A stretch of 50,565 nt of DNA from Rickettsiales bacterium (lineage in GTDB: Bacteria; Pseudomonadota; Alphaproteobacteria; Rs-D84). Shown here piece after piece: positions 1 to 50,565 of the stretch. The translations under genes and the position numbers were made by a program. How positions within the stretch are numbered: the first letter of the stretch is position 1; each line of letters starts with the position of its first letter. The DNA lies in contig JAIRRC010000016.1 of NCBI GenBank assembly GCA_031256175.1, forward strand, positions 1 to 50,565, written 5' to 3'. The notes beneath the pieces are model-generated. The model ran no database searches. It saw only the letters and a program-made list of their open reading frames with translations, and had not been told where the DNA came from.

Positions 1-530
1 GCCACGATTTCGCGCTTCGATTCATAAGTGCATTCATTCTCGACGCCGTCATGGTATTTGAAGTCCGTGATTTTATCGCCGAACCAGACGCTGTGCAATC
101 CATGATTCACGACAATATCGTTCCATTTATAATTTTGTCGCAGCGACGAAGGTTCGGAATTCAGAAAATCCAAAGTTTCCTTATCCATAGAAACGATTTC
201 GGCGCCCGCGTATCGCGTCAAATCGGTTTCGCTGTTCGCGCGCAGGTGCAAGTCCAGCATGAACGGAAATCTGCTTATGAACGGCGCCGCGTTTTCCGGA
301 AGCATGCCTTCGCCGTCGTCGCAAATCACGGCAAGGCGCCGCTTGGTGTCCGCGTTTCTTATGACGTCGCCGTCCCTTGCGACAAGCGCTATATAGCCCA
401 GCCGATATTTCATGCACTTGGGCATAAACGGATAGACGTCGTTGTTATCAAGCTTTGGGTTTTCCATAAGATATTTCAAGACCAAACCGGTCATCGGATT
501 ATATGTGTGGCCGCCGATAAATATTGCCAT
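1..530 (-). CDS. Hypothetical protein, runs off the left edge (MAIFIGGHTYNPMTGLVLKY...)
   Basis: Manually translated; open from ATG at 530 to position 1 with no stop; AAGGAG ribosome-binding site just upstream. Absent from the ORF track because it has no stop in the window. Confidence 0.7.
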   Translation of the reverse strand, partial: MAIFIGGHTYNPMTGLVLKYLMENPKLDNNDVYPFMPKCMKYRLGYIALVARDGDVIRNADTKRRLAVICDDGEGMLPENAAPFISRFPFMLDLHLRANSETDLTRYAGAEIVSMDKETLDFLNSEPSSLRQNYKWNDIVVNHGLHSVWFGDKITDFKYHDGVENECTYESKREIV

Positions 531-723
531 GTTGGACTCCTTTTTATACTGCTAATATAGCGCGGGGATTTATTTTGTCAAGGGTATTATTCTGCTGTCG
601 GAATGATATGTTTCGTAATTTGGGTTATTTTGTAAGAAAATACTTGAAATATTGCTGTATTATTCCTATAATGGTTCCGAATGGGCAAAAAGGAGCCGCC
701 AGGGGCGGCGAATTTATATACAA

Positions 724-749
724 TGGACCCCGGCCTTCGCCGGGGTGAC
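724..749. repeat. REP-like palindrome (CGTC-tagged type), copy 1
   Basis: TGGACCCCGGC-CTTC-GCCGGGGTGAC; reverse strand begins CGTC (750..747); related to 41559..41584 with compensatory stem changes. Confidence 0.7.
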
Positions 750-760
750 GAGGTAATGAA

Positions 761-2137
761 ATGCAATTTATCGGTGTGAAAGAGGCAAGTTCAAGATGGG
801 GCATAACACCGCGGCGCGTTGTGTCGCTTATTCGCGCGGGGCGAATTGCGGGCGCCGCGCGAAACGGCAACGCCTGGCAGATTCCGTCCGATGCGGTGAA
901 ACCCTATGACAAGCGCGCGCGTTATTCCGTTTATGAAAAAAAGCAGAAGCGCGTCGTCGTCGCCGGAATTTGCGGCGGCATCGGCTTGGCGCTCTCGCGA
1001 ATTTTATTGGACGCCGGATATTCCATCATCGGGCTTTATGAAAACGGCATTGCTGTGCCGGAAGAACTTCGCCGGCCCGAGATTAGTCTTATTCCGGTAG
1101 ATTATTTTTCGCGCGATTCATTAATGGCGGCGACCGAACAAATAACCGGCTATCTGGACGGCTTCGTGTTCCTGGAAATTTTCTTCGACATGGAAGATGT
1201 TCTTAACTTCGACTACGACGCGTTCGAGAAATCCTTCAAGGGCAATGTTTTCGCGATGAACCTGCTGGTGCGTGAGCTGGTCAAAAAAATGAACTATCAA
1301 TCCAGCATAGTAATCCAAAACTCGGTCGAGGCGATGCGCGGTTCTTTCGGCGCCAGCGCTTATGCCGCGACCCAGGCGGCGAAGGAAAACCTTATCAAAA
1401 CTTTTTCCAATATATTTTCCGAGCTTTACGGCGTTCGCATAAACTCCGTCATGGCGGGATGGATTAGCGGCGTCGTTTCCGACGACAATCTTTTCGACAA
1501 GGGCAGGCGGTCGACGGCTTTGAAGCGCCTGGGCCAGCCGGACGAAATCGCGGACGACGTGTTCATCATGCTGACGCGACATAAATACACGACCGGAACT
1601 TGTCTTGTTTCCGATGGCGGATACCTCGCGATGGACGAGCAATCGCGTTCGGAAGACCTTGGCACCGGAAAATTCTACGTTTGGCTTCACAAGTTTTTTT
1701 CGGGCGCCTTAAAGGGCGACAAGATTTGGGCGGTTTCGACCATGATGGACAACGAATGGAACGACGACGCGATGGAGCGGCAATTCAAGCAGGACAATCT
1801 CGACGCGGTTCAACGCGGCGTGAAATTGTCGCGCATATTCCTTTTTCCCGCCAAGAATCTGCGGAAATTTCGAAAGAATCCGAATGTAGTCGCTTATTCC
1901 GCGAACAAAAACGTCGACGCCGCCTGGGTCGACCTTGATAAGATTCGCGCGGACGCGCCGGAAATTATGGAAGTTGTCGGCGACGGATGGGTCGGCATAA
2001 ACGACGACGTGCTTCTTGTCGATTTGCCAAGCGGCCGGTATGGCGAATCCCGAGGCTATGCCACAATGAACAAGCGCGAAATCGCGCGCGCAAGGTCGGC
2101 GTTTATGGCGCTTAAAAAATTCGCGCAGGCCTTCTAA
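761..2137 (+). CDS. Fusion: N-terminal excisionase-like HTH + SDR-family Rossmann domain + uncharacterised C-terminal domain
   Basis: VKEASSRWGITPRRVVSLIRAGRIAGA...WQIP (HTH); VVVAGICGGIG dinucleotide-binding motif; NS...YAATQ at the YxxxK position; extra ~160-aa C-terminus. Confidence 0.8.
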   Translation: MQFIGVKEASSRWGITPRRVVSLIRAGRIAGAARNGNAWQIPSDAVKPYDKRARYSVYEKKQKRVVVAGICGGIGLALSRILLDAGYSIIGLYENGIAVPEELRRPEISLIPVDYFSRDSLMAATEQITGYLDGFVFLEIFFDMEDVLNFDYDAFEKSFKGNVFAMNLLVRELVKKMNYQSSIVIQNSVEAMRGSFGASAYAATQAAKENLIKTFSNIFSELYGVRINSVMAGWISGVVSDDNLFDKGRRSTALKRLGQPDEIADDVFIMLTRHKYTTGTCLVSDGGYLAMDEQSRSEDLGTGKFYVWLHKFFSGALKGDKIWAVSTMMDNEWNDDAMERQFKQDNLDAVQRGVKLSRIFLFPAKNLRKFRKNPNVVAYSANKNVDAAWVDLDKIRADAPEIMEVVGDGWVGINDDVLLVDLPSGRYGESRGYATMNKREIARARSAFMALKKFAQAF

Positions 2138-2214
2138 CTTATATCAGAATAAGACTTGAAAACGGCGCGCGGATATGATTGAATTCCTTTCGTGATATAA
2201 CGAGAGGCCGCTTC

Positions 2215-3573
2215 ATGAACATCATTATCGTTTCCTTGTGCGCTTATTTGGCCGTGGTTTTCGGCATCGCTTGGCTTAACGGCAGAAAGCAGAGTCTGGA
2301 CAGCTATTATTTGAACGAAAAGTCCACGGGACTTTTCCTGCTGACCATATCGATAGTGGCGACCGCGGTCGGTGGCGGCGCGATTGTCGGAACGATTTCG
2401 TCGTTTTACAAGACCGGCACATTGATGTATGGCATGCTGCTGCTGGCGACGAACGCGCTGGGCTTTCTATCAGTCGCGCTGGTCGCGCGAAAGATAAAGG
2501 CGTTCGGAGTCCGGCACAATCTGCGCTCTATCGTGGATTTCTTCGGCGTCCGGTTCGGCGCGAAGAACAAAAAGCTGATGCTGGTTCTTCAAATGGTATT
2601 TTTGCTGCCCCTGAACGCGCTGCAAATGCTGGCGGCCAGCGCCCTTCTTGCCGTCCTTTTGGGCATTCCGCTTCTGCCCGCGCTGGCGCTTGTCAGTTTG
2701 TCCACGCTTATATATTCCAGCGTGGGCGGGATGAAGACGAACGTATGGACCGACTTTTTCCAGTTCTTCGTGATAATCTCTATTTTCATCGCGATGGCCG
2801 CCATCGCATGGACGACCATACCGAGCTTCGCCGGATTGGTGCAGTCGGCGCCGGTCAACGCGTTCAATCCCTTCGCGGCGAACGGCACGGCCTGGTTTTT
2901 GGTGATGGCGTCGGCGGGCGGCTTCGCCCAGCTGGCGGCGCCTTATGTATGGCAGCAGATTCTTTCGGCAAGGGACGAAAAGACCGCGGTTCGAAGCGTG
3001 CTGTTCGCCGTTCCCATCGTCGCCGCGATTTTGGGGCTGGTGGCGTTTCTTGGGCTTTATGCGGTCGTGAATATGCCGATGTCGGGATATTACGACACGG
3101 CGTTCTTCTCGCTAATCGAGACACTGCTGCCCAAAGCGCTGGCGGGCATAGGATTCGCGGCGCTTTTCGCGGCCGTCATGTCGACGTCGGACAGCATTCT
3201 TCTCGCAGGCTCGACTATAATTTTCGGCGAGCTCGTCAAAAAGAACAAAAAGCGCAACCGCATTTTTTACGCGCGTCTGACATCCATCGGGTTCGGCGCG
3301 GCAAGCATAGCCATAGCGGCCCTGTTCCCAAGCGTCGTCAGCCTTGGGCTTTACACCATCGCGGTTTTGTTTATTTCCAGTCCGGCGGTGCTTGCTGCGT
3401 TCTATTCCAAGAAGATTTCGAACGACGCCGTTTTCTGGTCGCGCCTGGTTCCGCTGGCCGTTCTGTTCATAGCATATTATCATATAGGCGCGCAGGCGAT
3501 TATGATAACGGCGCCGCTCGGCCTTATTATGCTGTTCCTATACGACCCGGTTGCCAAACTTGTCCGGCGATGA
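2215..3573 (+). CDS. Sodium:solute symporter (SSS) family permease
   Basis: About 13 hydrophobic segments; ATAVGGGAIVG, GGMKTNVWTDFFQ, AAVMSTSDS motifs. ATG 2215 preferred (GAGG upstream) over TTG 2179. Confidence 0.9.
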   Translation: MNIIIVSLCAYLAVVFGIAWLNGRKQSLDSYYLNEKSTGLFLLTISIVATAVGGGAIVGTISSFYKTGTLMYGMLLLATNALGFLSVALVARKIKAFGVRHNLRSIVDFFGVRFGAKNKKLMLVLQMVFLLPLNALQMLAASALLAVLLGIPLLPALALVSLSTLIYSSVGGMKTNVWTDFFQFFVIISIFIAMAAIAWTTIPSFAGLVQSAPVNAFNPFAANGTAWFLVMASAGGFAQLAAPYVWQQILSARDEKTAVRSVLFAVPIVAAILGLVAFLGLYAVVNMPMSGYYDTAFFSLIETLLPKALAGIGFAALFAAVMSTSDSILLAGSTIIFGELVKKNKKRNRIFYARLTSIGFGAASIAIAALFPSVVSLGLYTIAVLFISSPAVLAAFYSKKISNDAVFWSRLVPLAVLFIAYYHIGAQAIMITAPLGLIMLFLYDPVAKLVRR

Positions 3574-3640
3574 AAAGGGCGTTTTGATTCAGCCGCGGCT
3601 TGTGATATAATGCCTATTATCCAAATAATGGGAAAACCGC

Positions 3641-5422
3641 ATGAAAAAACTAGATTTGTTTCCGAAGACGATACTGGGATTCTACTGGTGGCTGTCGAAA
3701 AGATTCTGGATTTATGTATCCGCGCTGATGATTCTTTACACCATCAACGAAGTGCTGGGCGGAATTCTTCCGGCGCTGACGGTTCGCTGGCTTGTCGACG
3801 GAATCGAAACCGCCAACGCCGACGCGCCGCTTATCCAGCATATGCTGCCGGTGCTGGGCCTTATCGCGGCGCTTCATTTGGTTTATCTGATGGCGGACAT
3901 AGTGTCGTCCTATCTTCGCGGCCACTACTCGCCCATCATAAAATCGAAAGTCGCAGATGTCATTTACCGCCGCCTGTCGCGCCAGACCATCGCCTTCTTC
4001 AAGGACAATTCCGCGGGCTTTCTGGTAGAGCAGGCCGGATACATATACAACAAGTATCAGAAAATCGCAATCGACCATGTGAATGAAATTTTTTCGCTCG
4101 CGATGGCCATCGCCATAAACGCCGCCTTGCTTTCCAAGGTTCACTGGATGGTCGCGACTTTGTTCGCCGTCTGCGCGGGCGTGCGTCTTGGTCATTGCGC
4201 GCTTAACGTGAAGAACCTTTGGACCAGCGGAAAGAAGGCTTCAAAAATCGGCGCACAGGTTACGGCAAGCTATGTCGACAGCATTTCGAACTTCATGAAC
4301 ATAAAGCTTTTCAGCCGACGCGACGTCGAGGCGCGCTATCTGAACAAGGTCCGCGGAACGCACAACAACGCGCGCCAAATCGCAAGCTATTACGAGCGGA
4401 AATTCTGGATAATGCCCTTCACGTTCGAGAACATGTGTTTAATCGGCCTTTCGGTCATGCTGGTTTGGCTTTACACAACCGGCGATTTGAAGCTGGGCGA
4501 TATCGCGTTCGCTTTCATGTCGTTCGGAACGATGATGGGCCTTGTGCGGCGCACGACCTGGAAGCTGCCCGACATCGCGGGCGACTTGGCCGACGTAACG
4601 CAGGCCTATAAAAGCATAGCCCAGCCCATTATGATAAAGGACGCGTGCGACGCGAAATGTCTAAGCCTTAAAAAAGGTCAAATCGATTTCAGGGATGTTT
4701 CGTTCAAATACAGCGACGACGGGCCGAATCTGTTCAACCATCTGAACCTTAGCATAGCGCCCGGCGAAAAGGTCGGAATCGTCGGCCTTTCCGGCGGCGG
4801 CAAAAGCACGCTGCTTTATCTGCTTATGCGCCTGTATGACATAAGCGGCGGCAAAATCTGCATCGACGGAAAGGATATTCGCAATGTAACCCAGGATTCC
4901 TTGCGCGGAAACATCTCCTTCGTGCCGCAGGAAAGCGTTTTGTTCAACCGGACGCTTGCCGAAAATATTTCCTATGGTTCCATCGGCGCGAAGAAGACCG
5001 ACATAGTGAAGGCCGCGAAATCCGCCTGCGCGCACGATTTCATCATGAAGATGGAGCAGGGGTATGACACGCCAGTCGGCGACCGCGGGATAAAACTTTC
5101 GGGCGGGCAGAGGCAGCGCGTCGCGATTTCGCGCACCATTTGCAAGAACGCGCCCATCGTCGTCATGGACGAGGCGACTTCGGCGCTGGACTCCAAAACC
5201 GAAACGATAATTCAGAATTCGATGAAGAAGTTCCTGGACGGAAAGACCGCGCTGGTCGTCGCGCACAGGTTGTCGACTTTGCGCCAGATGAATCGCATCA
5301 TCGTTCTTGATAAAGGCAGAATCGTGGAAGAGGGCACGCATGCCGAGCTTCTCAAAAAGAAGAATGGCATATATGCGAATCTTTGGCGCCTTCAAGTCGA
5401 CGGCTTCATCAGCCCGAAGTAA
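3641..5422 (+). CDS. ABC transporter, fused permease/ATPase (MsbA/Atm1-like exporter)
   Basis: N-terminal TM domain; Walker A GLSGGGKS; signature LSGGQRQR; Walker B VVMDEATSALD; H-loop VAHRLST. Confidence 0.95.
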   Translation: MKKLDLFPKTILGFYWWLSKRFWIYVSALMILYTINEVLGGILPALTVRWLVDGIETANADAPLIQHMLPVLGLIAALHLVYLMADIVSSYLRGHYSPIIKSKVADVIYRRLSRQTIAFFKDNSAGFLVEQAGYIYNKYQKIAIDHVNEIFSLAMAIAINAALLSKVHWMVATLFAVCAGVRLGHCALNVKNLWTSGKKASKIGAQVTASYVDSISNFMNIKLFSRRDVEARYLNKVRGTHNNARQIASYYERKFWIMPFTFENMCLIGLSVMLVWLYTTGDLKLGDIAFAFMSFGTMMGLVRRTTWKLPDIAGDLADVTQAYKSIAQPIMIKDACDAKCLSLKKGQIDFRDVSFKYSDDGPNLFNHLNLSIAPGEKVGIVGLSGGGKSTLLYLLMRLYDISGGKICIDGKDIRNVTQDSLRGNISFVPQESVLFNRTLAENISYGSIGAKKTDIVKAAKSACAHDFIMKMEQGYDTPVGDRGIKLSGGQRQRVAISRTICKNAPIVVMDEATSALDSKTETIIQNSMKKFLDGKTALVVAHRLSTLRQMNRIIVLDKGRIVEEGTHAELLKKKNGIYANLWRLQVDGFISPK

Positions 5423-5478
5423 GGACAAAAAATCCAAGCGGGAATTTTCATTTTTGGTCTATAACGCCGATTAGCTTC

Positions 5479-5530
5479 GCAAAACCACCCGTCGCGGCAG
5501 CCTTTAAGGCCAGACGCCGGGTGGTTTTGC
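5479..5530. terminator. Long hairpin after the ABC gene, probable terminator
   Basis: 12-bp inverted repeat GCAAAACCACCC / GGGTGGTTTTGC enclosing an inner GCC-TTTAA-GGC hairpin. Confidence 0.5.
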
Positions 5531-5607
5531 TGGCTTCTCGACGTTCTATCCTCAAAAATGCGTTCCCGCTAAGGATTTTTTGGAGTTATTAATTGTCTAT
5601 AAGATAC

Positions 5608-5636
5608 TTGACAAAATAGATAGTAGGTATTATATT
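5608..5636 (+). promoter_or_regulatory. Sigma70-type promoter of the NUDIX gene
   Basis: TTGACA-N17-TATATT, followed by an AAGGAGG ribosome-binding site before ATG 5666. Confidence 0.75.
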
Positions 5637-5665
5637 TGCCTTAACTTATAAAAAAGGAGGGCGAA

Positions 5666-6427
5666 ATGCCTGCGAACATCATAAGTCCGAAATTAAAGCC
5701 AAGGCCCGAAAATCCAGAAGAAATACTTTCGAATCCGGACTACACCATTTTCGATTCCTATCACAACTATGCCTATGCGCTCGGCCGCTGGGCCGATACT
5801 ACCGGCACAGACCCGAAGGATAAATCCGATTCCAACAACGATATGCTCCGCGTTCTGACCCCAAGCGGAATAGACACCGGCTTCATCGCCCCGCGCGGGT
5901 TCGTCCATTTCGAAGGGCTTTACCATGACGCCGTTATCATCGCGCTCGTCGCGCTGCTGAAAAACGCCAAGAGCGTCAATATGAACGGGCAGGAAATCAC
6001 GACCAGAACCGTGCTTATGCAGCAAAGGGCGAAGGACAAAGGCAAGCATCCGAACAAGTGGGACATATCGGTCGCCGCGCACGTGCTGGCCCAGGATATT
6101 CTGCCAAGCAACGGAATTTACCGCGAGCTTGCGGAAGAGCTCGACGCGCGGCTTCCGGAAGACATCCAGATGCGCGACTTCCAGCACTTCAAATCCTTCA
6201 TCAAGCAGGAAGTCATTTCGGGAAACAACCTCGAGAACCAGTATTACCACGGCTATGTCTTCTATGTCGACCCGACCGCGCTGGACATAAAATATCCCGA
6301 CAAGGAAGTCCAGGCTTCGAAGTATGTGTCGCTTCCCGAAATCCGCGAGATGGCCAATAAAGACCTGCTTCATCCGCGGACCGAATGGATAGAGCCGCTG
6401 GCCGGCGCAATCCTTAGGATTCGATAA
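5666..6427 (+). CDS. NUDIX hydrolase, IPP isomerase type 1/YfcD-like
   Basis: GLYH, VLMQQRAKDKGKHPNKWDISVAAHV and RELAEELD Nudix-box-like segment; EVQASKYV tail motif. Confidence 0.75.
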   Translation: MPANIISPKLKPRPENPEEILSNPDYTIFDSYHNYAYALGRWADTTGTDPKDKSDSNNDMLRVLTPSGIDTGFIAPRGFVHFEGLYHDAVIIALVALLKNAKSVNMNGQEITTRTVLMQQRAKDKGKHPNKWDISVAAHVLAQDILPSNGIYRELAEELDARLPEDIQMRDFQHFKSFIKQEVISGNNLENQYYHGYVFYVDPTALDIKYPDKEVQASKYVSLPEIREMANKDLLHPRTEWIEPLAGAILRIR

Positions 6428-6470
6428 AACCCTTGAAAAACCAAATTAGTCTGATATAGTGTCCGGCGAC

Positions 6471-6560
6471 GGACGGGTGGCAGAGCGGTTGATTGTACCG
6501 CACTCGAAATGCGGCATACTCGCAAGGGTATCGTGGGTTCAAATCCCACCCCGTCCGCCA
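6471..6560 (+). tRNA. tRNA-Ser(CGA)
   Basis: Acceptor GGACGGG/CCCGTCC, discriminator G, encoded CCA; anticodon arm CCGCA-CTCGAAA-TGCGG; long variable arm; GTTCAAATC T-loop. Confidence 0.97.
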
Positions 6561-6676
6561 GAATGTTTCCGTGCGTCATCCTTCGTTCCCTCGCGAGGCG
6601 CACCAACAATTCGCCACTAACAACGCGGCTCATTGGGTGCTTGTTCGCTCGTGCTCAAATCCCACCCCGTCCGCCA
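6561..6676 (+). mobile_element. tRNA-linked 94-bp structured element plus exact 22-bp duplicate of the tRNA-Ser 3' end
   Basis: 6655..6676 is identical to 6539..6560; internal sequence is homologous to 41186..41278 and 41380..41474. Mobility is inferred, not shown. Confidence 0.75.
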
Positions 6677-6737
6677 TCCGCCTTCGCTTACGCTCCGGCG
6701 CGATTGGCGAAACAAATCGGGGCGGCGGTTTTTAGGC
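6671..6737 (+). repeat. 67-bp direct repeat, copy 1 (terminator-like multi-hairpin)
   Basis: Matches 8003..8069 with 3 mismatches; starts with the tRNA end CCGCCA and finishes in a GC stem plus T-run. Confidence 0.9.
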
Positions 6738-6777
6738 AAACCTATATCTAGCCCCAAAGTTGATAGTCAACAGGGCG

Positions 6778-7281
6778 TCAGTTGGAAGGTTCTTTCAGGA
6801 TACCCTCCCTTAGCAAGGCGTCTTCAAGAAATTCATATTGTTTAAGGATAATCTTTTTATTAGGTTCGGCCAACATTTCTTTTGCATCTTTTTCAAGATT
6901 TTCCTCTATCCTTTGCAGGAACGCGTCATTGTTTCCCCTTTGCTTTGCCCTTCGTTTATATTCTTCTTTGCTATATATATTTGGAACGGCCAAAATGCAA
7001 TCCACACCTCTTTCCCTAAGCAAGTCATAAATAATTTTGCCCGGAGCTACCAAAACAACTTCGTATTTTTTCATGGCTTCGATAACCGCGTCGACATAAT
7101 TGTTCGGCCAATACGGATTTATTTCTCTTTGAGTGGATTTCAAGGATTCTGGTGGCATACTTTTCTGTTCATCAGTTAACAGATACTTATAATTCCCGCT
7201 TGCGATTTCTGTAACATTTTTATAATTTTCTATGATAAATGTTTTGCCCGCGCAAATCCACGCACTAATCACAAAACTCAT
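6778..7281 (-). CDS. Hypothetical P-loop nucleotide-kinase-like protein
   Basis: SAWICAGKT Walker-A-like N-terminus; ATG 7281 with AAGGA upstream, 1 nt after the fic stop; AT-rich; similar layout to 34447..34941. Confidence 0.7.
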   Translation of the reverse strand: MSFVISAWICAGKTFIIENYKNVTEIASGNYKYLLTDEQKSMPPESLKSTQREINPYWPNNYVDAVIEAMKKYEVVLVAPGKIIYDLLRERGVDCILAVPNIYSKEEYKRRAKQRGNNDAFLQRIEENLEKDAKEMLAEPNKKIILKQYEFLEDALLREGILKEPSN

Positions 7282-7282
7282 T

Positions 7283-7888
7283 TTATAGTTCCTTAGTTTT
7301 GAATTCGTCATATCCTTCGTAATAATAGCTGACGTCTATGCCTTTCATGAACAGCTCGCGCTCGTTTGTCCTGCCAGTCAAAGCGCCTTTTAGCAGGTGC
7401 TTTATCTCGGCGCTATTCACGGGACTGCGCTCCATCGCGGAAAGATAGGCCGCCTTGTCTATTTTGTTCCAGTTGACGACCTTCTTCAACTCTTTCTTCA
7501 ATATCAAGTCCAGCCATATACGCGTCGCGCGGCCGTTGCCTTCGCGGAAGGGGTGGGCGATATTCATCTCGACATACTTGTCGACAATCTCGTCGAAGGT
7601 CTTTTGCGGCATTTTGTCGATGTGCTTCAAAGATTGCGGCAGGTGCATGAGTGGAGCGAAACGGAAGCTGCTTTTGGCGATGTTCACGTCGCGTATTTTC
7701 CCGGCAAAGTCGTAAATCCCGCCGAATAGGAACTTGTGTATTTGGCACAAGCCGATGAAGGTGCCGACCTTCACCTTGTCGATTTTTCCGCTATCGAAGA
7801 AAATCCTTGCCTGCTGCTTGCTGATTTTCTCTTCTGTCTTGTTAAGTTCGACCTGATTCGCGATGTTTAATTTGTTTTTCAATACCAT
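7283..7888 (-). CDS. fic: Fic-domain AMPylase, class III (NmFic-like)
   Basis: Catalytic [12 protein letters not shown] and C-terminal inhibitory SYYYEG, which fits (S/T)xxxE(G/N). Confidence 0.93.
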
Positions 7889-8002
7889 TTTTTGCGCCCT
7901 CTGAATATACTACATTATAGCCCGGGAAAAACGAGAAATCCATCTTATTATTCGGTAGATTTGGGCATTCTTATATGCCGCCATATACTCAGGAATCCTG
8001 CA

Positions 8003-8069
8003 CCGCCATCCGCCTTCGCTTACGCTCCGGCGCGATTGGCGAAGCAAATCGGGGCGGTGGTTTTCAGGC
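8003..8069 (+). repeat. 67-bp direct repeat, copy 2
   Basis: 64 of 67 positions identical to 6671..6737. Confidence 0.9.
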
Positions 8070-8186
8070 GAATATATAATAATGCCCGAAAGTCGATAGC
8101 CTGATGATAGATGGCTAAATTACACGTTGACAAACGTTTTGTATGGCATAATATGATAAAAAATCCAGAATTATAAGGAATTAGCC

Positions 8187-8636
8187 ATGAATGATTACTT
8201 AAAGAGCAGATACCTTGGAATAACACCCGAAGGCGAAAAAGAAGCGTTTGAAAAAAACATAACCGAATTAAACGGCGACCTTGGAACAAGCCATCAACGA
8301 TATCGCAGAAACATATCTTACGGATGTTCGAAATTCAGAGATATGTTCTTTCAAGCGAATTCTTTATCCGGCAAGTCGGAAAGTTGTTTATTTTTTGCTA
8401 TGATTAAGGAATTGGTGCTCCATAACGACAGAGAATCCGTAGCCATTAACAAAGCCGGAGGAGTATGGCAAGGAATGGTTGAGATTTTTGTATCTCCAAA
8501 TTGCCTGGAAAATAGTTATAATGAAACTCTTGAAAAACTGATGGATGACATATCTAAAAACACGCAAGACGCCGCCGATAATGTTTGCAAATTATGTAAA
8601 ATGATAACCGATTTACGCACGGCAGCCCAGAGATAA
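8187..8636 (+). CDS. Hypothetical protein (AT-rich)
   Basis: 149-aa ORF, AAGGA upstream; no motif recognised. Confidence 0.65.
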   Translation: MNDYLKSRYLGITPEGEKEAFEKNITELNGDLGTSHQRYRRNISYGCSKFRDMFFQANSLSGKSESCLFFAMIKELVLHNDRESVAINKAGGVWQGMVEIFVSPNCLENSYNETLEKLMDDISKNTQDAADNVCKLCKMITDLRTAAQR

Positions 8637-8648
8637 AAGAGCATCGAC

Positions 8649-8930
8649 ATGAAAAAGAAATATCGAAAAACAGCTTTTTTCGCGTTATTGCCCATTGCAG
8701 TTTTGTCGATACCGATTCTTTCCGTAGCATTGGTCGGTTTCCTGTTTTATGCTTTCTTCGCGTTTTTCCCAGAAACCGCGGAACATATATTCAGCTTGTT
8801 CTCCGACCCTTATTGCAACGACGCGCAATGCGGACTTGAAACATTTTTCAACGTATTGATTTTTACGGCTCTGCTATCCATGGTTCCGTTGTTCTTCGCT
8901 GTCCGCCGGATTGCGAACAAATCGAAGTGA
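8649..8930 (+). CDS. Small hypothetical membrane protein (2 TM)
   Basis: Basic N-terminus; two hydrophobic stretches around a CxxxxC loop. Confidence 0.6.
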   Translation: MKKKYRKTAFFALLPIAVLSIPILSVALVGFLFYAFFAFFPETAEHIFSLFSDPYCNDAQCGLETFFNVLIFTALLSMVPLFFAVRRIANKSK

Positions 8931-9002
8931 TTTTCCCCTTGATTTTTTTCGCGCATTCTGCGATTGTCCTCTCAGGAGAGACGGACAAAAAGGTTTGCGC
9001 AA

Positions 9003-10457
9003 ATGTCGAATCGTCTTCCACAAATTTCCAAACTTAAAGAAGAATGCGGGATTATGGGCGTATCGAATGCGAAGAACGCCTGTTTCGCGACGGCCATCGG
9101 GCTTTATGCGCTTCAACACCGCGGCCAAGAATCCGCAGGCATAATCGTTCAGGGTCCCGAAAAATTCCACATTCGCCGCGGCGAGGGCGCGGTGCTTAAC
9201 AATTTCGATTTGGGCCGGCCCGACAGCATGCCCGCCGGCCGCGCCGCAATCGGCCATGTGCGGTATTCCACCGCGGGCGGGCCGGGCGCCGAGAATATCC
9301 AGCCTTTCACGTTGAACACCGACATCGGGAAAATCGCCCTGGCCCACAACGGCAATCTGACAAATGCGCAGACATTGAAAGAAGAGCTGCTTGCGGGCGG
9401 GATGCCTTTCGTGTCCAATTCCGATTCAGAGGTCGCGCTTAACCTTATCGCGTCGCTTAACGGCGAAAAGGATTTTCCCGCGCGGCTTATAAAAGCATTC
9501 TCGCGCCTGGTCGGCGCCTTTTCGTTCCTTGTCATGACCGACGGAAAAATCGCCGCGGTTCGCGACCCGCGCGGCATGCGCCCGCTTGTCATGGGAAGAA
9601 AGGACGGCGGGTTCGCTTTCGCGTCCGAGACCGCCGCTTTGGACATGGCCGGCGCCGAGTATGTCCGCGACCTTGACCCCGGTGAAATCGTCATAGTCGA
9701 AACCGGCGTTTCCGGGCGCGAGCCCTTATCTTATTCCCTTCCCGAAACCGCGCCGGAAAGATTCTGCATTTTCGAGTATGTTTATTTTATGCGCTCGAAC
9801 TCTAAAATCCGCGGCGTTCACGCCGCGGAATTCCGCAAGGCCGTCGGGCGCGAGCTTGCGAAAGAATTCGAACGCGAAGCCGACATAATCGTTCCGGTTC
9901 CCGATTCAGGCGTGCATGCGGCTTTGGGAATGGCCGCGCAGATGAACGTTCCTTATGAAATGGGAATCGTCCGCGGGCACTATATTCAAGGACGGACTTT
10001 CATCGCGCCGACGCAAGAGGCCCGCTGTCTTAAAACCGCCCTTAAACTTTCCGTCGACCGCAACTATATATCAGGCAAGCGCATCGCGCTGGTCGACGAC
10101 AGCATAGTTCGCGGCACCACCATGAAGAGCATCGTCAGGCTGCTTCGCGAAGCGGACGCGAAGGAAATACACGTCGTATCCGCCAGCCCCGCGCTTTCTC
10201 ATCCATGTTTTTACGGCGTCGACATGCAGACTTACGAAGAACTGATTAGCCATTCGCACACCCCGGCGGAGATGGCCGCATTTTTCAACGCAGACTCGGT
10301 CCAGTTCGTTTCCGTCGACGGACTTTACCGCGGATTCCTTAACGCAAGCGGACGCCTTGGGGACAGGTTCACCTGCGACGCCTGCATGACCGGGCAATAC
10401 GACACGCCGATAGTGGACGCCGCGCTTAAAGCCCGGCTACTTGGAAGAAAAAGATAA
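9003..10457 (+). CDS. purF: Amidophosphoribosyltransferase
   Basis: Propeptide ...KLKEE-CG; LQHRGQESAG, GHVRYST, HNGN, PRPP loop VDDSIVRGTT, Fe-S Cys (CFYG, CDACMTG). Start ATG 9003 preferred. Confidence 0.97.
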   Translation: MSNRLPQISKLKEECGIMGVSNAKNACFATAIGLYALQHRGQESAGIIVQGPEKFHIRRGEGAVLNNFDLGRPDSMPAGRAAIGHVRYSTAGGPGAENIQPFTLNTDIGKIALAHNGNLTNAQTLKEELLAGGMPFVSNSDSEVALNLIASLNGEKDFPARLIKAFSRLVGAFSFLVMTDGKIAAVRDPRGMRPLVMGRKDGGFAFASETAALDMAGAEYVRDLDPGEIVIVETGVSGREPLSYSLPETAPERFCIFEYVYFMRSNSKIRGVHAAEFRKAVGRELAKEFEREADIIVPVPDSGVHAALGMAAQMNVPYEMGIVRGHYIQGRTFIAPTQEARCLKTALKLSVDRNYISGKRIALVDDSIVRGTTMKSIVRLLREADAKEIHVVSASPALSHPCFYGVDMQTYEELISHSHTPAEMAAFFNADSVQFVSVDGLYRGFLNASGRLGDRFTCDACMTGQYDTPIVDAALKARLLGRKR

Positions 10458-10533
10458 AAATATTGACTTTTTTCTTAATGCGGCCTAGGCTTCTTGTCAT
10501 GCAATACGCCGCGAAATGACTGAGCGGGGAAAA

Positions 10534-11364
10534 ATGACGAAGGCGACCCTTACATTCGACACGAAATTCAATCCCGCGCGGGCGGCGGCTTTCAGCGCGA
10601 TTGCCGGGACCCTTGCCGCCGCGGAATGGAAGCCCACGACCGAAGTCGAATTCCGCGACATCCTTCAAAAAAATCTTTCGGACAAGGAAACCATCATAAA
10701 TGACGGATGGTATTCGCCGCCGCCCTTCGGGTGCGCCGTTCTTTTCGGGAAGGAAAGGATTAGCTTCAAGAGCCTTCGTTCCGAGTCGTTCTGGCCGTCG
10801 AACGAAAACAAAATCGATTTCGAGGACGGGCTTATGTATGCCTATTGCTCGCCCGTGCACAAAGAAACCGGAACCATCGGCGATATTTCCGTCTGCCTTT
10901 ATTTCGGGGCGGACGAGCGCATCCGAGCGCATTTCATAAACGCCCACCGCGCCACCGCCGCGCTTATCGGGCGCCTGCCGGAAGTTTCGAATTCCTTCGA
11001 ACTATGGGACTTGTCCCGCCGCGTTTTCAAGGAACACAATCTGGCCAACAATATCGACAGCGTCAGCGACCCTTTGAACAACAATATCGGGCATACTTTT
11101 CCTTCGCTTGGAAAAATCCATACGGACGCTTTATCCGCCGAACAAAAATCCGAACTCAGCCGCGCGCGGAAATTCATAAACGGCGGCGTTCCGCCTTTCG
11201 AATTTATCGACGGAATGCAATTCACGATAGAACCGCAGCTGTATTCGACGACCGACCCGGCGCTGCCCAAGGCGACGCTTCATTATCTGGCGCAGAAAAT
11301 TCCGGGCGGCTACCGCGTTTGCAATATCGTCGACAGGCTTTCGGCGAAATACAGGTTAACGTAA
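10534..11364 (+). CDS. M24 (pita-bread fold) peptidase-like protein
   Basis: GDIS, NIGHT and GMQFTIEPQLY resemble the M24 metal-binding motifs; start could be 10516. Confidence 0.6.
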   Translation: MTKATLTFDTKFNPARAAAFSAIAGTLAAAEWKPTTEVEFRDILQKNLSDKETIINDGWYSPPPFGCAVLFGKERISFKSLRSESFWPSNENKIDFEDGLMYAYCSPVHKETGTIGDISVCLYFGADERIRAHFINAHRATAALIGRLPEVSNSFELWDLSRRVFKEHNLANNIDSVSDPLNNNIGHTFPSLGKIHTDALSAEQKSELSRARKFINGGVPPFEFIDGMQFTIEPQLYSTTDPALPKATLHYLAQKIPGGYRVCNIVDRLSAKYRLT

Positions 11365-11382
11365 ACAAAAAAGGAGCGCAAA

Positions 11383-12786
11383 ATGAACGGCAAGATAAAC
11401 ACGAGGATAACGCTTAAAGCCCTCGCAATCGGGGCTTTGGCGCTTATTATGCTGATTCCGCTTTTGTTCGTTTCCGGCGTAATCGACGGGCGCCTGAACT
11501 ACCGCGACGAGGCCGCCAAAAAAATCACCAACGCATGGGGCGGGCCGCTGCTTGTCGCCGCGCCGGTCCTTAACATCCCTTATAAGGTTCAGATAACCGA
11601 CGACAGGACGAAGGCCGTTTCCTATGAAACCCGCTGGCTTAAAGTCGCGCCGAAAGAAGCGCTAAGCGCCGCAGACATAAAAACCCAGACGCGCTATATC
11701 GGAATTTTCAGGGTGCCGGTTTATACCGCCGACATTTCCATCAAGGGCAAGTTCGACATAGCGGGCGCGATAAAAGGAAAGGAAAACCTTAGCGTGTCCG
11801 GCGCCTTCATCACGCTGGAACTGAACGACCTTAAAGGCATGGGCGTGGAATCGCCCGTTCTTAAATGGAACGGCAAGGCGCACGAATTCGAACCGATGAC
11901 AAACGGCAAGACGCTGTCGGCCGGCGTGCCGACCCAAAGGGATTTGGACAGCGGAAGCTGGGACATGAATTCCAGCAAAGGCTTTTATCGCAACCGCGAA
12001 ATAAGCGCGGACCTGAAAGCCCTTAGCACCGCGGTCAATGCGAAAGCCGCAAGCGCGGATTTTGAAATCAGCTTCAATATCAAGGGGAGCCGCAGCATAA
12101 GCTTCGCGCCGATTGCGGGCAAGCACACCATCGCCGTCAAATCCGACTGGACGAACCCGAGTTTTTATGGAAGCTTTCTGCCCGACGAAAAGAACGTCGA
12201 CGGCGCCGGATTTTCCGCGCGGTGGGACATCGGCAACCTTGCGTCCGGAATTCCGACGACCGATTTAAGCAAGGCCGACCTTTCCGGTGTCATAATAACC
12301 AGCGCGTTCTTGGTGCCGGTCGACAATTACCGCAGCGCGGAGCGGGCGCTTAAATACGGAATCCTGTTCATCATACTGACGTTCCTTGCGTGCTTCATTT
12401 TCGAAATCGCGAGCGGGCGGCCGATACACCCATTCCAGTATCTGCTTGTCGGTTTCGCGATGGCGATATTCTATATCCTGCTTGTGTCGCTGTCCGAATT
12501 CATGGCGTTTTCGTTGGCTTATATAATAGCCGCGCTTGCCACAACCGGGCTGATAACCGCGTATATAAAGACCGCAGTGGTCAAGAACCTGGACAGGCGG
12601 AGCGCGGGAATCGTATTCGGCGCTTTCGCGGCATTGTACGGATACCTTTATATTCTTCTGTTGCTGCAAGACATGGCTTTGATATTCGGCGCAATCGGAC
12701 TCTTCATCGGTCTTGCGGCGGCGATGTATGCGACAAAGAATATCAAGTGGTATGAAGCCATACAGGCGCCCGCCAAAAAGAAATAG
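11383..12786 (+). CDS. creD: Inner-membrane protein CreD
   Basis: PVDNYRSAERALKYGILFI and IHPFQYLLVG...LLVSLSE motifs; one N-terminal and several C-terminal TM helices. Confidence 0.92.
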   Translation: MNGKINTRITLKALAIGALALIMLIPLLFVSGVIDGRLNYRDEAAKKITNAWGGPLLVAAPVLNIPYKVQITDDRTKAVSYETRWLKVAPKEALSAADIKTQTRYIGIFRVPVYTADISIKGKFDIAGAIKGKENLSVSGAFITLELNDLKGMGVESPVLKWNGKAHEFEPMTNGKTLSAGVPTQRDLDSGSWDMNSSKGFYRNREISADLKALSTAVNAKAASADFEISFNIKGSRSISFAPIAGKHTIAVKSDWTNPSFYGSFLPDEKNVDGAGFSARWDIGNLASGIPTTDLSKADLSGVIITSAFLVPVDNYRSAERALKYGILFIILTFLACFIFEIASGRPIHPFQYLLVGFAMAIFYILLVSLSEFMAFSLAYIIAALATTGLITAYIKTAVVKNLDRRSAGIVFGAFAALYGYLYILLLLQDMALIFGAIGLFIGLAAAMYATKNIKWYEAIQAPAKKK

Positions 12787-12842
12787 TTCCTATTTGTTTC
12801 CGATAAATTTTTGATAAAATTTATCGGGCAAAGGGGGACGCC

Positions 12843-13400
12843 ATGTTTTCGCTCAATCAATTTCCGCTGCCGTTCGCGCGCGGTTCCTTGGAACCTTATA
12901 TTTCCGAACGCACCATCGGCTTCCATTACGACAAGCACCTGGGCGGTTATATCGACAACCTTAACGCGCTTATAAAAAGCACGCAATTCGAGAACGCGCC
13001 GCTTGGCCAAATCATAAAGGAATCCGACGGAAAGGTTTTCAACAACGCCGCGCAGATTTTCAACCATGTTTTCTTTTTCGCCGGGCTGTCGAATTCGGAT
13101 GAAAAGATTCCCGCGGAAATTTCCTCCGCATTCAAAGATTTCAAATCCGAATTCAAGGCCGCCGCTTTATCCGTTTTCGGAAGCGGCTGGGTTTGGCTTG
13201 CGGACAACAGGGGCGCGCTTGAAATCATGACGACCGCAAACGCCGACACGCCGATGACGCGCGGCAGGAAGCCGCTGCTGGCGCTGGACGTTTGGGAGCA
13301 CGCCTATTATCTTGACTACCAAAACCGCCGCGGGGATTTCTGCGACGCTTTCCTGGACCATATTGTCAATTGGAAATTCGTCCTAAGCAATCTGAAATAA
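12843..13400 (+). CDS. sodB: Superoxide dismutase, Fe-type
   Basis: HYDKH, NNAAQIFNH, FGSGWVWL, DVWEHAYY; AAQ motif favours Fe. Confidence 0.95.
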   Translation: MFSLNQFPLPFARGSLEPYISERTIGFHYDKHLGGYIDNLNALIKSTQFENAPLGQIIKESDGKVFNNAAQIFNHVFFFAGLSNSDEKIPAEISSAFKDFKSEFKAAALSVFGSGWVWLADNRGALEIMTTANADTPMTRGRKPLLALDVWEHAYYLDYQNRRGDFCDAFLDHIVNWKFVLSNLK

Positions 13401-13444
13401 CATATTGATTTTTCCGTTCCGCACGCTATAATCCCGGCTGAGAG

Positions 13445-15328
13445 ATGTGGAACACAAAGGAAACCGGCGTGGCCGTATCGCTCAGCAATCGTATTTTCTC
13501 GGAATGTTTCCATGCGACCAGTTCCTTGGCCCGGGAAAAAGAGCTGCCAGGCCTCTGCTTCATAAATATTTACGACGACCGCGGATACAGGTATTACGAG
13601 GCGTCCGACAGATATATTCTTATAAGAAAGCGCGAGGAAATCCCCGAAGGCGAGGATGAGTTGTCCGAGCCAATTCGCATATTGCCGCAAAAGAAATACA
13701 TTTATCGCAGCAACGAGCTTATAGGGCGCTTCGTTCCCGACCCGGACGACATAATCAAGATAGATTATCCAAGTTTCGACGGGATAATTCCGCGGAACGG
13801 CAGCATATTCGACAAGGATGCCGCGAAGCCATGGATTTCCAAAAAGAATTTCAACGTCATAACGCACTTTTGGAAGTTGGATATATCCAAATTCTGGCTG
13901 CAAGCCGGAGAGGGCGACAACGGCTTTCTGGGCGGCCTAATCTATTACAAGGACGACGACATACAAGTGTGCTGCATGCTGCAACTGCCCATGAAGACGA
14001 TAGAAGTGCCCGTTCTGGACAAGGTGGAAAAAGTATCCGACGGAAACAAATTCACAATGGCCGGCTTGGAATTCGAGATGGACGCGCGGAGCGTTTTATC
14101 GACGCCGGATGAAATTCTTGCGGCGATTAAGAAGCTTATGCTCGAAAAGGGATTCGAAGAAGACGATGTCCACGGCCTTAACGAAGTTTTGAAGGAACTG
14201 GGTCTTACTTTGCGAGGGCCGGGGGCGAAGCCCGGCAAATACATTCCGCCGTCCAGCTCGTTCGAGGAATTCCGCGACAATGTCGACGCGGACAGAAAAA
14301 TGCTCAGCCAGTATATGCTGGCCGACAATTTGAAAATATCCTACGGGCCGTCAAAGACGCGCATAAGCAGTTTGGCCGAGGTTTTCACGGAACTTTATAT
14401 TTCCTTGAAATGCGATTCCTTGGAATCTTTCATGAAAAAGACGGGCGGCCTGTTTTCGGCGGCGCAGTTGGAATCAATCATGCGGGGCAGGGCTTATATA
14501 TCGCCCGCCGCATTCAAATACATCCGGCTTATGGCGGATTTCCACATAACGCCCAAAAAACTTTCGAAGCTCAACCTCGACGTCATAAAAAGCGAGAAGG
14601 CCGCGCGCTGCGTCGATGTCGACATGAAGCTGCTTGGCGAGCTGACGCGCAAGGCGGCGAAAATGCGCGCGCATATCCGTCGCGAAAAGCGCCGCGTCTA
14701 CAACCTCGAACGCAGGGAGACGAACAGGCGAAGCGGCAAGTATGAGAACATTTACGGCGACAAGACAAGCGTCACCCCATCCATGCGCGAATCCATCGAC
14801 AAGAGCCGCGCCAAGCGAAACGCGAAGAACGAGCTGGGCAAGAAAATCTGCCCCGCCGTCCGCATGTTCATGGATTTGAAAAAATCGCTAAGCTATACCA
14901 CCGAGAAAACATTCAACGACCTGGTGACCATAGGCCGCAACCGCTATATGCGAATTTGGCTCGATAAGGAAAGCGACGAAGAACATTACGATTTGGAAGG
15001 AGAGTTCCGCTACAAGCAGGTAAGCTGGAAGATGAAGCGCGTGTATGTGAAGTATAAACGCACGCATTCGTCCGAAGCCGCCGCAATACATTGCGACTTT
15101 CCGAACCATGGGCGGAAACCGCTTAAAGTGAAGACGACTTGTCCGGCCTTGCAAAACGCGGACTACACCCTTTGCCCGTTCTATAAAAACGCCGGATATA
15201 TTTACAATAAAGAATACGAGAAGTGCGAGATGGAAAGCTTTCTTCAAAGGTTCCGCGGCGAGGCCGAGGAAGTCTTGCAGCACTATATCGACAAGATAAA
15301 GGCCGAACACGAGCAAAAATCGCTTTAA
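13445..15328 (+). CDS. Hypothetical protein with a possible beta-clamp-like N-terminal domain
   Basis: 627-aa ORF; FHATSS..R..LPG, EASDRY, YPSFDGIIP, LQLPMK echo DnaN motifs; basic coiled-coil middle; Cys/His-rich C-terminus. Confidence 0.6.
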   Translation: MWNTKETGVAVSLSNRIFSECFHATSSLAREKELPGLCFINIYDDRGYRYYEASDRYILIRKREEIPEGEDELSEPIRILPQKKYIYRSNELIGRFVPDPDDIIKIDYPSFDGIIPRNGSIFDKDAAKPWISKKNFNVITHFWKLDISKFWLQAGEGDNGFLGGLIYYKDDDIQVCCMLQLPMKTIEVPVLDKVEKVSDGNKFTMAGLEFEMDARSVLSTPDEILAAIKKLMLEKGFEEDDVHGLNEVLKELGLTLRGPGAKPGKYIPPSSSFEEFRDNVDADRKMLSQYMLADNLKISYGPSKTRISSLAEVFTELYISLKCDSLESFMKKTGGLFSAAQLESIMRGRAYISPAAFKYIRLMADFHITPKKLSKLNLDVIKSEKAARCVDVDMKLLGELTRKAAKMRAHIRREKRRVYNLERRETNRRSGKYENIYGDKTSVTPSMRESIDKSRAKRNAKNELGKKICPAVRMFMDLKKSLSYTTEKTFNDLVTIGRNRYMRIWLDKESDEEHYDLEGEFRYKQVSWKMKRVYVKYKRTHSSEAAAIHCDFPNHGRKPLKVKTTCPALQNADYTLCPFYKNAGYIYNKEYEKCEMESFLQRFRGEAEEVLQHYIDKIKAEHEQKSL

Positions 15329-15412
15329 TAAAAGGGCTTGCATTATCCCGTTTTAATGCTAGGCTTTGTTCGAATGGGGATGCCGGAGAGAGCAAACCAA
15401 AAGGACCGCTCT

Positions 15413-16243
15413 ATGGGCGATATAATAATTGTCGGATACGGCAAGATGGGCAAAGAAATCCACAATGCCGCAAATTCCAGAAACGTCAAAGTCAGATTCG
15501 CAGTAGACCCGGTCGCAGACGCCTCGCCTTTCAATTTCCGCGAATTGGGAAAATTCCTTTCAACTTACAAATACGATTTGGGCGGGATGACCGCCGTCGA
15601 TTTCACAGAGCCCAAGTCCGCCTTGGACAACATCAAGCAATATTGCAAATACGGAATGAACTTCGTAATCGGCACCACCGGCGAATGGCGCAACGACCTC
15701 GACGCCGCGCGCAAGATGGTGGAAGACGCCGGAATCACCGCGGTTCACGGCTCGAACTTTTCGACCAAGGTCCATGTCTTCATGATTATGAACCGCGTGC
15801 TTGCATCCATGTTGAACGATATTCCGAACTTCGACGTGTCGATAGTCGAACGCCACCACCCGATGAAAAAAGACCCGTCCGGCACCGGAACCACCATGGC
15901 CAAGGACATAATATCCGCCGGGTATTTCGGAAAGACCGAACTGCTGACCGAGCTTGCAGGCGCGCTGGCCCCGAACCAAATCATGATGGCCGTGTCCCGC
16001 CTTGCCGGAATCGTAGGCGAGCATGAAATCAGATACACCGACGACGCGCGCGACGGAAGCGTCAAGAACGACACCATAACCATTTCCGAAGTCGCCGGGA
16101 ACCGCAGCGGTTTCGCCAACGGCGCTTTGGACGCGGTGAAATATATCGAAGAAAGCGGAAAGGCGGGCTTCGTCGATTACGCCGACGTGGTCATGGCGCG
16201 CTTCAAACCACTTATAATAAACGAATTGAACAGGAGCAAATAA
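15413..16243 (+). CDS. dapB: 4-hydroxy-tetrahydrodipicolinate reductase
   Basis: IVGYGKMG, DFTEP, VIGTTG, SNFS, ERHHPMKKDPSGT, GIVGEH; ATG 15413. Confidence 0.92.
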   Translation: MGDIIIVGYGKMGKEIHNAANSRNVKVRFAVDPVADASPFNFRELGKFLSTYKYDLGGMTAVDFTEPKSALDNIKQYCKYGMNFVIGTTGEWRNDLDAARKMVEDAGITAVHGSNFSTKVHVFMIMNRVLASMLNDIPNFDVSIVERHHPMKKDPSGTGTTMAKDIISAGYFGKTELLTELAGALAPNQIMMAVSRLAGIVGEHEIRYTDDARDGSVKNDTITISEVAGNRSGFANGALDAVKYIEESGKAGFVDYADVVMARFKPLIINELNRSK

Positions 16244-17190
16244 TGATAAAAGTTTTCATAGACGGACGCAACGGAACCACCGGGCTTAAAATAGACGAAA
16301 GGATGGCCGCGCGCGACGATGTCAGCGTCATGACCATACCGGACGAGCTTCGCAAAGACCCGGCCGAAAAGAAAAAATACATGAACGACGCAGACGTCGT
16401 GTTCCTTTGCCTTGACGACAAGGCCGCGATGGAATCGGTCGCGCTGGTCGAAAATCCCGACACCATAATCATCGACGCCAGCACGGCGCACCGCACAAAC
16501 CCGGACTGGGTCTACGGCTTTCCAGAACTTTGCGACGAACAGCGCGAGGCCATCGCGAATTCGAATAGCATCGCGAACCCGGGCTGCCATGCGACCGGTT
16601 TCATAAGCGTCGTTTATCCGCTTATCGTGGGCAACGTGGTTTCCGAAGAAAACACATTCACGTGCTTTTCCATAACGGGATATTCCGGCGGCGGGAAAAA
16701 CATGATTAAGGAATACGAGTCCGACGAGGCGGGAAAGCTCGACAGCCCCATGCCTTATGGACTTGCGAACCCGCTGAACCACAAGCACCTGCCGGAAATG
16801 AAGGCGATGTGCAGGCTGAAAAGTTCGCCGATATTCGTTCCGGTTCTTGGTAAAATCGCGCAGGGGATGAACACGATGGTCGCGATTGACTGCAAAGACA
16901 TCCTTTTCTATGGCGCGAAGGAAATCCACGAGGCGCTGTCCGACCATTATGCCGGAAAGACCTTCGTCAAGGTCATGCCGCTGGGCGGAGAAGACTTCCT
17001 TAATGCCGGAAGACTCGACGCGCAAAGATGCAACGGAACCAATAATCTGGAAATCTCCGTCTTCGGGCGCCAAGACCAGGCGCTGGTTTGCGCCGTGTTC
17101 GACAATCTGGGCAAGGGCGCTTCGGGCGCGGCCATTCAGAACATGAACATCGCGCTCGGCATCGCCGAAACCAAAGGTCTTGTGCGATAA
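16243..17190 (+). CDS. argC: N-acetyl-gamma-glutamyl-phosphate reductase (type 2)
   Basis: KVFIDGRNGTTGLKI, IANPGCHATG, DNLGKGASGAAIQNMN; overlaps the dapB stop. Confidence 0.95.
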   Translation: MIKVFIDGRNGTTGLKIDERMAARDDVSVMTIPDELRKDPAEKKKYMNDADVVFLCLDDKAAMESVALVENPDTIIIDASTAHRTNPDWVYGFPELCDEQREAIANSNSIANPGCHATGFISVVYPLIVGNVVSEENTFTCFSITGYSGGGKNMIKEYESDEAGKLDSPMPYGLANPLNHKHLPEMKAMCRLKSSPIFVPVLGKIAQGMNTMVAIDCKDILFYGAKEIHEALSDHYAGKTFVKVMPLGGEDFLNAGRLDAQRCNGTNNLEISVFGRQDQALVCAVFDNLGKGASGAAIQNMNIALGIAETKGLVR

Positions 17191-17196
17191 GGACCG

Positions 17197-17589
17197 CTAG
17201 CGGCGGAAGTGCATATTTCCGCCGCCATGAAATTCGCCGCCGTGCATGGCGCTGCCGCGGAAGCTGTCGCTACGGAAACTTTCCCCCTCGTAATTCGTGA
17301 AGTCGTGAATCGCGGGCGCGCCCGTATGCTCGCGCGCCAGGCTGCGACGCTCGTCCACGCCTATATCCATCCAGCGGTCGCGCGGAACGCCCGACCAAAG
17401 CAGGACCGCGTCGCCGCAATCAAGCCCAAGATAATTCCAATTCCCGACCATGCAATCGCCCAGCGCGTCGACGCCCGCGCAATATTCCTCTATCTCGGGC
17501 CCGCAGGCGTCCACGAACGGGTATTCGTAGAAGGCGCACGCCGGCGCCGCGAACGCGAAACAAAATAAAGAAGCCATAATCTTTTTCAT
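17197..17589 (-). CDS. Secreted small Cys-containing hypothetical protein
   Basis: Signal peptide MKKIMASLFCFAFAAPACA; C-x7-C-x8-C-x10-C pattern; Gly-rich tail. Confidence 0.7.
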   Translation of the reverse strand: MKKIMASLFCFAFAAPACAFYEYPFVDACGPEIEEYCAGVDALGDCMVGNWNYLGLDCGDAVLLWSGVPRDRWMDIGVDERRSLAREHTGAPAIHDFTNYEGESFRSDSFRGSAMHGGEFHGGGNMHFRR

Positions 17590-17675
17590 ACCGGGATTTT
17601 GCGCGAACCGAAACGTCCGCGCATCAGGAAGATAGTCTTAGTGCATGGCGGCGCGCGAAACGGCATAATCATCGT

Positions 17676-18203
17676 ATGGGAAAAATAATCAAACTAATAT
17701 TTTTATTCTCGTTCGCATTCGCGGTTCTTCCGGCGCGCGCTTGGGAGCTTGGCAGCAACACCATCCACGAGGGCGAGCGCATGGCGGCCGACCAGGCCGC
17801 ATACGAATGCGACGGCGCGAATATTTCGCCCGACCTTTTCTGGGGCGACGCGCCCGACGGCACGCGCAGCATGGCGCTTGTCATGCACGACCCGAGGGCA
17901 GCCAGCGCGGACGGATTCTATCACTGGATAATCGTCGACATACCCGAAAGCGTTCAAGGTTTCAGCATGGGCGAGAATTTTCTTCCGCCGATACGCGAAG
18001 TCGCCGGCGATTCAGGCATGCCCGGATATTACGGCGTCTGTCCGCCCGCGGGCAGCGGCAAGCATTTTTATGTTTTCACTTTATACGCCCTGAATGTGGA
18101 CAGACTTCATCTGGACGAGGCGGATACGCCCGCAGAGATTCACGATGTCATCAAATCGCACGCCATACATGCGACCCAGATAACGGCGACGTTCGAAAGG
18201 TAA
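17676..18203 (+). CDS. YbhB/YbcL (PEBP/Raf kinase inhibitor-like) periplasmic protein
   Basis: Signal peptide; NISPDLFW, MHDP, FYHW, GYYGVCPP, HFYVFTLYAL. Confidence 0.92.
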   Translation: MGKIIKLIFLFSFAFAVLPARAWELGSNTIHEGERMAADQAAYECDGANISPDLFWGDAPDGTRSMALVMHDPRAASADGFYHWIIVDIPESVQGFSMGENFLPPIREVAGDSGMPGYYGVCPPAGSGKHFYVFTLYALNVDRLHLDEADTPAEIHDVIKSHAIHATQITATFER

Positions 18204-18234
18204 AAAAACTCCCCCGGTTTCGGGGGAGTTTTTT
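18204..18234. terminator. Bidirectional intrinsic terminator
   Basis: AAAAACTCCCCC-GGTTTC-GGGGGAGTTTTTT between convergent genes. Confidence 0.85.
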
Positions 18235-18235
18235 G

Positions 18236-19825
18236 TTATTCCTCGCGGACGGGGAAGGCGCCGGCGTCCAGCATCTTCTTTATTTCGAAATGCTTTATCT
18301 TTTTCGCCGAGGTTTGCGGAAGCTCGTCTTCCGTAATCGCGAAATGTTTCACCCATTTATACGGCGCAATCATCAGGTTCGACGCCTTAATCAGCAGGCT
18401 TACCTTCGCAAGCGTCGTGCCGGGCGCGACTTGGAACACGCCGTAGGCCACGACTTTGCCTTTAATCGTGCGCTCCAACACCGCGGCCGCAAGGATGTCG
18501 TCGTTTTGCAGATACAGGTCTTCAAGCTCGTCCGGATAGACGTTCTTGCCGCTGTCCAGGACGATAATCTGCTTTCTGCGACCTTTCACAATCAGGCGGC
18601 CTTTGCCGTCGATTACGCCCAAGTCGCCGGATTTGAACCAGCCGTTTTCGAAGCTTTCGGCGTTCGCCTGCGGATTGTTCAGATAGCCTTTCATGACCAG
18701 GACGCCTTTAATCCAAATCTCGCCCACACCATTTTTATCCGGATTGTGGATTTTGATTTTGTTCCCGGGAAGCGGGCCAGCCCAATGGGTCTTTCCGTTT
18801 TCCAGCTGGAACTTGAAGTTGAAGTTTCCGGGGCCGGTCGTTTCCGTCAGGCCGAAGCAGTCGCCCACCACGAAGCCCAAACGTTCGAAGAACTTGCGTA
18901 TCGACGGCTTCAATGTCGCGCCGGCGGAAACCAAGACCTTCACGCGGCCGCCGAAGATTTCATGCACCGGCGCTTTGACTTTCCTTACCAATCCGCCAAG
19001 GCCGACCAGTTTCAAAAATCCCTGCGCCGCAAGCACTATGCGCATTATCGTGTATTTCTTCTTTTCCTTGGCGCCCGAGATTATCTTTTTATAGAAACCT
19101 TCCCATACGCGCGGCACCGCCGGTATCACGTGCGGCTTGTATTCCGCGAAGTCCTTCAAGAATTCCTTGGGGTTCAAGACCGGCTGAATCAGCAGCGAAC
19201 AGCGCAGCGCGACCGGCGCGATTATATTTATCACGACGCCGTATATATGATACAGCGGCAGGAAGCCGTAGAACATATAGCCCGGCTTGATGACCGCGCC
19301 GTAAAGCAAAACGCCTTCGGCCAGGCCGACCAGGTTGCCGTGCGTAAGCGGCACGATTTTCGGCGTGCCGGTGGTGCCGGATGTGAACGAAATCTGCGCT
19401 ATGTCCTCGCGGACGACGTCGGCGGCGACGAAGTCATCCTCGTTTTCCGCGTCGGGTTCCTCTATATCAATCATCTTGGTTTCGCCGCCATCGATGAAAT
19501 AGCCTTTCTGCGCCAGGGCCAGTTTGCAGCCCGCGATTTTCATCATGCTTGCGTGTTCGGTTTTGGACAGGCCGGTATCAAGCATAAGCGCCTGCGCGCC
19601 CTGCGACAATATCGCGAAATACGAGACCAGAAATTCCGCCGACGTGCCGGACAGCAACGCCACGCAGTCGCCCTTCTTTATATCGAATTTCTTCGCAAGC
19701 TTAACCGCGCGGATTTTCACCATGCTTAAAAGTTCGGCGTAGGTCTTCTGCGGCCGAACGAAGAAAGTGCTGGCGGCGTTCGATTTGCACGCCTCGGCCA
19801 GGACTTCGTAGATGTTCTTTATCAT
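18236..19825 (-). CDS. Long-chain fatty acid-CoA ligase (AMP-binding family)
   Basis: SFTSGTTGTPK, FGLTET, GWFKSGDLG, KGRRKQIIV..GKNVYPDELE. Confidence 0.92.
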   Translation of the reverse strand: MIKNIYEVLAEACKSNAASTFFVRPQKTYAELLSMVKIRAVKLAKKFDIKKGDCVALLSGTSAEFLVSYFAILSQGAQALMLDTGLSKTEHASMMKIAGCKLALAQKGYFIDGGETKMIDIEEPDAENEDDFVAADVVREDIAQISFTSGTTGTPKIVPLTHGNLVGLAEGVLLYGAVIKPGYMFYGFLPLYHIYGVVINIIAPVALRCSLLIQPVLNPKEFLKDFAEYKPHVIPAVPRVWEGFYKKIISGAKEKKKYTIMRIVLAAQGFLKLVGLGGLVRKVKAPVHEIFGGRVKVLVSAGATLKPSIRKFFERLGFVVGDCFGLTETTGPGNFNFKFQLENGKTHWAGPLPGNKIKIHNPDKNGVGEIWIKGVLVMKGYLNNPQANAESFENGWFKSGDLGVIDGKGRLIVKGRRKQIIVLDSGKNVYPDELEDLYLQNDDILAAAVLERTIKGKVVAYGVFQVAPGTTLAKVSLLIKASNLMIAPYKWVKHFAITEDELPQTSAKKIKHFEIKKMLDAGAFPVREE

Positions 19826-19991
19826 TTAATAGTTTCCTTTTTAGGTTTGTTTTTTGCCAGACCACGCAAGATTAGAACGAATTTTTCCGTCCTGCAATGG
19901 GAAATAATAGTGTTTGACAAAAATGCGGGCAGGTGCTAATGTTCCCATTAAGCCGGGGGTTCGGAGAGAAAAACCTGCAAGGGCAAGAAAC

Positions 19992-20795
19992 ATGACCGAC
20001 AATAAACCGGCGCTCAGCATCGTAAAAATCAGCGGCAAAAAATATGAAAACAAGGCGGACTTCGCGGAAACCGCGGCGGACTTCCATGCGCTTGCCGGAT
20101 ACAAGATATTAAGCCACGGCGCGGGCGTAGGCATTACGGAAGAATTGAAGAAACCCGAATACAGCGGGCTCGCGCTTCCCAATCCGCCCACAAAAGACGG
20201 GCTTCGCATAACGCCGGCCCCCGTTTTGGAAGTCGTCGAAAAAGTCGTGCTTGGCATAAACGAAGACATAACGAACACCCTTAACGGATTCTGCGACGGC
20301 CGCGTGGCTTATGTGGGCCATAAAAAGACCGGAATCTTGGTCAATTCGGAACAGATGCCGAAAGCTGCGGACGGAACGGACTTCGGATTCGTCGGCAAGA
20401 TATATCCGGGCTGCGTGTGTGTTTCCATGATAACCGAATTTCTTAGAAATAGTTTGTATCCGGTCATACACTGCCTGACTTCGAACAAAGACCGCGGCGG
20501 AATATGGAACACGAACGCCGACCATGTCGCCGAGGGAGTCGCCAGGGAACTGGGCAGATTCTTCGAAGTCGTCCTTTACATGCTGTCCGACGTTTCGGGC
20601 GTTCTGGACGCGGACAAGGAAATCATCCCCGAAATAACCAAAGAAAATTATCCGGCGCTTAAAGCGGCCGGCGTCATCACGGACGGCATGGCCGTCAAAT
20701 GCGAATCGATGCTGAACCTGGTCGCGGAAAGCAATATAAGCAAAATCATCATAACCAACAGGATAAGCAACGCCAACAGAACCATCGTAATGTAA
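19992..20795 (+). CDS. argB: Acetylglutamate kinase (divergent)
   Basis: VKISG, SHGAG, DFGFVG, NTNADHVA, LSDVSGVL, ITDGMAVK; ATG 19992. Confidence 0.8.
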   Translation: MTDNKPALSIVKISGKKYENKADFAETAADFHALAGYKILSHGAGVGITEELKKPEYSGLALPNPPTKDGLRITPAPVLEVVEKVVLGINEDITNTLNGFCDGRVAYVGHKKTGILVNSEQMPKAADGTDFGFVGKIYPGCVCVSMITEFLRNSLYPVIHCLTSNKDRGGIWNTNADHVAEGVARELGRFFEVVLYMLSDVSGVLDADKEIIPEITKENYPALKAAGVITDGMAVKCESMLNLVAESNISKIIITNRISNANRTIVM

Positions 20796-20807
20796 GGAGA
20801 GCGCGCC

Positions 20808-23800
20808 ATGCCAAGAAGCATTCACTTTTTCCAAAGCCAGACCGATTACAGGAAAATCTACGCGGTCGAAATCGAAAACGATTTCAATTCCGAAGAAGTC
20901 CGCAGGATGGAATGGCTTACCGGCGGCAAGGAGCTTCTTGAAAAGAGCGTCAAGCTTCACAAGCCGTTCGTCGGAACAATCAAAGAACGCCAAACCCCGC
21001 AATCGTCGTCTTCGACGGAAATCGCGGCGGGAATCGGCCTTGAAAAAATCGGACGCTTCGAGGAATACGCCCTTGCGGATTCGGATAATCCCGAATACGA
21101 CATAATGTTGCAGGAAGTCTATTCCGCGCTGGACCAGGGAATATTCACGACAGACCGAAAGGCCGAGCTGCAAAAGCCCGTCGAAGACATAGAAAAATTC
21201 GGCAAGACGCACGGGCTGGCGTTTTCGAAGGACGAAGTCGCGTATTTGGAAGGCTTGGCGAAAGAATACGGACGCGACCTGACCGACGCCGAAGTATATT
21301 GCTTCGCACAGGCGAATTCCGAGCACTGCCGCCATAAAATCTTCAACGCCGAATGGGAAATCGACGGCGAGAAACAGCCCAGCACCTTGTTCAGCATGAT
21401 AAAGGAAACGACCCTGGACCCGAACAGCCCCACCGGATACAAGGGCCTTGTGACCAACGCCTATAAAGACAACGCCGCGGCATTCAAAGGCTTTCACATG
21501 ATGCAATGGGTGAACGACGTCCTTGGCAATGCGGTCAAGAAGGAAACGGACGCCAACATCATCGCGAAAGCCGAAACGCACAACCATCCGACCGCGGTGT
21601 CCCCGGAACCCGGCGCGGCGACAGGAAGCGGCGGCGAAATCCGCGACAGGATATGCGTCGGGACGGGCTCGCACCCGTTGTCGGGAACGCTGGCGATTAT
21701 GACCAACAATTTGGATTGCGAATGGGAGCCGCTGTTCTCGTCCCCGGCGAAAATCCTGATAGAGGGCACGAACGGCGCGGCGCGCTTCTGCAACGAATAC
21801 GGGCAGCCGAACGTGAATTTCCGCGCCCTGACCTTCAACTATTCCGAATTCATCAACGGGAAGCAAATCAATTTCGGATACGGAAAGCCCGTGCTTCTCG
21901 CGGGCGGGACCGGATACGTCGACGAAAAGGACGCGCAGAAGGACGAAAGCCTTGTCGAAGAAGGCATGGTGATAGTAATGCTTGGCGGACCGAATTTCCT
22001 TATCGGCATGGGCGGCGGTTCCGCCGCGTCGGTCGCGGGCGGCACGCTGGATAAAAAAATAGACCGCTCGTCCGTCCAGCGCCATAATCCGGAAATGCAG
22101 GCGCGCTGCTACCGCGCTGTCCGCAGCTTCAAGGCTTCGGGCGGAGAGATAGTATCGATACACGACCACGGCGCAGGCGGACACTACAACTGCTTCGTCG
22201 AATTGGTGGAGGCGAAAGGCGGCAAAATATACATTTACAAGCTTCCCATCGGCGACCCGACTTTGTCGCCCATGCAGATTCTCGCCAACGAATCGCAAGA
22301 GCGCTTCGGCCTTCTTCTGCGCAAGTCGCAGCTTGAACTTTTCATGAAATGCGCGAAGCGCGAAGTCGCGCCGGCCCGCGACGTCGGGAGCATAACCGGC
22401 GACCATAGGTTCGTGTTCGAAAACGCCGACGGCACGCGCGCAGTCGACATGCCGCTGGCGGACATATTGAAGAATCCGCCCAAGACACTTATGACGGACA
22501 AAAGGATAAAATACGATTTTGCGCCCGTGAAATACGACGATTCGCGGGATTTCGAGAAAAACCTTATCAAGACGCTGGGGATGGTTTCGGTCGGAAGCAC
22601 CGACTGGTGGACCAACAAGGCCGACCGCTGCGTCAGCGGGCTTGTTCTGCAACAGCAATGCGTCGGCGAATTGCAGCTGCCGATATGCAACTACGGAATA
22701 ACGGCGTGCGATTACGAAACCGACGCCGGCACGGCGAGCACGATGGGATTCGCGCCGATAGCTTCGCTTATAGATTCGAAGGCGGGGACCCGTCTTGCGA
22801 TTCTCGACGCTATTCTGCCGCTGGCCTTCACGCCCGTCCGGGACGGATTGGAAAGCGTCATATTGTCGGCCAACTGGATGTGGCCTTGCGGGAACGAGGG
22901 CGAGAACGCGCGCCTTTACGACGCCGTGCAGGAAACCCGCGACACGTGCCTTGCCCTCGGCGTCAAGGTTCCGACCGGGAAAGACTCGCTCTCCATGACG
23001 CAGACATTGAAGGATAAAACCAGGGTCATGTCGCCCGGAACATCGGTCGTGTCCGCTTGGGCGGTCGCGGAAGGAATAGACAAGAAAGTCCTTCCCGTCA
23101 TGGACACCGAAACCGATTCATTCATAGTGCATCTGGACATGTCGGGATGTCCGGCCGCGCTTGGCGGGTCGGCCTTCGCGCAGTCGCTCGGCTTCGTCGG
23201 AAACGACGCGCCGGACGGCCAGGACATGGAACTTTTCAAGAAGGCGTTCGCCGCGGTTCAGGAAGCGTTGCAAAAAGGCCTTATACTTGCCGGGAACAAT
23301 ATCTCTTCCGGCGGGCTAATCGCCGCGCTGCTTAAAATGACCTTCGCGAACACAAGCGGCGGAATCGCCATAGGACCATACACACAGGACGCCGACATAT
23401 CCAAGAAGATGTTCGCGGAAAATCCCGGCGTCGTCATGCAGGTCGCGCGAAAGGACTTCCCCGCCTTCGCCGAGACAATGCGGAGGCACGGCGTCGGCCG
23501 CCAGTGCGAGCCAATCGCCCATCCCATCCGCGACAGGAAGCTTGTTATAGAGCAGGCCGGCCGGAATATCGAGATGGACATAGACGAGCTTCGCGACGCT
23601 TGGCACGCCCCGTCGGCAAGGCTGGAAGCCTTCCAGAACAAATGCGCGGACGAACGCAAAAAGAATATCTTCAAGCAGCCGCTTGTCGTAAACGACGCCG
23701 CGCGCAAGATGAAGTCGGTCAATATCATAAATCCGTCGGCCAGAAAAACGACTTGCGCGGTCATCCGCGAAAAAGGTGTCAACGGCGAAATCGAAATGCA

Positions 23801-24476
23801 GCGCGCCGCGGAACTGGGCGGATTCGACAGGGTCCTCGACATAACCATGACCGACCTTATGGACGGAACCAAGGATTTCTCGGGCGTCAACGCAATCATC
23901 TTCGCGGGCGGATTCTCCAACGCGGACGCGCTGGGCGCAGGAAAGGGCTGGGCCGCCAAGTTCCGCTTCGACGGACCCGCGCACGACGCGCTGGTCAATT
24001 TCTTCAACCGCGGCGACACCCTGGCTTACGGCGTATGCAACGGCTGTCAGGCCATGTTGGAGCTTTGGGATTTGTTCGGCGGCGGCGCGCCGGCGCCCAT
24101 GCAAAGGAACGATTCCGGCAAGTTCGAATCGTCGTGTGTTTCCGTCATTATACCCGACAATACATCCGCCATATTCGGGCCGCTGGCCGGCGTCGCGAAT
24201 CCCATCCATGTCAACAACGGAGAAGGCAAGTTCAAGCTGGACCATCTGCGCGAAGGCGTGGACTATCAGGTCGTTATGAAATGCTTGGAAAAGGAATATC
24301 CCGGCAATTTCAGCGGGAATCCGGACGGCATCGTCGGCATCGCGAGTCCGGACGGCCGCGCAAACGCGACAATGCCCCATCCCGAGCGCGGCGTCCTGAA
24401 AAGGCAGCTGTTCTATGGCAAGGCCGAGACGTGGATGCCGGTATTCATCAATATGCACAACTATTTCACAAAATAA
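20808..24476 (+). CDS. purL: Phosphoribosylformylglycinamidine synthase, large single-chain type
   Basis: QANSEHCRHKIFNA, KAETHNHPT, HDHGAGG, GKDSLSM; fused glutaminase domain with GVCNGCQ and MPHPER. Confidence 0.97.
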   Translation: MPRSIHFFQSQTDYRKIYAVEIENDFNSEEVRRMEWLTGGKELLEKSVKLHKPFVGTIKERQTPQSSSSTEIAAGIGLEKIGRFEEYALADSDNPEYDIMLQEVYSALDQGIFTTDRKAELQKPVEDIEKFGKTHGLAFSKDEVAYLEGLAKEYGRDLTDAEVYCFAQANSEHCRHKIFNAEWEIDGEKQPSTLFSMIKETTLDPNSPTGYKGLVTNAYKDNAAAFKGFHMMQWVNDVLGNAVKKETDANIIAKAETHNHPTAVSPEPGAATGSGGEIRDRICVGTGSHPLSGTLAIMTNNLDCEWEPLFSSPAKILIEGTNGAARFCNEYGQPNVNFRALTFNYSEFINGKQINFGYGKPVLLAGGTGYVDEKDAQKDESLVEEGMVIVMLGGPNFLIGMGGGSAASVAGGTLDKKIDRSSVQRHNPEMQARCYRAVRSFKASGGEIVSIHDHGAGGHYNCFVELVEAKGGKIYIYKLPIGDPTLSPMQILANESQERFGLLLRKSQLELFMKCAKREVAPARDVGSITGDHRFVFENADGTRAVDMPLADILKNPPKTLMTDKRIKYDFAPVKYDDSRDFEKNLIKTLGMVSVGSTDWWTNKADRCVSGLVLQQQCVGELQLPICNYGITACDYETDAGTASTMGFAPIASLIDSKAGTRLAILDAILPLAFTPVRDGLESVILSANWMWPCGNEGENARLYDAVQETRDTCLALGVKVPTGKDSLSMTQTLKDKTRVMSPGTSVVSAWAVAEGIDKKVLPVMDTETDSFIVHLDMSGCPAALGGSAFAQSLGFVGNDAPDGQDMELFKKAFAAVQEALQKGLILAGNNISSGGLIAALLKMTFANTSGGIAIGPYTQDADISKKMFAENPGVVMQVARKDFPAFAETMRRHGVGRQCEPIAHPIRDRKLVIEQAGRNIEMDIDELRDAWHAPSARLEAFQNKCADERKKNIFKQPLVVNDAARKMKSVNIINPSARKTTCAVIREKGVNGEIEMQRAAELGGFDRVLDITMTDLMDGTKDFSGVNAIIFAGGFSNADALGAGKGWAAKFRFDGPAHDALVNFFNRGDTLAYGVCNGCQAMLELWDLFGGGAPAPMQRNDSGKFESSCVSVIIPDNTSAIFGPLAGVANPIHVNNGEGKFKLDHLREGVDYQVVMKCLEKEYPGNFSGNPDGIVGIASPDGRANATMPHPERGVLKRQLFYGKAETWMPVFINMHNYFTK

Positions 24477-24489
24477 AAGGAGAAAAACA

Positions 24490-26139
24490 ATGAAAAGAGC
24501 AGGAACGGCGCTGATAAGCGTTTATGATAAAACCGGGGTAGTCGAATTCGCCCGCGAACTTTACCGCCTTGGCTACGACATACTTTCCAGCGGCGGAACA
24601 TACGCCGTTTTGAAAGAAGCGCAAATCCCGTGCAAGGAAGTGTCCGAATACACCGGCGTGCCGGAGTCCCCGGACGGCCTGGTCAAAACCATCAATCCGA
24701 AAATCGAATTCGGAATCATGGCCAATCCGAACGACCCGGAGCACGTGAAATATCTGAACAAAATCAAAGCGCGCAAAATCGACCTTGTATGCTGCAATTT
24801 TTATCCGGCAGAAGACGCCCTTTCGAAAGTGTCCGCGCTTGCCGACGGGAACGAAAAAGCCGACCCGTCCATCATCAAGAACTGGGACATCGGCGGTCCG
24901 CTTATGGCGCGCGCCGCGGCCAAGAAGCACGAATACTGCCTGCCGGTCGTCGACCCGGCCGATTACGATGAAACTTTGGAAGCCATAAGGAACGAACAGC
25001 TTGGCAAAGGTGAAATCCCCTATTCATTCCGCCGCGCCTTGGCCGCCAAGGTCGTAGCCGAGACTTCCTATTACGACGGCCTTATCGCCGACTATATGGA
25101 GCCCGAAAAGTTCCCGGCCAAGAAAACCATCCCCCTTAAAAAAGTCGACACCGAAATCCGCTATGCGGAAAATCCCCATCAGAAGGGCGCGCTTTACCAC
25201 AATGCAATCGACGGCGGCAAGGGCTTGGCCATAAACGCCAAACAGCTGCACGGAAAGGCTTTGTCATACAACAACTACCTTGACCTGGACGCGGCGAAAA
25301 AGTTCATCGAAGAATTCGCCAGCGACAGGCCCATGTGCAACATAGCCAAGCACAACAACACCTGCGGCGCCGCAATCGGCGACACTTTGCTGGAAGCGTA
25401 TCAAAAGGCCTTCGTCTGCGACCCGCTTTCCGCGTTCGGCGGAATCATGTCATTCAACAAGATGGTCGATGTCGAAACCGCAAAGGAAATAGTGTATGTG
25501 AACAAGCATTTCGTCGAGTGCATAATCGCTCCGGGATATTCCGCCGGCGCATTGCAAGTGCTGAAAACCAAGAAAGATCTTCGTCTTGTTGAACAGCCCG
25601 CCGCGTATGAGATTCCGTCCAACATCATATTCAAAGCCATCGACGGCGGAATGCTGGCGCAGGAAAGGGACACCAAACTTTACGACCAGCTTGAAATCGT
25701 ATCCAAGCGCCGGCCGACGCCGGACGAAATGGAAGCCATGCTGTTCGCGTGGCGCGCCTGCAAGCCGACCAAGTCGAACGGCATAATCGTCGGCCGCGGC
25801 CAGCAGCTTGTCGGCGTCGGAACCGGCCAGCAGAGCCGCATCGATTCCCTCGAAATCGCAATCAAGAGAATGATGAAGATGCAGGGCAGCAGGGGCGGAG
25901 TAGCCAGAAAGCTTATCAAGCTTGCCACCAAGATTCATCTTATGGCGCCGGAAGCGCCGCTTGTCATGGCGTCCGACGCCTTCTTCCCGTTCCCGGACTG
26001 CGTCGAAGTCTTCGCCGAATACGGCGGAAGCGCCGTCATTTGGACGGGCGGTTCGATGAACGACCCAAAGGTCGTCAAGGCTGCCGATAAGCGCGGCATT
26101 GCCATGGTTAAGACCCACACGCGCCACTTCGCGCACTAA
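24490..26139 (+). CDS. purH: Bifunctional AICAR transformylase/IMP cyclohydrolase
   Basis: ALISVYDKTG, DIGGP, RYAENPHQ, GKALSYNNYLD, ASDAFFPFPD, RHFAH. Confidence 0.95.
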   Translation: MKRAGTALISVYDKTGVVEFARELYRLGYDILSSGGTYAVLKEAQIPCKEVSEYTGVPESPDGLVKTINPKIEFGIMANPNDPEHVKYLNKIKARKIDLVCCNFYPAEDALSKVSALADGNEKADPSIIKNWDIGGPLMARAAAKKHEYCLPVVDPADYDETLEAIRNEQLGKGEIPYSFRRALAAKVVAETSYYDGLIADYMEPEKFPAKKTIPLKKVDTEIRYAENPHQKGALYHNAIDGGKGLAINAKQLHGKALSYNNYLDLDAAKKFIEEFASDRPMCNIAKHNNTCGAAIGDTLLEAYQKAFVCDPLSAFGGIMSFNKMVDVETAKEIVYVNKHFVECIIAPGYSAGALQVLKTKKDLRLVEQPAAYEIPSNIIFKAIDGGMLAQERDTKLYDQLEIVSKRRPTPDEMEAMLFAWRACKPTKSNGIIVGRGQQLVGVGTGQQSRIDSLEIAIKRMMKMQGSRGGVARKLIKLATKIHLMAPEAPLVMASDAFFPFPDCVEVFAEYGGSAVIWTGGSMNDPKVVKAADKRGIAMVKTHTRHFAH

Positions 26140-26154
26140 TGAAAGGAAACTAAA

Positions 26155-27153
26155 ATGGAAATGACAACTTTCGCGATAAGCAGCCTTGGAAACATAGGCG
26201 AGGCCGTCTATGAAACCTATATCAAAGACTGCGAATACTGCATGGACAACGGCGAAGAAATGGACATGAAGCTGGTCGGAATAATCCGCCGCAACGCCAG
26301 GTCCGGCGAAACTTATTTCGACACCCCGGTCGTAAGCGACGTCGGCAATCTGGAAGCATCGCCGGACGTCGTCATTTGCTGCGCGCCTTCCGACGTCGTC
26401 ATGACCTATGTCTATAAATACGTAGGCGCCGGATATTCCATCGTCGACTGCTACGACGCGCACGAGAATATCTACGACAACCACGGGAAGATAAGCGCGA
26501 TTGCGAAAAAGAACCGCTGCGTCGCCCTTCACACGACCGGATGGGACCCGGGTCTGTATTCGACCGAACGCAGCATCGCATACCGCATCAATCCGTTCAC
26601 CAAGCCGACCACCAACTACGGCGTCGGGCGCAGCATGGGACACACGACCCAGGCCAAGGGAATAATGGTCGAATTCGGAATCACCGACCCAAGGGCCGTT
26701 TCCATAACCAGCCACTTCAAGACCGAGGCGGGAATTCTTGTCCCGGGCAAGCATCAGCGCGACCTTTATATCGAGCTGCCGGACTGGTTCGCCCAAAAAG
26801 ACGAGCTGAAAGCCGCGCTTCTTTCCGACGACTATTTCGCGACCATAACGAAAAGCGGAAAGGAAAAGCCCCAGCACACCGACATCCATGTCGTGGACAG
26901 CATCGCGCCTTACGACACGATGCGCCACGGCGGATATATGCTTAGCGATGGGGGGGGGTATGCCAAGATGGAAGTTGCTCTGGACGGCGACAATCCGACC
27001 ATGACATCGCGCATGATGTATTCCGGCGCCAGGGCAGTCGCAAGGCTGGAAAAGGAAATGCGCTTCGGCTGCTATCTGGATCCGCAAATCGCGCCGCTGG
27101 ACTTCGTCAAGGGCGAGGCGCTGAAAGACCGCATGCAGCGCGTGTTCCTGTAA
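26155..27153 (+). CDS. ddh: meso-diaminopimelate D-dehydrogenase-like protein
   Basis: GWDPGLYS, TNYGVGRSMGHT, HGG, DNPTMTSRMM resemble Ddh motifs. Confidence 0.8.
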   Translation: MEMTTFAISSLGNIGEAVYETYIKDCEYCMDNGEEMDMKLVGIIRRNARSGETYFDTPVVSDVGNLEASPDVVICCAPSDVVMTYVYKYVGAGYSIVDCYDAHENIYDNHGKISAIAKKNRCVALHTTGWDPGLYSTERSIAYRINPFTKPTTNYGVGRSMGHTTQAKGIMVEFGITDPRAVSITSHFKTEAGILVPGKHQRDLYIELPDWFAQKDELKAALLSDDYFATITKSGKEKPQHTDIHVVDSIAPYDTMRHGGYMLSDGGGYAKMEVALDGDNPTMTSRMMYSGARAVARLEKEMRFGCYLDPQIAPLDFVKGEALKDRMQRVFL

Positions 27154-27154
27154 T

Positions 27155-27736
27155 CTAGAAGTTCCTAAGCAGCGCAAGGCCGAAGAAATTATACGAGCCG
27201 TTGTTCGGCGACAAGTTCCCATTCGAAAAATGCTGGGTGAATATTTCGGCCGCCCAGCTTTCCGATATTCCATACCCGACAAACATCTTCAATCCGAACA
27301 TATAGCGCGAATCCTGCCTTTCGTCCCTTTCGTATTTCATGAAGGCGCCGATTCCGCCCCCTAAATAAAAATCGTTCCATGTCATGACCGCCGCGTCCAT
27401 CGACAGGCCCGCCTGCGGCCAGGAATAATTCTTCCAGCATTCGTCGTCCTTGTCGCCCCAGCCCATCGTCGTGCCGACGTGTATGTTCTGCCGCGCCGGA
27501 AGCCTGAAAAACGTCGCGGGCTGGCTGTATTGGAACATCGTCCAGCCGAACGGCGTTATGTCCCAAAAATCGGGCTGGATGCTGCCGCCGCCCGTGCCTT
27601 GGCCGAAATAAATTCCCATCTGGTTGTCGGTTCCTTTGAAAAATGGCGCAGGCTCTGCGCTTAGAAAATGGAAGTCCGCGCGGGCCGCGCTAATTCCCAT
27701 TGCAAAAGCCGCCGAAAATATTATAATTCTTCTCAT
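27155..27736 (-). CDS. Acyloxyacyl hydrolase / PagL-like outer-membrane beta-barrel
   Basis: Signal peptide; QHFSNGNLSPNNGSYN His-Ser motif; C-terminal Phe. Confidence 0.75.
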   Translation of the reverse strand: MRRIIIFSAAFAMGISAARADFHFLSAEPAPFFKGTDNQMGIYFGQGTGGGSIQPDFWDITPFGWTMFQYSQPATFFRLPARQNIHVGTTMGWGDKDDECWKNYSWPQAGLSMDAAVMTWNDFYLGGGIGAFMKYERDERQDSRYMFGLKMFVGYGISESWAAEIFTQHFSNGNLSPNNGSYNFFGLALLRNF

Positions 27737-27786
27737 GCGGGAAACTTAGCCGCGCGGAACGGGTTTAACAAGAGGACAGAATTCCG

Positions 27787-29145
27787 ATGATAAAGCTTTA
27801 CAACACCATGAGCCGCAAAGCCGAAGAGTTCGAACCTATAAAACCGGGCGAAGTATCGATTTATTCCTGCGGGCCGACCGTCTACCATTACGCGCACCTT
27901 GGCAACCACAGGACGAACATCAACAACGACGTCCTGCGCCGGATGTTCCGCGCGCACGGATTCGAGGTCAAATCCACCATGAACATAACCGACGTAGGGC
28001 ACCTTGTGTCGGACGAGGACACAGGCGAAGACAAGATGCAAAAGGGCGCCCGCCGCGAAGGCAAGACCGCCTGGGACGTGGCCGAATTCTACACAGCCGC
28101 GTTCTTGCGGGACATGAAGGACCTTAACATCCTCGCGCCGACTTTCATGCCGCGCGCGACCGACTACATCATGCAGCAAATCGCATGGGTCAAAAAACTG
28201 GAAGAGCTGGGCTATACATACAGAATAGAAGGCGACGGGATTTATTACGACACTTCGAAATTCCCGGATTATGGAAAGCTCGGCCATCAGAACCTTGACG
28301 AGCTGCGCGGCGGCGCGCGGGTCAGCGACGCGGGCAAAAAAAATCCGGCCGATTTCGCCCTTTGGAAATTTTCGCCATTGGACGCCAAGCGCGACATGGA
28401 ATGGGACAGCCCGTGGGGCAAGGGATTTCCCGGCTGGCACATCGAATGCAGCGTCATGAGCGCGGAAACCCTGGGCAAGCATTTCGACATACACACCGGC
28501 GGCGTCGACCATATCAAGGTTCACCATACGAACGAAATCGCCCAGTCCGAGCCTGTCGTCGGCGCGCCCTGGGTGAATTACTGGATGCACTTCGAATTCC
28601 TTAACGACAAGACCGGAAAAATGAGCAAGTCGAAGGGCAATTTTTTGATAGTCGATTCCTTGAAGGCGAAAGGCTTTGAGCCGATAGCCTACCGCTATCT
28701 GGTTCTGATGGGGCATTACCAAAGCCAGATGGAATTTTCGTGGGAAGCGCTGGACGCCGCACAAAACGGATATAATAATTTAATAAAGAAAATTTCCATG
28801 TTAAAGCCGTCGGGCGAAGCGAAAGCGGATGAATATAAAAACAAATTATTAAACATCATTTCGAACAATCTGGATACGGCGAACGTTCTGGTCGCGGTGC
28901 AGGAACTTTTGAAGTCGAACGAATCGGACGCAACAAAATTCGAAGCCATCCGGTTCGCGGACGAACTGCTGGGCTTGCGTATAATCGAAAACGCGAAAAA
29001 ATCCGTTGTGGCGATTACTCCGGAAATCCAGGCTTTGCTTGACGCTCGCGCGGCGGCGCGTGCGGACAAGGACTGGGCAAGGTCGGATAAGCTTCGCGAC
29101 GAGCTGGCGGCGATGGGGTTCGCGGTCAATGACCAAAAGCTATAA
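27787..29145 (+). CDS. cysS: Cysteine-tRNA ligase
   Basis: YSCGPTVY, HLGN, GFPGWHIECS, DIHTGGVDH...HHTNEIAQ, KMSKS. Confidence 0.98.
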   Translation: MIKLYNTMSRKAEEFEPIKPGEVSIYSCGPTVYHYAHLGNHRTNINNDVLRRMFRAHGFEVKSTMNITDVGHLVSDEDTGEDKMQKGARREGKTAWDVAEFYTAAFLRDMKDLNILAPTFMPRATDYIMQQIAWVKKLEELGYTYRIEGDGIYYDTSKFPDYGKLGHQNLDELRGGARVSDAGKKNPADFALWKFSPLDAKRDMEWDSPWGKGFPGWHIECSVMSAETLGKHFDIHTGGVDHIKVHHTNEIAQSEPVVGAPWVNYWMHFEFLNDKTGKMSKSKGNFLIVDSLKAKGFEPIAYRYLVLMGHYQSQMEFSWEALDAAQNGYNNLIKKISMLKPSGEAKADEYKNKLLNIISNNLDTANVLVAVQELLKSNESDATKFEAIRFADELLGLRIIENAKKSVVAITPEIQALLDARAAARADKDWARSDKLRDELAAMGFAVNDQKL

Positions 29146-29228
29146 AGTCTTCCCCATGCCTGCGCTTCGCTCCGCTTGCTCGCCATGGGGGCCCCGGGCC
29201 CCAAAGGGGCCAAAAAAGAGATTATTTG

Positions 29229-30368
29229 ATGAAGGTTTATGATTTAATAATAATAGGGGCAGGGGCGGCGGGGCTTTGTGCCGCGCGCGCCGCGCTGGCC
29301 CGCGCGCGCAGCGTTCTGGTTCTGGACATGGGCGAAAAGCCCCTGCGAAAAGTCGCTGTGTCCGGCGGCGGGCGCTGCAATTTCACGAACCTTGCGGCGG
29401 ATTCTTCAAGATATTTCGGCCAGAATCCCGACTTCGCAAAATCCGCATTGTCCCGCGTGAAACCGGGAGATATTTTGGACTGGGCTGGCAAACACGGGAT
29501 AAAATATATAGAGAAAGCGCCCGGGCAGTTCTTTTGCAAGGACGGCGCCGAAGTTTTCGTCAAAGCCATGCTTGCAGACGTTCGCGGCGCGGACATTGTT
29601 TTGAACGCGAAGGTTATGGATGTTGAAAAGAAGGACGATGAATTTTTGGTTTATACAAAGGACGAGGTTCCCGCTTTCGCGGGGACGACATTGGTGGTGG
29701 CGACGGGCGGGGTTGGTTTTCCGAACCTTGGCGTGTCGGATTTCGGGATGCAAGTCGCGAAAAAGTTCGGGCACAAAATCGTGCCGCCGCAGCCCGGTTT
29801 GGTCGCCTTGAAAACGGACGCGTTTCCCGCGGAATTGTCAGGGCTCGCCTTGCCAGTTGAAATAAATGGAATAAAAGATTCATTGCTGTTCACGCATTTC
29901 GGAATCGGCGGGCCCGCGGCGTATCGCGCGTCCATGCTGGACCTTTCAAAGGGCGTTCGCATAAATTTCATGCCGAATATGGACGCCTTCGCGTTCCTTA
30001 AAAACGCGAAAAAGACCGATGGAAAAAAGCAGGCCGCGACGATTTTAAGCGCGGTTCTTCCAGGGAAACTGGCGAAATGGATTTGCCCCGAAGACAAGCG
30101 GATTGCCGATTATAAGGATGCGGAACTGGAAGCGTTCGCGAAAAATATAAACGACTTCGCGGTTCCGGCGGTCAAAGCGCGCGGGTTCGAAAGCAGCGAG
30201 GTCATGCGCGGCGGCGTTTCGACCGATGAAGTTTCTTCGAAGACTTTCGAATCGAAATTATGCCCCGGGCTTTATTTCGCGGGCGAGGTTTTGGATATAA
30301 CCGGAGATTTAGGCGGGTTCAATCTTCACTGGGCCTTCGCCAGCGGCCTTATTGCAGGAGCTTTTTGA
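29229..30368 (+). CDS. HI0933/BaiN-family flavoprotein
   Basis: IIGAGAAG, KVAVSGGGRCNFTN, VVATGG, LFTHFGIGGPA, GLYFAGEVLDITGDLGGFNL. Confidence 0.95.
   Translation: MKVYDLIIIGAGAAGLCAARAALARARSVLVLDMGEKPLRKVAVSGGGRCNFTNLAADSSRYFGQNPDFAKSALSRVKPGDILDWAGKHGIKYIEKAPGQFFCKDGAEVFVKAMLADVRGADIVLNAKVMDVEKKDDEFLVYTKDEVPAFAGTTLVVATGGVGFPNLGVSDFGMQVAKKFGHKIVPPQPGLVALKTDAFPAELSGLALPVEINGIKDSLLFTHFGIGGPAAYRASMLDLSKGVRINFMPNMDAFAFLKNAKKTDGKKQAATILSAVLPGKLAKWICPEDKRIADYKDAELEAFAKNINDFAVPAVKARGFESSEVMRGGVSTDEVSSKTFESKLCPGLYFAGEVLDITGDLGGFNLHWAFASGLIAGAF
29664..29689. repeat. REP-like palindrome embedded in frame in the flavoprotein gene
   Basis: TTCCCGC-TTTC-GCGGGGACGAC, 18/22 match to the core of 41559..41584; encodes VPAFAGTT. 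Confidence 0.55.
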
Positions 30369-30963
30369 TTTTGGATTCCAATAAATCGCGCTCGCCTTTG
30401 CAATTTTCGAAATAGCCTTCGACTTTTCCGATTTGTTTCCCGTCCCGGAAAAGCACCAATGCGGGCAATTCCGAAACGCCAAGCCCGGCCAGCAATTCGT
30501 CCGACGGCGACATCACTTTTATATGCGTCCATTTGTCGCGGCTTCCGAACAATTCGCCAAGCGGCACCGACATCAGCAGACAGCGAATCAAATCTTCCTT
30601 GTTCAATTCCATAACGACCAAACCCGGCGTCTTTTCGGCAAGCGCCATCGCGTCTTCGGACGCGGTGTCCTTCGTAAGCGCGAAATCGCCGCCGTATCTG
30701 TCCACGAATAAATCCTCGGCCCGGCGCGGGTCGTCCGCGATTTCCCGCGCGATTCGCTTTTCTTCCGCGGCGTCGCGCGCAAGCCTTATCGCCTGGGCTA
30801 TCGGGCATTCCTTTTCGCAAGCGCCGCATCCGATACATTTTTCCGCATCGTGTCCGATGCGTCCGTTGGCGGCGTCCCAGAACATCGCGCCGGTCGGGCA
30901 GACCCGGATTCCGCCGCAAGCGGGCGACATGTCGCAGACTTTATGGTTTATGAAAACTTTCAT
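30349..30963 (-). CDS. 4Fe-4S ferredoxin domain fused to a thioredoxin-like domain
   Basis: CDMSPACGGIRVCP and CIGCGACEKECP; C-terminal LPALVLFRDGKQIGKVEG (Trx-like), no CxxC. Confidence 0.8.
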   Translation of the reverse strand: MKVFINHKVCDMSPACGGIRVCPTGAMFWDAANGRIGHDAEKCIGCGACEKECPIAQAIRLARDAAEEKRIAREIADDPRRAEDLFVDRYGGDFALTKDTASEDAMALAEKTPGLVVMELNKEDLIRCLLMSVPLGELFGSRDKWTHIKVMSPSDELLAGLGVSELPALVLFRDGKQIGKVEGYFENCKGERDLLESKIKKLLQ

Positions 30964-30965
30964 TG

Positions 30966-31181
30966 TTATCTTCCGTAATATTCGTTGAACGCTTTGATGG
31001 CTTCGCGCAACTTTGGCGACATCGGCATGTTTCCGTTCAGGACGAATTCTTTTACTATCGGTCCGCCGCGTTCGTCAAGCTTGTTGGTCAATACGAAATT
31101 TTTCGGGAAGGCGGCGGCAAGCGCTTCGATGGATTCTTTTTCTTCGCGCAGTTGCTCGCGGGTTTTGAGGACTTTTATCAT
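30966..31181 (-). CDS. Small hypothetical protein
   Basis: 71 aa; AAGGA ribosome-binding site; TTGAAT-N16-TATTAT upstream (31227..31200); ends 2 nt before the next start codon. Confidence 0.7.
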   Translation of the reverse strand: MIKVLKTREQLREEKESIEALAAAFPKNFVLTNKLDERGGPIVKEFVLNGNMPMSPKLREAIKAFNEYYGR

Positions 31182-31228
31182 GTCGTTTTCCTTTGAGGGA
31201 TAATACCCGACGGCGCCTTAAATTCAAG

Positions 31229-31392
31229 AAAAAAATCTCCCGGCTTTTGGCCGGGATACAAAGCATTCATAGAAGGAGGAAGGAAAGGAGAAACGAACGC
31301 TTTAAGCTTTTGGTTCCCCGGGGCCTAGAGGAGAGAGAATGTAGGAGGGAGTCTAGTTCCCCAGGGAATGCCTTGAGGTTTCCCTCTCGACA
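31229..31392 (-). ncRNA. Candidate sRNA with two C/U-rich anti-Shine-Dalgarno loops
   Basis: Strong promoter, two stems with 22- and 24-nt pyrimidine loops each containing CCUCCU, intrinsic terminator, no credible ORF. Confidence 0.75.
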
Positions 31393-31398
31393 TTGACA

Positions 31399-31427
31399 AA
31401 TATAGCGACACTTCTTCCATTTGTCAA
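31399..31427 (-). promoter_or_regulatory. Sigma70-type promoter of the candidate sRNA
   Basis: Minus strand TTGACA (31427..31422)-N17-TATATT (31404..31399). Confidence 0.8.
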
Positions 31428-31739
31428 GCGTGTTTTACAAAATTTATTATTTGTGTCCGAAATCGAGCTAAAGCGGCAAGTTTCCTTTGAAAATAGCTGA
31501 TTTTTTAATTTTTGCTTGGAATTCTATCGGCTTTCGTATATAATATAAATGCATTGAAAAGATGCCGAGAAATGAAAATTCTCGCTATTATTGCGCTCGG
31601 ATAGGCGCAGACAAATATATCCCGCTGACCGGCGGGATTGCGCTTGTTATATATTGAAGACCGGCGCTGTCGTATAATAGCGATATTTTCATAGTCCCGC
31701 CGACTTTTGCAATGTGATATGCAATGCAAGAGAGAAAAC

Positions 31740-32117
31740 ATGAAAATCATTCCGATAATCATCGCCGCAGCCTCTATTTGCCTGGCTGCGCCGTCATTCG
31801 CCGACGAACCGAAATCCGAAGCCGACTGCCCGGACAATTATTTCTTTTACAGGCAAGCATCGGGCAGGACGGCCGTCGGCAAATGCGCCGAAGCATGCCC
31901 GGCGGGCAGGGTTTGCAGACAGAACGACAGGCTTGCGGTTCGAATCGAAAAATTCGAAAGGGAAGCGGGCGTTATAATATCGCGGCTGGACGAGGCGAAT
32001 GCCGAAGCTCAGCCGGAAATATTCGACGAATATATAGAGCGGCGCAGCGATTTCATACTGGAAATGAGGAAAGACTTCGACATCGACCTTTCCGACGCGC
32101 CGGATTTCGCCTATTAA
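31740..32117 (+). CDS. Secreted hypothetical protein with four Cys
   Basis: Signal peptide MKIIPIIIAAASICLAAPSFA; CPDNY...CAEACPAGRVC; ATG 31740. Confidence 0.7.
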   Translation: MKIIPIIIAAASICLAAPSFADEPKSEADCPDNYFFYRQASGRTAVGKCAEACPAGRVCRQNDRLAVRIEKFEREAGVIISRLDEANAEAQPEIFDEYIERRSDFILEMRKDFDIDLSDAPDFAY

Positions 32118-32461
32118 ACCAATTTTCTTCCGGCAAGGATATGCGCGTGGAAGTGCGGGACTTCCTGGCCGTGCGACTCGCCCGTATTAACGAAAACATT
32201 AAACCCGTCGGTTTCCGCTATCTCGGCGACGTCGGCGACCAATTTCCAGAAACCTATTTGCTCCGCTTCCGGCGCGTCCTTTATAAAATGATAAATGTTC
32301 GAATACGCGCCTTTCGGGACCACGAGCGCATGGAACGGCGCTTTGGGATGTATGTCCTTGAACGCCAGGGCGAATTTATTCTCGGTTATTTTCGCCGCCG
32401 GGATTTCGCCGCGCAGGATTTTCGCGAAAATATTGTCGTCGTCGTAAGTTTTGCAAATCAT
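32114..32461 (-). CDS. HIT family (HinT-like) nucleotide hydrolase
   Basis: [36 protein letters not shown] histidine triad. Confidence 0.95.
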
Positions 32462-32531
32462 AACCGCCCCCTTGAAATTTCGAGATTATACATTATTATA
32501 TGGACGGAAAGGTTTATTACAAGGAGAAAAC

Positions 32532-34438
<1,907 letters not shown>

Positions 34439-34446
34439 GGGCGGAT

Positions 34447-34941
34447 ATGACGCGCGGAATCCTTGTATATCCGGGGCTTGGCAAATCGACGCTTTGCGCG
34501 GCCAATCCGAAATTCGAAGATTTCGAAACGCGCATATTCAAGGATATGAATCTGAAAGAATTCATCGGCAGGGACGACTATCCGAACTTTCGCGGAACGC
34601 CGCTTGGCCCGATGAATCCGGATTTTCCGGACAATATGATAGAATATGCGCGGCGCGAATTGGCGGCCGGAAGAATTCTGCTAACTGTTCCGAAAAAGGA
34701 CACTTATGACGCCTGCCGCATGCTTGGCATAGACGATTATGTGTTCGTGATGCCCGACCGGGAAAGGTTGGCGCAGCTGGAACAGGACTATATCGCCCGC
34801 GGCGACGGCGCGAAATACATAGCGGACAATCTGGCCAAAAGATACGATGAAACATTGGAATATGCGAAGGCGAACGGCAAGAAAGTCGTCTTCCTAAAAC
34901 CCGGCGAATACCTGGGCGACATCGTCGAAAACTTAATATAA
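34447..34941 (+). CDS. Hypothetical P-loop nucleotide-kinase-like protein
   Basis: VYPGLGKST Walker A; FPDNMIEY and YIARGDGAKYI mirror the 6778..7281 product. Confidence 0.75.
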   Translation: MTRGILVYPGLGKSTLCAANPKFEDFETRIFKDMNLKEFIGRDDYPNFRGTPLGPMNPDFPDNMIEYARRELAAGRILLTVPKKDTYDACRMLGIDDYVFVMPDRERLAQLEQDYIARGDGAKYIADNLAKRYDETLEYAKANGKKVVFLKPGEYLGDIVENLI

Positions 34942-34952
34942 AAAATCCGCTA

Positions 34953-35450
34953 TTATAACCGCTTCCTGTAATACAGCACCAGGACAGGTTCGTCTTCCGG
35001 AGAATACTTTTCCTTGTTCCACATGATGAATTCCGTGAAACCCAAATGGAAATAAATTTGCATATTTTTGACATCTTTCGGTTCGACGCCGATTGTTAAA
35101 TTTTTTATTCCGTGCCCCAAGGCCCATGCTTCTGCGAATCGGACAAGGCCGCTTGCTATGCCTTTGCCTTGATATTTCTCATCGACCCTTAAAGCACAGA
35201 CGTTCGCAGTATCTTTATTTGCAAGACTGCCATTGCCGTTAAGCTGTCCGCTTGCCGGGTCCAGAGCCAAGGTTCCCACGCCGACAATGTCTTCTTTGTC
35301 CAAGGCGCAGAAAGTCTTAATCAAGCCGTTCCGATTTTCAAGGATGGAGCGTTTTTTCCATGCGGACCACCTGTCGTCGCCTGCATTCTCGGCAATATCC
35401 TTATCCCATCTAAGTTCCAAATCTTGAAGGCTTGCTTCTTTACAGACCAT
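34953..35450 (-). CDS. GNAT family N-acetyltransferase
   Basis: LRVDEKYQGKGIASGL motif A; FYFHLGF-like motif B. Confidence 0.9.
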   Translation of the reverse strand: MVCKEASLQDLELRWDKDIAENAGDDRWSAWKKRSILENRNGLIKTFCALDKEDIVGVGTLALDPASGQLNGNGSLANKDTANVCALRVDEKYQGKGIASGLVRFAEAWALGHGIKNLTIGVEPKDVKNMQIYFHLGFTEFIMWNKEKYSPEDEPVLVLYYRKRL

Positions 35451-35474
35451 AATACTAAATCCCTTTTCCCGCCA

Positions 35475-36233
35475 TTACAATTGTTTTCGGACAATCCAGA
35501 AAATGGTGTCTGCGGAAAACTCCCTGACCGCATCGCTTTCATCGGCGAAGTCAGGACGATACGCGTGTTCCATTATTTCAAAATTTCCGCGCTTTAAGAA
35601 TTCTTTCACTTCGTCCATGCTTGGAATATGGATTATATTCAAAACCGCATCCGGCGTGTCTTCCGGATAAAGCCGGTCGCCGAACTTTTCAAGACGCGGG
35701 TCTTGGGTCCCATTTTCAAAACGCGTTTTTTGCTCTGCCCAGAATTCGGCATGCTTTCCGTTTTCATCGCGCTTATGCGCGGTGAAAATGAATTTTCCCC
35801 CCGGTTTCAACACGCGGCGGACTTCATCCAACACCTTGTCGCGGTTTTTCTGTTCGGGAATGCACATCAGGCCGTTGAACGAAAACACCGCAACGTCGAA
35901 GGAATCGCCGTCAAAAGGCAGACTGCGCGCGTCGCCCTGCATAAACTCGATGGCGAGATTATGTTCGCGCGAGTAGTTTTTCGCGAATTCGACAAATCTG
36001 TCCGACAAATCCAACCCGACGATATCTTCATATCCCAGCTTGAATAGATTGATTGTTGTGCGCCCGCAGCCGCAACCGAGGTCCAAAATCCTATCGGTTT
36101 TATTTATATGCTTTTCAAATATAATTTTTTCGGATTTCCACAGACCAATTTTTTCAACCGCCTCGCCATAATGAGCTATGTTCGCATCGGTTTCATAATG
36201 GTTTTTAGTGGTTTCGATTGTTATTTTGCCCAT
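35475..36233 (-). CDS. Class I SAM-dependent methyltransferase
   Basis: ILDLGCGCGR, GLDLS, GDARSLPF..SFDV, VLKPGG. Confidence 0.92.
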   Translation of the reverse strand: MGKITIETTKNHYETDANIAHYGEAVEKIGLWKSEKIIFEKHINKTDRILDLGCGCGRTTINLFKLGYEDIVGLDLSDRFVEFAKNYSREHNLAIEFMQGDARSLPFDGDSFDVAVFSFNGLMCIPEQKNRDKVLDEVRRVLKPGGKFIFTAHKRDENGKHAEFWAEQKTRFENGTQDPRLEKFGDRLYPEDTPDAVLNIIHIPSMDEVKEFLKRGNFEIMEHAYRPDFADESDAVREFSADTIFWIVRKQL

Positions 36234-36298
36234 TTACGGCCCTTTCGTATTTTTACGATTATAGCAAGCGATTCCCGCAAGTCCAACGAAAAAGCCAC

Positions 36299-36330
36299 TT
36301 GACATTATTGACGGGGGGGGGGGGTAGACT
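36299..36330 (+). promoter_or_regulatory. Promoter with a G12 homopolymer in the -35/-10 spacer (candidate phase-variable)
   Basis: TTGACA-TTATTGAC-G12-TAGACT upstream of the beta-barrel gene. Confidence 0.7.
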
Positions 36331-36392
36331 GCTAGGAAAATATGCGCACAGCCGCGCGTATTCGCTTGTAAAACAAACAAAAGGATAAAAAT

Positions 36393-37037
36393 ATGAAAAA
36401 ACTGCTTCTAATATCAACGGCGCTGACCGCGGTTTCTAGCGGCGCTTTCGCTTTTGAAACCAATATCGGCGACATTTCGCCGTATGTTTCCGGCCGAATC
36501 GGCCTCCAAATTCTAACCGCCGATGGCGCTGACCAGTCGGCTACCGGAAGCGTCAAGGCCGGCGCAATCGGCGCGCGCTGGAAGGGCGAAGAATTAAACC
36601 TTCGCGGCGAATTCGAATTCTCGAACGGGACATACGTCAACTATGGCGAGGACGCGGACATAGTCAACGGAAGCAATGTCGTTATCGGGCACGTCAGCTT
36701 TCCCGAAGAGTATAAGATGAACACTTATATGCTGAACGCCTATGCCGACTTCTTCACGAACTATAAGATAAAGCCGTATGTCGGCGCCGGTATCGGCGCG
36801 GCTTCGACCGACGTCAAATTATGGGTGGAAGAAAGAATCGGAAGCCTTGACATGGTAAAAATCCCGGTCGCGGAATTTTCCAAAAACTCGTTCATCTACG
36901 GCATATACGGCGGAATCGGATTCGACGTGATAACCGGCCTGGCGGTGGATTTGGGCGTGCGCTACAACGCCTTCACGATAGAAAAAGTCGATTTGTCGAT
37001 GGTGTCCGTCAATGCCGGCGCCCGGCTGACGTTCTAA
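36393..37037 (+). CDS. Outer-membrane beta-barrel protein (opacity/OmpA-transmembrane-like)
   Basis: Signal peptide; LRGEFEFS, YMLNAYADF..IKPYVGAGIG, VDLGVRY; C-terminal Phe. Confidence 0.85.
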   Translation: MKKLLLISTALTAVSSGAFAFETNIGDISPYVSGRIGLQILTADGADQSATGSVKAGAIGARWKGEELNLRGEFEFSNGTYVNYGEDADIVNGSNVVIGHVSFPEEYKMNTYMLNAYADFFTNYKIKPYVGAGIGAASTDVKLWVEERIGSLDMVKIPVAEFSKNSFIYGIYGGIGFDVITGLAVDLGVRYNAFTIEKVDLSMVSVNAGARLTF

Positions 37038-37065
37038 GCCGAATATCCATAAACCGGCATGCCGA

Positions 37066-37095
37066 AACCCCTGTCTATTATAATAGACAGGGGTT
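37066..37095. terminator. Perfect 30-bp palindrome between convergent genes
   Basis: AACCCCTGTCTATTA|TAATAGACAGGGGTT. Confidence 0.7.
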
Positions 37096-37114
37096 ATTTA
37101 TTACTTAGATGGCC

Positions 37115-37624
37115 CTAGTCAGCCCGACCATGACAATAAGAAAAAAAGGGCTTTTTTTGTGCGGTTATTTCTGTGAAGTCTTCGTCATCTTGCATGGGTT
37201 CGAAGAGTTTGAAGTTTTCTTTCCATCTTTCCGGCGAATAAAAATGCCCCGGGTTCGACTTGTTGCGCGCCATCAGGTTTTCCAAGGCCTTTTCCGGCGA
37301 GCATTTTATGCTGTAATATTTGCAGTTGGCGCCCAGCGACGCGGCCCAGGCCCTGTTCGAATCCCTTGTTTCGCGTTTCCAGGAACCGGCGTCGAAAATC
37401 ACGTCCCGGCCGGATTTCACGAGTTGTTCGGTTTTTTCTTTCGCGATTTCGAATAATTTTTTGCGTGCTTCTTTGTCCAATCCGATGGCGGGTTTGCCGC
37501 TGTTAAGTTCCGCATGAAGCTTGTCTGTGCGGATTATCGGCGCGTCGATTTCCTGCGCAAGCGCCGCCGCAAATTCGCTTTTACCGAAAGCGACAAATCC
37601 GTGCAAGAAATGTATAGTCGGCAT
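37115..37624 (-). CDS. AAA_33-like predicted kinase
   Basis: LHGFVAFGKS Walker A; IRTD; VIFDAG..KRETR; RN lid. Confidence 0.8.
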   Translation of the reverse strand: MPTIHFLHGFVAFGKSEFAAALAQEIDAPIIRTDKLHAELNSGKPAIGLDKEARKKLFEIAKEKTEQLVKSGRDVIFDAGSWKRETRDSNRAWAASLGANCKYYSIKCSPEKALENLMARNKSNPGHFYSPERWKENFKLFEPMQDDEDFTEITAQKKPFFSYCHGRAD

Positions 37625-37626
37625 GT

Positions 37627-38259
37627 TTATATGTCTTTCTTCGCAAGTTTATTATTCAACGCTTCAATAACAAATATGCAGTTGTTGTTATTCACGTCGC
37701 CGCTGACGCTTGCGTTTTGAATATCCGAATAAGATTTTATCTTTTCCAAATCCTTATCGATTCCTGTGATTAAATATGGTTTGTCTTTTATACTATACAA
37801 TAAAGCATGATATATTATGTTTCCGATTTTAGGTTCGTCGCCGAAGAATTGCGCCTGCGGCGCCCCGGGGTCAATCATGTGATATTTGCCATCGGAAAGT
37901 TTTATTCCAGCAATTACGTGCCCGGCCACGACATCCACCCTCTTACGCGGTTTGTTCACGCTGTCGTAATAATCACTATATGTTTTCATGGATATTGTGA
38001 TAATTCCAACGGCGTCGATTCCTTTTTCCTTCGCAAGATACAAAAAAGTCTTGGCCCATCCTGTGCAGCCGACCGCATTCGCGGCCCTTTTCTTCAATAT
38101 TTCAGCAGCCCCAAGCGAGAATTTCGTATCTATCGGACGTTCGTTCCTTGATTCGGCAAATTTTTCGACGTCCAGGTTTTTATCTACAATTCCGGTTTCC
38201 TTATTATGCATAATATCCAGAATTTCTTGAACAATCGATAAAGTTCGTTTGTCTTCCAT
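37627..38259 (-). CDS. Transglutaminase-like (Cys-His-Asp) protein
   Basis: VGCTGWA...LAKEKGIDA, AGHV, MIDP; AT-rich. Confidence 0.65.
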   Translation of the reverse strand: MEDKRTLSIVQEILDIMHNKETGIVDKNLDVEKFAESRNERPIDTKFSLGAAEILKKRAANAVGCTGWAKTFLYLAKEKGIDAVGIITISMKTYSDYYDSVNKPRKRVDVVAGHVIAGIKLSDGKYHMIDPGAPQAQFFGDEPKIGNIIYHALLYSIKDKPYLITGIDKDLEKIKSYSDIQNASVSGDVNNNNCIFVIEALNNKLAKKDI

Positions 38260-38270
38260 GTTCGGCCTTT

Positions 38271-39389
38271 TTAAGGATTGGTGAGGCGGAGCTCGATACG
38301 GCGGTTCTTTTGAAGGTCGGCGGGCGTATTGCCCAGCGCCACAGGATACATTTCGCCGAAGCCCGTCGGCGCCAACAAACGCCTATCAATTCCGTTCTTC
38401 ACAAGCTCGTCCACGACGCTGCGCGCACGCATAAGCGACAACTGCGTATTATCCTTCAATTCGCTGCCCGGTTTCACCGGAACGTTATCGGTATGTCCGT
38501 CGACGCGGATTATCCATTCGACATTCTTCGGAATCGTCGTATAAATTTCCTTTATTACGCCCGCGATTTGTTTCAGCTGCGCCTTGCCCTTGTCCGAAAT
38601 TTTCGCGCTTCCCTGCGGGAACATGATGTCGCTGGGCAAAGTGAACCGGTCGTCGTCCATTTTTATCATGCCCGTGTCGCCCAACGATTTTTTGATGGCG
38701 GTATAAAACATGGATTGATATTCGCGCACGTCGGCCTGCTCGGCCAGTTTATCCGCCAGCGCGCGGTTGAAGCGGTTTGAAAGCTCGACATACTGGACTT
38801 CGTTTTCGGCCGCCTTTTGTTCCGACACCGCGAGCGCGTTCGACAGGCGCGAGATTTCTTCCGAAAGGTTCCGCATTTGCACGGCGCTCATTTCCCGTTC
38901 CGAACTTTTTGTTTCGGATTCCGCGCGCAATGTTCCGCGAAGGTTTTCAAGTTCTTCCAGAAGGCGCCGTTTTTCTATGTCGGACGCGGCCGCATCGTCC
39001 CGCATTATTTGCAGCTGCGCGCGCTGTTCGTCGAGCGCGCTTGTGTCGGTTTGGGTTCGTTCAAGCTCCAACAGGGCGTTCGCAAGCGCGCGGTCTTTCG
39101 CGGCGGCGTCGATTTCAAGGCGCGCGGCGGTTTCGGCGACTATCGCTTTCTGGCGCAGAAGCTCGTCCTGCGACGCGCGCATTTTCATATTGTCCGCCGC
39201 CAGGCGCCGGGCGCGCTCGGTAAGTTCGGTAAGAGCCGTATGGTCGGGCGTCGCGCCCTTCATCATGAATTTCGCGGACGACGCTATGACCACGAAAACG
39301 ATAAGCAGAAACATCAGGATTATGGTCAGGTTCGAGAACAAGTCGACGAACCCGGGCCAGATATTAACCGGCTCGCGCTGTCTTTGCAT
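38271..39389 (-). CDS. MotB/OmpA-like peptidoglycan-binding membrane protein with long coiled coil
   Basis: NIWPGFVD TM segment; RVDGHTD, NTQLSLMRARSV, KNRRIE. Confidence 0.9.
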   Translation of the reverse strand: MQRQREPVNIWPGFVDLFSNLTIILMFLLIVFVVIASSAKFMMKGATPDHTALTELTERARRLAADNMKMRASQDELLRQKAIVAETAARLEIDAAAKDRALANALLELERTQTDTSALDEQRAQLQIMRDDAAASDIEKRRLLEELENLRGTLRAESETKSSEREMSAVQMRNLSEEISRLSNALAVSEQKAAENEVQYVELSNRFNRALADKLAEQADVREYQSMFYTAIKKSLGDTGMIKMDDDRFTLPSDIMFPQGSAKISDKGKAQLKQIAGVIKEIYTTIPKNVEWIIRVDGHTDNVPVKPGSELKDNTQLSLMRARSVVDELVKNGIDRRLLAPTGFGEMYPVALGNTPADLQKNRRIELRLTNP

Positions 39390-40305
39390 TGTCCCTCTCT
39401 TCCTTCTTGAATTCCTTGACGGAATCGATGGCGATGCTAAGGCGCCCGATTGCGGCGTTCATCTGCTTGTCCCGCTCGCGTATGTGCTTCGAAAGTTCGT
39501 TCACGGATTTCGTCATCTTGTCGGTGCTGCGCGAAAGCTCGAACGCGGCGGTCTGGACGTAGGGCAGAATCGTTTCCTCGCCGCTTTCGGGCTGGGACAG
39601 ATAGCCGAAAAGCTTGGTATAGTTCGAAAGGTTTTCTTCCAGCTCGCGGAAAATCGCGTTCTGCGCCAGGGTCGTTTGAAGCGCCAAGAATCCGACCATA
39701 AGCGAACCCGCAAGGCCCAAGAACGAACTGCTGAACGCCGTGCCCATTCCCGCCAGCGGCGCTGTAAGACCGGACCGCATCGCTTCAGTCGCGGCGGCGA
39801 AGTCGGTTCCGAAATCCATGCCGTCGACCAGCATGCCGAACGCGCCGATGGTGTGAAGCAGGCCCCAAAACGTGCCCAAAAGCCCAAGGAAGACCAATAT
39901 GTTCGTCGTGTATCGGTTCTGCTCGCGCGTGTCTTCGAAGCGGCCCATGATGATGTCCAAAAACGCGTTCAAGGTTTGGGACGAGATGTAGGGCTTGTGC
40001 TGGACGCGCACCGCCGTCAGCATTTTCGCGACCGGCCGCAGGACGAATGGCGGCAGCTGCGGAACCGCGGCGCCCGGCCGCGCATAGAAGAAATTCTTCA
40101 TCCATCTGTATTCCGGCACCAGGCGGAACACGTCCAGAAAGCAGGTAAAGGTGCCGAACGCCGCGGCGCCCAAAATCGCGCCGTTAAGCCAGATGTTCAC
40201 CATGGCTATGTTCAAAAAATCGTCCCAAAACAGGATGATAATCGCGACGATAAGCGCCGTGAACAGGACCATCCGGTTAAGCGTCTTGTGAAACTGGTTG
40301 TTCAT
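39364..40305 (-). CDS. MotA/TolQ/ExbB proton-channel family protein
   Basis: LVFLGLLGTFWGL and GMGTAFSSSFLG TM motifs; overlaps the MotB-like partner. Confidence 0.85.
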   Translation of the reverse strand: MNNQFHKTLNRMVLFTALIVAIIILFWDDFLNIAMVNIWLNGAILGAAAFGTFTCFLDVFRLVPEYRWMKNFFYARPGAAVPQLPPFVLRPVAKMLTAVRVQHKPYISSQTLNAFLDIIMGRFEDTREQNRYTTNILVFLGLLGTFWGLLHTIGAFGMLVDGMDFGTDFAAATEAMRSGLTAPLAGMGTAFSSSFLGLAGSLMVGFLALQTTLAQNAIFRELEENLSNYTKLFGYLSQPESGEETILPYVQTAAFELSRSTDKMTKSVNELSKHIRERDKQMNAAIGRLSIAIDSVKEFKKEERDNAKTARAG

Positions 40306-40401
40306 TTCATTCCCCTTGCCGGAATTTTAGCAATTTTCCGCCTGGTCAATCAATAACAATTTTCTATTGCTTTCGGGTGGGATTTAGGAAAAGATGGGGC
40401 T

Positions 40402-41052
40402 ATGAAAAAGCTTTTAATGATTTTATCGGCGTTGGTTTTTATTTCCAATCCCGTTTTGGCGGACGAAGAGGCCGACGACGAATTCGACTTGAAATTGGAC
40501 AAGTATATATCGGTGAAATTGGGCGCGACCAAATGGCTTGATTCGTATGGCAATCCGCGTTCCGACGCTTGGGCCGTCGCGTTAGGCGTAGGCAAGGAAC
40601 TGGACGATTTCGCCATCCGGGCCGAGCTGGAGCTTTCAATGCAAGGCTTCGCGAAAGATTCGGAATGGAATATCGACGCCGGAAACCGGGGCTATTATAA
40701 TTTGGAAAACACCACCGGCGTTTTTCTTTTGAACGGATATATTGATTTGATGCCCGGGTATAGGGCGCGGCCTTATTTCAGCCTTGGTCTGGGATTTGTG
40801 GCGGCCGACAATTTCGTGGATTCGGAATCGAGATGGACTTACGGGGGCGGCGGCTGGGGCTATGAATCCGAATGGGGCGGCGAAACGACGTTTTCATTCG
40901 CGTCAAGCTTGGGCGCCGGTGTCAGCGTCAATTTGATTCACGGCTTCGCGCTGGACGCTGGCGCAAGATTCATATTCACAAGCAAAGACACAGAAAACGA
41001 AAACAGCAAAACGATGTTCAATGCGTCCTTGGGGTTAAGGTATACTTTCTAA
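40402..41052 (+). CDS. Outer-membrane beta-barrel protein (paralogue of 36393..37037)
   Basis: Signal peptide; IRAELELS, FLLNGYIDL..RARPYFSLGLG, ALDAGARF, GLRYTF. Confidence 0.85.
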   Translation: MKKLLMILSALVFISNPVLADEEADDEFDLKLDKYISVKLGATKWLDSYGNPRSDAWAVALGVGKELDDFAIRAELELSMQGFAKDSEWNIDAGNRGYYNLENTTGVFLLNGYIDLMPGYRARPYFSLGLGFVAADNFVDSESRWTYGGGGWGYESEWGGETTFSFASSLGAGVSVNLIHGFALDAGARFIFTSKDTENENSKTMFNASLGLRYTF

Positions 41053-41059
41053 AAACTAC

Positions 41060-41088
41060 TTGCAATTTCGTGGGGCGGCCGTTAGAAT
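41060..41088 (+). promoter_or_regulatory. Promoter of the tRNA-Leu/tRNA-Cys unit
   Basis: TTGCAA-N17-TAGAAT followed by a GC-containing discriminator region. Confidence 0.7.
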
Positions 41089-41100
41089 TGGGCGTGTTTT

Positions 41101-41185
41101 GCGGATATGGCGAAATTGGTAGACGCGCAGCACTAAGGATGCTGTGTCGAAAGACTTGGGAGTTCGAGTCTCCCTATCCGCACCA
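41101..41185 (+). tRNA. tRNA-Leu(AAG)
   Basis: Acceptor GCGGATA/TATCCGC, discriminator A, CCA; anticodon arm CAGCA-CTAAGGA-TGCTG; variable arm GTC-GAAA-GAC; T-arm GGGAG-TTCGAGT-CTCCC. Confidence 0.93.
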
Positions 41186-41300
41186 GAAGGCCTGTGCGTG
41201 CCTTCCCTCGTTCCCTCGCGACGCGCACATCTTTTCGCCGCTAACAACGCGGCTCAAAGTGTGCTTATTCGCTCGTGCTCGAGTCTCCCTATCCGCACCA
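41186..41300 (+). mobile_element. tRNA-linked 93-bp element plus exact 22-bp duplicate of the tRNA-Leu 3' end
   Basis: 41279..41300 is identical to 41164..41185; homologous to 6561..6654. Confidence 0.75.
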
Positions 41301-41305
41301 TGTTT

Positions 41306-41379
41306 GGCTCGGTGGCAGAGTGGTTATGCAGAGGACTGCAAATCCTTGTATGCCGGTTCGATTCCGACCCGGGCCTCCA
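41306..41379 (+). tRNA. tRNA-Cys(GCA)
   Basis: Acceptor GGCTCGG/CCGGGCC, discriminator T, CCA; anticodon loop CTGCAAA; one C-A mismatch in the T-stem. Confidence 0.95.
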
Positions 41380-41496
41380 AAATTTTGAAGTGCGCCATCC
41401 ATCGTTCTCTCGCGACACGCACATCAAAAAATCCCCTAATAACGGGGATTTTCTGTGCGCTTATACGCTCGTGCTCGATTCCGACCCGGGCCTCCA
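41380..41496 (+). mobile_element. tRNA-linked 95-bp element plus exact 22-bp duplicate of the tRNA-Cys 3' end
   Basis: 41475..41496 is identical to 41358..41379; shares all conserved blocks with the other two copies. Confidence 0.75.
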
Positions 41497-41500
41497 AAAT

Positions 41501-41525
41501 AAAAGACCCCTTAAAGGGGTCTTTT
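41501..41525 (+). terminator. Intrinsic terminator of the tRNA unit
   Basis: AAAAGACCCC-TTAAA-GGGGTCTTTT. Confidence 0.85.
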
Positions 41526-41558
41526 ATTTTGGAGGCCTATTGCGCGGGCTTTATTACC

Positions 41559-41584
41559 TGGATTCCGGCTTTCGCTGGAATGAC
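41559..41584. repeat. REP-like palindrome, copy 2
   Basis: TGGATTCCGGC-TTTC-GCTGGAATGAC. Confidence 0.7.
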
Positions 41585-41603
41585 TAAATAGGGCCGGGAG
41601 TTT

Positions 41604-42128
41604 TTATACAATTTGGTCAAGCGCGCCGGTTGCGGGGTCGATGACGAAGCCGTAGACCGTGATGTCTTTCGGCATCAATGGATGGTTTCTTATAATGCCC
41701 GTCGTGTCGCGGACCGAATCTTCCACGCTGGCAAATCCTTTCAGCCATCTGTCCACGTCTATGCCGGATTTTTCCACCGCGTCCAATGCGGCCGCCGGGA
41801 TGATTTTCCGCGCGTCGAAATCCTGCATTCCGCAATCCTTGTGGCCTATGACCAGAATTTCCTCCACGCCCAGCGCCCAGACCGCGACAAGCAGGCTTCG
41901 CATTCCGCTGCCGTAAGGGTGCGTTATCATCGCGCCCGCGTTCTTTATGATTTTCGCGTCGCCGTTCCGCAGGCCCAACGCGGCCGGCAAAAGTTCTGTA
42001 AGCCTTGCGTCCATGCACGAAACTATCGCGATTTTTTTATCAGGAAATTTCGTCGCGCTGTATTTTTCATATTCCTTGTCCGCGACGAATTTTTTATTGT
42101 ATTCAAGAATCTGGGCGATTTGGGACAT
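41604..42128 (-). CDS. Beta-class carbonic anhydrase (clade D-like)
   Basis: CMDARL, IKNAG, GHKDCGM zinc ligands. Confidence 0.93.
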   Translation of the reverse strand: MSQIAQILEYNKKFVADKEYEKYSATKFPDKKIAIVSCMDARLTELLPAALGLRNGDAKIIKNAGAMITHPYGSGMRSLLVAVWALGVEEILVIGHKDCGMQDFDARKIIPAAALDAVEKSGIDVDRWLKGFASVEDSVRDTTGIIRNHPLMPKDITVYGFVIDPATGALDQIV

Positions 42129-42132
42129 GGCT

Positions 42133-43107
42133 TCATTTCACCATATCGACAAGCTTCGAGTCAAGGATTAACATATCGGATTCGCCAAGCGCCAGGCGTT
42201 CGCCGGACGGCGGCGTTTTCAAAACTTCCAGGACGTCGGGCGCCAGCTTAACGCCGCGGGCGGTCCGCAGGCCGGTTATGACTTTTTCTATGGCGCGGTC
42301 GCGCGCCGTCATGGGTTTTATGGCGCCGCTAAATTGTTCGAACCAGTTTTCACCATCGAACAAGCGGCCGGCGGCGCCGGCGCCCAAACCTATGTAAGGC
42401 TCGCCATCCCAGACCCCGGAATTATGGCGGCATTCATGGCCGGGCCGGGCGTAATTGGATATTTCATAGCGTCGCAGTTGGCGGCCGATTTCAAGCCACA
42501 TATCCGCCGCCGAATCGCTTGGCGAAAATTTCGGATTCGCTTCCGGCGTTATTTCATATAAGGACGCGTGACGAAGGCCGATTTTTTTTATTTCTTCGCA
42601 CAGGCGCGCCACGTCGTCCACAGACTGGCCGGGCAGGGCGTAGATAAAATCCGCAGATGTTTCAAAGCCCGCGTCAAGCGCCGCATCCAACGCCAAGCGC
42701 GCCTGCTTGGCGGTATGGATTCGGCCTAGGAACCGCAAATGTCCATCGTCGAAACTCTGCGCGCCGATGGAAATTCTTGTTATGCCCAGCGCCTTATAAT
42801 CGGCCAGATTCGCGCTTCTGGGATTGCATTCGATGGTTATTTCGGCGCCGTCCGCCACAAGGAAATGTTTCCCAATCGCGCCCAGGATTTTCGCGAGAAT
42901 ATCGGTCGGCATAAGGCTTGGCGTGCCGCCGCCGAAGAATATCGTCGGGACGCGGCAGCGGGGCTGCCGCGCGACGCTTTTTATTATGCCGTCCGCGTAT
43001 GCGTCCCAATCGGGCGCAACGGCGGCCGAATAGAACGCGCAATAGGGGCATTTATTCGCGCAGAAAGGCACGTGGATATATAAATGGTGCGGCGGGGTCT
43101 TGTCCAT
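42133..43107 (-). CDS. hemW: Radical SAM HemW/HemN-like protein
   Basis: LYIHVPFCANKCPYCAF, FFGGGTPS, EITIECNP, YEISNYARPGHECRHN; short C-terminus. Confidence 0.8.
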   Translation of the reverse strand: MDKTPPHHLYIHVPFCANKCPYCAFYSAAVAPDWDAYADGIIKSVARQPRCRVPTIFFGGGTPSLMPTDILAKILGAIGKHFLVADGAEITIECNPRSANLADYKALGITRISIGAQSFDDGHLRFLGRIHTAKQARLALDAALDAGFETSADFIYALPGQSVDDVARLCEEIKKIGLRHASLYEITPEANPKFSPSDSAADMWLEIGRQLRRYEISNYARPGHECRHNSGVWDGEPYIGLGAGAAGRLFDGENWFEQFSGAIKPMTARDRAIEKVITGLRTARGVKLAPDVLEVLKTPPSGERLALGESDMLILDSKLVDMVK

Positions 43108-43160
43108 GACAAGCCCGATTATACACCGAAAAATCCGGTTTTCAAGCCGGAATGGAATTT

Positions 43161-43178
43161 ATTCCTTGACTTAGGAAT
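43161..43178. promoter_or_regulatory. Candidate MarR operator overlapping a TTGACT -35 element
   Basis: ATTCCT-N6-AGGAAT palindrome about 50 bp upstream of the MarR gene. Confidence 0.4.
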
Positions 43179-43226
43179 CTTTTTATTATAAAACTATTAT
43201 GAATTAAAACCAATCGGGGTGTCGAC

Positions 43227-43676
43227 ATGGCTCATAAAAAACTCGCGCAGCTGCTGTTGCAGAACGTCGCGTCCTTGTCCAGGCTGGCCGGGGATATACG
43301 CGGCGGCGCGCCCGTCAACATGAAATCCAAACAGCATTTCGAGGTTATGGTGCGCCTTAAACTGGACGGCCGGACCATGCTTAAAGACATGGCCGCGCGG
43401 TCCCACATGTCGGCCGCGAACATAAGCACCACCATAAAGAACCTTGAAGCTGACGGGCTGGTCCGGCGCGAGCAGGACAAGGCCGACCGCCGCAACGTCT
43501 GGTATTCCCTGACCAAGAGCGGCGAAAAATCGGCCGAGGCCGCGGTCGAAAAATTCCTTGGGAACATCACGAAATTTTTCGCCCGCCTTCCAGAACGGGA
43601 CGAAACGCGCTTCGTGTCCGCGCTTATGGACGTGAACGAAATCCTTAAAAAAATAGAAGAAAACGACGATGAATAA
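43227..43676 (+). CDS. MarR family transcriptional regulator
   Basis: LKDMAARSHMSAANISTTIKNLEADGLVRREQDKADRRNVWYSLT winged HTH. Confidence 0.93.
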   Translation: MAHKKLAQLLLQNVASLSRLAGDIRGGAPVNMKSKQHFEVMVRLKLDGRTMLKDMAARSHMSAANISTTIKNLEADGLVRREQDKADRRNVWYSLTKSGEKSAEAAVEKFLGNITKFFARLPERDETRFVSALMDVNEILKKIEENDDE

Positions 43677-45006
43677 AATAATAACGGCATTATTCGGAAT
43701 GTTCCTTATAGCGGAAGCGGGCGCCGCGACCATGAAGCTCGGCATGGAGGACGCCGTCCTTAAAATCATGGCCGCAAGCCAGGACGTCAAGAAGGCCGAC
43801 CTTAACGTCAGGAAATCCGAGGCCGTGTTCAACGCCGCGCGCGCGGGACGCTTCCCGAAGCTTAGCGCCAGCGGGACATACATGAACAACATCAATGTCG
43901 ACAATCCCGGCCAACCAAAATACATCGACATGCCGAACATTCCCGTCCTTGACAGCGGCGGCAATCCGATTGGCTTCCTTCCGACAGGCGGCGGGCTTCG
44001 CGTGCCGGACAATATCGGCATGGCGGGGCTCGACCTGACGCAACCCATCTATACTTTCGGCAAACTCGGCTATGGTCTGGACGCCGCGCGGTCGGCCATC
44101 AAAATCGCGGAATCGTCGGCCGAGCTCGCGCGCAGGGAAATGCGCGTCGCCGCCGTTCAAATCTATTACGGCGCCAAGATGGCCGAGCATGTTCAATCAA
44201 TCGTTCAGAAATCTTTGGATAACGCGCGCAAAAACCAGCGCGCGCTCACCATGGGCGCGGGCAGGGCGAACAAGGCCAACCTGCTGAAAATTTCGACCGA
44301 TGTCGTCATCAAGGAATCGCAGCTTGCGGACGCGAAGTTCAACGCGGACTCGGCTATGCGCATGCTTAAAATCATGGCCGACATCGACGAGGAATACAAT
44401 GTAGTTCTGACGGACGAGATTCCGTCCAAGTTCGCGAAGGCCCCGTCGGCCGAGATGTATAGCTATCCCGAATGGGACATACATCAGGAGGCATACAACG
44501 CTTCGCGCGCTTCGATGAAATCGAAATACGCGGGGTTCCTTCCGACCCTTGCCGCGACGGCTTCGTATAACTATGTCATGATTCACGATAGCGCCGACGT
44601 GTGGAACGGAAGCAACGGCAAGAACGCTTCCGTGGGGCTTGCAATTTCGATTCCGATTCTGGACGGCGGTTTGGCGCGCTATCAGGCGACCCAGGACGCG
44701 CGCGAGGCGGACCGCGCCCTTCAAGACCTGGACAAGGCGAAAAAGCTGCGCCGCAACGATTTGGTGGAAGCCGTAACCAAGCACAATTATCTTGTCGAAA
44801 ACCTTAAAACGCAGCGTCAGGCGCTCGAACTCGCGCAGAAGACCTACAAGATGTCGTCCGACCGATTCGCCAGCGGGCAGACAAGCGCCGTCGAATTGTC
44901 GGACGTCGAATCTTCCCTGGTCCAGCTTGAAGTCGCGCAGATGAACACGCGCATGCAAATCGCAATCGCGCAGGAAAACATCAGAAAACTTACGGGTGAT
45001 AAATGA
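43669..45006 (+). CDS. TolC family outer-membrane efflux protein
   Basis: Signal peptide; ARAGRFPKLSASG, LTQPIYTFG, AGFLPTL, ISIPILDGG, RFASGQTSAVEL. Confidence 0.92.
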   Translation: MNKIITALFGMFLIAEAGAATMKLGMEDAVLKIMAASQDVKKADLNVRKSEAVFNAARAGRFPKLSASGTYMNNINVDNPGQPKYIDMPNIPVLDSGGNPIGFLPTGGGLRVPDNIGMAGLDLTQPIYTFGKLGYGLDAARSAIKIAESSAELARREMRVAAVQIYYGAKMAEHVQSIVQKSLDNARKNQRALTMGAGRANKANLLKISTDVVIKESQLADAKFNADSAMRMLKIMADIDEEYNVVLTDEIPSKFAKAPSAEMYSYPEWDIHQEAYNASRASMKSKYAGFLPTLAATASYNYVMIHDSADVWNGSNGKNASVGLAISIPILDGGLARYQATQDAREADRALQDLDKAKKLRRNDLVEAVTKHNYLVENLKTQRQALELAQKTYKMSSDRFASGQTSAVELSDVESSLVQLEVAQMNTRMQIAIAQENIRKLTGDK

Positions 45007-45587
45007 TGGACAAAAAGCTTCTTAAAAGAAACGCGGCAATCCTAATCGCCGCGCTTATCGCGGCTTTGGTGATTTACCGCGTCGCCGCCATCGTCAAAGA
45101 AGGCGACAGGCAGGTAAGCAACATCGTCCGCATACACGCGGAATCCGGCGTTCCGGTCAGGACCGCGCTTGTATCCGAAAGCATCCAGGATTTGAAGTTC
45201 CCGCTGTCCCTTAAAAACGGCCGCGCTTTCGTTCCGCTCGACGTCAAAATCCGCCTTAAAAAAGGGATGTCGGTCGGCGACCAGAAGATAACTTCCATTT
45301 CGAACAACATAGATTTCGACACCGGTATGTATGAGGTCCGCGTGTCCGGAAACCTTGTCGGCGAATTCAATGCGACGGAACCCGCGAGCGGAATTTTCAT
45401 CCCGCGCGAGGCCGCTTCCGACGGAATCGCATGGGTGGCCGAAGACGGCGAGGCGCGTCCGCGCAAAATCAGAATCGCCGCGATGGACGCGGAATCGATA
45501 CTTGTCGCGGGCGGGCTTCTTGACGGCGACATGCTTATCGTGTCTTCGAGCCATCTTCTTTATGACGGATTAAAGGTGAAGCAATGA
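45003..45587 (+). CDS. Unusually short RND periplasmic adaptor (membrane fusion protein)
   Basis: N-terminal TM, VPV strand, ITSISNNIDFDTGMYEVRV barrel, IPREA...GGLLDGD membrane-proximal motifs; only 194 aa. Confidence 0.8.
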   Translation: MMDKKLLKRNAAILIAALIAALVIYRVAAIVKEGDRQVSNIVRIHAESGVPVRTALVSESIQDLKFPLSLKNGRAFVPLDVKIRLKKGMSVGDQKITSISNNIDFDTGMYEVRVSGNLVGEFNATEPASGIFIPREAASDGIAWVAEDGEARPRKIRIAAMDAESILVAGGLLDGDMLIVSSSHLLYDGLKVKQ

Positions 45588-48500
45588 TTAAATTTTTCGT
45601 AGACAGGCCCGTCACAACTTTGATGTTCGTCATGTTCTGGGTGATACTCGGCTTATGGTCGTTCCCGAAGATGAACGTCGAACGCGCGCCCGCGATGGAT
45701 TTCCCGATGGTGTCCGCGACGCTTATTTATCCCGGCGCGAACCCTTCCGAAATAGAGGAACAGGTCATAAAACCCATAGAAAGCGCCATCGCCGAAGTGT
45801 CGCAGATAAAGCGCCTTTCGTCGCAGGCCTTCGAAAGCGGCGGCTTCGTCATGGTCGAATTCACGATGGAATCCGACATAAACCACAAGCTGCTTGAAGT
45901 CAAAGACAAGGTCGAGGCTATCGTCCTAAACCTGCCGGCAGAGCTTAAAAAGCCGCGCATCGAAAAGCTGAACGTCATGCAGGAATCCGTCATGGACATG
46001 GTCATTTATAATGACGGCGAGGAAGACGCGGAATTCCTTAAAAAGGCATACACATACGCCGAAGAAGTCCTGGCGAACAAGCTTACCGCCATAACCGGCG
46101 TCGCTTCGGCCAAGGTCATCGGCGGGCGCGAGCGCGCGATACGCATCGACCTTAACCCGGTCCTTATGATGTCGCGCGGAATCGGAATTTCCGACATAAC
46201 CGCCGCGCTCGGGCAAAGCAACCTGAACTTTCCGGGCGGCAAAATCGAATACGGCGCCGGTTCCATGCAGGTGCGCTTCGTCGGCGAATTCGCGTCCGTC
46301 AAAGACATCGCGAACCTTTCCATAACCACTTCGGAAGGCGGAAGATTCCGCCTGAAAGACGTTGCGTCCGTTTCGGATTCCAGCCGAAAGCAGGAAAGCG
46401 GCGCGCGCATGAACGGAAGCGACATGGTCATGATTTCAATCGTCAAAGCTTCCGACGGAAACGCGATAAGGATTTCCAAAGCCGTAGAAAAAAACATGAA
46501 AAAATATGCCGCCGCGACGCGCGCCGAACTTGGCGACGCGGCGCAGCTTAAAGTCGTCAGCAATTCCGCGACCGCGATTTCGAACGAAACCAGTTCGACC
46601 CTTAACGGCATCATTCTTGGCATGATTCTTACCATCGCCGTCCTGCTTGCATTCACGCGCAACTGGCGCACCACAATCATCGCGTGCGTCGTCATACCGG
46701 CGTCGCTAATCGCGGGATTCTTCTTCATGAGCGCGAGCAATTTCACGATAAATTCCTTCACGATGCTTGCGATGGCTACTGCTCTCGGCTCGCTTATATT
46801 CAACGCCATCATTATAATCGAGAGCGCGCTTATGCTTATGCACGAGGGCGCTTCGCCGCGCGACGCCGCAATCAACGGCACCGGCCGCGTCGCGGCGGCG
46901 GTTCTGGCGGGCGCGGGAACGAACATGGCGGTTTTCATACCCCTTGCGATGATGGACGGAATCGCGGGCCTGTTCATGAGCCAGTTCGGAATGTCGGTCG
47001 TGTATCTTACGATATTGTCGCTTATGTTCTCGTTCAGTCTTACACCGATGATGATTGCGCTTATGCTTCGCGTCAAAAAAGAAAAAGCGAAAGTCAAAAA
47101 GGAAGAAGTGGAGGGAATTTTCAAAAAGATTTTCGAATTCCAATTCAAGCGGCCGCTTGTCGTCATCGGCGCGTCGTTCGGCGTCCTGATATTTTCCATG
47201 ATGCTGATGCCGTTCGTCGGAAACGAATTCAAGCCCGAAACCGACACTTCGGAAATCTCGGTCATAGCCGAGGCGCCGCGCGGCGCGACTTACGCCAAGT
47301 CGCTGGGCATCGCCGAAGCGGTCGAGGACAAGCTTAAAAAATTCCCGGAAGTCGTCGCGACATCGACCCGAATAGGCGAGCGCGGCGTCGAGAATATATT
47401 GGTCGTCGCAACGCTTAAACCGCAGGGCGAACGCGGCATTTCGGACAAGCGCCTGGCGCAGCTTATGGTGCCCGCCATGGCCGACATAATCGACGCCGAA
47501 ATCCAGGTGAAGCCCGGCAAAGTCATGGCCGGCATGGCTTCCGACATAACCATAAACATTTTCGGCGACAACGACGAAGTCCGCGAAGGATACGCCGCGC
47601 GCGCGATAGACGCCCTGAACAACATGCCGGAAATCCAATCGGCGCGCCTGTCCGCGAAAAACCCCGGATACGAATACCGCTTCGTTCCGAACGCCGCCAA
47701 GATGAATCTTTACGGCGTCAACAACCAGCAGGCCGCGTTCGTCCTGCGCGCCGCGCTTTACGGCAACGACAACTACAAGTTCCGCGACAACGGCGAAGAG
47801 GTCCCGATTATAGTAAGCGTCGGCGACGAATTCGTGAATCCCGACATGTTCGAAAACATAATGGTGAAGTCGGTCAAAGGGCTTGTGCCGCTGGCCGAGC
47901 TTGGCGAAATAAAACGCGCGCCCGCGTCGCCGAACATCTACCGCCGCGACAAGGCGCGGGTCAGCGAAATCCAAGTGATACTCGGCAAATCGACGATGGG
48001 CCCGGTGCAGGGCAAAATATCGGAATCCTTCAACAAGTTCGATTTCGCGCCCGGATACGGATTCTATTTCGCCGGCATGGGCGAAATCCAGGCGGAAACC
48101 ACGGGCGAAATGGCGGGCGCGTTTCTGCTCGCGGTCATACTTACGTATATGCTTCTCGCGGCGATTATGAATTCGATGCTGCATCCGTTCACGATAGCGA
48201 CGGGAATCCTGACTTCGTTTTCGGGCGTGTTCATAATGCTGTTCCTGTCGGGCGCGTCGATTAACATCGCGGCTATGCTTTCAATCATCATGCTTGTGGG
48301 GCTTGCGGTGAACAACAACATAATCATCCTGGAACCGGCCGTCGCGGAAATCCGGAAGGGCGGCGACATGAAAAAAGTTCTGTGGAAGACGTATCACGAA
48401 AGGTCGCGCATGGTCGTCATGACGTCCATCGCGGTGGCGGCGGGAATGGTGCCGCAGCTTTGGTCGGCCGAAGGAATGAAATCCTCTATGGGCGCGGTCA

Positions 48501-48616
48501 TAGTCGGTGGTATGCTGGCGGCGCTGGCGTTCACGTTCGTCCTGACGCCGGCGCTGTTCATAACGATGGAAAAAATCAGAAGCAAAGCGATGGGTATAAA
48601 ATGGCCGTTAAAATAA
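45584..48616 (+). CDS. RND efflux transporter (AcrB/MdtB-like)
   Basis: FVDRPV N-terminus; PGANPSEIEEQVIKPIE; IYRRDKAR; RSRMVVMTS; about 12 TM; TM4 atypical. Confidence 0.95.
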   Translation: MIKFFVDRPVTTLMFVMFWVILGLWSFPKMNVERAPAMDFPMVSATLIYPGANPSEIEEQVIKPIESAIAEVSQIKRLSSQAFESGGFVMVEFTMESDINHKLLEVKDKVEAIVLNLPAELKKPRIEKLNVMQESVMDMVIYNDGEEDAEFLKKAYTYAEEVLANKLTAITGVASAKVIGGRERAIRIDLNPVLMMSRGIGISDITAALGQSNLNFPGGKIEYGAGSMQVRFVGEFASVKDIANLSITTSEGGRFRLKDVASVSDSSRKQESGARMNGSDMVMISIVKASDGNAIRISKAVEKNMKKYAAATRAELGDAAQLKVVSNSATAISNETSSTLNGIILGMILTIAVLLAFTRNWRTTIIACVVIPASLIAGFFFMSASNFTINSFTMLAMATALGSLIFNAIIIIESALMLMHEGASPRDAAINGTGRVAAAVLAGAGTNMAVFIPLAMMDGIAGLFMSQFGMSVVYLTILSLMFSFSLTPMMIALMLRVKKEKAKVKKEEVEGIFKKIFEFQFKRPLVVIGASFGVLIFSMMLMPFVGNEFKPETDTSEISVIAEAPRGATYAKSLGIAEAVEDKLKKFPEVVATSTRIGERGVENILVVATLKPQGERGISDKRLAQLMVPAMADIIDAEIQVKPGKVMAGMASDITINIFGDNDEVREGYAARAIDALNNMPEIQSARLSAKNPGYEYRFVPNAAKMNLYGVNNQQAAFVLRAALYGNDNYKFRDNGEEVPIIVSVGDEFVNPDMFENIMVKSVKGLVPLAELGEIKRAPASPNIYRRDKARVSEIQVILGKSTMGPVQGKISESFNKFDFAPGYGFYFAGMGEIQAETTGEMAGAFLLAVILTYMLLAAIMNSMLHPFTIATGILTSFSGVFIMLFLSGASINIAAMLSIIMLVGLAVNNNIIILEPAVAEIRKGGDMKKVLWKTYHERSRMVVMTSIAVAAGMVPQLWSAEGMKSSMGAVIVGGMLAALAFTFVLTPALFITMEKIRSKAMGIKWPLK

Positions 48617-49209
48617 TCTTGTTCGATTTCGACGGAACGCTTAGCAGCGGCGACGCGAATTTCGGATTCTATTATTATACCTTTCGGCGAAGCTGGCGCC
48701 CGGCGCTGTTCCTGCCGCTGATAGCGGCCGGCGCAATCGCCAAACTGTTCAATCCTTACGGCATATGGCCGCGCGAAACCATGCGAAGGTATCTGACCGC
48801 GAATATGGTCAAGAAATTCGCGCCGGGATTTATCGCGGAGCATAAGCGGAACCGGTTCGGCTGGGCCGCGGACAAAACCGCCGAAGAAAAAGCGCGCGGC
48901 GCAATCGTCATCTGCATATCCGCAAGCCCGAATTATCTGTTGAAACCATTGGTCGCGGATTTGGGATTCGATTTCGTGATTTGTTCGGAAATGGAAAAGG
49001 CCAGGCCTTGGAAATACGCGAAGCCGTGCTGGAATAAATACAAAGTCGCGCGATTGGCGGAATGGATGATGGAAGAGGAAATAGAAAAGACAGACGTCGT
49101 CCGCGCATATTCAGATTCCAAGTCCGATTTGCCGATGATGGACCTTGCGAAGGAACAGGTTTGGATTAATCCTAGGACAGGAACTCGAAGTTGCCGACGG
49201 CGCGGGTGA
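48601..49209 (+). CDS. HAD-IB family hydrolase
   Basis: LFDFDGTL motif I, ISAS motif II, NKYK, AYSDSKSDLPMM motif IV; ATG 48601. Confidence 0.9.
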   Translation: MAVKIILFDFDGTLSSGDANFGFYYYTFRRSWRPALFLPLIAAGAIAKLFNPYGIWPRETMRRYLTANMVKKFAPGFIAEHKRNRFGWAADKTAEEKARGAIVICISASPNYLLKPLVADLGFDFVICSEMEKARPWKYAKPCWNKYKVARLAEWMMEEEIEKTDVVRAYSDSKSDLPMMDLAKEQVWINPRTGTRSCRRRG

Positions 49210-50314
49210 TGGCGGCGACAAGCTTGTCCTGGTGCGCGGATGTATTCAGCAATTTTTCCTCGTCCGCGTTGGACAGATGGCCAAGTTCCACCAGGACCGA
49301 CGGAACGCTGGACTTCAATACCGCGAAGGGCGCATAGCGCAGGGGATTTTCCTGCAATTTTATTCCGCCTTGCTTCGTGGTTTTCACCAAGCCCGAACCG
49401 AACGCGACGGAACTTTCCGCGACCACCTGCTGCTGCAACGAAGACAGCGCCATCTTAATCTCGGGCTCGAAGCGTTGGAAATTGTCGACCGAAATCCTGT
49501 CCGCGGCGTTTTCGGCCTCGGCCGTTTTCATCGCTTCGGCGTCGGACGCTTTTTTCGACAAAGTATAGGTCGAAAAGCCCTGGGTTTTCTTCGACGGATT
49601 CGCGTTGGCGTGGATGGAGATGAACAGGTCCGCGTTCTTGGATTCCGCCAGCGCGGCGCGGGTGTTAAGGTTCAAAAATATGTCGGTGTCGCGCGTCATA
49701 TGGATTTCGTAATCGCCGCGCAGATTGTCGCGCAGTTTTTTCGCGACCTTCAAGACTATGTCTTTTTCTTTCGTCTTGTTCGCCTTGCCGATGGTGCCCG
49801 GGTCCTTGCCGCCGTGCCCGGCGTCGATGACTATGATTTTCTTTCCGCTTGCGCTGCGCCCTGGCGCGGTTGCGGGCGCGACGGCGGTCTTGTCCGCAGA
49901 ATCGAAGTCCAGAACAAGGCGGAAGTTCTTGCCGGTGCCGCCGGGTTCTAGAATCATGGTTTGTTTCTTCGGGATTTCGGCTATGGCGCGCGTCAGCGCG
50001 GCGGTTATGACGACATTGCCGCCGGATTCCACGGCGGTCATGTTCGACACCAATGTTCCGTTGGCCATTTCGGGCACGGCGCCGCCCGCGGCGTCGTTGA
50101 TGGTGATTTTCAGCTGGCCGGCCGGATAGGCCAGGGAGTATGAAGGTTTTTTCGCGGTTTCGACGACTATGCGGGTCTGGCCGTTGGTTTGTTTCCCGGT
50201 CCGCATGGCGCGCAGGGTGTTCGCGGGCGCGGCAAGGGCGGCGCGCGGTATGACAAGCAGCGCGGCGGCCGAACATGCGGCGATTTTCATAAATTCGCGG
50301 CGGGATATTTCCAT
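49172..50314 (-). CDS. amiC: N-acetylmuramoyl-L-alanine amidase (Amidase_3 with AMIN domain, Tat signal)
   Basis: SRREFMK twin-arginine motif; IDAGHGGKDPG, LFISIHAN, VLVELGHLSN. Confidence 0.93.
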   Translation of the reverse strand: MEISRREFMKIAACSAAALLVIPRAALAAPANTLRAMRTGKQTNGQTRIVVETAKKPSYSLAYPAGQLKITINDAAGGAVPEMANGTLVSNMTAVESGGNVVITAALTRAIAEIPKKQTMILEPGGTGKNFRLVLDFDSADKTAVAPATAPGRSASGKKIIVIDAGHGGKDPGTIGKANKTKEKDIVLKVAKKLRDNLRGDYEIHMTRDTDIFLNLNTRAALAESKNADLFISIHANANPSKKTQGFSTYTLSKKASDAEAMKTAEAENAADRISVDNFQRFEPEIKMALSSLQQQVVAESSVAFGSGLVKTTKQGGIKLQENPLRYAPFAVLKSSVPSVLVELGHLSNADEEKLLNTSAHQDKLVAAITRAVGNFEFLS

Positions 50315-50422
50315 ATGTGAATTATATCACAAATGAATAAAAAATCCAACCGCAATACAAATGTCATCCTTGCGGGAATGGGGTTGGATAAATCCCAAAA
50401 CGGGGTTAAGGAAGTAAAAAAC

Positions 50423-50445
50423 AACTCCCCCGCAAGGGGAGAGTT
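50423..50445 (-). terminator. Intrinsic terminator of the edge gene
   Basis: AACTCCCCC-GCAA-GGGGAGAGTT hairpin with an A-run on the + strand at 50416..50421. Confidence 0.7.
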
Positions 50446-50448
50446 AAT

Positions 50449-50565
50449 TTATTCTTCAACGCATTCGCTTTGGTCGGCATTTGGTATCGTATTATCAGTG
50501 CATGTATGGCAGGTCATTTCGCCTTCGGCAGAGACGCTATTATTTGCACACGCATTTACCCCCCC
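50449..50565 (-). CDS. C-terminus of a Cys-rich protein entering from the right edge
   Basis: Manual translation GGVNACANNSVSAEGEMTCHTCTDNTIPNADQSECVEE*, followed by a terminator. Confidence 0.6.
   Translation of the reverse strand, partial: GGVNACANNSVSAEGEMTCHTCTDNTIPNADQSECVEE

Follow-up and report, generated by a model that had tools for sequence, protein, structure and literature searches.

Probable mobile elements of about 95 nt at tRNA gene ends in a Rickettsiales bacterium, with a 22-bp duplication of the gene end

Three tRNA genes are followed by copies of their own 3′ ends

We analysed a stretch of 50,565 nucleotides from a Rickettsiales bacterium (contig JAIRRC010000016.1), which we call the window. 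It holds three tRNA genes, for serine, leucine and cysteine, all found with ARAGORN and Rfam (Table 1). The neighbours are ordinary chromosomal genes: GroEL, PurL, PurH, CysS, an RND pump and HemW, plus a gene of the Fic/Doc family. Each tRNA gene is followed by an exact copy of its own last 22 nucleotides, from T55 in the T-loop to CCA76. The repeated sequence is specific to each tRNA (3/3 genes). Between the gene and the copy lie only 93–95 nt of non-coding DNA, which we call the element, with no integrase gene and no island cargo. The tRNA-Cys gene starts only 5 nt (TGTTT) past the distal tRNA-Leu repeat.

Every tRNA gene in the window has an element, and every element adjoins a tRNA gene (3/3 in both directions). 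Element motifs occur three times in the 50.5-kb window, compared to an expectation of 0.00–0.07, and a profile search finds no fourth copy there. The window contains no other exact direct repeats of at least 22 nt within 200 nt of each other. A preliminary description of the serine locus had set its limits at 6539–6676. The repeat check confirms these limits: they enclose the proximal 22-mer, the element and the distal copy. A tRNA intron at 54/55 was considered and dropped because the proximal gene is already complete.

As read, the duplication is 22 bp long; with the universal TC and CCA assigned to the element it is at least 17 bp. The lower bound follows from T55, C56 and CCA being universal in tRNAs.

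Table 1. Coordinates of the tRNA genes, 22-nt repeats, elements and predicted signals (positions in the window)
Feature	Position	Strand	Basis
Promoter-like site TTGAAA-16-TATAGT upstream of tRNA-Ser	6433..6460	+	
tRNA-Ser(CGA), intact host gene	6471..6560	+	ARAGORN; Rfam tRNA 55.4 bits; repeat check
Proximal 22-mer of tRNA-Ser (T55 to CCA76)	6539-6560	+	repeat check
Element, Ser copy, 94 nt	6561..6654	+	sequence, copy comparison, folding
Ser copy, 5′ A/T-rich variable part	6561-6570	+	
Ser copy, GTGCG	6571-6575	+	
Ser copy, tandem 8-mer block TCCTTCG/TTCCCTCG, then CGA; palindrome TCGCGA	palindrome 6591-6596	+	
Ser copy, central CGCAC	6599-6603	+	
Ser copy, enclosing stem GCACC/GGTGC	6600-6604 / 6636-6640	+	
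Ser copy, 4-bp stem CAAT/ATTG	6607-6610 / 6632-6635	+	
Ser copy, apical stem GCCAC/GCGGC	6613-6617 / 6625-6629	+	
Ser copy, apical loop TAACAAC	6618-6624	+	
Distal tRNA-Ser 3′-end copy, exact 22/22; native flank next	6655..6676	+	repeat check; contig L004
Promoter-like site TTGCAA-17-TAGAAT upstream of tRNA-Leu	41060..41088	+	
tRNA-Leu(AAG), intact	41101..41185	+	ARAGORN, Rfam, repeat check
Proximal 22-mer of tRNA-Leu	41164-41185	+	repeat check
Element, Leu copy, 93 nt	41186..41278	+	sequence, folding
Leu copy, stems GCACA/TGTGC, CTTT/AAAG and GCCGC/GCGGC; loop TAACAAC	loop 41242-41248	+	
Distal tRNA-Leu 3′-end copy, exact	41279..41300	+	repeat check
tRNA-Cys(GCA), intact	41306..41379	+	ARAGORN, Rfam, repeat check
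Proximal 22-mer of tRNA-Cys	41358-41379	+	repeat check
Element, Cys copy, 95 nt	41380..41474	+	sequence, folding
Cys copy, apical stem AAAATCCCC/GGGGATTTT (long form AAAAAATCCCC/GGGGATTTT), loop TAATAAC	within 41380..41474	+	
Cys copy, alternative pairing, 12 nt, 5′ region with central strand: TTTTGAAGTGCG/CGCACATCAAAA			
Distal tRNA-Cys 3′-end copy, exact	41475..41496	+	repeat check

Anatomy of the element

Read along the + strand, the element consists of an A/T-rich 5′ part, GTGCG, tandem 8-mers, CGCAC, a long irregular hairpin and the 3′ end CGCTCGTGC. The 5′ part is 7–10 nt long and differs among copies in length as well as in sequence. In the window copies and in contigs of the sequencing run X1 (see below) it reads GAATGTTTCC, GAAGGCCT, AAATTTTGAA, TTAATCC or AAATTCCC. 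The 3′ end is invariant among copies (6646–6654 in the Ser copy). Across copies the tandem 8-mer block has the form TCCNTCG/TTCYCTCG and leads into the palindrome TCGCGA.

The hairpin comes in two forms. In the Ser and Leu copies it is built from GCACN, a bulge, 4 bp, UC/UC, 5 bp and the loop UAACAAC. In the Cys copy and in a fourth, partial copy from run X1 (apical hairpin AAAAATTTCC / TAATAAC / GGAAATTTTT) the upper hairpin is a continuous A/U-rich stem of 9–10 bp with the loop UAAUAAC. No terminal inverted repeats join both termini in any copy, and the left terminus is not conserved.

Relatives carry the same tRNA genes without the element

The closest HemW homologues share 65% and 57–59% identity with the HemW of the window, and three of the four are labelled as Alphaproteobacteria or Rickettsiales MAGs. 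In one relative (L013, 57% HemW identity) the gene order is conserved. Its tRNA-Leu(AAG) is near-identical and its tRNA-Cys(GCA) identical to that of the window. Both genes are empty: CCA is followed directly by native flank. For tRNA-Cys this flank is a hairpin-plus-T-run terminator of the kind found after the distal Cys 22-mer in the window. Further empty sites are tRNA-Cys in L010/L011 and tRNA-Gly in L016. At these four loci there is no second tRNA-end copy within 400 nt, and the element profile has no match in any relative.

An occupied site equals an empty site plus the element plus a 22-bp target duplication. Because relatives carry the same tRNA genes without the element or the duplicate, the element, judged by this comparison of sequences, is an insertion with a 22-bp target duplication.

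Copies behind other tRNA genes in a termite-gut metagenome

Nearly the whole locus is present in only one sequencing run, the termite-gut metagenome X1. An independently assembled Logan contig of this run (L004) contains the same tRNA-Ser, element and repeat with a few SNPs. In two other runs of the same study depth is present only at the tRNA-Ser gene and a short piece of downstream flank, and is zero over the element.

That the structure is an assembly artefact or a chance similarity is barely conceivable. Short-read assemblies do break at the repeat; L004 ends exactly at position 6676, and the X1 copies lie in unitigs of 49–236 nt. However, Logan contigs of X1, an independent run, span the full Ser and Cys structures, three differing copies sit in one 50-kb contig, and the motif count is far above chance.

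The element is more deeply covered than its surroundings. Summed contig depth in X1 is about 127–274 over the element core versus about 9–16 for individual flanking contigs, where summed depth adds up the mean word depths of all contigs placed there. This suggests roughly 10–20 element copies with a likeness of at least 80% in the near-identical strain in X1, an estimate from collapsed unitigs and not a count.

Some of these copies have different neighbours. Two further left junctions in X1 read ...GAATCCCCCAGCACCCACCA / TTAATCC-GTG... and ...GGTTCGAATCCGTGCGCCCCA-ACCA / GAAGG... (the slash marks the junction). For another copy both junctions are available, ...TCCTGCTGGGAACGCCA / AAATTCCC... 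on the left and TCGAGTC-CTGCTGGGAACGCCA on the right. Two more loose ends read TCAAATCC-GGCCGCCAAAACCA and TC-AAATCCCGTCATTCGCCCC. Together with Ser, Leu and Cys, the five loose ends of X1 give at least eight different host tRNA 3′ ends, with one orientation throughout. All evidence on the element comes from one organism and a near-identical strain. A 1709-nt X1 contig with an unlike 5′ part was considered as a longer or autonomous copy and rejected, as other divergent 5′ blocks were found.

Could the repeats be attL/attR scars of integrase islands, left by a T-loop crossover after the cargo was lost? Some integrases are known to cross over in the T-loop of tRNA genes (Williams 2002, reference 52 in PMC9897764), which gives an identity block from T-loop to CCA, and the block observed here is the one expected for such integrases. 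Like the element, these tyrosine integrases have the T-loop as their target, duplicate the same T-loop-to-CCA block and leave the tRNA intact. Partial copies of tRNA 3′ ends are also the usual mark of integrase integrations (PMC9897764). Nevertheless, we regard this origin as very unlikely. The block of an integrase is carried by attP and fits one tRNA, whereas here it is copied from each target. One 95-nt sequence lies behind at least eight different tRNAs, and an attP with the end of one tRNA would, at another tRNA, yield a gene that is chimeric or a distal copy that is foreign. Instead, both copies always equal the host tRNA (at the three window sites and at the one X1 copy with both junctions). 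Furthermore, TCGTG, which lies to the left of the distal T-loop, is no mimic of the T-stem, and an integrase gene and island remnants are absent.

The hairpin keeps its pairing while its letters change

An insertion with target duplication, the main point of our analysis, is absent from the preliminary description. Its claims on secondary structure fared as follows.

The apical hairpin was said to keep a TAA(C/T)AAC loop while its stem changes completely. The loop is indeed kept: four different apical stems carry one loop, which varies only at its fourth base (a C>T variant at 41245 is present on three X1 contigs). The complete change of the stem is true for the Cys copy but not for Ser versus Leu, which differ by one base; the Ser stem GCCAC/GCGGC contains one A.C mismatch. 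The enclosing stem covaries as described, with GCACC/GGUGC in Ser versus GCACA/UGUGC in Leu and Cys. The 4-bp stem is compensatory too, with CAAU/AUUG (Ser-type) versus CUUU/AAAG (Leu-type), each on several contigs. On five X1 contigs the changes to Ser-type letters at this stem, 41233 T>A, 41257 A>T and 41258 A>T, go together. The outer stem CGCGA/UCGUG does not vary among copies.

We counted pairs in an alignment of four sequences (three full copies and one partial copy) anchored on the loop. In the apical hairpin 82.6% of the cells are paired versus 58% in shuffles, and none of 500 shuffles reaches the observed value. When the partners are slid by 1–3 columns, pairing falls from 82.6% to 32–60%. 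Eight of the 12 apical pairs are altered on both sides, which 2 of 500 shuffles reach. Folded as a whole, the Leu and Cys copies are more stable than shuffles (z = −2.6 to −3.8), and the Ser copy is no better than shuffles (z = −0.01 on the + strand and −0.65 on the − strand). The claim that structure and not only sequence is kept is therefore largely supported, by compensatory changes in the apical hairpin, the 4-bp stem and GCACN/NGUGC. Palindromes can also stay perfect through template-switch mutation, which needs no selection; this counts against a mobile element.

The element can adopt two competing folds, as had been proposed: CGCAC (6599–6603) pairs either with the upstream GTGCG (6571–6575) or with the downstream GTGC. 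The upstream pairing is part of the minimum-energy fold in Ser and Cys, and the Leu copy has the long hairpin instead. Paired with the central strand of its own copy, the 5′ region reaches −10.5, −11.3 and −12.3 kcal/mol, compared to −7.0 to −8.4 kcal/mol in the six non-cognate combinations. With three copies, the cognate partner would be best in every row about once in 27 times by chance. The 5′ region co-varies with the central strand of its own copy, a suggestive observation only, which backs the idea of two folds.

Two further proposals on structure were rejected. The first was to tell the folded strand by counting wobbles and mismatches. On the + strand, the Ser apical stem, the stem of the Cys copy and its GC/AC step each have a mismatch that would be G.U on the − strand, and as RNA the − strand folds better by 4–8 kcal/mol. 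Two other stems, the invariant outer one and GCACN in one variant from X1, contain G.U on the + strand. Three cases favour minus and two plus, and we assign no strand. The second was a tRNA-like minihelix or T-arm made of the element and the distal 22-mer; they cannot form one, as TCGTG finds no partner in the 3′ strand of the T-stem.

The element as part of the tRNA precursor

Promoter-like sites are found only upstream of tRNA-Ser and tRNA-Leu, and none is found inside the element. By sequence reading, the distal Ser repeat and the distal Cys repeat are each followed by a terminator-like hairpin with a T-run. From these predicted signals we read Leu, element, Cys and element as one transcription unit. 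With promoters only upstream and terminators after the distal repeats, the + strand of the element would be part of the tRNA precursor. An insert between the tRNA and the terminator would hence be read from the tRNA promoter, and ordinary processing of the 3′ trailer would have to remove it. Right after CCA the bases are A/U-rich, which would suit cleavage of the RNase E type. Because of this removal, the insertion would be close to neutral for the host, which would explain why many tRNA genes are occupied.

The distal 22-mer had also been proposed to displace the native 3′ strand of the tRNA in the precursor. Thermodynamically this is possible. In the minimum-energy fold of the Leu-element-Cys precursor the 5′ acceptor strand of tRNA-Leu is paired with the distal copy, a mispairing that results from the duplication itself and hence is no sign of a function. 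In principle such misfolding could occur, but the native arm should have the advantage when folding is co-transcriptional.

In architecture, the nearest known counterpart is the E. coli tyrT/tyrV-rttR locus (RtT RNA, RF00391), where a tRNA gene, a spacer and an exact copy of the tRNA 3′ end, CCA included, follow one another. We read this locus directly in NC_000913: a 178-bp unit is present three times behind tRNA-Tyr, each ending in 19 nt identical to positions 58–76 of tRNA-Tyr, and rttR is annotated there as a small RNA. It is reported to take part in the processing of the tyrT transcript (preprint, bioRxiv 10.1101/2024.07.17.603846). In both systems the copy is co-transcribed with the tRNA, but it is 19 nt long (58–76) in E. 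coli and 22 nt long (55–76) here. In addition, E. coli has one tandem locus with one tRNA species, while here a dispersed family is found at no fewer than eight tRNAs with their own 3′ ends. The likeness is architectural only: the RtT covariance model (RF00391) is unlisted for both regions even at E up to 10.

Given this likeness, the element could be a trailer module selected by the host: a small RNA or a switch in tRNA maturation, spread by recombination among tRNA genes. As with RtT RNA in E. coli, processing via the distal tRNA-like 3′ end would release it from the tRNA transcript. The shared architecture and the co-varying two-state fold agree with such a module. So do the precursor fold, which can use the distal copy, and the distal 22-mers, which are perfectly conserved while the elements have diverged by 20–32%. 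We nevertheless find it doubtful, and less likely than the RNA-mediated route discussed below. The element is absent at all four nearest-relative tRNA loci examined, hence tRNA maturation does not depend on it. The sequence that flanks each copy is that of its own tRNA, as in a target duplication, whereas recombination would bring that of the donor. Finally, there is no homology to RtT.

The conserved distal repeats can be explained in two ways. Pairwise identity among the Ser, Leu and Cys copies of the element is 68–80%, and in the distal repeats 66 of 66 positions are unchanged. Possibly, young insertions have arisen from master copies that are old and diverse. Frequent slippage loss between the 22-mers would help to keep insertions young. 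Alternatively, selection may act on the distal 22-mer. This would favour a functional, RtT-like reading, and a function beyond selfish mobility.

How the element may insert

In our best reading of the sequences, the elements insert right after CCA and always in sense orientation, duplicate the last 22 bp (T55 to A76) and leave the host tRNA intact. As a whole, we think it probable that they are non-autonomous mobile elements of about 95 nt, specific to tRNA ends and mobilised in trans at staggered breaks.

The proposed mechanism is as follows. A trans-acting enzyme would recognise the universally conserved T-arm region of tRNA genes. It would cut one DNA strand at 54/55 and the other at 76/77, 22 bp apart. 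The element would be joined in, probably as a folded single strand, with the invariant 3′ end CGCTCGTGC and the hairpin loop as likely recognition features. Gap repair would then yield the duplication. The boundaries fall at the T-loop and at the end of CCA, where tRNA genes are most conserved, and this would let one enzyme target any tRNA gene and set its two breaks at a distance of 22 bp. We saw no transposase, integrase, reverse transcriptase or Cas1-like gene in the window. Recombinases and HUH enzymes make no duplication of this kind.

Is the intermediate DNA or RNA? We lean slightly towards DNA, for which we see close to even chances; RNA is possible but rather less likely.

For RNA, the route would be a SINE-like insertion. 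The element RNA, which would arise as the 3′ trailer of the tRNA, would be reverse-transcribed at a nick in the T-loop region (target-primed). The other strand would be cut after CCA, and synthesis of the second strand from the 3′-OH of CCA would lead to the 22-bp duplication. We consider this route unlikely, but a serious contender. It would account for the asymmetric ends (the 3′ end invariant, the 5′ end variable in length and sequence), the absence of terminal inverted repeats and the long target duplication. Insertion is always in sense orientation and within a strongly transcribed unit, and the left boundary matches the 3′ end of the mature tRNA exactly, which is a landmark of RNA. The structure of the single strand is conserved, and the + strand has G.U pairs in the invariant outer stem and in one GCACN variant.

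However, CCA is encoded in the genome in all copies seen, thus a boundary at CCA cannot tell an RNA route from a DNA route. The length of the duplication is fixed, and the variable 5′ part co-varies with the core. Since it is complementary to the central strand of its own copy, the 5′ part is templated and constrained rather than random filler, which argues against the SINE-like route. The three mismatches would be wobbles only on the − strand, and a reverse transcriptase was not seen in the window. We also know of no bacterial element that combines target-primed insertion with target duplications. A more specific version assumes a bacterial SINE-like retroelement that parasitises tRNA transcription units. 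Its trailer RNA would be freed by tRNA-processing enzymes and reinserted at further tRNA genes by target-primed reverse transcription in the conserved T-loop, with CCA priming the second strand and the two-state fold serving as a signal for the reverse transcriptase. This version is more unlikely still.

Comparison with known elements and distribution

With REP/REPIN sequences and elements derived from IS200/IS605 the element shares its shortness and its conserved hairpin, and these sequences are recognised as folded single strands. However, they are not known to make target duplications or to be tied to tRNA genes, and the element has a 22-bp duplication at 3/3 copies. The likeness to MITEs consists in a small, non-coding, multi-copy sequence with a target duplication, a hairpin-forming core and an enzyme acting in trans. 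MITEs have terminal inverted repeats of at least 10–15 bp and duplications of 2–10 bp (PMC11602168). The element, by contrast, lacks terminal inverted repeats, its duplication spans 22 bp, one of its ends is variable, and it is strictly specific to tRNA 3′ ends.

Dada DNA transposons, the Dictyostelium TRE and SINE/LINE systems likewise exploit what is conserved in multicopy RNA genes to land safely. The element resembles SINEs in its asymmetric ends and in the length of its duplication. Dada goes into the tRNA itself, at nucleotides 8–13 or in the anticodon stem, with 6–7-bp duplications (PMC8869645), and TRE inserts about 50 bp upstream via TFIIIC/TFIIIB (PMC3159450). Unlike the element, all these tRNA-targeting systems are eukaryotic.

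Searches of sequence collections did not yield relatives of the element. In Rfam only the three tRNAs pass the gathering threshold. At E up to 10, the matches are driven by the tRNAs or due to chance, among them a sub-threshold sX4 match (33.6 bits versus a threshold of 70) that spans the tRNA itself. Plasmids and phages gave no match with blastn, and viral contigs gave nothing with two looser patterns and one junction pattern. The strict pattern GTTCYCTCGCGA-gap-CGCTCGTGCTC has eight matches in GTDB representative genomes and JGI metagenomes. All are chance matches in coding DNA, and those that are named are from Actinobacteria. This pattern would miss diverged copies, and even copies in the same genome vary in that block, hence a restriction of the element to this lineage is provisional. 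In the literature we found no described bacterial element that is specific to tRNA ends. The element is best described as a miniature mobile element specific to tRNA ends, of a kind without a description in the libraries searched.

Consequences for tRNA genes and their annotation

The inserts make partial tRNA copies that confuse tRNA annotation. The repeats also break short-read assemblies exactly at tRNA genes, as observed here.

If the element is mobile, as we infer, it targets the generic shape or sequence of tRNA gene ends and not one specific tRNA. To our knowledge, no earlier bacterial miniature element with such generic tRNA-end targeting is known. The tRNA gene would be regenerated through an unusually long duplication with a fixed length of 22 bp. 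This would imply that the T-arm is read either by an enzyme whose two active sites are two helical turns apart or in a route via reverse transcription. The shared order of tRNA, spacer and tRNA end also offers a possible origin for the long-unexplained tyrT/rttR repeats of E. coli.

Divergent elements with exact distal copies of the tRNA end

The three element copies behind the tRNA genes share only 68-80% pairwise identity. In contrast, the distal 22-mer, the non-functional second copy of the tRNA 3' end that follows each element, matches its own tRNA at 22 of 22 positions in all three copies. Either the insertions are far younger than the element family, or the distal 22-mer is maintained by selection or gene conversion. 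For the Leu-element-Cys precursor (41101-41379), the fold of minimum energy has the tRNA-Leu acceptor stem closed by the distal and not by the proximal 3' strand, although the signal for this fold is weak (z = -1.5).

The conserved 5' block of the element consists of two 8-mers in tandem, which lead directly into the palindrome TCGCGA. The block could serve as a protein-binding site.

A different 5' part is found in X1, a termite-gut metagenome run containing a near-identical strain. On a 1709-nt contig from this run, placed on 41407-41476 of the window, the match to the Cys-type element starts only at CTCTCGCGAC, and the 30 nt upstream of it (CCCTCAATTTCTTATTCATGGCCCGTCGGC) differ from the usual 5' block. 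This copy probably represents a divergent subfamily; a longer or 5'-rearranged form of the element is a possible alternative.

Coordinates and sequences of the features (window positions unless another sequence is named)
Feature	Location	Strand	Sequence or remark
Element, Ser copy	6561-6654		
Element, Leu copy	41186-41278		
Element, Cys copy	41380-41474		
Distal 22-mer, Ser	6655-6676		
Distal 22-mer, Leu	41279-41300		
Distal 22-mer, Cys	41475-41496		
Tandem 8-mers, Leu copy	41203-41218		exact TTCCCTCG TTCCCTCG
Tandem 8-mers, Ser copy	6583-6594 (equivalent region)		TCCTTCG/TTCCCTCG
Tandem 8-mers, Cys copy			TCCATCG/TTCTCTCG
tRNA-following palindromic repeat	L013 (relative) 13003-13045; X1 loose ends		ATTTTGCCCAAGC...GCTTGG..CAAAAT
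tRNA-following palindromic repeat	L016 (relative) 15300-15350	-	CAATTTTCC...GGAAAATTG
Fic/DOC-family gene, 201 aa	7283-7888	-	just downstream of tRNA-Ser locus
177-aa ORF	6778-7311	-	no Pfam match; overlapped by Fic/DOC-family gene

Other features near the tRNA genes

A second palindromic repeat, distinct from the element, lies 3' of tRNA genes in the lineage of the window and in its relatives. A search of the window for this repeat found none; in X1, two tRNAs that carry the element have it after their distal 22-mer.

The Fic/DOC-family gene and the 177-aa ORF may constitute a toxin-antitoxin-like pair, and nothing connects them with the element. In the closest relative (L010), the 5' side of tRNA-Cys adjoins a non-coding stretch of about 670 nt in which TTCCCTG motifs recur (14053-14720). 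Restriction-modification genes and a KAP NTPase gene lie beyond (14723-20996), and the region looks like an island adjacent to the tRNA gene.

Effects on assembly

The short-read assembly of X1 breaks at these loci. The contig with the tRNA-Ser copy (Logan contig L004, 5953 nt) stops exactly where the distal 22-mer ends, and the element copies of the run are collapsed to unitigs of 49-236 nt. Elements like these are expected to fragment MAGs at tRNA genes and to be under-represented in assemblies.

Follow-up and report, generated by a model that had tools for sequence, protein, structure and literature searches.

The locus described here raises the question of whether a 520-nt AT-rich spacer in the genome of an uncultured alphaproteobacterium holds the gene of a regulatory RNA and, if so, how such an RNA would act. 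The spacer belongs to a contig stretch of 50,565 nt, which was analysed over its whole length and is hereafter called the window. A first-pass annotation had proposed that the minus strand of this spacer encodes a stand-alone small RNA (sRNA) of about 165 nt, that two large loops of this RNA carry anti-Shine-Dalgarno (anti-SD) strings, and that it acts as a translational repressor of multiple targets, possibly of a new family. Judged from its sequence, the locus is probably a real and well-formed orphan sRNA gene. Its relationship to known sRNAs and the mode of action that its structure suggests are addressed below.

Promoter and terminator of the predicted transcript

The sRNA candidate extends over ~165 nt (31229-31393(-)), and its features are collected in Table 1 together with those of the neighbouring genes. 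The minus-strand promoter that had been read as TTGACA-N17-TATATT is present where it had been placed. It scores 11/12 and is the top promoter-like site within a 2.2-kb scan. The predicted start site, inferred from the distance to the -10 box, lies at ~31393 (range 31391-31394). At the other end of the candidate, the UCCCGGC/GCCGGGA terminator was likewise found, and the U-run that follows it consists of seven residues. Based on this pairing of a promoter with a terminator, the locus is predicted to form the stand-alone minus-strand unit that had been proposed, and it displays no credible ORF. Of the four further 11/12 promoters in the window, three sit just upstream of long ORFs, which suggests that the σ70-type consensus is used in this genome.

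The promoter is accompanied by a perfect 9-bp inverted repeat with 17 nt between its arms, which is a possible operator. As this repeat brackets both the -35 box and the position where transcription is predicted to start, it suggests that a dimeric repressor would bind there and control transcription of the sRNA candidate.

Table 1 Features of the sRNA candidate and of the adjoining genes, in window coordinates
Feature	Position	Strand	Basis or remark
-35 hexamer TTGACA	31422..31427	-	Promoter scan
-10 hexamer TATATT	31399..31404	-	Promoter scan
Inverted repeat, upstream arm TTGACAAAT; holds the -35 box	31419..31427	-	Arms 100% complementary
Inverted repeat, downstream arm ATTTGTCAA; shares positions with the end of the -10 box and with the predicted start site	31393..31401	-	
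5' hairpin AUGUC-GA-GAGG-GAAA-CCUC-AA-GGCAU, GNRA tetraloop, 26 nt	31368..31393	-	Fold
Hairpin 1, 53 nt, 14 bp (9 + 5) with a small internal loop	31315..31367	-	Fold
Loop 1, 22 nt, CUCCCUCCUACAUUCUCUCUCC; without G, holds CCUCCU	31330..31351	-	Partition function
Linker ACCAAAAGCU, 10 nt, single-stranded	31305..31314	-	Fold
Hairpin 2, 46 nt, 12-bp stem	31259..31304	-	Fold
Loop 2, 22 nt, UUCUCCUUUCCUUCCUCCUUCU; without purine, holds CCUCCUU	31271..31292	-	Partition function
Intrinsic terminator UCCCGGC-CAAAA-GCCGGGA (31256-31238), then GA and U7 (31235-31229)	31229..31256	-	
Promoter-like site of the downstream operon, weak (9/12), TTGAAT-16-TATTAT	31200..31227	-	Promoter scan
71-aa ORF, orphan, called as a gene	30966..31181	-	Starts 48 nt past the U-run
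204-aa 4Fe-4S ferredoxin/thioredoxin-like protein	30349..30963	-	2 nt after the 71-aa stop (TAA-CA-ATG)
Small secreted protein gene; bounds the 520-nt spacer	from ~31707	+	

Predicted structure and exposed loops

The minimum free energy (MFE) and centroid folds of the region 31225-31396(-) are the same. This fold has an energy of -59.1 kcal/mol (z = -3.7, equalled by 0/200 shuffles) and bears out the small GAGG-GAAA-CCUC hairpin and the two stem-loops of the first-pass annotation. The fold of the candidate, hairpin 1 included, also persists in a 255-nt read-through context that continues past the terminator.

Both loops are exposed, with a probability of being unpaired of ~1.0 (mean of 1.000 for loop 1), and none of their 44 nucleotides is a G. 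As had been claimed, CCUCCU occurs in each of them. The loops display the strings CCCUCCU and UUCCUCCUU, and each loop contains several overlapping anti-SD registers of the types CCUCC, CUCCU, and UCCUU. The canonical 3' end of 16S rRNA has the 7-mer CCUCCUU, the same as in loop 2; the 16S rRNA of the host itself lies outside the window.

Rarity of the locus within the window

The locus exceeds what chance would produce in four tests, namely the pairing of promoter and terminator, the pairing of two loops, the placement of CCTCCT, and the exposure of the loops. The window holds five promoter matches scoring at least 11/12 over both strands and ~10 distinct strong terminators. On either strand, a single promoter of at least 10/12 is followed by a terminator at a distance of 40-400 nt, and this single pair is the sRNA locus, where the two elements stand ~161 nt apart. 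When 4032 overlapping windows of 170 nt were folded, the sRNA locus alone yielded a pair of hairpin loops that each measure at least 14 nt and have a pyrimidine share of at least 85%. Single long pyrimidine-rich loops are few elsewhere in the window, and these are U-rich, not C-rich. CCTCCT occurs in four copies against ~10 expected, and two of the four are those in the sRNA loops. The longest pyrimidine run of the window, with 23 nt (31271-31293(-)), is also located at loop 2.

Neighbouring genes and host

The sRNA candidate is followed on the same strand by a 71-aa ORF and by the gene of a 4Fe-4S ferredoxin/thioredoxin-like protein, and the gap of 2 nt between these two suggests that they form one operon. 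The promoter-like signal that had been noted for the downstream gene is present but weak, and it overlaps the end of the terminator U-run. The 71-aa protein belongs to no Pfam family, and no homologue of it was found among 5.8 billion protein clusters. Its structural model is of medium confidence (pLDDT 70) and displays an α-β-β-α arrangement, with no significant fold match in the PDB and no link to RNA binding.

On the other side of the sRNA locus there is a HIT-family gene, followed by groES and groEL. The nearest relatives by GroEL share 91, 87, and 86% identity and derive from metagenome-assembled genomes labelled Rickettsiales or Alphaproteobacteria bacterium. The host DNA has a G+C content of 53%. 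No Hfq-like motif was detected in the window, and the Rfam scan detected no rRNA gene in it.

Search for homologues

A scan of the whole window at the Rfam gathering thresholds returned three tRNAs and nothing else. Permissive scans of 451 and 179 nt around the candidate returned sub-threshold matches only. The best of these was to RF02278 ("Betaproteobacteria toxic small RNA"), which scored 22.6 bits where the gathering threshold is 50 (E = 0.024 and 0.0097, values that derive from small search spaces). This match covers the full model and spans loop 2 and the terminator (31229-31293(-)). It was followed by anti-hemB with 16.5 bits, also below threshold. Both sub-threshold matches are sRNAs of the same design principle as the candidate. 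Neither permissive scan, the one of 179 nt included, returned a Cuckoo/αr14 or AbcR model at E <= 10. No riboswitch, leader, or other cis-regulatory family matched the minus strand. This comparison, which the first-pass annotation had named as a check on its proposal, thus yielded no confident match to a housekeeping RNA or to any other family. As all matches were below threshold, we rejected membership of the candidate in any Rfam family.

Relatives were also sought directly. A covariance model built from the single sequence finds only its own locus in the window. This model, which is weak for distant relatives, gave nothing credible in ~145 kb from 13 loci that cover small parts of the relatives' genomes, and nothing credible in ~450 kb from 86 other loci. 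A crude scan for hairpins with pyrimidine loops gave nothing comparable. One segment of a relative (locus L146, 1351-1392(-)) was considered as a homologue and rejected, its fold being dissimilar. BLAST searches of plasmids and phages returned nothing that matches the sRNA candidate. The one match of a two-loop pattern scan to viral contigs proved to be a simple CU repeat without structure on a giant-virus contig, and it was discarded.

The neighbouring genes were used as anchors as well. Exact-protein look-ups with GroES, the HIT protein, and the 71-aa ORF led only to the same organism in the same sample, where the sRNA region is identical. The order HIT-groES-groEL is kept in the closest relatives (GroEL identity of 86-91%), and gene content differs beyond the HIT gene. 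Synteny, which the first-pass annotation had named as a check, holds for these three genes and did not lead to a relative of the sRNA locus. Relatives of the ferredoxin/thioredoxin-like gene (58-70% identity) lie in unrelated gene contexts in each case, and scans of genome and metagenome contigs with generic 4Fe-4S peptide patterns led to distant loci only. As no homologue was found, the new family that had been suggested is at present a family of one. The part of that suggestion which stands is that no Rfam family matches at threshold; the weak part is the argument from loop size, which is treated below with the Cuckoo RNAs.

The three tRNA genes of the window (Ser-CGA, Leu-AAG, and Cys-GCA) displayed a separate peculiarity. 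Each of them is followed by a conserved element of 95-97 nt and then by a duplicate of its own 3' end. The first hairpin of the element has a CU-rich loop. The duplicate measures 22 nt and matches the respective tRNA from the T-loop to the CCA. The same architecture was found after tRNA-Leu(CAA) in the relative L146, and it is absent after five other tRNA genes in relatives. Searches of Rfam, plasmids, and viral contigs gave no match to the element. Its appearance is that of a miniature mobile element directed at the T-loop of tRNAs, with an unusually long target duplication.

Proposed function and alternative explanations

We postulate that the candidate is a trans-acting repressor of translation that would pair with many Shine-Dalgarno (SD) sites and that stands outside the known families, a reading to which we give about an even chance. 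It is favoured because the design of stems with exposed C/U-rich loops matches that of sRNAs that block ribosome-binding sites. Transcription, action in trans, the targets, and the operator are inferred from sequence features. Under this proposal, transcription of the minus strand would run from ~31393 to ~31229, starting at the candidate's own promoter and ending at its intrinsic terminator, and would yield an independent small RNA. Two stable stems would hold out the two unpaired, G-free loops of 22 nt, which would then pair with the purine-rich ribosome-binding sites (GGAGG, AAGGAG, AGGA) of several mRNAs. Sites paired in this way would be kept from the 30S subunit, so that translation would be repressed and decay of the mRNA would probably be faster. 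The two loops may serve as redundant or cooperative seeds, like those of NfeR1 from Sinorhizobium meliloti.

Genes of the window do use purine-rich SD sites of the kind that such loops would recognise, AAGGAG among them, as seen in groES (AAGGAGAAA) and in the genes that start at 5666 (AAAGGAGGG) and 39389(-) (GAAGGAAGAGAGGGA). Because greedy longest-ORF calling was unreliable in this genome of 53% G+C, the start regions were chosen manually. The duplexes predicted for loop 2 with the start regions of groES and of the gene at 39389(-) reach ~-18.5 kcal/mol, and the strongest predicted loop duplexes of the window fall inside coding regions. Target prediction within the window is non-discriminating, because nearly any SD site pairs with loops of this type.

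A bolder form of this idea would make the candidate the founder of an undescribed "poly-anti-SD" class in uncultured alphaproteobacteria. Such an RNA might imitate the 3' end of 16S rRNA, compete with ribosomes for SD sites throughout the cell, and act as a chaperone-independent brake on growth, or it might be a decoy for a protein, such as S1 or Rho, that binds pyrimidine-rich single strands. Both options differ from a seed that selects a defined regulon, and we consider this class a long shot.

Several explanations compete with the trans-acting repressor. Perhaps one should take the position of the candidate at face value: it lies on the same strand as the operon of the 71-aa protein and the ferredoxin/thioredoxin-like protein, it ends 48 nt before the start codon of this operon, and the promoter-like site that the operon has of its own is weak (9/12). 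The element might thus be a cis-acting 5' leader or attenuator, which is the main alternative and one that the first-pass annotation had not weighed. Transcription from the strong promoter would in this case mostly end at the terminator, and the operon would be expressed by read-through, whose level a factor bound at the pyrimidine loops would set. The short RNA would then be a by-product, or it would act both in cis and in trans. The fold of the 255-nt read-through transcript is consistent with this view to the extent that it pairs the 5' AUGUCG...GAGGGA with the UCCCUC...CGACAU found around the SD site and AUG of the 71-aa ORF, and the AUGUCG/CGACAU helix is also present in the read-through centroid. 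These are two complementarities of 6 bp, which could be due to chance, and the read-through fold stands out less (z = -2.2). Neither fold contains an antiterminator pairing that would compete with the terminator, and the minus strand matches no riboswitch or leader family. In addition, we know of no attenuator that senses its signal via G-free loops. We therefore regard a leader as a possible but rather unlikely alternative to the trans-acting repressor.

The locus might also have no function at all, its promoter, hairpins, and terminator being a chance combination of look-alike signals in an AT-rich spacer, or the remnant of a decaying gene. AT-rich spacers are indeed rich in promoter-like sites, of which 10 were found against 1.8 expected in the 2.2-kb scan, and the candidate has no homologue in the ~600 kb of fetched loci or among plasmids, phages, and viral contigs. 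A chance origin would require that several rare features coincide, namely a promoter of 11/12, a fold with z = -3.7, two G-free loops of 22 nt, and a strong terminator, in a combination that is unique in the window. For these reasons, a locus devoid of function appears improbable to us.

The length of the loops invites another interpretation, in which they would serve as a decoy or sponge that titrates either a purine-rich RNA or a protein that binds single-stranded, pyrimidine-rich RNA, for instance ribosomal protein S1, Rho, or a cold-shock protein. S1 favours pyrimidine-rich single strands, and Rho loads at unstructured sites that are rich in C and poor in G. With 22 nt and no G, the loops far exceed the 8-9 nt that a seed needs. 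Moreover, the closest analogue of the candidate, NfeR1, is independent of Hfq, and its chaperone is unknown (PMC10746234). By the standard of known sponges like CsrB, two loops are nevertheless few. Pairing with SD sites gives a better account of the exact anti-SD strings in the loops (CCUCCU twice and CCUCCUU once), and this leaves a decoy quite improbable beside the trans-acting repressor.

A coding function was considered for the 5' part of the transcript, where an AUG (31393-31391) coincides with the predicted +1 and opens a frame of 22 codons (MSRGKPQGIPWGTRLPPTFSLL) that could be translated as a leaderless small protein. It is not unusual for a random AUG to open a frame this long, particularly in CU-rich sequence, which is poor in stop codons. 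The ORF crosses the 5' hairpin and hairpin 1 and ends within the 3' arm of the latter, and it leaves loop 2 and the purine-free design without explanation; a small protein is thus very unlikely to be the product of this locus. Finally, a function of the plus strand, either as an SD-site mimic or as a sponge of the CsrA/RsmA type, is barely credible: the near-symmetric hairpins can form on that strand too, with loops that would be rich in GGA/GGAGG (~7 GGA motifs), and there is a promoter-like site of 9/12 (31175-31204(+)), but this site is weak and lies within the start of the 71-aa gene, no hairpin is followed by a U-run, no strong terminator stands nearby, Rfam gave no match to a CsrB/Rsm family, and both the 11/12 promoter and the canonical terminator belong to the minus strand.

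Should the trans-acting repressor prove real, its purine-free loops would be unusually long, and its host lineage would be a poorly known and uncultured one among the alphaproteobacteria. As a compact module, it would be readily tested in a heterologous host. The principle of anti-SD loops is already known, and the sRNA candidate on its own leaves the field unchanged.

Comparison with known small RNAs

The first-pass annotation had placed the candidate within an established sRNA architecture, that of C/U-rich targeting loops, and the literature agrees for NfeR1 and AbcR (PMC10746234), the Cuckoo RNAs (PMC4615179), and the double-hairpin RNAs of Burkholderia (PMC5688073). The strength of the evidence differs among them. 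Silencing of ribosome-binding sites by C/U-rich unpaired regions has been shown experimentally for NfeR1 and AbcR (PMC10746234), and it was inferred for the C/U-rich loops of Cuckoo RNAs (PMC4615179). For ncS27 of Burkholderia, it has the backing of overexpression and silencing experiments (PMC5688073).

The candidate most resembles the Cuckoo/αr14 RNAs, which include CcsR1-4 (RSs0680a-d) of Rhodobacter sphaeroides and NfeR1 (also known as C14), the founding member of αr14. NfeR1 silences ntrB and transporter mRNAs via three redundant anti-SD motifs (PMC10746234). Like the candidate, these RNAs are alphaproteobacterial and consist of a row of adjacent hairpins with anti-SD loops and arbitrary stem sequences, and NfeR1 also has a σ70-type promoter. 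The loops of Cuckoo/αr14 RNAs occlude ribosome-binding sites and are redundant as seeds (PMC4615179, PMC10746234), which is the role that we propose for those of the candidate.

The published definition of Cuckoo RNAs allows a closer comparison. It calls for two to four adjacent hairpins without a multiloop, an arrangement that the candidate displays with its two long hairpins, the 5' hairpin, and the terminator. The Cuckoo matcher accepts hairpins of 24-50 nt, loops of 9-27 nt, helices of at least 6 bp, and linkers of up to 10 nt (PMC4615179). The loops (22 nt), the linker (10 nt), the helices (14 and 12 bp), and hairpin 2 (46 nt) of the candidate fall within these limits, and hairpin 1, with 53 nt, exceeds the upper limit of 50 nt by 3 nt. 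The first-pass annotation had considered the loops much larger than those of Cuckoo RNAs and had drawn its case for a new family from this. The published range of 9-27 nt weakens that argument (PMC4615179), and since the matcher accepts loops of this size, loop size does not separate the candidate from Cuckoo.

The real separators are the Cuckoo motif, which the candidate lacks, and the homopyrimidine character of its loops. Cuckoo RNAs carry CCUCCUCCC in every loop (PMC4615179, PMC10746234). Searched in its plain form, this motif (CCTCCTCCC) is absent from the window even with one mismatch allowed; a relaxed form among the IUPAC variants of the matcher (Fig. 3C of the source) may be present. 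Where Cuckoo loops present one 9-mer, those of the candidate are long homopyrimidine tracts that offer several SD registers. The candidate also has an extra 5' hairpin of the GNRA type. Its neighbourhood differs, in that Cuckoo RNAs have a conserved one, for example with a co-transcribed DUF1127 gene, and the neighbour of the candidate has no Pfam domain. Unlike Cuckoo/αr14 RNAs, the candidate is present as a single copy in 50 kb and belongs to a lineage outside Rhizobiales and Rhodobacterales. Based on the absent motif, the lack of a covariance-model match, and the differences in neighbourhood and lineage, we rejected membership in Cuckoo/αr14.

The family that gave the best sub-threshold match, RF02278, comprises ncS03, ncS05, ncS27, and ncS62 of Burkholderia and is grouped here with the sibling sRNAs of the NmsR/RcoF type in Neisseria. 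The CU-rich unpaired regions of the Burkholderia double-hairpin RNAs are complementary to ribosome-binding sites (PMC5688073). Overexpression of ncS27 attenuates growth via its CU-rich region, and silencing of that region has the opposite effect (PMC5688073). CU-rich unpaired stretches and a 3' terminator hairpin are shared with the candidate. This combination is also the design criterion of RF02278, and finding it here amounts to a likeness of design, not to membership. RF02278-type RNAs measure 57-92 nt and have one single-stranded CU stretch at the 5' end and one small CU loop, compared with 165 nt and two loops of 22 nt in the candidate. They also belong to another bacterial class and occur in 3-5 copies per genome. 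As its score is under half of the gathering threshold, the candidate is not a member of this family.

The remaining systems share less with the candidate. AbcR1/2 (αr15) of Rhizobiales are alphaproteobacterial as well, and their unpaired, anti-SD-like seeds repress many transporter mRNAs by acting on the ribosome-binding site (PMC10746234). They differ in being dependent on Hfq and in having shorter seeds; the candidate has no Rfam match to them, and no tandem sibling of it was seen. With RNAIII of Staphylococcus aureus, contact with several targets begins at their ribosome-binding sites through C-rich hairpin loops (UCCC), without Hfq (summarised in PMC4615179). RNAIII is unrelated to the candidate in sequence, size, and phylum, and the likeness between the two is one of convergent design only. 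If real, the candidate would add one more independent anti-SD-loop sRNA to the Cuckoo/αr14 RNAs, AbcR, the beta-proteobacterial double-hairpin RNAs, and RNAIII. It would thereby support the view that RNAs mimicking the 3' end of 16S rRNA are a recurrent, convergent answer to the control of translation at multiple targets.

Potential regulatory signals around the candidate sRNA gene

A UCCCUC...CGACAU segment near the start of the downstream orphan 71-aa gene complements the 5′ end of the candidate sRNA (AUGUCG-A-GAGGGA), flanks the gene's SD site (AAAGGAAAA) and overlaps its AUG. The AUGUCG/CGACAU helix is also present in the centroid of the predicted fold in which the sRNA is continued into the start of the 71-aa gene. 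This complementarity of the sRNA, or leader, could tie it to the 71-aa gene, either in cis or in trans.

In the sRNA promoter, the -35 box and the predicted transcription start are bracketed by a perfect 9-bp inverted repeat (TTGACAAAT/ATTTGTCAA), for which the chance expectation in the sRNA-bearing spacer is about 0.1-0.3. We propose this repeat as a possible operator, to be bound by a regulator acting as a dimer.

The Logan assembly, made independently from the same sample, has a break between two contigs at about window 31636-31900. One contig (L001) starts at about window 31636, and the other (L148) ends within the plus-strand gene adjoining the HIT gene.

Other features of the window and its relatives

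In some relatives, the homologue of the ferredoxin/thioredoxin-like gene lies amid phage genes (Bbp19-like, head-tail connector, and terminase), thus suggesting that this family is also carried on prophages.

A homopolymeric C12 tract (window 36313-36324, minus strand; G12 on the plus strand) sits in a gap of roughly 160 nt between divergent long ORFs (35475-36233, minus strand; 36393-37037, plus strand). The tract could serve for phase variation by slipped-strand mispairing, or it could be an artefact of the assembly.

A conserved element behind tRNA genes

Each of the window's three tRNA genes (Ser-CGA, Leu-AAG, and Cys-GCA) is followed by a 95-97-nt conserved element, with the core GTGCG..CCTTC..TTCCCTCGCGA..GCGCAC..CTAAYAACGSGG..GTGYGCTTRTWCGCTCGTGCT. 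On the 3′ side of this element is a 22-nt copy of the 3′ end of the tRNA in question, covering the stretch between the T-loop and the CCA, both included. Searches of Rfam, plasmids, and viral contigs returned no matches to the element, and it was absent behind five other tRNA genes examined in relatives. The tRNA-Leu(CAA) gene of one relative (L146, GroEL identity 87%) displayed the same trailing architecture. The conserved element may represent a miniature mobile element, integrative or retro-mobile in kind, with the tRNA T-loop as its target.

Coordinates of the features described in the window and in loci of relatives
Feature	Location	Strand
Complementary segments, sRNA 5′ end vs 71-aa gene start	window 31368-31393 vs 31180-31203	-
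Inverted-repeat arms, sRNA promoter	window 31393-31401 and 31419-31427	
Phage-gene surroundings of ferredoxin/thioredoxin-like homologue	L136 3404-8612; L137; L150 37-231	
tRNA-trailing element with duplicate	window 6561-6677, 41186-41300, 41380-41497	+
tRNA-trailing element in relative	L146 about 4220-4338	-

What the first reader, a model, noticed from the sequence alone, without database searches (positions are those of the whole stretch)
36299..37037. G12 tract in the promoter spacer of an outer-membrane beta-barrel gene: likely phase variation
Seen: TTGACA (36299..36304), then TTATTGAC, then G12 (36313..36324), then TAGACT. The spacer is currently 20 bp; G9 would give 17. A second -35-like TTGACG (36308) has an 11-bp spacer and would reach 17 at G18. 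Established: homopolymer tracts in promoter spacers tune Neisseria porA and Bordetella fim expression. Inference: slipped-strand ON/OFF or graded control of a surface antigen, with this allele probably low or OFF. A paralogue without a tract lies at 40402..41052.
Basis: partly seen in the sequence, partly recalled or inferred. Interest (0 to 1): 0.65.

Follow-up and report, generated by a model that had tools for sequence, protein, structure and literature searches.

The report
Poly-G promoter switch for surface protein
An uncultured termite-gut alphaproteobacterium has a run of 12 or more G's between the two promoter boxes of a small outer-membrane barrel gene; this is the classic layout of a slippage-driven on/off switch, known from Neisseria and others, but switching could not be shown here.

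Summary
A monocistronic gene (36393-37037) follows 68 nt downstream. It encodes a signal-peptide-bearing 8-stranded beta-barrel (Pfam Opacity/OMP_b-brl; AlphaFold pLDDT 92; best folds NspA, OmpA, OmpX, Ail). G12 is the longest homopolymer in the window (about 0.01 expected by chance). Sigma-70-type consensus promoters are enriched in this organism.

The tract length is not resolved. The only public run that holds this genome gives a left contig ending in G14 and a right contig starting with G12. This is the only contig junction in the 30 kb examined that is not a normal 30-nt overlap. This could be real heterogeneity, since a minor strain co-exists in the sample. It could equally be Illumina or PCR stutter. 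Raw reads are not held, so I cannot tell which.

Modelled spacers give promoter-competent geometry at G7-11 and again at G16-20, and none at G12-15. "OFF in this allele" is therefore not established. No close relative exists for comparison, and more distant homologues have no tract. A second homopolymer (C22 or longer) ends the contig.

Verdict: a plausible new member of the porA/opc-type promoter-spacer phase-variation class.

The parts
36299..36304 (+). -35 box A, TTGACA (perfect consensus)
   Evidence: Read directly. One of only 13 TTGACA hexamers on both strands of the window. It pairs with TAGACT at a 15-19 nt spacer for G7-11.
36308..36313 (+). -35 box B, TTGACG (5/6), offset 9 nt from box A; its last base is the first G of the tract
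   Evidence: It pairs with TAGACT at a 15-19 nt spacer for G16-20, and with GAAAAT for G5-9.
36313..36324 (.). Poly-G tract: 12 in the window, at least 14 in an independent contig of the same run
   Evidence: Logan contigs of run X1 break here without the usual 30-nt overlap.
36325..36330 (+). -10-like hexamer TAGACT (4/6, with A2 and T6)
36336..36341 (+). Alternative weak -10-like hexamer GAAAAT
   Evidence: It would be usable only with TTGACG and short tracts (G5-9).
36339..36362 (+). Hairpin AATATGCGC-acagcc-GCGCGTATT, starting 1-2 nt after the inferred transcription start; a possible 5'-terminal stabiliser or operator
   Evidence: 9-bp stem, overall z -1.27, not significant. Its function is inferred only.
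36381..36385 (+). Shine-Dalgarno sequence AAGGA, 7 nt before the ATG
   Evidence: Read directly.
36393..37037 (+). OMP1: a 214-aa outer-membrane 8-stranded beta-barrel (NspA/Opa/OmpX-like), with a signal peptide and a C-terminal Phe
   Evidence: Pfam Opacity scores 35.5 bits (cut-off 21) and OMP_b-brl 35.0 bits (cut-off 28.7). AlphaFold2 pLDDT is 92.2. Foldseek best hits are NspA, OmpA, OmpX and Ail. There is a weak match to the Rickettsia Adr adhesin model.
37066..37095 (.). 13-bp-stem hairpin between the convergent genes OMP1 (+) and the AAA_33 kinase gene (-); it acts as a terminator and makes OMP1 monocistronic
36258..36285 (-). Separate divergent promoter-like site TGGACT-16-TATAAT (with TG extension) for the methyltransferase gene; it does not include the tract
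   Evidence: 10/12 match.
35475..36233 (-). Divergent class I SAM methyltransferase gene (small-molecule type, not a DNA methylase)
40402..41052 (+). Distant paralogue OMP2 (26% identity) with no homopolymer upstream

Best explanation
The poly-G run is a hypermutable spacer inside the sigma-70-type promoter of a monocistronic gene. That gene encodes a small surface-exposed outer-membrane barrel of the NspA/Opa/OmpX/Ail fold. The proposed mechanism is as follows:

1. Slipped-strand mispairing during replication adds or removes G's.
2. This changes the distance, and the rotational phase, between the -35 box (TTGACA, or the second box TTGACG 9 nt downstream) and the -10 box TAGACT.
3. RNA polymerase can use the promoter only when the spacer is near 17 nt. 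The cell lineage therefore switches between no, low and high OMP1 expression, reversibly and at random.
4. In a termite gut this would let part of the population escape whatever targets this surface protein: phages that use it as a receptor, grazing or attachment by protists, or host factors.

What is shown: the sequence layout, the protein class, the monocistronic unit, the use of consensus promoters in this organism, and an unresolved tract length in the only dataset. What is inferred: the transcription start, biological slippage, the dependence of expression on length, and the selective agent.
For: 1. The layout is exactly as described. The tract spans -80 to -69 relative to the ATG. [quoted passage not shown]
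2. G12 is a strong outlier: it is the longest homopolymer in the window, with about 0.01 expected.
3. This organism uses consensus promoters. There are 22 sites matching 10/12 or better against about 6 in shuffles (3.07 per strand), several of them just upstream of genes or tRNAs. With 8-10 G's the OMP1 site would be one of them.
4. At the assembled length no plus-strand promoter-like site with a 16-18 nt spacer exists anywhere in 35900-37400. The flanking boxes are therefore the only candidates.
5. The product is a high-confidence 8-stranded outer-membrane barrel of the adhesin/surface-antigen type. This is the gene class usually put under such control.
6. In run X1 the left contig ends in G14 and the right contig begins with G12, and no contig spans the tract. 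All the other contig junctions examined (window 20001-50565) are standard 30-nt overlaps, and the coding G9 was assembled straight through. Contig breaks at poly-G/C tracts are the known signature of phase-variable loci in Illumina assemblies (PMC4235727).
7. A second long homopolymer (at least C22) ends the same contig. This organism therefore tolerates or maintains long G/C runs, as genomes with contingency loci do.
8. The tract is absent upstream of a 44%-identical homologue and of more distant homologues. It is therefore a lineage-specific addition rather than part of a conserved promoter, as is typical of contingency loci.
Against: - No raw reads, no second sample and no close relative exist in the collections searched. 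Tract-length variation has therefore not been shown.
- The G12 versus G14-or-more discrepancy and the contig break could come entirely from Illumina dephasing or PCR stutter at a long G run, or from an assembler's gap closure.
- Both observed lengths (12 and 14 or more) fall in the modelled gap G12-15, where no promoter geometry fits. That is either an OFF state or a sign that the promoter model is wrong.
- TAGACT matches the -10 consensus at only 4 of 6 positions, and the transcription start is not mapped.
- A minor strain is present in the sample. Two fixed alleles could mimic within-clone switching.
Confidence: 0.55

Rival explanations
1. The tract is real but effectively static, or neutral for expression. 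The apparent length differences would be technical (Illumina dephasing, library-PCR stutter, assembler gap closure). OMP1 would be driven by a promoter or activator that does not depend on the TTGACA/TAGACT spacing, or would be permanently silent.
For: Only contig-level data exist. Illumina assemblies commonly break at G/C runs of 8 or more (PMC4235727). Both observed lengths give no consensus geometry. The -10 box matches only 4/6. Promoter-like matches are common by chance at the looser 9/12 level (4 found against 1.8 expected).
Against: A 12-14-nt G run is very unlikely by chance. It sits exactly between a perfect -35 and a -10-like box, in front of a surface-protein gene. The coding G9 in the same genome assembled cleanly. 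Runs this long are intrinsically unstable in every bacterium tested (established knowledge), so true stasis would itself be unusual.
Confidence: 0.25
2. The two lengths are fixed alleles of two co-existing strains. This would be polymorphism over evolutionary time, not rapid within-clone switching.
For: A minor haplotype (5 SNPs at 34660-34715, depth 5 against 15) shows at least two strains of this organism in the sample.
Against: If two clean alleles were each well covered, a de Bruijn assembler would normally give a bubble or a 30-nt-overlap junction like the one at 34630-34745. It would not give two dead ends inside the run. Between-strain length polymorphism is also what slippage produces, so this is a slower version of the same mechanism.
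Confidence: 0.1
3. The tract controls the divergent methyltransferase, or both genes, as the TA repeats do in the overlapping hifA/hifB promoters of Haemophilus influenzae. Alternatively, the join across the tract is an assembly chimera.
For: The intergenic region is divergent. The two Logan contigs meet only in the G run.
Against: The methyltransferase has its own 10/12 promoter at 36285..36258. Its -35 lies 27 nt from the tract and would not be moved by a length change. Against a chimera: an independent assembly spans the site; depth is similar on both sides (11.5 against 14.6); both contigs face each other with G runs; and a related termite MAG keeps groEL and the motA/motB-like pair within 3 kb. 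Two-colour poly-G read-tail artefacts would not put G's 5' of genomic sequence on the right-hand contig.
Confidence: 0.05

Closest known systems
Neisseria meningitidis porA promoter poly-G tract (van der Ende et al. 1995/2000; listed among transcriptional switches in PMC4235727)
   Same: A G homopolymer lies between the -35 and -10 hexamers of an outer-membrane protein gene. Its length sets the spacer and gives high, intermediate or no transcription. Tracts of similar size occur (12G in the example table).
   Different: PorA is a 16-stranded trimeric porin of a betaproteobacterial human commensal and pathogen, and its switching is proven by experiment. Here the product is an 8-stranded barrel in an uncultured termite-gut alphaproteobacterium, there are two tandem -35 boxes, and nothing has been tested.
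N. meningitidis opc (opcA) promoter poly-C tract (Sarkari et al. 1994; PMC3447861)
   Same: The promoter contains a homopolymer and drives a small adhesin-type outer-membrane barrel. A change of one base (C11 to C12) raises expression. The tract is long (10-15 nt).
   Different: OpcA is a 10-stranded barrel. Its promoter lacks a canonical -35 (my knowledge). The organism and niche differ.
Treponema pallidum tpr genes (tprE/G/J operons, tprL) with promoter poly-G (Giacani et al. 2007; PMC3656149)
   Same: Poly-G runs of 15-17 nt are flanked by sigma-70 -35 and -10 signatures. The -10 reads TAGACA, nearly the TAGACT seen here. They lie upstream of predicted outer-membrane proteins, and length modulates promoter activity.
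   Different: The organism is a spirochaete pathogen, the Tpr proteins are large, and regulation also involves CRP.
Bordetella pertussis fim2/fim3/fimX 'C-stretch' (PMC1891110)
   Same: A long promoter homopolymer (C10-C18) has a length that tunes transcription of a surface structure gene, and it is polymorphic among strains.
   Different: The C-stretch spaces an activator (BvgA) site from the -10, not a -35 from a -10. The genes encode fimbrial subunits.
N. meningitidis nspA promoter poly-A (PMC6389960)
   Same: NspA is the best structural match of OMP1. Its expression also depends on a promoter homopolymer (5A low, 6A high).
   Different: The tract is short, and the authors found no evidence of phase variation. 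It is a fixed allele difference, which corresponds to the 'static polymorphism' rival here.

Membership tests
Promoter-spacer simple-sequence-repeat phase variation (porA/opc/fetA type) | A homopolymer of about 8 nt or more lies between the -35 and -10 elements of the promoter that drives the gene | tested here: inconclusive
   At sequence level the feature is met: TTGACA-N8-G12-TAGACT, 69-80 nt upstream of the ATG, with no competing promoter-like site. The transcription start is not mapped, and no RNA run holds the locus.
Promoter-spacer simple-sequence-repeat phase variation (porA/opc/fetA type) | Tract length varies within a population or between close strains | tested here: inconclusive
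   The window has G12. A Logan contig of the same run has at least G14. No contig spans the tract, and the junction is unlike all the other junctions examined. This cannot be separated from sequencing or PCR stutter. No other sample or close relative exists.
Promoter-spacer simple-sequence-repeat phase variation (porA/opc/fetA type) | Expression level depends on tract length, and switching is reversible and frequent | not testable with these tools
   Only a geometric model is available: spacers of 15-19 nt at G7-11 and G16-20, and none at G12-15.
Promoter-spacer simple-sequence-repeat phase variation (porA/opc/fetA type) | The controlled gene encodes a surface-exposed or surface-modifying product | tested here: met
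   The product has a signal peptide, an 8-stranded barrel with long extracellular strands and a C-terminal Phe. Pfam Opacity and OMP_b-brl score above their cut-offs. Best folds are NspA, OmpA, OmpX and Ail.
Small 8-stranded outer-membrane beta-barrels (Pfam OMP_b-brl PF13505 / Opacity PF02462) | The profile score exceeds the curated cut-off | tested here: met
   Opacity scores 35.5 bits against a cut-off of 21. OMP_b-brl scores 35.0 bits against 28.7.
Small 8-stranded outer-membrane beta-barrels (Pfam OMP_b-brl PF13505 / Opacity PF02462) | The fold is an 8-stranded antiparallel barrel, with an N-terminal signal peptide and a C-terminal aromatic residue | tested here: met
   The AlphaFold2 model has pLDDT 92.2 and pTM 0.82, with eight long strands plus one loop hairpin. 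Foldseek probability is 1.00 to 1p4t (NspA), 1qj9 (OmpX), 3qra (Ail) and 1bxw (OmpA). The sequence starts MKKLLLISTALTAVSSGAFA and ends ...ARLTF.
Rickettsia Adr adhesins (NCBIfam NF052636) | The profile score exceeds the curated cut-off (210 bits) | tested here: not met
   The score is 35.6 bits. This is a distant resemblance only, and OMP1 is not a member.

The most novel reading that the evidence does not exclude
The switch has two ON windows. Two -35 boxes lie in tandem 9 nt apart (TTGAC-ATTA-TTGAC), so the promoter would be usable at about G8-10 and again at about G17-19, with an OFF trough between. A tract that drifts long could then regain function without shrinking back. OMP1 would also be one of several long G/C contingency tracts in this genome (G12-14 or more here, C22 or more at the contig end). 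That would make a free-living or protist-associated termite-gut alphaproteobacterium a 'contingency-locus' organism like Neisseria or Campylobacter.
Probability: 0.15. Interest if true: 0.6.

Novelty: new member of a known kind. Interest (0 to 1): 0.4.

Why it matters
Homopolymer-driven phase variation is documented almost entirely in cultured pathogens of vertebrates. A convincing case in an uncultured gut alphaproteobacterium of an insect would show three things. First, the same trick is used in invertebrate gut symbioses. Second, phages, protists or host factors exert on-off selection on this surface protein. Third, metagenome contig breaks at G/C runs are a cheap marker for finding such loci. 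There is also a practical warning: the tract length printed in a metagenome assembly (12 here) should not be used to predict an expression state.

Tried and rejected
- **Read-level tract lengths.** Only run X1 holds the locus, and it is kept as contigs, not reads. Laying contigs at 80% likeness added only an unrelated 582-nt contig.
- **Other samples or strains.** An exact search for the left flank plus G6 in JGI metagenome contigs gave 0 hits. An alignment-based locus search gave one distant locus at 30% identity.
- **Close protein relatives.** The word-indexed search found nothing above 31% identity. The exhaustive search found relatives at 50% and 44% identity. The 50% relative sits on a 671-nt contig with only 23 nt upstream. 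The 44% relative has no tract. Three distant homologues have none.
- **Synteny through groEL.** The relatives are gut Alphaproteobacteria MAGs (groEL 71-74% identical). None carries an OMP1 orthologue or any G/C run of 8 or more near groEL.
- **Known RNA element in the leader.** Rfam found only three tRNAs in the window. The leader hairpin is not significant.
- **Prophage or Lom-like origin of OMP1.** There were no PHROG hits for OMP1 and no phage structural genes nearby.
- **Other repeat types.** No tandem repeats typical of contingency loci were found.
- **Failed look-ups.** Two encoding-contig look-ups failed, probably because the recorded gene starts differ. One paper id was not held.
- **Two-colour poly-G read-tail artefact.** I considered and rejected this. 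Such tails follow adapter sequence and lie 3' of the read, whereas the right-hand contig has the G run 5' of genomic sequence, and the contig-end tract reads as poly-C after genomic sequence.

Full report
**1. What is in the sequence**

Positions 36296-36330 read CAC-TTGACA-TTA-TTGAC-GGGGGGGGGGGG-TAGACT. The features are:
- TTGACA at 36299-36304.
- A second -35-like hexamer, TTGACG, at 36308-36313.
- G12 at 36313-36324.
- TAGACT at 36325-36330.

The TTGACA-TAGACT spacer is 20 nt and would be 17 at G9. The TTGACG-TAGACT spacer is 11 nt and would be 17 at G18.

G12 is the longest homopolymer in the window. The only other G/C runs of 8 or more are a G9 inside a diaminopimelate-dehydrogenase-like ORF and the truncated C run at the contig end. 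With 26.6% G, about 0.01 runs of 12 or more are expected on both strands of 50.6 kb (my arithmetic).

**2. The transcription unit**

- The tract ends 68 nt before the ATG at 36393, which is preceded by AAGGA at 36381-36385.
- The ORF (36393-37037) is followed by a 13-bp-stem hairpin at 37066-37095. This hairpin lies between the ORF and a convergent AAA_33 kinase gene, so OMP1 is monocistronic.
- Upstream, a SAM-dependent methyltransferase gene of the small-molecule type (35475-36233) runs the other way.
- It has its own 10/12 promoter-like site, TGGACT-16-TATAAT, at 36285..36258. This site lies outside the tract and would not be moved by a length change.
- At the assembled length the standard scan finds no plus-strand promoter-like site with a 16-18 nt spacer anywhere in 35900-37400.
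- Consensus sigma-70-type sites are enriched in this window: 22 sites at 10/12 or better against about 6 in shuffles. This organism therefore uses such promoters.
- A 9-bp hairpin (36339-36362) starts 1-2 nt after the inferred start site. It is not statistically significant, and no Rfam family matches the leader.

**3. The product**

- OMP1 (214 aa) has a signal peptide (MKKLLLISTALTAVSSGAFA) and ends in Phe.
- It scores above Pfam's cut-offs for Opacity and OMP_b-brl.
- With a 49-sequence alignment it folds with pLDDT 92.2 into eight long strands plus a loop hairpin.
- Its best structural matches are NspA, the OmpA transmembrane domain, OmpX and Ail.
- Sequence-level PDB hits are Opa60 and NspA.
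- The Rickettsia Adr adhesin model is matched only weakly: 35.6 bits against a cut-off of 210.
- The 'paralogue' at 40402-41052 belongs to the same family but is only 26% identical. It has no tract.

**4. Organism and context**

The only public run that holds the sequence is a termite-gut metagenome. GroEL is 71-74% identical to gut Alphaproteobacteria MAGs, including Candidatus Enterousia, rumen RUG/RGIG bins and a termite-derived MAG (Nt197P3bin78).

OMP1 lies in a block of lower G+C (34.5-38.4 kb, 0.43-0.51 against 0.55-0.61 in the flanks). This block lies between groEL and a motA/motB-like pair. The relatives do not share the block, and it shows no phage signature.

**5. Is the tract length variable?**

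This is the crux, and it can only be addressed indirectly.
- In Logan's k=31 assembly of the same run, the left contig ends ...TTGAC + G14. The right contig begins G12 + TAGACT. No contig spans the run, even at 80% likeness.
- Across window 20001-50565, every other listed junction where consecutive Logan contigs abut is a standard 30-nt (k-1) overlap. One of these is a clean SNP bubble at 34630-34745. The coding G9 is crossed without trouble.
- Reads with at least 14 G's therefore exist, while the window assembler wrote 12. No single length gave a solid path of 31-mers at about 12-15x depth.
- This is what a mixed-length population gives. It is also what Illumina dephasing and PCR stutter give at long G runs. 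A review notes that 22 of 31 poly-G/C tracts of 8 or more lay at contig ends in meningococcal Illumina assemblies (PMC4235727).
- A minor strain is present in the sample, so two fixed alleles are a further possibility.
- Raw reads are not held, and no other sample, JGI contig or close relative contains the locus.
- The true length, and hence the predicted ON/OFF state, is unknown.

**6. Geometry model**

| -35 / -10 pair | Tract lengths giving a 15-19 nt spacer | Length giving 17 nt |
|---|---|---|
| TTGACA / TAGACT | G7-11 | G9 |
| none | G12-15 | n/a |
| TTGACG / TAGACT | G16-20 | G18 |
| TTGACG / GAAAAT (weak) | G5-9 | G7 |

Both observed values (12, and 14 or more) fall in or above the trough. 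A tract a few bases longer than 14 would be ON through the second box.

**7. Comparative evidence**

- A 44%-identical homologue has no tract.
- The 50%-identical homologue lies on a contig too short to show its promoter.
- The other homologues examined, all about 30% identical, have no homopolymer upstream.
- The tract is therefore a lineage-specific addition, as contingency tracts usually are. No comparative test of variability is possible.

**8. Explanation and rivals**

The best explanation is a porA/opc-type promoter-spacer contingency locus that controls a surface barrel protein (confidence 0.55). The rivals are:
- A real but functionally static tract whose apparent heterogeneity is technical (0.25).
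- Two fixed strain alleles (0.10).
- Control of the divergent gene, or an assembly chimera (0.05).

Against a chimera:
- An independent assembly spans the site.
- Depth is similar on both sides.
- The two contig ends face each other with G runs.
- The related termite MAG keeps groEL and the motAB-like pair close together.

**9. Comparison with known systems**

- The layout matches N. meningitidis porA (poly-G between -35 and -10).
- It resembles opc, where a C11-to-C12 change raises expression (PMC3447861).
- It resembles the T. pallidum tpr promoters, which have a poly-G of 15-17 nt between -35 and a TAGACA -10 (PMC3656149).
- It resembles, more loosely, the Bordetella fim C-stretch (PMC1891110).
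- The best structural match of OMP1, NspA, is itself tuned by a promoter poly-A, though without phase variation (PMC6389960).
- Two defining features of the class were inconclusive here: a mapped promoter and demonstrated length variation. Length-dependent expression is untestable with these tools. Only the surface-product criterion is met.

I therefore file this as a candidate new member of a known kind, not a proven one.

**10. Score**

The mildly new elements are the host (an uncultured insect-gut alphaproteobacterium), the tandem -35 boxes that predict two ON windows, and a second very long homopolymer in the same contig. Interest is 0.4.

Noticed in passing
window 50559-50565 (contig end); L085 7640-7661: The window ends in C7, but the Logan contig of the same run continues to C22 and stops there. 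This is a second very long G/C homopolymer in the genome, and it breaks both assemblies. On the minus strand the poly-G is followed by ...VNACANNSVSAEGEMTCHTCTDNTIPNADQSECVEE*, with a stop near 50446 and then a hairpin. The run may lie inside the 3' part of a Cys-rich ORF or upstream of a tiny one.
   Followed up: partly
window 26950-26958: A G9 run lies inside a diaminopimelate-dehydrogenase-like ORF (26155-27153) and encodes Gly-Gly-Gly. It is in frame, and it was assembled straight through without variation in run X1.
   Followed up: yes
window 41101-41500: tRNA-Leu(aag) and tRNA-Cys(gca) are each followed about 95 nt later by a partial copy of their own 3' end (41280-41300 and 41478-41497). 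Each copy is preceded by the shared motif TTATnCGCTCGTGCTCGA, and the spacers between share TCGTTCyCTCGCGACrCGCACATC. This is an unexplained repeated module. Logan contigs fragment here, and one carries an extra C after 41247.
   Followed up: no
window 34630-34745: A minor haplotype with 5 SNPs (depth 5 against 15) shows at least two strains of this organism in the sample.
   Followed up: partly
window 34500-38400: A block of lower G+C (0.43-0.51 against 0.55-0.61 in the flanks) lies between groEL and a motA/motB-like pair. It holds a hypothetical gene, a GNAT acetyltransferase, a SAM methyltransferase, OMP1, an AAA_33 kinase and another hypothetical gene. Related MAGs do not share it, and it has no phage signature.
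   Followed up: partly
window 27155-27736 (-): A third small outer-membrane-barrel-like ORF (193 aa, ending in ...LLRNF) has 40%-identical tandem copies next to groEL in the termite MAG L013. It has no homopolymer upstream.
   Followed up: no
window 38271-40305 (-): A motA/motB-like pair is conserved next to groEL in the related termite MAG. The B component has a long coiled-coil region and an OmpA domain (NCBIfam PRK09039 'peptidoglycan-binding protein'). The A component shows only a faint ZorA resemblance, far below the cut-off.
   Followed up: no

Follow-up and report, generated by a model that had tools for sequence, protein, structure and literature searches.

All three tRNA genes in the window analysed here, a 50,565-nt contig from a Rickettsiales bacterium (JAIRRC010000016.1), are followed directly at their 3' ends by a homologous insert of 93–95 nt (hereafter E), and directly after each copy of E the final 22 nt of its own host tRNA are repeated exactly, from T55 in the T-loop to CCA. 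E is best explained as a small, non-coding, hairpin-forming insertion. Our preferred reading, held tentatively, is that E is a cargo-less, non-autonomous element whose insertion at the T-loop would either duplicate the 22-nt tRNA end or bring it along, and which would be co-transcribed with the tRNA. The initial annotation had described the three inserts, their conserved blocks and the perfect own-tRNA duplicates; coordinates, alignment and exact matching agree with that description at tRNA-Ser, tRNA-Leu and tRNA-Cys (Table 1).

tRNA genes are classic landing sites of mobile DNA, and the tRNA-targeting elements known to us each keep to a single tRNA and encode an integrase themselves. An element of 94 nt at one coordinate of three different tRNAs, with the genes left intact, would mean recognition via tRNA-gene structure.

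Table 1. Positions of the tRNA transcription units, the E inserts and the duplicated tRNA ends in the window.
Feature	Position	Strand	Details
Sigma-70-like promoter, tRNA-Ser unit	6433..6460	+	TTGAAA-16-TATAGT
tRNA-Ser(CGA), intact, CCA encoded	6471..6560	+	ARAGORN; Rfam, 55.4 bits
E copy 1 (94 nt), behind tRNA-Ser	6561..6654	+	First 10 nt variable; central hairpin 6613-6629
Terminal CGCTCGTGC of E copy 1	6646-6654	+	Block conservation
Copy of tRNA-Ser positions 55-76 (TCAAATCCCACCCCGTCCGCCA)	6655..6676	+	Exact match to 6539-6560
Sigma-70-like promoter, tRNA-Leu/tRNA-Cys operon	41060..41088	+	TTGCAA-17-TAGAAT; also conserved in nearest relative
tRNA-Leu(AAG), intact	41101..41185	+	ARAGORN; Rfam
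E copy 2 (93 nt), behind tRNA-Leu	41186..41278	+	Central hairpin 41237-41253; terminal CGCTCGTGC 41270-41278
Copy of tRNA-Leu positions 55-76	41279..41300	+	Exact match to 41164-41185
tRNA-Cys(GCA), intact	41306..41379	+	ARAGORN; Rfam
E copy 3 (95 nt), behind tRNA-Cys	41380..41474	+	Central hairpin 41428-41452; terminal CGCTCGTGC 41466-41474
Copy of tRNA-Cys positions 55-76	41475..41496	+	Exact match to 41358-41379
Terminator-like hairpin and T run	41501..41530	+	AAAAGACCCC TTAAA GGGGTCTTTT ATTTT; read directly from the sequence

ARAGORN and Rfam agree on a complement of three tRNA genes in the window, for Ser(CGA), Leu(AAG) and Cys(GCA). Promoters for these units were found on the + strand only, upstream of the tRNAs, and none on the – strand. 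The copies of E and their duplicates lie in sense orientation between promoter and terminator-like hairpin, inside the tRNA transcription units, and E would therefore be co-transcribed with the tRNA. The Leu-Cys spacer is filled by E and its duplicate, leaving 5 nt (TGTTT) before tRNA-Cys. The terminator-like hairpin was recognised by direct reading and was not reported by a simple scan. The tRNA genes adjoin genes for an outer membrane protein (OMP; tRNA-Leu), a carbonic anhydrase (tRNA-Cys) and a NUDIX protein (tRNA-Ser), and the tRNA-Ser locus also holds a second integrase-less islet, bounded by ~95-bp direct repeats. The remaining genes are of housekeeping type (purF, purL, purH, groEL, cysS, dapB, a sodB-type SOD, an RND efflux set and others); a Fic gene is also present (Pfam, NCBIfam and PHROGs scans).

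The three copies of E have a mean column identity of 82% in their alignment, with pairwise identities of 79% (Ser-Leu), 70% (Ser-Cys) and 66% (Leu-Cys). Conservation is block-wise: GTGCG, TCGTTC(C/T)CTCGCGA and CGCAC show little or no variation across the three copies. The two ends are asymmetric. At the 3' end the last 9 nt (CGCTCGTGC) are invariant and abut T55 exactly in all three copies, and at the ragged 5' junction the first 10 nt after CCA are nearly unalignable, with only 2–5 of the 10 identical. Direct reading revealed no terminal inverted repeats, the left end (GAAKG.../AAATT...) being unrelated to the reverse-complemented right end (GCACGAGCG...), and the palindromy of E is internal and imperfect only. 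Neither nhmmer nor a covariance model of E found any copy in the window beyond these three.

Two competing folds can be drawn for E. One is a GTGCGTx/xGCGCAC stem around the TCGTTC block (enclosing TCGTTCCCTCGCGA in the tRNA-Ser copy), which on direct reading has 7 bp in the Ser and Leu copies and 5 bp in the Cys copy, with one G-C to C-G swap between Ser and Leu and a T-G wobble in both; this stem was aligned by eye, as MAFFT places the Leu copy 2 nt out of register. The other is a long imperfect hairpin, in whose lowest helix four bases of E (nTCG) would pair with T-loop bases 56–59 of the duplicate; in each of the three copies the base n, which precedes TCG, complements T-loop base 59 (C-G, A-T and T-A). 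The shape of the central hairpin is kept via compensatory changes (GCCGC/GCGGC, GCCAC/GCGGC and, in copy 3, TCCCC/GGGGA). As to which strand might be folded, the wobble evidence is contradictory: three + strand A-C mismatches in the long hairpin become G-U on the – strand, and the GTGCG stem has T-G on the + strand, the opposite signal. Drawn from three sequences, the folds, covariation and wobble pattern are suggestive only. E holds no complementarity of at least 6 nt specific to its own tRNA, runs of 6–7 nt being equally frequent with other tRNAs, and an antisense or acceptor-mimic role was rejected, nothing own-tRNA-specific being present beyond the 4-nt T-loop pairing.

The three duplicated 22-mers differ from one another while the geometry is equal at all three loci, so that the junction tracks tRNA position 55, as first claimed, rather than a single shared att sequence. 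The base preceding each duplicate is C, versus T54 in the tRNA, at all three loci, which makes the left edge of the repeat sharp at position 55; at the Cys locus a further 4 nt (AAAT) are common to both copies after CCA, which leaves the right-hand limit ambiguous by 4 nt there. By arithmetic estimate, an exact recurrence of a 22-mer in 50 kb is expected by chance at ~1e-8. No other copies of the 22-mers occur in the window with up to 5 mismatches allowed, and among 30 background tRNAs from unrelated and related loci the sole downstream repeat of a tRNA 3' end was an adjacent tRNA gene. None of the 66 duplicated bases has changed, although the E copies have diverged by 21–34%; at the average drift rate of E since the common ancestor, ~9 changes would be expected in the duplicates (an estimate from three-way distances). 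This would be accounted for by selection on the 22-mer, by homogenisation against the tRNA 116 nt upstream, or by recent insertion from masters that had already diverged.

Empty orthologous loci, which the initial annotation had raised as a check on insertion, were found in one distant relative at the Leu(AAG) and Cys(GCA) loci. This nearest relative is a MAG labelled Rickettsiales bacterium whose contig is partly syntenic with the window and whose carbonic anhydrase is 67% identical. It has the same promoter, tRNA-Leu(AAG) and tRNA-Cys(GCA), with tRNA 3' ends identical to those of the window, and its Leu-Cys operon contains neither E nor the 22-nt repeat. Its tRNA-Cys is followed directly by a terminator hairpin, orthologous to the terminator-like hairpin of the window; the flank after its tRNA-Cys aligns with the window flank after the duplicate (score 15) and not with the window sequence after tRNA-Cys (–10). 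E plus 22 nt thus behaves as an insertion, since the relative lacks both and its post-tRNA-Cys terminator corresponds to the hairpin that follows the duplicate in the window. A third empty site was not obtained: the orthologue, in a relative, of the NUDIX gene that neighbours tRNA-Ser in the window has no adjoining tRNA-Ser, and the Ser site was not found in relatives. The relative's 82-nt Leu-Cys spacer was considered as E-like and rejected, the resemblance being faint (shuffling p = 0.2–0.4).

Further copies of E in relatives, for which the initial annotation had proposed a scan, did not emerge from ~215 kb of related MAGs searched with nhmmer and the covariance model. No family in Rfam matches E, with only tRNAs and noise returned both at the gathering thresholds and at E ≤ 10, and blastn gave no match among PLSDB plasmids and GenBank phages. 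Pattern scans, which demand exact matches to the conserved blocks and which diverged relatives of E would escape, yielded chance matches only in IMG/VR; the two-block pattern TCGTTCNCTCGCGAN{40,65}CGCTCGTGC had 10 matches in JGI metagenome contigs, all by chance and in coding sequence, and a scan of GTDB genome contigs with TNCGCTCGTGCTCRANNC, too loose a pattern, gave 120 chance matches, none with other E blocks. No longer version of E enclosing an enzyme gene was found in the searched collections. The window itself encodes no integrase (PF00589), transposase, reverse transcriptase (RT), HUH nuclease or Cas1 among its ORFs scanned with Pfam, NCBIfam and PHROGs, in line with what had been noted from the bare sequence. 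Full-text literature searches did not find the same geometry described across three different tRNAs.

A different conserved structured element (E2), ~72 nt long and beginning right after CCA, is frequent behind the tRNA genes of related genomes. E2 contains two hairpins in which both compensatory changes and tandem G-A mismatches are seen, and it has no match in Rfam. In three or more genomes it is located behind tRNA genes for Leu(AAG), Gly(CCC), Arg(CCG), Leu(CAG) and Ala(CGC), with no repeat of the tRNA end. In two related genomes, tRNA-Leu(GAG) is followed by an insert of 96–100 nt and then by a copy of the tRNA from approximately position 14 to CCA with 1 mismatch; this partial copy begins in the D-loop and has a weak Infernal tRNA score (21 bits). 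The Leu(GAG) insert is structured on the sense strand and has no detectable homology to E, and because of this its tRNA copy is evidence neither for nor against T55 targeting by E; the locus may have arisen as a tandem tRNA gene that then decayed. Both conserved elements after CCA and partial copies of tRNAs are characteristic of this clade.

According to the preferred reading, E would have entered three tRNA genes at one structural point, either at the T54/T55 junction or, equally, directly after CCA with the copy of positions 55–76 attached. Because the tRNA's last 22 nt flank E on both sides, the upstream tRNA gene is complete and the insertion harmless. The mobilising enzyme would be encoded elsewhere and would read the conserved T-loop box, and two models can be proposed for its action. 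In model (a), cuts staggered by 22 nt and anchored on the T-loop box would duplicate the target; T55 to A76 spans 22 nt in every tRNA with an encoded CCA, so that a fixed ruler would always reach the end of the gene. We know of no transposase that gives a 22-bp stagger. In model (b), a T-loop tyrosine integrase would act in trans on an attP-like unit (E plus 22-mer), with the core swapped for each tRNA. For mycobacteriophage Ms6, altering the 26-nt T-loop attP core redirects integration to other tRNA-Ala genes (PMC1762012); core swapping of this type could let related elements serve different tRNAs. The invariant 3' and ragged 5' junctions would fit an asymmetric mechanism, for example a target-primed or one-ended reaction. 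The product would be an RNA of ~115 nt ending in a second CCA, probably released, by analogy with E. coli RtT. Several points count against the preferred reading: the searched collections gave no copy outside the window and no longer, enzyme-bearing version, no mobiliser is encoded among the scanned ORFs of the window, E has no terminal inverted repeats, the duplicates are unchanged despite the divergence of E, and the empty sites come from one distant relative. In addition, a 116-bp circle is an awkward integrase substrate, and copies of E that are just 66–79% identical are evidence against a recent burst and disfavour a simple, recently active MITE.

A more radical version, which we consider unlikely, is an undescribed insertion system that reads tRNA-gene structure through the T-loop box, and not a single att sequence, and that could enter any tRNA gene without loss of its function by duplicating exactly T55 to A76. 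Candidate enzymes would be a ruler-type Cas1-like integrase, an RT target-primed from a T-loop nick, or an RT that copies tRNA ends. If this were true, most tRNA genes of the genome would carry E, and the 22-mer and the E base that covaries with base 59 would be working parts in target recognition or guiding, and not passive scars.

The principal alternative to the insertion element is that E plus 22-mer constitutes a host-maintained tRNA-trailer RNA module comparable to RtT, from which processing enzymes would release a CCA-ended RNA of ~115 nt. Selection would keep the 3' part of the module matched to the tRNA end, its role being, for instance, that of a mimic or competitor directed at a reader of tRNA 3' ends, or that of an aid to folding or processing, and the route into three operons would be secondary. 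We regard this as possible but rather improbable as the primary explanation. The trailer idea, already offered as an alternative in the initial annotation on account of the second CCA end, gains weight from the location of E inside tRNA transcription units (always sense, with a promoter upstream and a terminator-like hairpin downstream), from the shared geometry of the annotated E. coli sRNA RttR, and from E2, a structured element that in the relatives directly follows the CCA of five or more different tRNAs. The block-wise conservation also suggests function, as do the compensatory changes of the central hairpin and of the GTGCGTx/xGCGCAC stem. Furthermore, all 66 duplicated bases are identical despite the divergence of E, and direct repeats that flank a hairpin would be expected to be deleted easily, yet are kept at all three tRNAs; together with the transcription-unit position and the RtT precedent, this gives a functional trailer real weight. 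Against it, E lacks complementarity specific to its own tRNA and provides no acceptor-like helix for the duplicate, unlike the RtT unit; the G-U versus A-C strand evidence is contradictory; a spreading mechanism would be needed even with a function; and the nearest relative lives without E. The insertion-element and trailer readings are not exclusive, as E could have spread through insertion and been retained by use.

The remaining alternatives are far weaker. Three separate, larger integrase-borne islands, bounded by attL within the tRNA and by attR in the form of the displaced fragment, could each have lost their cargo by deletion. The classical signature of an island is a tRNA gene followed by a 3' fragment whose start lies in the T-loop (PMC4383910), and the integrase-less islet at the tRNA-Ser locus would be in keeping with such a history; however, the inserts are homologous over their full length and have equal end points, which three independent deletions would not yield, and no integrase remnant is present in the window, making this origin improbable. 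Tandem duplication of a tRNA gene, after which the second copy decayed in its 5' part, could plausibly account for the relatives' tRNA-Leu(GAG) locus, where the partial copy still scores weakly as a tRNA, but decay can neither create one 94-nt sequence behind Ser, Leu and Cys nor give a sharp 54/55 boundary three times, and for E we consider this very improbable. There is a still slighter chance that E is the remnant of an IS200/IS605-type or other single-strand transposon that makes no duplication, with an omega-RNA-like scaffold and a 22-nt guide matching the tRNA. The conserved, scaffold-like 94 nt with 22 variable nt behind them, a length typical of a guide, the asymmetric, conserved 3' end of E, and the 4 nt complementary to the flanking T-loop and covarying at base 59 would suit it; set against these are the lack of TnpA, TnpB or IscB in the window, the lack of an Rfam family match, and the fact that a nuclease guided by the 22-mer would match the intact tRNA gene too. 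Insertion without target duplication (IS200/IS605 or IS91-like) was rejected, and with it a simple guide derived from the flank, as excising E leaves an extra 55–76 segment and not the relative's native site. An assembly artefact or chimera has a negligible probability: the contig is of metagenome type and was seen once in the protein collection, but the loci are three, up to 35 kb apart, with different exact 22-mers, diverged inserts and a syntenic housekeeping context.

If E is mobile, orphan repeats like those of E. coli tyrT/RtT would find a natural explanation, and a class of trailer RNAs with a CCA end would be indicated, overlooked by island finders through their filters (PMC4383910). 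Should E prove to be merely a lineage-specific trailer, it would still be an example of conserved tRNA 3' external spacers, at a position where the relatives have a different one.

Among known systems, the RtT/RttR repeats distal to E. coli tyrT/tyrV (RF00391) resemble E in having a structured spacer and a copy of their own tRNA from the T-loop to CCA. Downstream of tyrV in E. coli K-12 lie units made up of 159 nt and the 19-mer AATCCTTCCCCCACCACCA. The 19-mer repeats the end of tRNA-Tyr from A58 of the T-loop onwards, and the end of the annotated sRNA RttR coincides exactly with the CCA of the first such repeat. RF00391 has no match in the E regions of the window at E ≤ 10, with the E. coli positive control scoring 133–138 bits. 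The RtT unit is 178 nt long, tandemly amplified and restricted to one tRNA species, whereas E stands singly behind each of three different tRNAs; the tRNA-end copies start at A58 with RtT and at T55 with E; and within the RtT unit there is a complement of the duplicated end (GGGGAAGGA/TCCTTCCCC, direct reading) that E does not have. RtT and E have their geometry in common but not their family.

The att sites of T-loop tyrosine integrases share with E an intact tRNA and a same-orientation 3' fragment reaching from the T-loop to the gene end. The signature used by Islander is an intact tDNA with a displaced 3' fragment, with crossover subsites that include the T loop, and its 2-kb length and integrase filters would discard so short an interval (PMC4383910). 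As with such islands, empty sites are present in a relative, at Leu(AAG) and Cys(GCA). The E loci differ from tyrosine-integrase islands in their interval of 93–95 nt, in having no integrase and no kilobase-scale cargo, and in the occurrence of the same arms at three different tRNAs. From MITEs, E is set apart by the absence of terminal inverted repeats and by a 22-nt repeat in place of a short, fixed target-site duplication (2–10 bp). Within 50 kb it has three copies, at 66–79% identity. REP/REPIN sequences are likewise non-coding imperfect palindromes of ~100 nt in 3' untranslated positions; E, in contrast, is found solely behind tRNAs in 50 kb, has a 22-nt flanking repeat, no inverted termini and low identity between copies. 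No RAYT transposase is encoded in the window. CIMEs are cis-mobilisable, integrase-less, att-flanked elements of kilobase size that are tied to one site; E resembles them as an integrase-less segment between att-type repeats at an integration hot spot, and differs in being 94 nt long and present at three tRNAs. Casposons produce target duplications of about 14–15 bp, and casposon/Cas1 integration resembles E in its long target duplication, which has its start in the 3' portion of a tRNA gene and does not disrupt that gene; the duplication is 22 nt for E, which has no terminal inverted repeats, and no cas1 is present in the window, although a mobiliser may act in trans. IS200/IS605 elements and omega-RNA systems differ in that removing E does not restore the native site. 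E is thus akin to T-loop att duplications and to RtT-type trailer repeats, and shares the defining features of each family only in part.

Just downstream of E (the 93-95 nt insert that follows the tRNA), the window tRNA-Ser locus carries a ~95-bp direct repeat, of which the two copies share 92% identity across the first 76 nt. The final 6 nt of the tRNA-Ser duplicate, CCGCCA, form its beginning, from where it extends across the downstream hairpin region. Between the copies lies a 1.3-kb segment of lower GC, encoding an NmFic-type protein adenylyltransferase and a 177-aa ORF (PHROG 4182). The segment has the appearance of an islet without an integrase, placed at the very 3' end of the tRNA-Ser locus. 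Fic genes of near-identical length and about 80% amino-acid identity are located just downstream of, and convergent to, tRNA loci in both the window (Ser) and its relatives (Leu-GAG and Arg-CCG). Close homologues are present in MAGs that bear the labels Endomicrobia, Chitinivibrionia and Alphaproteobacteria, which suggests that this tRNA-associated Fic islet has spread horizontally; a phage-type integrase gene is present about 1.7 kb from one set of Fic homologues (L190-L192).

Positions of features in the window and in fetched loci (L-numbers)
Feature	Position	Strand	Remarks
~95-bp direct repeat, two copies	window 6671-6765 and 8003-8097		enclosed segment 6766-8002
NmFic-type protein adenylyltransferase gene	window 7283-7888	-	inside 1.3-kb segment
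177-aa ORF, PHROG 4182	window 6778-7311	-	inside 1.3-kb segment
Fic genes of relatives	L177:10001-10606; L179:5733-6338; L183:1559-2164		near-identical length to window gene
tRNA-Leu(GAG) + insert + partial copy	L177:10732-10988 (same in L178); L183:2229-2482 (also L184)	-	
E2 sites	L122:11859-11932; L134:15279-15349 (-); L179:6389-6462 (-)		
E2 sites, continued	L177:10657-10730 (-); L186:12023-12104 and 12187-12277		
Spurious ORF, 239 aa	window 40872-41591	+	spans tRNAs and E copies
Spurious ORF, 87 aa	window 6370-6633	-	runs through tRNA and E
tRNA-Cys compared	window 41306-41379; L122:11941-12014		

In the relatives, a conserved element of ~72 nt with two hairpins (E2), which is not present in the window and has no match in Rfam, begins directly 3' of the CCA of five different tRNAs. 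Its hairpins show compensatory changes and tandem G-A mismatches. The second hairpin is also found by itself at other places, including three tandem copies at L134:2689-2804, and this behaviour is REP-like. One and the same Fic gene and E2 sequence adjoins a partial copy of tRNA-Leu(GAG) in two assemblies from JGI, whereas an ENA assembly of that population has it joined to tRNA-Arg(CCG) (L177 versus L179), reflecting either E2-E2 recombination or a repeat-induced assembly join.

In L177/L178 and L183/L184, tRNA-Leu(GAG) is followed by an insert of 96-100 nt and then by a tRNA copy spanning about position 14 to CCA. Only the tRNA-sense strand of the insert gives a good fold. Its second hairpin is not the same in the two species, a different one standing in its place, and its 3' end, CGTGCGAAC, bears a faint resemblance to the CGTGC end of E. 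The functional tRNA-Leu(GAG) of L183 carries a compensated acceptor-stem change that is absent from the partial copy.

Two long spurious ORFs run across tRNAs and E in the window, and may be annotated as hypothetical proteins by gene callers. Relative to L122, from the nearest relative, which lacks E, the window tRNA-Cys has a T4-G69 wobble in place of C4-G69, and the tRNA-Leu variable arm differs at four positions.

In E. coli K-12 (L195, 1286600-1287700), every unit of RtT (the tRNA-Tyr trailer repeat, a geometric analogue of E) combines a T-arm-like GGTTCGACTCGAG stretch with GCGAAGC-type mini-hairpins. A fourth unit is located between tyrT and tyrV; thus, RtT units lie behind both tRNA-Tyr genes.

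Follow-up and report, generated by a model that had tools for sequence, protein, structure and literature searches.

Bacterial tRNA-Leu(AAG) has so far been studied just in the Lactobacillales, where a wobble inosine (I34) goes together with leucine recoding across the genome. In Streptococcus, the Lactobacillaceae and Oenococcus/Leuconostoc, as in the DNA that we describe here (a stretch of 50,565 nucleotides, which we call the window), the tRNA is a leucine isoacceptor of the CUN box with an encoded A34 and the anticodon loop CUAAGGA (PMC13249217, PMC11472039, PMC8007984). In both, the gene is fixed lineage-wide and leucine codon usage is unusual. The two systems nevertheless differ in several respects. 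First, the window tRNA belongs to another bacterial class and has an independent backbone. Second, in the Lactobacillales UUA gives way to CUU and CUC alike, whereas in the window CUU is up and CUC is down; the joint rise of CUU and CUC is a correlate described in one order, not a definition of the tRNA-Leu(AAG) class. Third, in the clade of the window the skew is tied to an avoidance of CTC/GAG, which is the case in no other Leu(AAG) lineage that we sampled. Finally, I34 and the loss of Leu(GAG) have been demonstrated in the Lactobacillales, whereas the window tRNA is known here from sequence alone.

A second group of related systems consists of tRNAs that keep A34 unmodified, namely Mycoplasma tRNA-Thr(AGU), the tRNA-Arg(ACG) of Mollicutes that lack TadA, and the A34-containing tRNA-Thr and tRNA-Ser of Oenococcus oeni (PMC3711424, PMC8072771). 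They resemble the window in having A34 encoded in a box other than that of Arg and in leaning toward the U-ending codon, as an A:U pair would lead one to expect; in the window, the DNA-level background accounts for much of this lean, and CTC stays in use. For the earlier cases there is biochemical proof or the genome has no TadA, whereas ours is read from DNA.

The tRNA-Leu(AAG) gene of the window lies at 41101–41185 on the plus strand and encodes a class II tRNA (long variable arm), found by ARAGORN and given 55.5 bits by Rfam model RF00005, whose gathering score is 29. Its anticodon stem, CAGCA/TGCTG (41128–41132 and 41140–41144), is paired at all 5 bp and encloses, on direct reading of the plus strand, the loop C32-U33-A34-A35-G36-G37-A38 (41133–41139), with the anticodon AAG at 41135–41137 and the wobble A34 at position 41135. 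An earlier note on this DNA had described the anticodon, U33, G37 and the perfect 5-bp stem, and direct reading bears all of these out. The gene has the discriminator A73, an encoded CCA and the variable arm GTCGAAAGAC. The long variable arm and A73 indicate leucine identity, as does the reading of CTT as leucine in orthologous genes (see below). A candidate promoter, TTGCAA-17 nt-TAGAAT (41060–41088, plus strand), recognized by its consensus match, ends 12 nt 5' of the tRNA and is the sole sigma-70-like match within 40900–41650. ARAGORN finds two further tRNA genes, giving three in the window: tRNA-Cys(GCA) at 41306–41379 on the plus strand (Rfam, 56.5 bits), which is a conserved neighbor of Leu(AAG), and tRNA-Ser(CGA) at 6471–6560.

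The neighborhood of the gene is core chromosomal; the window carries purF, creD, purL, purH, cysS, groEL, hemW, a beta-carbonic anhydrase gene and an RND efflux operon. The closest public relatives of its HemW are 57–65% identical and come from metagenome-assembled genomes (MAGs) labeled “Alphaproteobacteria bacterium” or “Rickettsiales bacterium,” which supports the probable alphaproteobacterial lineage proposed earlier. In the closest relative, locus L004, proteins are 57–84% identical to those of the window, orthologous ones 63–84% (84% for the RND pump), and the identical gene pair Leu(AAG)–Cys(GCA) is present. The two Leu(AAG) genes differ solely in the variable arm, GTC-GAAA-GAC in the window versus GGGG-CAA-CCC in L004, with compensatory changes in the stem. 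More broadly, the CAGCA/TGCTG anticodon arm is common to at least 11 alphaproteobacterial species, among them MAGs from the rumen and the gut as well as Ca. Enterousia and one “Rickettsiales bacterium,” and the window tRNA is 79–88% identical to the Leu(AAG) of the 13 alphaproteobacterial species listed in our search.

These comparisons bear on the possibility that A34 is an artefact, because position 41135 was misread or misassembled, the gene is a pseudogene, or the tRNA is borne by a phage or genomic island. The window consists of one whole MAG contig, and a mobile-looking repeat abuts the tRNA gene. Against this, A34 recurs across samples and species in assemblies made independently of one another, the cloverleaf is perfect and high-scoring, with compensatory changes, and the setting is core chromosomal. 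Because the variable-arm changes in L004 are compensatory, and the gene is conserved across independent assemblies, sequencing error and a decaying pseudogene are ruled out, and an artefact of any of these kinds is vanishingly improbable. A34 is the fixed, conserved state of an intact gene that is predicted to be functional. Most likely, Leu(AAG) serves as the CUY-box decoder of a broad, uncultured alphaproteobacterial clade.

How exceptional is such a gene? In the literature that we consulted, Leu(AAG) is on record only in the Lactobacillales and other Firmicutes, in Mycoplasma and in Prochlorococcus (PMC13249217, PMC8007984, PMC11472039, PMC8072771), and the earlier note had taken it to be mainly a Firmicute tRNA and had held that most bacteria have one A34 tRNA only. 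We scanned one genome per species from 185,579 species with the pattern ATTGGTAGACGC-N6-CTAAGG. At least 120 matches, all of them genuine tRNA-Leu(AAG) by ARAGORN, come from at least 7 phyla, and, as Firmicute-type D-arms fall outside the pattern, they come on top of the published cases. Among the matches listed, with taxa assigned by hand on the basis of record titles and per-group counts therefore approximate, there are 62 genes from Verrucomicrobiota (Akkermansia, Luteolibacter, Rubritalea, Opitutales), 22 from Prochlorococcus/Synechococcaceae, about 13 from Alphaproteobacteria, about 8 from Myxococcota/“Deltaproteobacteria,” 6 from Synergistota, 3 from Planctomycetota and 2 from Actinobacteria. 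The view of a mainly Firmicute tRNA thus does not stand, and the single-A34 rule is a poor one for uncultured diversity. Leu(AAG) is far more widespread than published surveys suggest, and the window gene is less exceptional than had been assumed. Our literature search turned up no paper on Leu(AAG) in either Alphaproteobacteria or Verrucomicrobiota, and for the former the gene seems to be previously undescribed.

What sets the window apart from most of these genomes is its leucine codon usage. CTT, the commonest leucine codon in the window, outnumbers CTC by 455 to 107 in 41 ORFs and by 413 to 69 in a curated set of 36 GC3-filtered ORFs, and the preference noticed earlier is therefore borne out; in groEL (32732–34438) the earlier figures of about 15 CTT and 4 CTC proved exact. 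In every other four-codon box of the 41 ORFs the C-ending codon exceeds the T-ending one (GCC 537/GCT 129, GGC 596/GGT 108, CGC 468/CGT 86, ACC 248/ACT 57, TCC 259/TCT 56, CCC 161/CCT 48 and GTC 468/GTT 219). The earlier picture of GC-rich DNA in which other boxes favor C endings thus holds for all the four-codon boxes, but the G+C content is a moderate 53% (GC3 about 0.65), and TAT over TAC and CAT over CAC make two more exceptions to the C-ending preference. Expressed as (CTT/CTC)/(NNT/NNC of the other four-codon boxes), the measure that we used at every locus, the odds ratio of the window is about 16.5–16.6 (Fisher p = 3e-172).

Relatives behave in the same way. The odds ratio, 16.5 in the window, is 15 in L001, 17 in L004 and 16 in L005. 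Alphaproteobacterial tRNA loci with the shared anticodon arm mostly give 8–71, several of them having 0–3 CTC codons per 8 kb; CTC is nearly gone in several relatives (1/50, 2/61, 1/51 and 0/19), and Micavibrio gives about 4. A change of the genetic code at CTT or CTC was also considered. In codon-aware alignments of four orthologous genes, CTT aligns with leucine in 70% of cases, CTC in 78%, CTG in 83% and TTG in 66%. Both codons align with leucine and interchange with CTG, TTG and TTA, which argues for the standard code and rules out such a change. Beyond the Alphaproteobacteria the skew vanishes: at control loci from other phyla, which carry Leu(AAG) and may also have Leu(GAG) elsewhere in the genome, the odds ratio is 1.1 in Verrucomicrobiota, 0.9 in Myxococcota, 0.6 in Planctomycetota, 0.6 in Actinobacteria, 1.25 in Synergistota and 1.5 in Prochlorococcus. 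Since six other phyla have Leu(AAG) at odds ratios of 0.6–1.5, Leu(AAG) alone does not produce the CTT preference.

The CTC deficit extends well beyond leucine codons. We ranked the 32 trinucleotide pairs by observed over expected frequency (O/E) under a strand-symmetric first-order Markov model. Over both strands of the window (1–50565), CTC/GAG has an O/E of 0.46 and ranks lowest. It also ranks lowest or second lowest in L005 (0.50), L001 (0.67), L004 (0.65) and the alphaproteobacterial tRNA loci taken together (0.45). This rank holds as well for four HemW loci at a greater distance, L129–L132 (0.22–0.44), which were meant as an outgroup but belong to the CTC-poor clade, and cultured alphaproteobacterial replicons were therefore taken as controls. 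(L005 and L129–L132, which were read as partial loci, may carry Leu(AAG).) The replicons of Paracoccus, Azospirillum and Agrobacterium show a mild form, with O/E values of 0.66–0.81 and codon odds ratios of 1.3–2.5. Elsewhere the medians of the Verrucomicrobiota, Myxococcota, Synergistota and Prochlorococcus lie at 0.98–1.02, and the loci of Planctomycetota and Actinobacteria, two of each, at 0.93–0.99. The deficit is also seen between genes: in intergenic DNA pooled across the clade, CTC/GAG has an O/E of 0.76, again the lowest of 32, versus 1.10 in Verrucomicrobiota and 1.14 in Prochlorococcus. The avoidance is not absolute, as the tRNA-Leu(AAG) sequence itself holds GAG twice and CTC once. 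Our literature search found no description of a CTC/GAG deficit. We regard this clade-wide word avoidance as the unexpected part of the analysis, and as more interesting than the tRNA.

Several possible causes of such a deficit can be set aside. First, avoidance of Shine–Dalgarno-like sequences would explain a loss of GAG, but on the sense strand alone CTC is equally depleted (O/E 0.45, versus 0.51 for GAG), and GGAG is depleted no more than TGAG. Second, GANTC (the CcrM site) or some longer motif is ruled out because every flanking context is affected and the depletion is equal in all 5' and 3' contexts. Third, a single mutational signature, CTC to CTT, does not account for the pattern because CTC is rarer than expected relative to all of its single-base neighbors, including CTG, TTC, GTC, ATC and CGC. 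The depletion relative to all neighbors points to avoidance of the word rather than to one type of mutation.

The DNA-level and codon-level parts of the deficit were separated by a codon-phase test, in which (CTT/CTC)/(DTT/DTC), and for the complement (AAG/GAG)/(AAH/GAH), was calculated in each phase, using GC3-filtered ORFs for the window and database gene calls for six relatives. It gauges how strongly a C two positions 5' affects the choice of T or C that follows a T. (The in-frame Markov O/E was not used for codon selection because it is confounded by the preference for CTG in GC-rich genomes.) In the window the ratio is 16.5 in frame and 9.0 and 2.9 off frame, with complement values of 2.7, 5.1 and 5.1 (all p ≤ 1e-12). 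The pooled relatives give 4.6 in frame, 2.4 and 1.8 off frame, and 2.1, 2.0 and 2.3 for the complement (p ≤ 1e-7); L001 gives 13.7, then 2.5 and 1.6, then 1.3, 1.2 and 2.8, and L004 gives 10.8, then 2.5 and 1.5, then 1.5, 1.8 and 2.3. The Verrucomicrobiota are flat throughout, with 0.8 in frame, 0.9 and 0.8 off frame, and 1.0, 1.0 and 0.9 for the complement. There is, then, a DNA-level component of CTC/GAG depletion of roughly 2- to 5-fold, which, being present in all phases, on both strands and between genes, is no effect of a tRNA. On top of it, CTC in frame is rarer by a further factor of roughly 2 to 7, a pattern that would fit translational selection against CUC. In cultured Alphaproteobacteria that have G34 there is likewise an in-frame excess, 1.3- to 4-fold in small samples, and the share of the codon component that is owed to A34 is for that reason uncertain.

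These results weigh on the order of cause and effect. The earlier note had supposed that the tRNA came first, that is, that an A34 or I34 tRNA replacing Leu(GAG), together with a broadened TadA, brought about the CTT preference and reshaped leucine codon usage. That in-frame CTC lies 2- to 7-fold below the level of the other phases, in the window as in its relatives, speaks for such a model, and in the Lactobacillales Leu(AAG) does accompany genome-wide leucine recoding (PMC13249217). But the loss of CTC in phases 2 and 3, of GAG in all phases, and of both in intergenic DNA lies beyond the reach of any tRNA, and six other phyla with an identical loop show no skew. Moreover, the precedent runs in another direction, as CUU and CUC are both raised in the Lactobacillales and CUC is lowered here. 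Much of the skew being strand-symmetric and independent of phase, the claim that the tRNA reshaped codon usage is not supported, and we consider a tRNA-first origin distinctly unlikely.

The in-frame component is also relevant to whether anything was replaced. Leu(AAG) could be a supplementary isoacceptor that coexists with a Leu(GAG) encoded elsewhere in the genome, and our reading covers 50 kb of this genome and 8–21 kb per relative. Yet a scan of 241 million metagenome records for non-A34 tRNAs with the CAGCA/TGCTG arm returned just three Leu(TAG) genes, which are unrelated and lie in tRNA clusters, and no G34 tRNA with this arm. In addition, no Lactobacillales family has both genes (PMC13249217), and strong in-frame avoidance of CTC would be unexpected beside a G34 tRNA that prefers CUC. 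Coexistence of the two isoacceptors therefore seems improbable.

The reading that we favor, and consider probable, is that CTT became the main CUY codon through avoidance of CTC/GAG at the level of DNA and that a functional, lineage-conserved Leu(AAG) then matched it. In this scheme, a pressure on the DNA against CTC/GAG, present in mild form in cultured Alphaproteobacteria and in exaggerated form in the clade, would have made CTT the dominant CUY codon. G34 would read CUU by a slow G:U wobble, and a switch from G34 to A34 on a Leu(GAG)-type backbone would thus have been favored. A34 could then read CUU by a Watson–Crick-type pair, and changes of U32 to C and U38 to A may have accompanied the switch. 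With the A34 tRNA in place, CUC would be less well read, and further selection against CUC might follow. We infer the order of events, DNA bias first and anticodon switch second. [quoted passage not shown] As to the backbone, the most similar G34 tRNA that we found in a cultured alphaproteobacterium is the Leu(GAG) of Azospirillum (L137), which resembles the window tRNA in the backbone of its acceptor, D-arm and anticodon stem and is about 79% identical to it. It has the stem CAGCG/CGCTG and the loop UUGAGGU (U32, G34, U38), where the window tRNA has CAGCA/TGCTG with C32, A34 and A38. A resemblance of the window Leu(AAG) backbone to alphaproteobacterial Leu(GAG) is thus supported by comparison of the two genes.

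A stronger variant of the DNA-first idea can also be envisaged, in which a nuclease or modification enzyme that acts on a short motif, or a peculiarity of repair, imposes the CTC/GAG avoidance, drives CUC toward loss and forces the switch from GAG to AAG, with A34 left unmodified. We find this version doubtful. If it were true, avoidance of a genomic word would have naturally rewired the decoding apparatus, and CUC would be a codon in the course of becoming unassigned.

Returning to the reading in which Leu(AAG) matched a codon pool already shaped by DNA-level avoidance, it is less clear whether A34 is converted to inosine. Every one of the 121 Leu(AAG) genes that we collected has the loop CUAAGGA, which occurs there on at least eight different stems, and A38 is universal among them although the scan pattern left it free. 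This loop fits YUAMGRA, the consensus for TadA of S. pyogenes, which makes tRNA-Leu(IAG) (PMC11472039). C32 and A38 are also common to the window Leu(AAG) and to tRNA-Arg(ACG), the TadA substrate, whose loop is CUACGAA (PMC11472039). Acceptance of the loop by streptococcal TadA argues for I34, as does the continued use of CTC (69–107 codons in the window, including 4 in groEL). Conversely, the further avoidance of CUC in frame speaks for an I:C decoding that is absent or inefficient. Between inosine and unmodified adenosine we see near even odds.

The case for unmodified A34 deserves to be set out in full. It would hold that the TadA of the clade is specific for tRNA-Arg, like that of E. coli, that the tRNA reads essentially CUU alone, and that CUC, very poorly decoded, is drifting toward a nearly unassigned state. 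E. coli TadA leaves tRNA-Leu(AAG) undeaminated in vitro (PMC11472039), unmodified A34 reads mostly U-ending codons (PMC11066159), and there is the precedent of O. oeni, whose Thr and Ser tRNAs keep A34 (PMC8072771). The near-loss of CTC in several relatives is in line with this, and CGC codons are not avoided in the window or its relatives, so that any I34 on tRNA-Arg behaves differently; the use of CGC suggests that I34 on tRNA-Arg is working. On the other hand, all bacterial Leu(AAG) tested to date, from O. oeni, S. pyogenes and S. mutans, have I34 (PMC13249217, PMC11472039), the C32 and A38 of the TadA-type loop are universal in the 121 genes, the CTC codons that persist need a decoder, and much of the CTC deficit sits at the level of DNA. 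We give the unmodified state a little less than even weight.

The broadened TadA of the earlier note does not follow from the data. A search of the window and of 1.24 Mb of relatives' and comparison loci found no TadA gene. The TadA-type C32 and A38 make adaptation of the tRNA as plausible as adaptation of the enzyme, and it is at least as likely that the loop has adapted to TadA as that TadA has broadened.

In general, Leu(AAG) offers a natural contrast between most phyla, where it occurs with normal use of CTC, and one alphaproteobacterial clade, where CTC is nearly lost and CTC/GAG is scarce throughout the DNA. This contrast separates avoidance of an oligonucleotide in DNA from selection driven by a tRNA, two influences that are usually confounded in studies of codon usage, and it provides a testable case of a codon pool and an anticodon evolving together. 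It also carries a caution: a skew in codon usage is not proof of adaptation to a tRNA without off-frame controls.

A separate feature of the window concerns the sequences that follow its tRNA genes. A repeat element of about 93 nt (41186–41278, plus strand) lies directly 3' of the CCA of tRNA-Leu, and related copies follow tRNA-Cys (41384–41474) and tRNA-Ser (6561–6654). The element belongs to no Rfam family, and neither L004 nor any other locus examined has a copy; the single match to a viral contig was rejected as a chance match inside a methyltransferase-like ORF. After the element at tRNA-Leu comes an exact 22-nt duplicate of positions 55–76 of the tRNA, TCGAGTCTCCCTATCCGCACCA, at 41279–41300 on the plus strand, identical to 41164–41185. 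Matching duplicates of the 3' end occur at tRNA-Cys (41358–41383, repeated at 41475–41500) and tRNA-Ser (6539–6560, repeated at 6655–6676). Each of the three tRNA genes of the window thus ends in CCA and has, directly 3' of it, a related copy of the element, about 93 nt long, and then an exact 22-nt duplicate of its own positions 55–76.

Directly 3' of the CCA of all three tRNA genes in the window (Leu, Cys and Ser) lie related elements of ~93 nt. With the duplicate that accompanies it, the element spans 41186-41300 behind tRNA-Leu, 41384-41500 behind tRNA-Cys and 6561-6676 behind tRNA-Ser. The boxes TCGTTCYCTCGCGASRCGCAC and GTGYGCTTRTWCGCTCGTGC are conserved among the copies, as is the loop (TAAYAAC) of a hairpin at the centre, the stem of which covaries. 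Beyond each element there is an exact 22-nt copy of positions 55-76 of the same tRNA. No Rfam family was found for the element, nor was it found in L004, the relative's locus closest to the window, or in any other fetched locus; a single match in a viral contig was set aside as chance. The element appears to be a small one, specific to this lineage, whose targets are the 3' halves of tRNAs and which makes a second copy of the target.

Just downstream of tRNA-Ser is a patch of low GC (6700-8900; 0.42-0.44 versus 0.53). It contains a Fic/DOC-family gene on the minus strand (7283-7888) and two ORFs of low GC3 for which no Pfam match was found, and its borders carry no additional copy of the tRNA-Ser 3' end. 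The patch is probably a small acquired islet.

An AT-rich island is seen in a relative's locus, L001, whose HemW is 65% identical to that of the window. In this region (L001 13979-20996, and likewise in L002), tRNA-Cys is retained, and the place expected for tRNA-Leu holds only a remnant, ...CCGCACCA, followed by the island, which carries a C5 DNA methyltransferase, a KAP NTPase and restriction-modification genes of BpuSI-like and Eco57I-like type. The insertion site of the island was probably the 3' end of tRNA-Leu, and an intact tRNA-Leu gene may lie outside the L001 stretch that was read.

Between the window's tRNA-Leu/tRNA-Cys pair and a convergent carbonic-anhydrase gene sits a long perfect hairpin, CCTCCAAAATAAAAGACCCCTTAAAGGGGTCTTTTATTTTGGAGG (41484-41548), flanked by A-runs and T-runs, which is likely a bidirectional terminator. 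Weak Rfam microRNA matches at this site are spurious, produced by the hairpin itself. Two paralogous ORFs (36393-37037 and 40402-41052) weakly resemble the Rickettsia adhesin Adr family (NF052636), scoring below its cut-off; between them lie one gene of MotA/ExbB-like type and one for an OmpA-like peptidoglycan-binding protein.

Among the matches listed from a scan of one genome per species (L006-L125), Akkermansia and Akkermansiaceae carry tRNA-Leu(AAG) as a rule, and the gene is also frequent in other Verrucomicrobiota, in Synergistaceae and in Myxococcota (Nannocystis pusilla among the latter); CTC is freely used in all these groups. We found no paper on tRNA-Leu(AAG) in any of them, and they would be good material for asking whether inosine at position 34 of tRNA-Leu is widespread.

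ATA supplies 365 of the window's 1006 isoleucine codons (36%), which implies a well-expressed ATA decoder, predicted to be a lysidine tRNA-Ile2 or a tRNA-Ile(UAU). In the window, L001, L004, another relative's locus (L005) and the more distant HemW loci L129-L132, ATA/TAT is the most over-represented trinucleotide (observed/expected, 1.3-1.56). In the window, TAT exceeds TAC and CAT exceeds CAC despite a GC3 of 0.65. Under-represented palindromes are the usual footprint of restriction-modification pressure; in 4-mers pooled from the window, L001, L004 and L005, GATC and GTAC are strongly under-represented (observed/expected, 0.27 and 0.29).

Follow-up and report, generated by a model that had tools for sequence, protein, structure and literature searches.

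An RND permease of a gut alphaproteobacterium, and a cross-phylum clade of its relatives, with conserved uncharged polar residues in place of the transmembrane relay charges

To our knowledge, every mechanistic model of RND efflux builds on titratable carboxylates in TM4. In AcrB of E. coli, the relay is made of D407, D408 and K940, together with R971 and T978. Substitution of the AcrB relay residues abolishes efflux, and reviews report the same outcome for every pump tested (PMC8277102); D407 is invariant in a survey of 135 pumps (PMC8300642). The permease analysed here is encoded in a stretch of 50,565 nucleotides from a Rickettsiales bacterium (hereafter, the window). Its sequence, taken singly, matches C. 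jejuni CmeB best (HAE-1; PDB 5T0O, 5LQ3; 255 bits), and the profile of the clade to which it belongs has E. coli MdtB as its best PDB match (MdtABC, HAE-1; PDB 9LYQ; 816 bits). Both are of the same length as the permease, have 12 TM helices with porter and docking domains, and align with it over residues 3-998 at some 20-25% identity, sharing N391, G403, E414, S481, N941, E947, R971, R973 and T978 (AcrB numbering). They differ from it at the relay: MdtB and CmeB carry D407, D408 and K940, whereas the permease has Phe, Asn and Asn there, and in TM5 a T-N pair specific to its clade.

The permease gene (45584..48616, + strand) is an open, full-length, AcrB-type reading frame of 1010 codons for amino acids. 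Residues 1-995 of the product cover positions 1-1020 of the ACR_tran profile (PF00873) with 591.5 bits (cut-off 28). The AlphaFold2 model (mean pLDDT 74) shows the 12-TM fold with its two large periplasmic loops (porter and docking domains), and superposes over its full length on MtrD, AcrD, AcrB and CmeB with TM-scores of 0.80-0.89 over ~1045 columns (~0.85-0.89 for AcrB). The permease is a member of the RND superfamily, in the AcrB/AcrD/AcrF family (PF00873). No NCBIfam model, including those of the multidrug RND permease subfamilies (NF033617, NF000282, TIGR00915), attains its cut-off with this protein, the best score being 518 bits for NF033617 (cut-off 1250).

Relay positions were placed by pairwise HMMER alignments with CmeB and MdtB and by a 122-sequence MAFFT alignment including E. 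coli AcrB, all of which agree. The TM4 centre (46796..46822, + strand) reads I405-F406-N407...E413 within ALGSLIFNAIIIIES, the codons ATA TTC AAC at 46796..46804 encoding I405, F406 and N407. F406 falls under AcrB D407, N407 under D408 and E413 under E414. In TM5, T446-N447 (46919..46924, + strand), part of the clade signature, stand under V448-L449. The centre of TM10 (48311..48334, + strand), N910-N911-N912...E917, lies in GLAVNNNIIILEP; N910-N912 are encoded at 48311..48319, and N910 corresponds to K940 in the pairwise and multiple alignments, N911 to N941 and E917 to E947. TM11 starts with RSRMVVMTS (48401..48424, + strand), in which R940, R942 and T947 are the counterparts of R971, R973 and T978. 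An earlier note, made from the letters of the window, had read TM4 as devoid of both aspartates, TM10 as devoid of the lysine and TM11 as keeping R..MTS, and these readings are all confirmed. Compared with AcrB, the permease thus has D407 changed to Phe, D408 to Asn and K940 to Asn, and keeps R971, R973, T978, E414, E947 and N941. Of the residues that define an AcrB-type proton/drug antiporter, it has Arg971 and Thr978 of TM11 and lacks Asp407/Asp408 of TM4 and Lys940 of TM10, that is, all three titratable residues of the core. The cores of the 12 TM helices are all free of D, E, K, R and H, so that realigning cannot bring in a carboxylate, and an Asp or Glu at the relay position, an outcome for which the note had allowed, is not there. 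An alignment artefact is excluded, as the pairwise HMMER and two MAFFT alignments are concordant and the TM cores uncharged throughout.

Conservation was examined among the 121 nearest homologues, which are 53-100% identical to the permease. D408N and K940N are found in 121/121, so that the orthologues do not retain the aspartate. N407 and E413 of TM4 are invariant in this set (and at least 98% conserved within the Asp-less clade described below), T978 is present in 121/121 and every homologue has R or K at position 971. The earlier note had asked whether the change from Asp to Phe is lineage-wide: the loss of Asp is, being seen in 121/121, and the Phe is not, since position 407 is Ser in 114 of the 121 and Phe in 7. 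Six homologues, 62-84% identical to the permease, also carry the F-N pair, and a sequencing error is ruled out because of these six and of the Asn at both 408 and 940 in 121/121. Comparison with an 84% identical orthologue gave a dN/dS of 0.12, indicative of purifying selection (TM part 0.09, periplasmic part 0.13). The idea that the allele is decaying, has lost its function in one strain or contains a misread base has nothing in its favour except the missing residues themselves. Against it stand the open frame, the dN/dS of 0.12, the same changes in 121/121 homologues and in many phyla, and the conserved operon; we consider that its probability is practically nil. The missing relay charges are not decay, and the relay site is conserved rather than relaxed.

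The permease belongs to an operon headed by a MarR-family regulator gene (43227..43676, + strand; Pfam MarR, E = 7.8e-12), as the note had proposed when it described the pump as intact and MarR-linked. The end of marR overlaps by 8 nt the start of the gene of a TolC-like outer-membrane factor (OMF) of 445 aa (43669..45006, + strand; Pfam OEP, two repeats, E = 3.8e-43; 88 bits with TIGR01844 type_I_sec_TolC). A minimal periplasmic adaptor of 194 aa follows (45003..45587, + strand), whose gene overlaps each neighbour, OMF and permease, by 4 nt. The operon thus contains, as for AcrB, the OMF and the adaptor of a tripartite RND system, the adaptor matching the RND adaptor model (TIGR01730, RND_mfp) in its C-terminal half only. 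At two related loci (L003 and L005), marR also precedes the OMF gene, and the adaptor position is taken by orthologues of 191-198 aa. The order marR-OMF-mini-adaptor-RND is conserved down to 55% identity.

The absence of the relay charges is not confined to one gene but defines a large group of pumps. When the relay columns were masked, 65/66 Asp-less sequences fell into one 68-leaf clade (support 1.0), inside which the permease nests. The clade signature consists of G-x-L-V-[TSANVF]-N in TM4, T-N in TM5 and V-V-N-N in TM10, and the permease has all three motifs. Hosts include Elusimicrobia, Gemmatimonadota, Nitrospiraceae, Fibrobacter, Treponema, Lentisphaeria, Synergistota, Planctomycetota and others. 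Mean column identity over 36 members is ~40%, and in the 66-sequence set N408 reaches 100%, T448 100%, N449 97%, N940 98%, N941 95%, E414 98% and S481 98%. Position 407 varies (T/S/A/N/V/F/M), which indicates that the site is not a one-for-one replacement. Asp-less pumps form a large, conserved, monophyletic, cross-phylum clade, which is apparently undescribed so far, as we found no description of it in full-text literature, structures or curated families. The near-universality of the first Asp, as stated in the earlier note, is therefore true of the pumps that have been studied, such as the 135 of the survey cited above, but not of sequence space.

A second class, which we call one-Asp (D-x in TM4, N-N in TM10), is very large and occurs in Bacillus, Paenibacillus, Bacteroidota (Porphyromonas and Alistipes among them), Planctomycetota and others. 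It shares with the permease the Lys-less TM10 motif GIVVNN, N408 and T448, and differs by having D407 in 100% of its members and T rather than N at 449, and by forming a separate clade in the tree. The loss of K940 pointed out in the note is therefore real but, taken alone, unremarkable. The tree is midpoint-rooted, and its root gives no direction of descent between the Asp-less clade and the one-Asp class. Positions 448-449 of TM5 are T-N in the Asp-less clade, T-T in the one-Asp class and hydrophobic in the canonical class. Positions 408, 449, 940 and 941 shift together between the three classes, and the same four co-vary in a natural variant, P0123 (N to D, N to H, N to S and N to T). Twelve canonical pumps have an acidic residue at 449, which fits with a side chain that would, judging from sequence, face the polar core.

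The note had rightly raised the question of what energises such a pump. The reading that we favour, with a probability of about one half, is that of a working, MarR-regulated tripartite exporter whose neutral Asn/Thr relay site still couples to an ion, be it Na+ or a proton held as hydronium or on a water wire. The exporter would be composed of the outer-membrane factor, the minimal adaptor and the RND pump. In mid-membrane, conserved uncharged polar residues stand in place of the Asp-Asp-Lys relay, namely N408 of TM4, T448 and N449 of TM5, and N940 and N941 of TM10, with S481 nearby and, in the host lineage, T978 as well. E414, E/D947 and R/K971 are retained on the cytoplasmic side. A cage of these Asn and Thr residues may bind the coupling ion, and binding would bring the two five-helix repeats in and out of engagement, like protonation in AcrB. 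The spatial clustering of the five polar residues is predicted by analogy with AcrB, in which D408 contacts TM5 and TM6 and water from the cytoplasm reaches the relay site mainly along the TM5-TM10 interface (PMC4359379). We infer that the Asn/Thr cluster is the ion site, and the nature of the ion and of the pump substrate is equally a matter of inference. We know of no precedent in the RND superfamily for a cation site without any carboxylate, which counts against the ion cage. So do the free variation at position 407 and the lack of an evident gradient source in the host family (below). The Na+-dependent RND members Dispatched and Vibrio SecDF keep Asp residues.

Alternatively, the pump may still be proton-driven through a relay that has moved, with E414 at the end of TM4, E/D947 at the end of TM10 and R/K971 at the start of TM11 as the titratable residues, the Asn and Thr merely lining a water wire. 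Each of the three classes does retain E414, at 98-100%, residue 947 is always D/E and 971 always R/K, and R971 of AcrB is the partner of E414/N415 where the two repeats meet (PMC4359379). However, these three positions are conserved equally in canonical pumps, which still need D407, D408 and K940, so that nothing about them is specific to the clade. Moreover, they sit at cytoplasmic helix ends, likely always open to one side, a situation that suits alternating access poorly. A search of the TM cores of the 66 clade members for a relocated carboxylate revealed no recurrent acidic position, acidic residues being sporadic near helix ends, and a subclade of Synergistota having Asp at AcrB position 979. 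We regard this alternative as unlikely.

The host family consists of Alphaproteobacteria of the gut, whose genomes are reduced to 0.8-1.0 Mb. The Asp-less pump is the sole full-length RND in 32/32 genomes of this family, some of them 99-100% complete, and the relay motif was confirmed in 17 of these relatives. Among primary ion pumps, F/V-ATPase, NuoH, RnfD/NqrB, H+-PPase and OAD-beta were searched for in the family and all found absent, so that it is not evident what would generate a Na+ or H+ gradient; with RnfD/NqrB and OAD-beta absent, the bioenergetics of the host lend no support to Na+ coupling. A search for the TLC ATP/ADP translocase matched none of the control genomes, and therefore says nothing about the host.

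These bioenergetic data lend some appeal to a pump uncoupled from any ion gradient, the trimer being a conduit, passive or driven by the substrate gradient, or else a scaffold between inner membrane and OMF, perhaps even as an adaptation to low ion-motive force. The uncharged TM cores point in the same direction, as does the distribution of pumps in the host order, where canonical Asp-Asp/Lys pumps occur only in genomes with ATP synthase (10/10) and the Asp-less pump with or without it. This co-occurrence comes however from a single genus, and is phylogenetically confounded. The clade is also common in Gemmatimonadota and Nitrospiraceae, which respire normally, and the host itself keeps SecD and SecF with their conserved Asp and Arg residues. 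The passive or structural component envisaged in the earlier note fits poorly, because the substituted positions are near-invariant polar residues, not drifting hydrophobic ones, and because purifying selection is stronger on the TM domain than on the periplasmic one. An uncoupled pump is, in our view, unlikely.

In MdtB2C, a subunit is carried in a heterotrimer beside another RND protomer, and the Asp-less permease could similarly be the passenger of a canonical, energising one. By profile, MdtB is the nearest solved structure, and some genomes of a sister family (f3) have both a canonical and an Asp-less pump. The two pumps of f3 are nevertheless found at separate loci, not as neighbours. 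In the host genome, a single ACR_tran match was obtained, and neither operon nor genome contains a second RND gene; each of the 32 sampled genomes of the family likewise gave one full-length match. A heterotrimer is thus contradicted for the host family, and seems to us very improbable altogether.

Returning to the ion-coupled exporter, its boldest version would be that a carboxylate-free Asn/Thr cage binding Na+ or hydronium is an energy-coupling chemistry new to the RND superfamily, used across the whole clade, in a pump that the host gut lineage keeps as its sole RND after losing ATP synthase and all other primary ion pumps that were searched for. We put this forward tentatively, and think it clearly less probable than its negation. 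A large, strongly conserved natural clade without membrane-embedded charge implies either a second, undescribed ion coupling in RND proteins, or that some RND machines run without an ion gradient. Either answer bears on the energy source of efflux in anaerobes and gut bacteria, on inhibitor strategies that target the relay, and on the evolution of the RND engine. For this question the host lineage is a clean natural case to study, its single pump having a minimal adaptor and no second RND beside it.

The adaptor is itself unusual. Its match to RND_mfp covers profile positions 160-320 of 322 (E = 1.9e-9), and in the TriA/TriB fusion 6VEJ the part that it matches is the membrane-proximal one. 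AcrA has 397 aa, compared to 194 for the host adaptor, in which no lipoyl or hairpin match was found. BesA of Borrelia burgdorferi, of about 300 aa, keeps its lipoyl domain. It belongs to the RND system BesABC (PMC2279261; BesA structure, PMC3807786), and is, like the host adaptor, devoid of the alpha-hairpin; the BesABC paper makes no mention of relay residues (PMC2279261). Lacking the alpha-hairpin, such systems must engage the OMF in another way, in which the RND docking domain possibly touches it directly. Clade members of other phyla lie in ordinary operons of OEP, adaptor of 350-390 aa and RND; no extra energiser gene was seen there, the neighbours being a TetR regulator and unrelated genes. 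The long relatives (1425-1629 aa) are RND-OEP fusions, not ATPase fusions.

The RND permease encoded at 45584..48616 (+), a protein of 1010 aa called the pump below, is matched end to end by the Pfam model ACR_tran (591 bits) and is intact, as the earlier note had described it. None of the NCBIfam RND models matched it at the curated cut-off, the highest score being that of NF033617 (518 bits, for a cut-off of 1250). The AlphaFold2 modelling that the note proposed gave a structure (mean pLDDT 74) matching solved HAE-1 pumps over its full length, with a TM-score of up to 0.89, and the pump has their fold. Its nearest solved structures, MdtB (816 bits in a profile search) and CmeB, both carry the Asp-Asp/Lys relay, whereas the pump does not. 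To place the residues, the pump was aligned pairwise with CmeB and with MdtB by HMMER, and in a MAFFT alignment including E. coli AcrB (NC_000913), with results in agreement. In TM4, the codons ATA TTC AAC are indeed present at 46796..46804 (+); they encode I405-F406-N407 of the pump, inside ALGSLIFNAIIIIES, and F406 and N407 fall under AcrB D407 and D408. In TM10, the codons AAC AAC AAC at 48311..48319 (+) encode N910-N912, inside GLAVNNNIIILEP, with N910 under K940 and N911 under N941. Pump residues E413 and E917 correspond to AcrB E414 and E947, and R940, R942 and T947 to R971, R973 and T978. The missing TM4 aspartates, the TM10 devoid of lysine and the retained R..MTS of TM11, all noticed beforehand from the sequence, were thus recovered by alignment. 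When the 12 AcrB TM helices were mapped onto the pump and trimmed by 3 residues per end, the 12 cores were free of D, E, K, R and H, versus five charged residues in AcrB with the same trimming (K342, E346, D407, D408 and K940). A shifted alignment therefore does not explain the missing relay. AcrB numbering is used from here on.

Loss of the relay by decay of the gene, or its appearance through a sequencing error, was considered next to the closest relatives of the pump. All of the 120 best homologues (53-100% identity, from uncultured Alphaproteobacteria of gut metagenomes) carry both D408N and K940N. The D-to-F change highlighted in the earlier note is lineage-wide only in part: asparagines 408 and 940 are universal, but position 407 is F in 7 sequences of the close-homologue alignment and S in 114. 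The dN/dS ratio against an 84% identical orthologue, another check that had been suggested, was 0.12 (dS 0.90, Nei-Gojobori), which indicates selection and not decay. By part, it was 0.09 for the membrane domain and 0.13 for the periplasmic one, so that constraint is tightest on the membrane domain of the pump. With the same two replacements in all of these homologues and such a ratio, decay or error has a negligible probability, and we conclude that the permease is functional and maintained by selection.

The central acidic residues are essential wherever they were substituted, according to reviews (PMC8277102), and D407 was invariant across 135 surveyed pumps (PMC8300642); we found no description of an Asp-less RND clade in the literature. 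An exhaustive phmmer search over 1.84 billion cluster representatives, followed by alignment, sorted the 150 nearest representatives into three classes by their relay: D-D / K-N (canonical), D-x / N-N (one-Asp) and the Asp-less x-N / N-N class of the pump, with x standing for T, A, S, N, V, F, M or I. The TM10 peptide G[ILV]VVNN[AG]I[LV][LIV], scanned for in a single genome of each GTDB species, gave at least 600 matches, and among the best 80 of these loci, 55 had a single Asp (D at 407) and 19 were Asp-less. Hosts of Asp-less pumps include Elusimicrobia, Gemmatimonadota, KSB1, Thermovirgaceae/Synergistaceae, Fibrobacter, Nitrospiraceae, Lentisphaeria/Victivallales, Treponema, Sedimentisphaerales and Pirellulales. 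In a FastTree phylogeny (LG+gamma, 215 sequences, 978 columns) from which six relay columns had been taken out, 65 of the 66 Asp-less sequences grouped in one clade of 68 leaves, with a support of 1.0, the pump lying within its alphaproteobacterial subclade; midpoint rooting left the sister class of this clade unresolved. Loss of the relay, a trait of the whole clade and not of this pump in particular, does raise a genuine question of energy coupling. Five cluster representatives (P0149, P0203, P0205, P0213 and P0267) are single frames of 1471-1629 aa in which a full RND permease is linked to a complete TolC-like (OEP) domain; such frames occur in both canonical and Asp-less classes, and may be either genuine fusions or the result of read-through in gene calling.

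We then compared the residues found at the relay in the three classes. Position 408 is N in 100% of Asp-less pumps and 75% of one-Asp pumps, and D in 100% of canonical ones. In TM10, position 940 is N in 98% and 96% of the first two classes and K in 90% of the third, and 941 is N in 95%, 98% and 95%, respectively. In TM5, position 448 is T in 100%, 96% and 39% (variable in the canonical class), and 449 is N in 97% of Asp-less pumps, T in 87% of one-Asp pumps and I in 42% of canonical ones, where it is again variable. Since column identity averaged over 36 clade members is about 40%, these frequencies stand out. Position 407 varies freely in the Asp-less clade, and no recurrent acidic position was found in its TM cores, apart from an Asp at 979 (TM11, motif ..MAD) in a Synergistota subclade (L010, L038, P0211), which may be a relocated carboxylate. 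Twelve canonical pumps have an acidic residue at 449, which would fit a TM5 side chain pointing into the polar core. P0123, which is 53% identical and belongs to the alphaproteobacterial subclade, has changed jointly at four positions (408 N->D, 449 N->H, 940 N->S, 941 N->T), so that these behave as one co-evolving unit; the protein amounts to a natural experiment in co-variation at the putative ion site. In AcrB, D408 is hydrogen-bonded to S481 of TM6 and to the backbone of TM5, K940 is bonded to N941 and T978, and water from the cytoplasm reaches the relay mainly through a channel between TM5 and TM10 (Eicher et al., PMC4359379). S481 is kept (S in 98% of Asp-less, 92% of one-Asp and 100% of canonical pumps), and by homology the conserved Asn/Thr residues would occupy exactly the TM5-TM10 water path.

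Because the substituted core has stayed a conserved polar cluster, and constraint is strongest on the membrane domain, we favour an engine that is still active, with a neutral coupling site in which the polar cluster would bind Na+ or hydronium/water. We give a probability of about 0.5 to ion coupling through this Asn/Thr cluster. Proton coupling might instead proceed via E414, E947 and R971, the first being E in 98%, 99% and 100% of the Asp-less, one-Asp and canonical classes, but we consider it unlikely. The complete lack of ion coupling seems just as doubtful. Among the options listed in the earlier note, energy coupling is thus a genuine question, but a passive component is not the best fit to a conserved polar core and a highly constrained membrane domain.

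The pump might also be a passenger subunit, energised by a canonical partner in a heterotrimer. The host assembly (786 kb, 91.6% complete) has one ACR_tran gene, 60 of the 61 host-order genomes sampled (0.5-1.1 Mb) carry such a gene, and exactly one full-length RND was found per genome in 32/32 genomes of the host family (up to 100% complete). It is of the Asp-less type wherever checked in the family (17 relatives and the host genome). This excludes a canonical partner in the host family, and the passenger role is highly improbable.

Host-family genomes are 0.8-1.0 Mb in size and belong to gut bacteria. The host genome gave no match for the ATP synthase c subunit or RnfD/NqrB, and its sole ATP-synt_ab match is Rho; each family relative has one similar low-scoring match (~105 bits, frame of ~430 aa). 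NuoH, H+-PPase and OAD-beta had no match in 16 sampled host-family genomes. F1 alpha and beta are present in sister families of the order. Canonical GLVVDDAIVVVE pumps (~950 bits) were found in 10 host-order genomes, all of genus g7 (among G002-G045; loci L088-L097), with F1 alpha/beta in 10/10; none was found in host-order genomes without detectable F1 alpha/beta, and the Asp-less pump occurs with or without these subunits. This correlation is suggestive, but concerns one genus and is phylogenetically confounded, so that the link is possibly purely phylogenetic. Host SecD keeps D519, and SecF keeps D213 and R247 (E. coli numbering; host contig C41:14342..16749 (-)); it is thus specifically the efflux pump that has lost its membrane charges.

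The MarR linkage reported earlier also holds: a MarR regulator (43227..43676), a TolC-like outer-membrane factor (43669..45006), a periplasmic adaptor (45003..45587) and the permease follow each other with overlaps of 8, 4 and 4 nt. The adaptor has only 194 aa; its match to TIGR01730 is confined to the C-terminal half (model positions 160-320, out of 322), another match is with the membrane-proximal portion of 6VEJ, a TriA/TriB fusion, and no lipoyl or hairpin match was found in it. Gene order and adaptors of 191-198 aa are kept at loci with 84% (L005) and 55% (L003) identical permeases. Asp-less pumps of other phyla are encoded in operons of the ordinary kind, alongside an OEP gene and an adaptor of 350-390 aa having lipoyl and barrel-sandwich matches, and no additional conserved gene able to act as energiser was found in these operons. 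The alphaproteobacterial subclade is thus peculiar in a second and independent respect, its mini-adaptor. In the window (48382..49209), in L003 (9543-10145) and in L005 (9087-9758), the pump operon is followed by a gene for a HAD-IB family hydrolase, whose tie to the operon may be functional. Divergently upstream of marR lie a HemW-like radical-SAM gene (42133..43107 (-)) and a beta-carbonic anhydrase gene (41604..42128 (-)), an arrangement repeated in L005.
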